From assembly GCF_003334335.1 (NCBI RefSeq), contig NZ_QOWQ01000137.1: DNA of 933 nucleotides; one strand, written 5' to 3'. The notes beneath the pieces were generated by a model, which saw only the letters and a list, made by a program, of their open reading frames with translations, had not been told where the DNA came from and searched no databases. Of the stretch, positions 1 through 933 are shown piece by piece; positions within the stretch are counted from its first letter, which is position 1, and each line of letters begins with the position of its first letter. Both the position numbers and the translations under genes were made by a program. This DNA is from Escherichia coli. GTDB taxonomy: Bacteria; Pseudomonadota; Gammaproteobacteria; Enterobacterales; Enterobacteriaceae.

Positions 1-933
1 AAAGTGATCCGCACAGAACGGGTAAAAAAAGCCTGTACAAAATGTGACTGCATCGTTGAAGCACCGGCACCATCCCGTCCGATAGAGCGTGGTATCGCGG
101 GCCCGGGGTTACTTGCCCGCGTGTTAACGGGAAAATACTGCGAACATCTGCCACTGTATCGTCAGAGTGAAATCTTTGCCCGCCAGGGTGTCGAACTGAG
201 CCGTGCCTTACTCTCCAACTGGGTTGATGCGTGCTGCCAGTTAATGACTCCGCTGAATGATGCCCTGTACAGTTATGTGATGAACACCCGCAAGGTTCAC
301 ACTGATGACACACCAGTAAAAGTACTGGCACCGGGCAGGAAGAAGGCGAAAACAGGATATATCTGGACGTATGTCCGGGATGACCGAAATGCCGGTTCGC
401 CAGAACCTCCGGCGGTCTGGTTCGCCTACTCACCGGACCATCAGGGTAAACATCCGGAGCAACACCTTCGTCCCTTCCGGGGTATCCTGCAGGCAGATGC
501 GTTCGCAGGTTACGATCGGCTGTTCAGTGCCGAACGTAAAAGCGGCGCGTTGACGGAAGCAGGATGCTGGGCTCATGCACGGCGCAAAATCCACGATGTA
601 TATATCAGTACCAAAAGCGCGACGGCGGAAGAAGCACTGAAACTAATCGGTGAACTGTACGCCATTGAGCACGAAATACGCGGGTTGCCGGTGTCTGAAC
701 GCCTGGCGGTCAGGCAAATGCAGAGTAAACCGCTACTGACTTCCCTGTATAAGCTGATGCAGGAGAAAGAACACACGTTATCGAAAAAATGCCGTCTGAG
801 AGATGCGTTCCGGTATATCAGGAAGCACTGGATTGCGTTGTGCAACTTCTGTGATGACGGTCTGGCGGAGGCGGACAATAACACAGCGGAAAGAGCGCTT
901 CGTGCAGTCTGTCTCGGAAAGAAAAATTACGTG
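1..933 (+). CDS. tnpC: IS66-family transposase (ORF3/TnpC), internal fragment; both the N-terminus and C-terminus lie outside the window
   Basis: Seen in sequence: frame 1 is open across all 311 codons with no stop. Translation begins KVIRTERVKKACTKCDCIVEAPAPSRPIERGIAGPGLLARVLTGKYCEHLPLYRQSEIFARQGVELSRALLSNWV and continues through ...HTDDTPVKVLAPGRKKAKTGYIWTYVRDDRNAGSPEPPAVWFAYSPDHQGKHPEQHLRPFRGILQADAFAGYDRLF...EAGCWAHARRKIHDV...IGELYAIEHEIRG...LAEADNNTAERALRAVCLGKKNY. Established knowledge: these blocks (LPLYRQ HTH, YVRDDR, VWFAYSPDxxGxHP, ILQADAYxGY, CWAHARRK, GELYAIEAEIRG, IDNNxAEN-ALR, GRKNW) are the conserved signature of IS66-family transposases such as those of IS66 and ISEc8. No start codon with a ribosome-binding site and no stop codon is present, so the gene is truncated by the window on both sides. 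The exact IS name is not determinable without a database search. Confidence 0.93.
34..51 (+). other. C-terminal half of the IS66 transposase zinc-ribbon motif (C-x2-C-x-C)
   Basis: Seen in sequence: codons 12-17 encode C-T-K-C-D-C (tgt aca aaa tgt gac tgc). Established knowledge: IS66-family transposases carry an N-proximal zinc-finger domain built from paired CxxC motifs; the first pair would lie upstream of the window. Confidence 0.6.
91..225 (+). other. Helix-turn-helix DNA-binding region of the IS66 transposase (contains the LPLYRQ motif)
   Basis: Seen in sequence: codons 31-75 encode GIAGPGLLARVLTGKYCEHLPLYRQSEIFARQGVELSRALLSNWV. Established knowledge: the 'HLPLYRQ...G(V/I)ELSR(A/S)TL' block is the conserved HTH region of IS66-family transposases. 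Domain boundaries are approximate. Confidence 0.7.
298..900 (+). other. DDE-type catalytic core of the IS66 transposase, including the CWAH motif
   Basis: Seen in sequence: D102/D103 (nt 304-309, HTDDTPV), D166 (nt 496-498, ILQADAFAGY), CWAH at codons 189-192 (nt 565-576, followed by ARRK), and E297 (nt 889-891, within ADNNTAERALR at nt 874-894). All are in frame and intact. Established knowledge: IS66-family transposases have a DDE-like core with a conserved CwAH-rR motif between the second D and the E. Which of D102/D103 is catalytic cannot be decided by eye. Confidence 0.7.

Follow-up and report, generated by a model that had tools for sequence, protein, structure and literature searches.

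Insertion sequences of the IS679/IS66 group are the canonical three-ORF elements of the IS66 family and have reportedly been described as such in earlier work, and members of the ISBst12 group of the family, unlike the three-gene IS66 group, contain a single ORF. IS679 is said to need all three of its ORFs and to be accompanied by an 8-bp duplication. The Escherichia coli element analysed here shares with the IS679/IS66 group the gene order tnpA-tnpB-tnpC, the ATGA overlap of tnpA and tnpB, an overall size near 2.5 kb, inverted repeats that start with GTAAGCG and measure about 20-25 bp, and an 8-bp target duplication, as well as a TnpC protein in which a coiled coil and a zinc finger are combined with a DDE domain containing CWAH and with IS66_C; it shows no structural difference from the group and is a separate named member. 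An 8-bp direct repeat is found on the flanks of both the published ISEc43 insertion in SGI1-B-Ec1 (PMC6531882) and the copy of the element that is identical to our sequence. The transposition mechanisms of IS66 elements were called ‘insufficiently characterized’ in a 2026 paper (PMC12898284), and β-clamp-binding motifs were reported in IS66 TnpB and TnpC (PMC3971601). No mechanistic study of IS66 transposition was found in the literature searched, and circle formation by IS66 is unmentioned in the IEE review checked for it. For the IS256-family transposase of ISCth4, the DDE residues are D175, D241 and E348, an α-helical insertion domain carries a C/DxxH motif (C262/H265) important for catalysis, and transposition proceeds by copy-out/paste-in with 8-bp duplications (PMC7780238).

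The window, i.e. the whole stretch of DNA analysed here, comprises 933 nucleotides. We conclude with high confidence that it represents the middle part (58%) of tnpC, which encodes the DDE transposase of a 2,532-bp IS66-family insertion sequence of the ISEc43 type. A preliminary description had placed the window inside an IS66-family transposase gene, and two independent profile libraries agree on this assignment. The window translation matches the NCBIfam model NF033517 ‘IS66 family transposase’ (E 1.5e-103, 346.8 bits at a curated cutoff of 180 bits, residues 1-310) and the Pfam model PF03050 DDE_Tnp_IS66 (E 3.3e-92, residues 30-310). The full TnpC protein reaches 443.2 bits with NF033517 (cutoff 180) and E 2e-94 with PF03050 and additionally matches LZ_Tnp_IS66, zf-IS66 and DDE_Tnp_IS66_C. 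Pfam and NCBIfam return IS66 models only, the top match being to this family and to no other. The features found in the window are the following:

Window 1-933, plus strand: internal segment of tnpC, codons 167-477 of 537, corresponding to bases 1387-2319 of the 2,532-bp element
Window 1-48, plus strand: C-terminal part of the zf-IS66 zinc finger, its final 16 residues, with the second CxxC pair (C178 at nucleotides 34-36, C181 at nucleotides 43-45)
Window 88-930, plus strand: DDE_Tnp_IS66 catalytic domain (RNase H-like), the final approximately 9 residues of which lie past the window
Window 304-306, plus strand: D268, candidate for the first catalytic Asp (HTDDTP), present in 76/76 sequences
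Window 496-498, plus strand: D332, candidate for the second catalytic Asp (LQADAF), D in 75/76 sequences
Window 538, plus strand: private base A where the eight other copies examined have G, resulting in E346K in TnpC
Window 565-855, plus strand: all-α-helical insertion domain between the second Asp and the Glu, opening with CWAH (565-576)
Window 565-567 and 574-576, plus strand: C355 and H358 of CWAH, both in 76/76 sequences
Window 889-891, plus strand: E463, candidate for the catalytic Glu (NNTAERALR), E in 74/76 sequences, on helix 460-466 of the structure model

The open frame +1 is real and well past chance expectation. It extends over 311 residues of window positions 1-933 with zero stops in the six-frame translation, the remaining five frames having 4-18 stops each. 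The probability of 311 open codons, calculated from the base composition of the window, is 6.7e-7, and none of 5000 mononucleotide shuffles contained an open frame of at least 310 codons in any frame, the longest being 271, which bears out the earlier claim of an uninterrupted reading frame. No listed ORF of the window exceeds 103 aa on either strand, because the real frame runs past both window ends. The window is furthermore gap-free and colinear with annotated full-length tnpC genes, in agreement with the claimed absence of a frameshift. Among antisense ORFs, the longest spans window 573-884 (minus strand, 103 aa); NCBIfam gave nothing for it at E up to 1, and we regard it as having arisen by chance within a coding region. 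Rfam families were not found at E up to 1 in the whole element and its flanks.

Analysis of the full-length protein by Pfam revealed the following domain architecture, of which the window covers the central part and no part of the N-terminal coiled-coil region:

TnpC 60-130: LZ_Tnp_IS66, outside the window
TnpC 138-182: zf-IS66
TnpC 196-486: DDE_Tnp_IS66
TnpC 494-530: DDE_Tnp_IS66_C, outside the window

To describe residue conservation, we used an alignment of 76 sequences, i.e. TnpC and 75 diverse full-length family representatives (32-47% identity); a HMMER scan of 1.84 billion representatives had yielded 42,333 relatives with E values of 0.001 or lower. R220, D268, C355, H358 and R404 are invariant, and the nearly invariant columns include D332, E463, R360, R361 and the cysteines C141, C144, C178 and C181. 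Between 167 and 477, the window protein agrees with the consensus at all invariant and nearly invariant columns, except for a conservative exchange of R by K at position 473. D268, D332 and E463 probably form the metal-binding catalytic triad, with D268 as the likely first Asp, judged from its conservation and its place on the first core strand of the structure model. The zinc-finger cysteine columns are kept in 70-74 of the 76 sequences, and the first CxxC pair (C141, C144) is encoded upstream of the window. The statement of the preliminary description that all catalytic and DNA-binding motifs are preserved therefore stands for the conserved residues at 167-477 and has to be narrowed for the zinc finger, of which only the latter half is contained in the window.

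Comparison by megablast of the window with 5,426 complete E. coli genomes identified the window or relatives of it, at any level of identity, in 3,045 of them. Identity of at least 99% is found in 330 E. coli records and in 84 plasmids. Among the matches listed, the sole 100% match is on the chromosome of strain S1-CAM-02-A (NZ_CP145707.1, 313164-314096, minus strand; this locus is referred to as L001). The best plasmid match is 99.5% and the plasmid collection contains no 100% match, so that a plasmid origin of the exact window copy is unsupported. The name ISEc43 derives from NCBI PGAP labels of near-identical copies, which would apply to the window’s element as well: near-identical TnpC proteins are labelled ‘IS66-like element ISEc43 family transposase’, proteins named in this way differ from the TnpC of the window by 1-7 residues, and one of these, WP_032221816.1, is TnpC with one residue changed (E346 instead of K346). 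From the PGAP-labelled copies the window element differs by the private G-to-A exchange at window base 538. Some elements so labelled (L008 and L009) are mosaics whose left 408 bp differ, and the reference form of ISEc43 may be either. Isoforms of a named element are by convention at least 95% identical in nucleotide sequence; the related E. coli IS66 members ISEc23 and IS682 show approximately 92.5% and 87% nucleotide identity over the element, respectively.

In L001, the window corresponds to positions 6001-6933 (933/933 identical) within the annotated tnpC, and this copy reveals the anatomy of the complete element in the order IRL, tnpA, tnpB, a 30-bp gap, tnpC and IRR:

L001 4700-5125: tnpA, 141 aa, NF047595 with 84 bits (cutoff 74)
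L001 5122-5472: tnpB, 116 aa, NF033819 with 120 bits (cutoff 50)
L001 5503-7116: tnpC, 537 aa

The genes tnpA and tnpB overlap by ATGA, and the start of tnpC lies 30 bp beyond the stop of tnpB. TnpA shows a weak match to an IS3-type N-terminal HTH and is an HTH-type accessory protein. An inverted-repeat search returned arms at 4614-4638 and 7123-7147, and at base level the element extends from 4615 to 7146, i.e. over 2,532 bp. The two ends, GTAAGCGTAAACTGACCGCCGTAT (4615-4638) and GTAAGCGTCAACGGAGCACCGTAT (7123-7146), are imperfect inverted repeats of approximately 24 bp, starting with GTAAGCG and matching at 19 of 24 positions, and a perfect 8-bp duplication, CAAAATGG, is present on both sides. 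L001 hence shows the features of the IS66 family, i.e. the profile match, the DDE residues with CwAH, three genes, repeats starting with GTAAGCG, a duplication of 8 bp and a size of roughly 2.5 kb. From the window, the preliminary description had foreseen a tnpC of 500-540 aa preceded by tnpA and tnpB, which in L001 are both intact, and terminal inverted repeats with flanking 8-bp direct repeats, all of which are present; neither a stop or frameshift in the flanking parts of the ORF nor a loss of the inverted repeats is seen in this copy. The upstream distance had been estimated roughly right at about 1.5 kb (1,386 bp to the left end in L001) and the downstream distance too large at about 0.7 kb (213 bp to the right end).

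The surroundings of the element in L001 are those of a virulence island, with a truncated pseudogene of a SigA/Sat-type autotransporter (serine protease) on one side and an intact iha on the other (L001 1-1461 and 7721-9811). The insertion and the 3′ end of iha, a siderophore receptor/adhesin gene encoded on the opposite strand, are 574 bp apart. Older IS66-family debris is found nearby at L001 4476-4503 and 7353-7503: an IRR-like end (...GGTTCTGGCGAGCCGCTTAC) is located 112 bp upstream of ISEc43, and a frameshifted IS66 C-terminal remnant is located downstream. Even in K-12 strains, element bases 2374-2532 are represented by a remnant of 159 bp with 96.9% identity.

The duplication CAAAATGG flanks the element in L001, L002, L004 and L005, and the insertion at iha together with the same duplication is common to strains from Switzerland, Germany, Mexico and Norway. 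Adjoining iha, inspection of the individual bases in strain 118UI confirmed an empty site with only one CAAAATGG; by megablast, 768 genomes share this empty-site configuration, and 23 genomes, strain 55989 among them, have the occupied right junction. Other sites are used by closely related copies. In the chromosome of S88 (L003), a copy with 99.57% identity occupies another site and has TTATAGAC on either side, and plasmid pYD786-1 (L009) carries an isoform with ACATAGGG on either side. The comparison of loci indicates that the element type has transposed repeatedly in the past, because there are independent sites, empty as well as occupied versions of one site and a published ISEc43 insertion. 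The insertion at the iha site itself appears to be inherited with the island and not to be a fresh event, because it is common to 23 genomes.

Several close relatives are damaged, rearranged or mosaic. In L002 (NZ_CP042892.1), which is one base off the window, tnpA is split by a nested 2,757-bp IS66-family element; therefore, one IS66 element has disabled another at the same iha-island site. The nested element (L002 2228-4984) has inverted repeats starting with GTAAGCGC and a set of tnpA, tnpB and tnpC genes of its own, encoded on the opposite strand, and it is flanked by a separate perfect 8-bp duplication, TCTTTATC. L006 (NZ_CP065613.1) is two bases off the window and is missing the first three bases of IRL (GTA), which is consistent with an IS110-type insertion at or into the tip of the inverted repeat. 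A frameshifted IS110-like ISSso6 element (L006 about 727-2117) abuts the left end of ISEc43 in this record, and the left 8-bp flank is replaced (AAAGTCAT instead of CAAAATGG). L007 (pO86A1, NC_008460.1, 2115-4646) is a complete ISEc43-type copy with open ORFs and differing flanks, GAAAGAGT and GAATGCCT, which implies that copies have rearranged with one another or that adjacent DNA has been deleted; its neighbours are a group II intron reverse transcriptase on one side and the aat dispersin-export genes on the other. L008 (NZ_CP024248.1) and L009 (pYD786-1), both at 2107-4646, are isoforms of which the left 408 bp, containing IRL and the 5′ part of tnpA, are unalignable with the window’s element; identity is approximately 96% in the remainder and 99.4% in the window region, which suggests that members of the IS66 family have recombined. 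A perfect duplication, ACATAGGG, is present in L009 and absent from L008. As the disabled or rearranged elements L002, L006 and L007 contain copies with 99.8-99.9% identity over the window, such a sequence alone does not guarantee an intact element.

For the copy to which the window belongs, our comparison supports that it is structurally intact and potentially mobile, with the state of tnpA and tnpB, of the element ends and of the remaining part of tnpC being deduced from the single 100%-identical public copy. Alternatively, tnpC might be intact within an element that is disabled elsewhere, by a split tnpA, a truncated repeat or a lost flank, resulting in a stranded transposase gene, as is observed for copies with 99.5-99.9% identity to the window (L002, L006, L007 and L008). 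We consider this improbable, given that A538 is shared, among the nine copies compared, only by the window and L001, which is complete with a perfect duplication and is the only exact match among those listed from the 5,426 genomes; the intact reading is much likelier because this private base ties the window to the complete L001. We also considered domestication, in which case the open frame would be a host gene derived from a transposase and residing off any mobile element, since the window shows a lone intact transposase segment. Nothing specific favours it, and we regard its probability as negligible in view of an identical copy with inverted repeats, duplication, polymorphic empty site and three-gene layout, and of copies at varying sites on many chromosomes and conjugative plasmids.

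Intactness does not equal activity, and the step from the one to the other, taken when the preliminary description spoke of an active insertion sequence, is unsupported for this copy; past mobility of the element type is suggested by evidence that is comparative only, i.e. at least three independent sites and 23 occupied compared to 768 empty iha sites. A complete element could be functionally silent as a fixed passenger of the iha pathogenicity island, which we consider possible but rather doubtful. The silence could be accounted for by weak expression, host control or the E346K exchange. The same insertion with the same 8-bp duplication in 23 genomes of diverse origin points to inheritance and not to repeated transposition, and the source genome appears to carry a single full copy of the element. 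A scan of the element for promoters and terminators gave sites no commoner than in shuffles, and on the plus strand the region upstream of tnpA yielded neither a consensus σ70 promoter nor another promoter-like site. Compared to the tnpC of S88 (L003) and pO86A1 (L007), nonsynonymous exceed synonymous exchanges by 7 to 1, which could reflect relaxed constraint on recently diverged copies, these counts being too small to interpret. Against silence, all three ORFs are open with all conserved residues kept, near-identical elements occupy at least three independent sites, and a recent insertion is on record in the literature (PMC6531882). Moreover, synonymous exchanges are in excess over nonsynonymous ones in comparison with more divergent tnpC copies (28 to 14 and 25 to 11), consistent with selection for function. 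E346K is located in a variable, mostly gapped loop; it is probably neutral, because column 346 is a gap in 61 of the 76 family members and variable in the others, and an inactivation of the enzyme by this exchange is unlikely.

Turning from the copy to its enzyme, a search of the PDB by sequence with TnpC and TnpB gave no match at E up to 1, and following this null result a fold search was performed with an AlphaFold2 model of TnpC based on the 76-sequence alignment. The model is confident (mean pLDDT 92.4, pTM 0.78). It predicts a long N-terminal helix (3-98), followed by a β-rich zinc-finger region (129-186) and a mixed α/β core with D268 on its first strand. A run of five helices (356-370, 373-392, 397-423, 431-441 and 443-451) forms the insertion domain; this run (356-451) starts at CWAH, and E463 is placed on a later helix. 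The closest solved fold is the transposase of the IS256-family element ISCth4 (PDB 6XG8/6XGX/6XGW), in which the C/DxxH motif (C262/H265) of the insertion domain is the equivalent of CWAH in TnpC. Sequence identity of ISCth4/IS256 (Mutator-like) transposases to TnpC is only 13-16%, IS256 elements have a single ORF and lack TnpA and TnpB whereas the element described here has three ORFs, the IS256 inverted repeats are different with a TGTAAA subterminal motif, and TnpC has in addition a long N-terminal coiled coil, a zinc finger and an IS66_C tail. With Pfam and NCBIfam returning IS66 models only, no PDB match by sequence and three ORFs present, we do not assign the element to the IS256 family; the similarity is structural only and is a resemblance in working, not family membership.

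We propose a model according to which the N-terminal coiled-coil and zinc-finger region of TnpC would recognise the inverted repeats, the RNase H-like DDE site (D268, D332, E463) would cut the ends of the element and join them to the target with an 8-bp stagger, and the α-helical insertion domain bearing CWAH would assist the DDE site. TnpA and TnpB would be required as accessory proteins in the ISEc43-type element, because all three ORFs are said to be needed in IS679. A copy-out/paste-in pathway via a circular intermediate is plausible for IS66, because the closest solved structure is that of an IS256-family transposase using copy-out/paste-in.

As a summary, the finding is the correct recognition of a well-known and very common insertion sequence that is already known, and its importance beyond annotation is slight: the region is to be labelled as an IS66-family insertion sequence of the ISEc43 type. 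For E. coli genomics it means that a repeat of this type is present in most genomes, and such elements break short-read assemblies. They also mark variable regions of pathogenicity islands and of virulence and resistance plasmids, a local example of which is provided by the adjoining iha and the sat/sigA-type autotransporter pseudogene. The insertion at the iha site is usable as an epidemiological marker, as only 23 complete genomes have it. A mildly interesting by-product is the link in fold between TnpC and the ISCth4 transposase, which suggests a simple circle-junction experiment and offers a testable handle on the uncharacterised transposition pathway of the IS66 family.

Follow-up and report, generated by a model that had tools for sequence, protein, structure and literature searches.

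IS679 and IS66 are the founding, experimentally studied members of the IS66 family of insertion sequences (IS). IS679 reportedly requires all three of its genes, with TnpC said to be the DDE transposase and insertion said to produce an 8-bp duplication. The two elements share with the element analyzed here the three genes, the 8-bp duplication, GTAAGCG inverted repeats and a TnpC carrying both a DDE triad and a CwAH motif; this likeness is one of description, and function is carried over by homology. In published work on the family, tnpC is considered the gene for the active transposase (PMC6778807). The name ISEc43 is established in the literature: an ISEc43 insertion with a flanking 8-bp direct repeat has been described in SGI1-B-Ec1 (PMC6531882), and the element is listed elsewhere among mobile elements. 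In papers that use the name, we sought a reference accession or an identity value for ISEc43 and found none. The link to the name made below is a proxy, consisting of RefSeq product names and near-identity to copies so named, and not of the ISfinder entry.

We compared the window, that is, the whole 933-nt stretch of Escherichia coli DNA under analysis, with 5,426 complete E. coli genomes using megablast. The chromosome of S1-CAM-02-A (NZ_CP145707.1) contained a 100% nucleotide match, and a further 329 E. coli records were at least 99% identical (330 including the exact match). Among the matches listed, most were annotated as "IS66-like element ISEc43 family transposase". PLSDB returned 84 plasmid records at 99% identity or above, and among the matches listed almost all carried the ISEc43 name. 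The window was 99.3-100% identical in nucleotide sequence to every ISEc43-named chromosomal or plasmid copy from E. coli among the matches listed. At the protein level, three ISEc43-family TnpC proteins were 98.4-99.7% identical over the whole window (311 amino acids) and 98.0-99.5% over window residues 100-300, the span singled out by an earlier note written from the sequence alone. That note had implied an unnamed element, had quoted naming thresholds of 95% nucleotide and 98% amino acid identity, and had named identity above 98% to an already named IS66-family element as the result that would speak against it. Identities above this value were found to RefSeq ISEc43-named copies, which serve as a proxy for the ISfinder entry, and the idea of an unnamed element did not hold. 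We conclude, with a probability of roughly 0.93 and from sequence comparison, that the window is the central part of tnpC from a copy (isoform) of ISEc43, a named IS66-family insertion sequence of E. coli.

The coding content of the window agreed with this assignment. Frame 1 of the plus strand was open throughout, without a stop codon or frameshift, whereas the other plus-strand frames contained many stops. Its translation of 311 amino acids mapped to residues 167-477 of the 537-residue full-length protein. The window exceeded the cut-off of the NCBIfam equivalog model for IS66 transposases (NF033517, transpos_IS66; 346.8 bits against 180) and matched Pfam PF03050, confirming the IS66 family assignment that had been proposed. 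It holds positions 1-273 of the 284 in the PF03050 model, and the domain runs on beyond the window end. The second CxxC pair of the zinc finger, C178 and C181, lies at window nt 34-45. Three further open reading frames, one of 60 amino acids on the plus strand and two of 54 and 103 amino acids on the minus strand, all fall within the tnpC frame and were treated as chance ORFs. A search of both window strands against Rfam, with E values up to 1, matched no family.

Table 1. Features of the 933-nt window, numbered from its first nucleotide; residue numbers refer to full-length TnpC.
Feature	Position (nt)	Strand	Evidence
tnpC segment, codons 167-477 (full length 537), internal to the gene; ISEc43-type IS66-family IS	1..933	+	100% match within the NZ_CP145707.1 tnpC CDS
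zf-IS66 zinc finger, C-terminal end	1..48	+	Pfam PF13005 covers TnpC 138-182
DDE_Tnp_IS66 catalytic domain	88..930	+	PF03050, E 3.3e-92, window residues 30-310
DD pair D268/D269 in HTDDTP (GAT GAC)	304..309	+	Invariant in the six-TnpC alignment
Stretch distinguishing ISEc43-type from ISEc23-type elements (element about 1701-2300)	315..915	+	66-89% per 100 bp, sliding identity
D332 in LQADA (GAT), presumed second catalytic aspartate	496..498	+	Invariant in the six-TnpC alignment
CWAH motif C355-W-A-H358 (TGC TGG GCT CAT), between second D and E	565..576	+	Sequence read
E463 in DNNTAERAL (GAA), presumed catalytic glutamate	889..891	+	Invariant in the six-TnpC alignment

The exact match placed the window within a complete element. 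At this S1-CAM-02-A locus (L001), the window occupies 4001-4933 and tnpC 3503-5116, and the element could be read directly from GTAAGCG to CGCTTAC across 2615-5146, a length of 2,532 bp; on NZ_CP145707.1 it occupies 312951-315482 of the reverse strand. The genes are ordered tnpA-tnpB-tnpC, with tnpA at 2700-3125 and tnpB at 3122-3472, overlapping tnpA by 4 bases. The terminal inverted repeats are imperfect, with arms of 25 nt that begin GTAAGCG and are 84% complementary, and the 8-bp target duplication CAAAATGG is present on both flanks. The features that define the IS66 family, namely the tnpA-tnpB-tnpC arrangement, GTAAGCG inverted repeats and an 8-bp duplication, thus occur together at this locus, with tnpA and tnpB lying outside the window. 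Full-length TnpC scored 443.2 bits with NF033517 (cut-off 180), and the accessory proteins were recognized by their own NCBIfam models (TnpB, NF033819, 119.9 bits against 50; TnpA, NF047595, 84.2 against 74). All four Pfam domains typical of an IS66 TnpC were found: LZ_Tnp_IS66 (60-130), zf-IS66 (138-182), DDE_Tnp_IS66 (196-486, E 2e-94) and DDE_Tnp_IS66_C (494-530). The same termini were found at different sites in S88, in pO86A1 and in an ISEc23-type copy, with 8-bp duplications of TTATAGAC in S88 and ATTACATC in the ISEc23-type copy. Sequence identity, element anatomy and the 8-bp duplication are direct observations.

Around the element, fragments of IS66-family and other transposases, nested and truncated, form an island (492-2472 and 5353-7811 in L001; 260-3125 in L002) that adjoins the gene for the siderophore receptor/adhesin Iha. 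In NMBU-W12E19 (L002), the same insertion was found with the same right junction; there, another IS66-family element, inserted the other way round, has removed the left end and the greater part of tnpA. Both the wealth of truncated or frameshifted transposase fragments in the island of the exact match and the damaged NMBU-W12E19 copy would be expected if the window came from a decayed, non-functional remnant, a fragment of a transposase pseudogene. However, the window contains no stop or frameshift, all catalytic motif residues are intact, and in the L001 copy the three genes, both inverted repeats and the 8-bp duplication are preserved, making such a remnant highly improbable, although the copy from which the window was taken may be truncated beyond it. 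Because the frame, the motifs, the partner genes and both ends are intact and the 8-bp duplication is preserved here and elsewhere, the L001 copy was probably mobile recently and is probably functional.

To examine the catalytic motifs, we aligned six TnpC proteins: the full-length L001 protein, two of ISEc43 type, one each of the ISEc23 and ISEc8 types, and another from the IS66 family, the farthest being 53% identical to the window protein. One residue of the pair D268/D269 is presumed to be the first catalytic aspartate. Besides the acidic residues listed in Table 1, D458, N459 and N460 were invariant, as were the zinc-finger cysteines C141, C144, C178 and C181. Within the CWAH motif, C355, A357 and H358 were invariant, and W356 was replaced by leucine in one distant member. 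TnpC thus appears, from its sequence, to have the arrangement that marks IS66 transposases, a DDE triad whose second aspartate and glutamate enclose CwAH. The strings cited in the earlier note (HTDDTPVKVLAPGRKKAKTGYIWTYV from nt 298, FAGYDRLF and CWAH) are all present, and its view that the DDE residues and CWAH are conserved was right, every motif position being intact and, apart from W356, invariant in the alignment. CWAH is also found in the ISEc8, ISEc22, ISEc23 and IS682 family proteins. We found no solved structure related to TnpC by sequence and no literature describing the CwAH motif.

Between these motifs, the window does differ from ISEc8, as had been suspected: identity to the ISEc8-family TnpC was 63.3% over the whole window and 58.2% over residues 100-300. 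The corresponding values were 65.0% and 61.7% for ISEc22, 85.5% and 81.6% for IS682, and 85.9% and 80.6% for ISEc23; nucleotide identity over the span was about 64-66% to ISEc8, about 64-65% to ISEc22 and about 80% to ISEc23. The window is thus neither ISEc8, ISEc22 nor ISEc23, none of which exceeds 98%. ISEc8 and ISEc22 share with it the family, the Pfam and NCBIfam models and the positions of the DD pair, the second D, CwAH and E, but they are set apart by the low identities just given and by a TnpC of 512 rather than 537 amino acids. Opposite FAGYDRLF, proteins of the ISEc8 and ISEc22 families have YAGFNELY; the "YGGY" block named in the earlier note was not found there. The reference points chosen, ISEc8, ISEc22 and ISEc23, were the wrong ones within the family; they account for the apparent divergence from a "consensus", which does not indicate a new element.

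The ISEc43 copies on the S88 chromosome and on plasmid pO86A1 allowed a comparison over the whole element. Both are 2,532 bp long with the same termini and the same tnpA-tnpB-tnpC layout as the L001 element, and they aligned with it without gaps at 99.57% (S88) and 99.53% (pO86A1) nucleotide identity. Each of their TnpC proteins differs from that of L001 at 7 of 537 residues (98.7% identity, little above the quoted 98% amino acid limit), and four of the seven substitutions fall within the window (G202, K346, S347 and I444); at residue 202, for example, L001 has G where S88 and pO86A1 have E. The strings quoted from the window are identical in the ISEc43-named proteins. Since 99.5-99.6% nucleotide and 98.7% amino acid identity exceed the quoted thresholds of 95% and 98%, the L001 element is best described as an ISEc43 isoform.

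If the window came from a separate IS66-family element that only looks like ISEc43 and has yet to be named, three observations would be accounted for. RefSeq gives the exact-match TnpC, WP_077501991.1, no more specific a name than "IS66 family transposase"; this protein carries the substitutions Q90, G202, K346, S347, I444 and L478 relative to S88 and pO86A1; and unnamed relatives exist, such as WP_020833632.1, with 94.5% nucleotide and 95.4% amino acid identity to the window's gene. However, identity to ISEc43-named copies is 99.5-99.6% for the nucleotide sequence of the whole element and 98.7-99.8% for the TnpC protein, both above the thresholds, and the ends and gene layout are identical to those of the named copies, so we consider this explanation improbable. 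The S88 and pO86A1 proteins bear the RefSeq name ISEc43 family, as does WP_032221816.1, encoded at L002 3503-5116, which is a single residue away from the exact-match protein (K346E). Database records place the exact TnpC protein on 112 contigs and the S88-type TnpC, the commonest of the ISEc43 type, on 711.

WP_020833632.1, a sister TnpC without a specific IS name in RefSeq, occurs in pGF31-A (L007, 2003-3616) and in the Escherichia albertii plasmid pEA04.1 (L008, 1689-3302). It was 95.5% identical over the whole window and 94.5% over residues 100-300, and its divergence from the window's gene is spread evenly along the length. Judged by the quoted thresholds, its element may represent a distinct IS, perhaps one without a name.

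With ISEc43 as the identity of the window, the six lineage-specific residues bear on a finer distinction. Together they may mark a sub-lineage beside iha that stands near the amino acid limit for a separate IS name and might be given a separate isoform designation or name. We advance this tentatively, in a single joint judgement with the core replacement described below, and lean against the two. If the ISfinder reference were farther from the iha-side lineage than the S88 copy is, that lineage would be a new isoform or would take a new name. In pO86A1, the copy (L004, 2615-5146) has a group II intron on one side and the aat genes for dispersin export on the other, and its flanks lack a matching 8-bp repeat (left flank GGAAAGAG+T, right flank GAATGCCT), which suggests later rearrangement or recombination between copies.

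We then compared the ISEc43-type element with a copy from E. coli MRSN346595 that RefSeq names ISEc23 family. The two agree in length and gene layout, and the outer 30 bp are identical at both ends. Their tnpA and tnpB genes are about 98% identical in nucleotides (7 of 426 and 8 of 351 bases differ, respectively), and the N- and C-termini of TnpC are nearly identical. In contrast, nucleotide identity was 92.4% overall and 80% over the span of residues 100-300, and 39 of the 53 TnpC substitutions lie in codons 267-466. Along the alignment, identity per 100 bp was 94-100% both over element positions 1-1200 and at the right end; the divergent patch given in Table 1 corresponds to L001 4315-4915 compared with 3315-3915 of the ISEc23-type locus L006. 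This patch coincides with the span flagged earlier, which is why the region looked unfamiliar when set against other family members.

The same contrast was visible at synonymous sites. Differences were found at 36% of four-fold sites in codons 267-466, compared with 15% in codons 1-266 and 5% in codons 467-537 (Fisher p = 6e-5, codons 267-466 against the rest of tnpC). This makes recombination a likelier cause than relaxed constraint by itself, and the patchy divergence between ISEc43 and ISEc23 suggests a recombinant (mosaic) history. A search for a donor of the ISEc43-type core among plasmids identified none; there the core was found only in ISEc43-type copies and in variants at 93-96% identity, followed by ISEc23 at 80% and ISKox1 at about 75%. 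One possible reading is that ISEc43 arose on an ISEc23-like backbone whose catalytic tnpC core was replaced by recombination from a remoter IS66 relative; it falls under the joint, doubtful judgement given above for the iha-side sub-lineage. In E. coli O157:H7 MB41-1, an intact ISEc8-family tnpC is followed immediately downstream by the frameshifted tnpC of an ISEc23/IS682-like element (L005, 2531-4116), forming another nested IS66-family pair, and this frameshifted element has the ISEc23-like pattern too.

By analogy with other DDE transposases and with what has been published on IS679, TnpC, aided by TnpA and TnpB, would bind the ends of the element, cut them and join them into a target, and insertion would generate the 8-bp target duplication. 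TnpC itself has a leucine-zipper-like region and a zinc finger, followed by the DDE/CwAH catalytic domain and a short domain at the C-terminus. Both the catalytic chemistry and the roles given here to TnpA and TnpB are inferred from family knowledge.

Overall, the window is part of an already known and common E. coli insertion sequence, and a routine, catalogued copy of it. Hundreds of complete E. coli genomes and plasmids carry ISEc43-type copies, often within virulence islands or on pAA-type or F-type plasmids. If the core replacement is true, the DDE core would be exchangeable from one family member to another with no change in the ends, TnpA or TnpB. Wider interest is restricted to the patchy divergence between ISEc43 and ISEc23, which suggests that IS66-family elements recombine within tnpC and means that mosaics can be concealed by names resting on the identity of whole elements.

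Follow-up and report, generated by a model that had tools for sequence, protein, structure and literature searches.

Insertion sequences of the IS66 family are organized as three ORFs, tnpA-tnpB-tnpC, and duplicate 8 bp of their target, according to one published account (PMC6778807). The same account regards tnpC as the gene for the presumed active transposase, and as the best conserved of the three IS66 genes family-wide (PMC6778807). In addition, motifs binding the beta sliding clamp have been reported in IS66 TnpB and/or TnpC (PMC3971601).

The DNA analyzed here, referred to below as the window, is a stretch of 933 bases with a G+C content of 53%. It is 100% or 99.9% identical at the nucleotide level to the gene for the ISEc43 TnpC of Escherichia coli (e.g., WP_077501991.1 / WP_032221816.1), with which it has in common the reading frame, the element organization and the neighborhood of iha, and we found no difference from it in the window. 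More distant systems are the E. coli and Klebsiella IS66 elements ISEc47, ISEc23, IS682 and ISKox1, with 78 to 86% TnpC identity, followed by ISKpn24, ISEc22, ISEc8 and ISCro1, with 55 to 65%. The paralogous TnpC proteins are colinear with the window, read in the same frame and carry the same motifs (CxxC, DDxPV, YVRDDR, LQADA, AHARRK and DNNxAE). The closest paralogue group differs from the window at 14 to 16% of the nucleotides, mainly at third codon positions, and, unlike the window, the paralogous elements lack the antisense ORF.

A second known phenomenon is relevant here. Shadow ORFs, that is, ORFs in alternate frames inside bacterial genes, are a known artefact of gene finding. As in the present case, they are long off-frame stretches free of stop codons, whose length is explained by the codon and amino acid usage of the real gene. 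Overall, our data indicate, with a probability of about 97%, that the window is an internal slice of the tnpC gene of an ISEc43-type IS66 element and that the two ORFs listed for it are statistical by-products of this gene.

A single reading frame is open across the window

Six-frame translation of the window revealed no stop codon among the 311 codons of frame +1, compared to 17 stops in frame +2, 18 in frame +3 and 8, 8 and 4 in the three frames of the minus strand. None of 5000 mononucleotide shuffles of the window contained a fully open frame. Frame +1 harbors in-frame ATG codons, but both a stop codon and the true start of the gene are absent within the window. The program that listed the ORFs omits, by its own description, those running off the end of the source sequence. 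Since frame +1 continues past both ends of the window, a lister working from start to stop is blind to it. Only two ORFs of at least 60 aa were listed, as follows.

371..553, plus strand: shadow ORF of 60 aa with an ATG start, in frame +2 ((371-1) mod 3 = 1), not considered a gene
573..884, minus strand: shadow ORF of 103 aa with a GTG start, not considered a gene

Both are fully contained in the frame +1 reading frame. The original prediction had stated that the true frame has no unit running from an ATG to a stop, and that the listed ORFs overlap the gene completely, one in frame +2 and the other on the antisense strand. The count of zero stops with internal ATG codons agrees with the first statement and the coordinates of the two ORFs with the second. 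When the frames were recomputed allowing open ends, frame +1 was the sole frame open from one end of the window to the other.

The open frame encodes an internal part of the IS66 transposase TnpC

Frame +1 matched the NCBIfam equivalog model NF033517 (transpos_IS66) with an E value of 1.5e-103 and 346.8 bits, for a curated cut-off of 180, as well as the Pfam model DDE_Tnp_IS66 (PF03050) with an E value of 3.3e-92, the match covering residues 30 to 310 of the window and positions 1 to 273 of the 284 of the model. The full-length TnpC matched PF03050 with an E value of 2e-94. The translations of frame +1 and of the two listed ORFs were all searched against profiles, and while frame +1 returned the IS66 models, neither listed ORF fell into a conserved family. 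The opposite pattern, with frame +1 lacking an IS66 match and a listed ORF belonging to a conserved family, was looked for and not seen.

In a megablast search of complete E. coli genomes, all 933 bases were found, at 100% identity, in NZ_CP145707.1 (E. coli S1-CAM-02-A), where they lie under an annotated tnpC. For copies with 99.9% identity, the annotation reads either tnpC or "IS66-like element ISEc43 family transposase". Related sequences were present in 3045 of the 5426 complete E. coli genomes, at a median of 2 and a maximum of 45 places, and 330 megablast records reached an identity of at least 99%.

The identical reference copy (locus L001) allowed the window to be placed exactly within the gene. 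The window corresponds to L001 4001-4933, inside the CDS at 3503-5116. The offset of 498 bases from the start of this CDS is a multiple of 3, and therefore frame +1 of the window is the annotated frame. Codon 167 begins at the first base of the window, which encodes residues 167 to 477 of the 537-aa TnpC, comprising the tail of the zinc finger and nearly all of the catalytic DDE_Tnp_IS66 domain; in the identical copy, the start of tnpC lies 498 bases upstream of the window and its stop 183 bases downstream. The Pfam domain order of the full-length identical copy is LZ_Tnp_IS66 (residues 60 to 130), zf-IS66 (138 to 182), DDE_Tnp_IS66 (196 to 486) and DDE_Tnp_IS66_C (494 to 530). The features of the window that derive from this reading are listed below, with the residues of the putative active site.

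1..933, plus strand: internal fragment of tnpC, IS66 family (ISEc43-like), codons 167 to 477 of 537, based on identity, profiles and the open frame
1..48, plus strand: C-terminal end of zf-IS66 (PF13005), including the second CxxC (CTKC, bases 34-45), E value of 8.7e-12 for full-length TnpC
88..930, plus strand: DDE_Tnp_IS66 catalytic domain (PF03050), window residues 30-310
304..309, plus strand: DD in TDDTPV, window residues 102-103, TnpC D268/D269, column invariant in 11 sequences
496..498, plus strand: Asp in LQADA, window residue 166, TnpC D332, kept in 10 of 11 sequences
565..588, plus strand: CWAHARRK, window residues 189-196, of which the AHARRK part is invariant
889..891, plus strand: Glu in DNNxAE, window residue 297, TnpC E463, with D-N-N-x-A-E in 11 of 11 sequences

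The gene is thus one that is already known and correctly annotated in RefSeq, and nothing in our data contradicts this reading.

Conserved residues suggest a probable DDE mechanism

The motifs were derived from an alignment of 11 IS66 transposases reaching down to 53% identity. The cysteines of the zinc-finger CxxC showed no variation across these 11 sequences, and DDxPV and YVRDDR were further invariant motifs. CWAHARRK is, we presume, the hallmark that has been given for the IS66 family as CwAH-rR (ISfinder; Gourbeyre et al. 2010).

From their conservation, D268/D269 would be candidates for the first catalytic aspartate, D332 a candidate for the second and E463 a candidate for the catalytic glutamate. 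The frame +1 protein is probably a DDE (RNase H-like) transposase that uses the conserved Asp/Asp/Glu residues. When solved structures were searched by sequence, no relative of TnpC was among them. By analogy with what is generally known of DDE transposases, TnpC would bind the terminal inverted repeats of the element, and would then cleave and transfer its 3' ends at a metal-binding Asp/Asp/Glu site in an RNase H-like fold. Staggered cuts 8 bp apart at insertion would leave a target-site duplication such as the one observed around the reference copy (see below).

At the position aligned to window residue 166, the IS66 transposase of Klebsiella pneumoniae p1155IKP_1 (L014) harbors an asparagine (LQANAY). 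This copy may be inactive.

Coding statistics and substitution patterns favor frame +1

We then compared the composition of the frames. The G+C content at codon positions 1/2/3 was 0.588/0.450/0.559 in frame +1, and 0.589/0.437/0.542 in the neighboring genes outside the window. Both listed ORFs were atypical by this measure, with 0.50/0.57/0.73 for the frame +2 ORF and 0.38/0.53/0.61 for the antisense ORF. Codon usage was scored by log-odds with a training set of 1,183 codons taken only from outside the window (tnpA, tnpB, the flanks of tnpC, and iha). Frame +1 reached +25.1 bits and the five remaining frames -79.5 to -118.6 bits, a clear separation for what is a codon-level model with a small training set rather than a true hexamer model. 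The comparison of codon-position G+C and coding scores that had been proposed with the original prediction, with codons in place of hexamers, was hence in favor of frame +1.

The pattern of substitutions was in the same direction. Compared to five paralogues with about 85% identity (ISEc47, ISEc23, IS682 and two unnamed tnpC copies), the window differed at 34 to 38 first, 18 to 23 second and 77 to 92 third positions of the frame +1 codons. Furthermore, frame +1 was free of stops in 10 of 10 intact relatives, down to a protein identity of 53% in a copy from a Burkholderia plasmid. Judging from these patterns, frame +1 is evidently the frame on which selection acts. With profiles, coding statistics and relatives all in agreement, the central claim of the original prediction, namely, that the ORF track misses the real gene and displays shadow ORFs in its place, is upheld.

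The divergence from the ISEc23/ISEc47/IS682 paralogues (L003 to L007) was very uneven along the window. The region 573-884, located between the second Asp and the Glu, was about 24 to 25% divergent and the region 371-553 about 15%, while the other 438 bases (1-370, 554-572 and 885-933) were only about 7 to 10% divergent. An insertion domain that evolves rapidly, or earlier recombination among IS66 relatives, could account for this unevenness.

The reference copy is a complete insertion sequence

Outside the window, the identical reference copy in L001 displays the gene order tnpA (2700-3125), tnpB (3122-3472) and tnpC (3503-5116). The genes are enclosed by terminal inverted repeats of 24 to 25 nt at L001 2615-2638 and 5123-5146, which are 84% complementary and begin with GTAAGCG, and directly outside the repeats lie the two copies of a perfect 8-bp target-site duplication, CAAAATGG, at L001 2607-2614 and 5147-5154. 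The reference copy is a complete insertion sequence of 2,532 bp. The presence of inverted repeats beginning with GTAAGCG together with the 8-bp duplication CAAAATGG indicates a clean transposition event and thus no relic. Moreover, the intact duplication and the many near-identical copies suggest, although indirectly, that this element may have been mobile recently.

Whether the same holds for the copy from which the window itself was taken is a separate matter. The source sequence consists of 933 bases only, and partial or frameshifted annotations are frequent among the IS66 copies of E. coli, several of them adjoining the reference copy. The source copy could accordingly be a truncated or decayed IS66 remnant, that is, a pseudogene, which would be compatible with the main reading of the sequence. 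However, the 933 bases contain no stop and match an intact copy at 100% identity, and that copy has its three ORFs, two inverted repeats and a target-site duplication. We thus regard a remnant as unlikely and infer that the copy from which the window comes, of which 933 bases are visible, is complete.

The two listed ORFs are expected by-products of tnpC

To put the length of the listed ORFs in perspective, we generated 5000 synonymous-codon shuffles that altered neither the protein sequence of TnpC nor the codon usage. The longest minus-strand ORF in these shuffles had a mean length of 105 aa and reached at least 103 aa in 48% of them. Similarly, the longest off-frame ORF on the plus strand had a mean length of 65 aa and reached at least 60 aa in 60% of the shuffles. 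In 91%, there were at least two ORFs with a length of 60 aa or more. The listed ORFs are hence within the lengths expected from synonymous shuffling (P of about 0.5 to 0.9).

Neither the frame +2 ORF nor the antisense ORF had a Pfam match, even at an E value of up to 10. Among NCBIfam models, the 60-aa ORF gave one chance-level match to a kinase family (E value of 0.066, 13 bits for a cut-off of 208) and the antisense ORF gave none. Rfam returned no match in the window at an E value of up to 1, and a search for promoter-like and terminator-like sites in the window, made with an antisense transcript in mind, found none. The exact sequences of the two ORFs were absent from a collection of about 15 billion predicted proteins, and gene callers therefore evidently skip them. 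The profiles, the shuffles, the codon scores and the comparison with 17 related copies all spoke against a real overlapping gene at either ORF. From this sequence evidence, both ORFs are most plausibly by-products of the amino acid and codon composition of the transposase, and no genes.

The frame +2 ORF nevertheless required a closer look at the relatives. Its segment was without internal stop in 10 of 10 relatives (L004, L006, L007 and L010 to L016), whose TnpC identity ranges from 86% to 53% and which include a Burkholderia copy, and its terminal stop was found at the matching place in 8 of the 10. Such a pattern would fit a genuine overlapping gene at 371..553, or a product read from tnpC in an alternative frame, that is conserved across the IS66 family. 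However, given the frame +1 protein of each lineage, synonymous resampling produced an open frame +2 segment with a P of 0.60 to 1.00, in a test of limited power, and with a P of 0.58 to 0.79 in the close set. In this part of TnpC, few codons carry the T at position 2 that a stop in frame +2 needs. In 4 of the 10 relatives, the ATG was lost through a synonymous change, from TAT to TAC, in a Tyr codon of frame +1.

The frame +2 translation also evolves differently from what a functional product would lead one to expect. It was 69 to 74% identical where frame +1 was 85 to 90% identical, and 30 to 40% identical where frame +1 was 60 to 66% identical, at equal nucleotide identity, and its rate of divergence is about twice that of frame +1. 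Substitutions within 371-553 numbered 16 to 18 at position 3 of frame +1, which is position 2 of frame +2, but only 2 to 3 at position 2 of frame +1. This accumulation at the second codon position of frame +2 is therefore the opposite of what is expected of a translated frame. Over the same interval, the codon score was -9.8 bits for the frame +2 ORF and +6.6 bits for frame +1, and the atypical codon-position G+C, as well as the lack of a Pfam match, of a promoter-like site and of an exact protein in the public collection, likewise speaks against a gene. A conserved frame +2 ORF was thus rejected on the grounds of an openness forced by frame +1, a start that is not conserved and a faster-evolving translation. 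Taken together, we consider a family-wide overlapping gene highly improbable, and there is just as slim a prospect that the segment gives rise to a short overlapping or frameshift-accessed product within the TnpC catalytic domain.

There is next to no probability that the antisense ORF at 573..884 (103 aa) represents a recently arisen overlapping gene restricted to the lineage of ISEc43-type elements: although it is the longest of the listed ORFs and a 97%-identical copy (L009) has no stop in it, a minus-strand ORF of at least 103 aa has a P of 0.48 in synonymous shuffles of TnpC; 4 internal stops interrupt it in each of the paralogues with about 85% identity (ISEc47, ISEc23, IS682 and related copies) and 1 to 6 in 10 of 10 diverged relatives (protein identity of 86% or less); GCA replaces its GTG start not only in ISEc23 and IS682 but also in the 97%-identical copy; its codon score over 573..884 is -26.6 bits versus +12.8 for frame +1; and it lacks a profile match, a promoter-like site and an exact protein in the public collection. 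Across the copies compared, the antisense ORF is thus not conserved.

What remains is the preferred reading, a slice of tnpC with two shadow ORFs, and its value is one of quality control. An ORF track that runs from start to stop can hide the sole real gene of a short window; taken at face value, it would have yielded two false "hypothetical small proteins", so that the finding averts a spurious novel call. Both the blindness to open-ended frames and the shadow ORFs are an already known and well understood artefact, tnpC is among the commonest mobile-element genes of E. coli, and no new biology follows.

Surroundings of the reference element

Within L001 (1-8933), the element is nested among truncated or frameshifted fragments of IS66-family and other transposases. 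Immediately downstream, it is adjoined by iha, encoding a bifunctional siderophore receptor/adhesin. The same neighborhood recurs in L002 (1-8933). Its presence in at least two strains that are unrelated suggests a pathogenicity island as the setting.

Follow-up and report, generated by a model that had tools for sequence, protein, structure and literature searches.

The window, by which we mean the whole 933-nt stretch of DNA that was analysed, is very probably the central two-thirds of tnpC of ISEc43, an IS66-family insertion sequence of 2,532 bp that transposes with an 8-bp target duplication. Frame 1 of the plus strand is open over 311 codons, i.e. over all 933 nt, while frame 1 did not stay open in any of 20,000 base-shuffled versions, and the translation corresponds to codons 167-477 of a 537-aa IS66-family transposase (TnpC). 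A megablast of the window against all complete E. coli genomes (n = 5,426) returned matches in 4,293 records from 3,045 genomes. The sole 100% match among the complete E. coli genomes listed was found on the chromosome of strain S1-CAM-02-A (NZ_CP145707.1; locus L001 below), in a gene annotated as ‘tnpC: IS66 family transposase’. Many further copies were 99.6-99.9% identical to the window and carried the RefSeq product name ‘IS66-like element ISEc43 family transposase’ or IS66 family transposase; the name ISEc43 is taken from the product names of these copies and not from the ISfinder reference sequence. The window itself holds internal tnpC only, and the upstream genes and the genomic context were taken from public records in which a copy is identical or nearly so (Table 1).

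Table 1 Features of the window, of TnpC and of the loci that carry identical, near-identical or related copies of the element.
Feature	Location	Strand	Remarks
Internal part of tnpC (ISEc43, DDE transposase gene)	window 1..933	+	open frame, 100% match, Pfam/NCBIfam
zf-IS66, C-terminal end	window 1..48	+	second Cys pair C-T-K-C at nt 34-45
Most of the DDE_Tnp_IS66 catalytic domain (TnpC 196-477)	window 88..933	+	Pfam PF03050
HxDDTPV, Asp268-Asp269	window 304..309	+	invariant in three paralogs; candidate first catalytic Asp
LQADA, Asp332	window 496..498	+	invariant in three paralogs; candidate second catalytic Asp
Base A (Lys346)	window 538	+	G (Glu) in L002 and L003; inside a variable 4-residue insertion
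CWAHARRK, TnpC 355-362	window 565..588	+	between the second Asp and the Glu
DNNTAE, Asp458-Glu463	window 874..891	+	candidate catalytic Glu463
LZ_Tnp_IS66	TnpC residues 60-130		Pfam E = 6.2e-13
zf-IS66	TnpC residues 138-182		Pfam E = 8.7e-12
DDE_Tnp_IS66 (PF03050)	TnpC residues 196-486		Pfam E = 2e-94
DDE_Tnp_IS66_C	TnpC residues 494-530		Pfam E = 5e-15
Whole element	L001 10615-13146		2,532 bp; ends GTAAGCG...CGCTTAC
Terminal inverted repeats	L001 10614-10638 and 13123-13147		25-nt arms, 84% complementary
tnpA	L001 10700-11125		NCBIfam match
tnpB	L001 11122-11472		NCBIfam match
tnpC	L001 11503-13116		NCBIfam match
Pathogenicity island	L001, L002 (E. coli chromosomes)		sat/sigA autotransporter toxin gene upstream; iha, iutA, iucDCB downstream
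S88 island	L003 (S88 chromosome)		small helix-turn-helix regulator gene on one side, island-type genes on the other
Copy on pO86A1 (NC_008460.1)	L004 6001-8532		99.5% copy; conjugative IncF, enteroaggregative virulence plasmid
Copy in lambda-like phage Lambda_4C10 (LR595861.1)	L005 4001-6532		92.5%-identical relative

The initial annotation had placed tnpA and tnpB upstream of tnpC. This order was confirmed in every full-length copy inspected, the two genes lying directly 5' of tnpC, and the terminal GTAAGCG...CGCTTAC of the S1-CAM-02-A element was also found in L002-L005. A single ATGA holds both the tnpA stop and the tnpB start, an overlap which suggests that translation of the two genes may be coupled, and the gap between the tnpB stop and the tnpC start is 30 nt. 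TnpA matched the NCBIfam IS66 TnpA models (NF047595 at 84.2 bits, cut-off 74). TnpB, a protein of 116 aa, matched IS66_TnpB alone in NCBIfam at the default E-value limit (119.9 bits, cut-off 50, E = 3e-35), with no hit to an IS200/IS605 model. On these grounds a reading of the upstream tnpB as the RNA-guided nuclease of IS200/IS605 was ruled out, in agreement with the earlier caution that the two proteins are distinct; the IS200/IS605 TnpB has roughly 400 aa and a RuvC-like nuclease domain, and shares with the IS66 protein nothing beyond its name. Literature searches yielded no recent mechanistic work on IS66 TnpB. Scanning the whole element for promoters and terminators gave one promoter-like and one terminator-like site, fewer than in shuffled controls. 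Outside the element, a perfect 15-nt inverted repeat with a 15-nt spacer (L001 13647-13691) lies just 3' of the stop of iha, which is on the opposite strand, and may be the iha terminator.

The identity of the transposase was supported by its domains (Table 1) and by a score of 443 bits against the NCBIfam model transpos_IS66 (NF033517; cut-off 180). For the motifs, ISEc43 TnpC was aligned with two other IS66-family TnpC proteins from the fetched loci, 60% and 51% identical to it. The second cysteine pair of the zinc finger was invariant across the three paralogs, as were D458, N459, N460 and E463 (DNNxxE). We take Asp268/269, Asp332 and Glu463 to be the catalytic triad, an assignment made from family knowledge. 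In CWAHARRK the residues C, A, H, A, R, R and K were invariant and W was retained in two of the three proteins; we take this motif to be the IS66-family signature (CwAH-rR, between the second Asp and the Glu) of Gourbeyre et al. 2010. Searching the PDB by sequence with TnpC and with TnpB (E up to 1) gave zero related solved structures. Peptides from the E. coli IS66 TnpC have been reported to bind the beta sliding clamp, and the same study describes clamp-binding motifs in TnpB and/or TnpC of the IS66 family (PMC3971601).

In the transposition mechanism that we propose, TnpC would bind both ends of the element through its N-terminal leucine-zipper and zinc-finger regions, and the Asp-Asp-Glu triad would cleave the ends and transfer them to target DNA opened with an 8-bp stagger. 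The 8-bp direct duplication would arise when this stagger is repaired, while TnpA, a small helix-turn-helix protein, and TnpB, also small, would serve as accessory factors.

We also compared the window base by base with two ISEc43 copies. It differed from the copy on the S88 chromosome (L003) at four positions (107, 538, 541 and 832), all of them amino-acid changing (G/E, K/E, S/G and I/V), and from the copy in strain NMBU-W12E19 (L002) at position 538 alone, so that the A at this position (Lys346) is the one nonsynonymous base by which the window departs from both. Four nonsynonymous differences are too few to interpret and do not demonstrate purifying selection. An antisense ORF of 103 aa (window 573-884) was treated as a chance ORF because the limits of the antisense open frame vary across three related tnpC genes, and an Rfam scan of the window (E up to 1) returned zero RNA families.

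The target sites showed that the element moves as others of its family do. The S1-CAM-02-A copy carries a perfect 8-bp duplication, CAAAATGG, at both flanks; the S88 copy, at a different site, is flanked by the 8-bp duplication TTATAGAC, and the relative in the lambda-like phage by TATAATGG. Empty sites were then sought with queries in which both flanks were joined through one copy of the 8-mer. At least 768 genomes had the S1-CAM-02-A site contiguous and without the element, with 99.2% identity among the 15 matches listed, and the S88 site was contiguous in 2,731 genomes, with 100% identity in all 15 listed. The 8-mer is present once at these empty sites. Since both copies have duplications of their own and unoccupied counterparts in other genomes, they are genuine insertions, i.e. 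true transposition events with an 8-bp duplication. Distinct sites, duplications and empty sites together make up the population data from which ISEc43 would appear to be an active element. An ISEc43 copy inside SGI1 (SGI1-B-Ec1) has likewise been described with an 8-bp direct repeat (PMC6531882), and IS66 itself has the tnpABC organisation and an 8-bp duplication (PMC6778807).

An alternative explanation is an intact source copy that took part in recombination with a second copy, with a deletion, inversion or replicon fusion as the outcome, and now has mismatched flanks. The 99.5% copy on pO86A1, a plasmid with two places matching the window, is a case in favour: it has no target duplication, its left flank ending in ...GGAAAGAGT and its right flank beginning with GAATGCCT..., and the simplest reading suggests recombination or deletion after insertion. 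Partners for such exchange are available, with a median of 2 and a maximum of 45 matching places per match-holding E. coli genome, and deletion mediated by IS66 through recombination between copies has been documented in Agrobacterium (PMC6778807). However, the copy that is 100% identical to the window combines a perfect 8-bp duplication with a matching empty site elsewhere; we consider a recombined source copy unlikely. The window's own copy probably has the same flanks as this match.

It is less probable still, and in our view very unlikely, that decay or truncation has reduced the source copy to a remnant of an IS66 element, a pseudogene fragment that lacks functional ends or accessory genes. 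Such material is common: IS66 fragments and truncated or frameshifted copies surround the intact copies in L001-L003, strain ATCC 25922 holds a frameshifted ISEc43 tnpC, and a place spanning 80% or more of the window exists in only 3,520 of the 4,293 E. coli records with a match. The open state of 311 of 311 codons, which was lost in every shuffle, stands against this explanation, as does the fact that the only 100% match listed is an intact element with its target duplication. The initial annotation had named a lone truncated remnant, or flanks of core housekeeping genes, as observations that would speak against a mobile context; neither applies to the S1-CAM-02-A element, which is complete and has no core housekeeping genes as neighbours. 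That the transposase has been domesticated for a host function can be practically dismissed, as no point in support of it was found and mobility is indicated by the ends and accessory genes, by the duplications, by the several insertion sites and by the occurrence on plasmids and phages.

With the window read as internal tnpC of a mobile ISEc43 copy, the surroundings of the public copies agree with the mobile or accessory context that had been predicted for it: a pathogenicity island, the S88 island, pO86A1, a lambda-like phage and, from the literature, SGI1 (PMC6531882). In S1-CAM-02-A and NMBU-W12E19 the element lies between sat/sigA and iha-iutA-iucABCD (aerobactin), amid a TraF fragment and several remnants of IS3 and IS66 elements. 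On the S88 chromosome the island-type genes encode inovirus Gp2 family and zinc-ribbon proteins, and another IS66 element is located 3 kb away. The pO86A1 element is placed between the agg4/hda fimbrial genes with a group II intron and the genes of the aat dispersin exporter. In the lambda-like phage it follows the tail-fibre gene, with the sitABCD metal-transporter genes just downstream; the tail-fibre gene has lost its last 43 codons to the element (642 aa annotated, 685 aa after in-silico removal of the IS).

The expectation that cargo or a disrupted gene would be found nearby held in its first part, given sat/sigA, iha and the aerobactin genes, but not in its second at the best-matching site. 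A split gene was sought at the site shared by S1-CAM-02-A and NMBU-W12E19 by joining the flanks, and the target proved to be non-coding DNA between older IS66 remnants, approximately 110 bp beyond the right end of one and upstream of another. In S1-CAM-02-A, the stretch at about L001 10070-10614 holds the C-terminal part of a different IS66 transposase gene, with its right end ...GAGCCGCTTAC, and L001 13155-13560 holds the C-terminus of a third IS66 element, frameshifted and with an end of its own.

The two sister strains differ in several details of this island. In NMBU-W12E19 a different IS66-family element of 2,757 bp, with tnpABC on the minus strand, is nested in tnpA of the ISEc43 copy (L002 8228-10984); its TnpC is 51% identical to that of ISEc43, and it has an 8-bp duplication of its own, TCTTTATC. 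S1-CAM-02-A has the same ISEc43 insertion without the nested element. In S1-CAM-02-A, sat/sigA is split by an IS3 element (L001 2268-7461) and iucD is frameshifted (L001 21476-22797), both genes being intact in NMBU-W12E19. In ATCC 25922 the site occupied in S1-CAM-02-A is empty, and the frameshifted ISEc43 copy of this strain (L006 11875-14265) lies about 4.5 kb from the equivalent site, beyond iha. Near the S88 site, too, further IS66 elements lie at a distance of at most a few kb.

These neighbourhoods raise the idea that IS66-family elements preferentially target resident IS66-family DNA or its immediate surroundings, and favour A/T-rich 8-mers ending in AATGG, which we regard as unlikely. 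The basis for clustering is the target close to an IS66 remnant in S1-CAM-02-A, the nesting in tnpA in NMBU-W12E19 and the IS66 elements near the S88 site, and two of the three duplications of ISEc43-type elements end in AATGG. The clustering could equally reflect passive accumulation in islands that tolerate insertions, the two being indistinguishable at three or four sites.

Compared with known systems, the window is closest to the RefSeq-labelled ISEc43, also represented in SGI1-B-Ec1 (PMC6531882), with 99.6-100% identity, the same tnpA-tnpB-tnpC layout and the same 8-bp duplication. The founding and functionally studied members of the family are IS66 and IS679 (Machida 1984 and Han 2001, cited in PMC6778807). 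Both IS66, from an Agrobacterium Ti plasmid, and IS679, from E. coli, likewise have three genes, with the DDE transposase third, and an 8-bp duplication, but they are different family members from ISEc43, and the further TnpC paralogs of the family found in the ISEc43 loci are only 51-60% identical in protein. The ends of IS66 and IS679 presumably also begin with GTAA. Membership of the element in the family was evident from the DDE_Tnp_IS66 domain, the tnpA-tnpB-tnpC order with its overlap, the GTAAGCG repeats, the 8-bp duplication and the CwAH-rR motif.

The distribution of the sequence also pointed to accessory DNA. In the complete E. coli genomes, 2,183 of 8,918 matching places (24%) were plasmid-borne, compared to a plasmid share of a few percent of the DNA, itself a rough estimate (28.0 Gb in total minus about 5,426 chromosomes of roughly 5 Mb). 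The element is thus, on this rough estimate, several-fold enriched on plasmids. In PLSDB, 3,401 plasmids matched the window, mostly from Escherichia, Klebsiella and Shigella. Among phage records, only 12 had a match. Roughly 330 E. coli records hold copies with an identity of at least 99%.

Overall, the ISEc43 window is already known and ordinary, part of a named, widely annotated element that behaves as its family does. Thousands of public genomes and plasmids of E. coli already carry an ISEc43 annotation; the window represents a routine copy of the element and adds nothing new on the biochemical roles of IS66 TnpA and TnpB. In practice the element is useful for marking accessory DNA, and recombination between its copies possibly drives rearrangements within virulence islands and plasmids.
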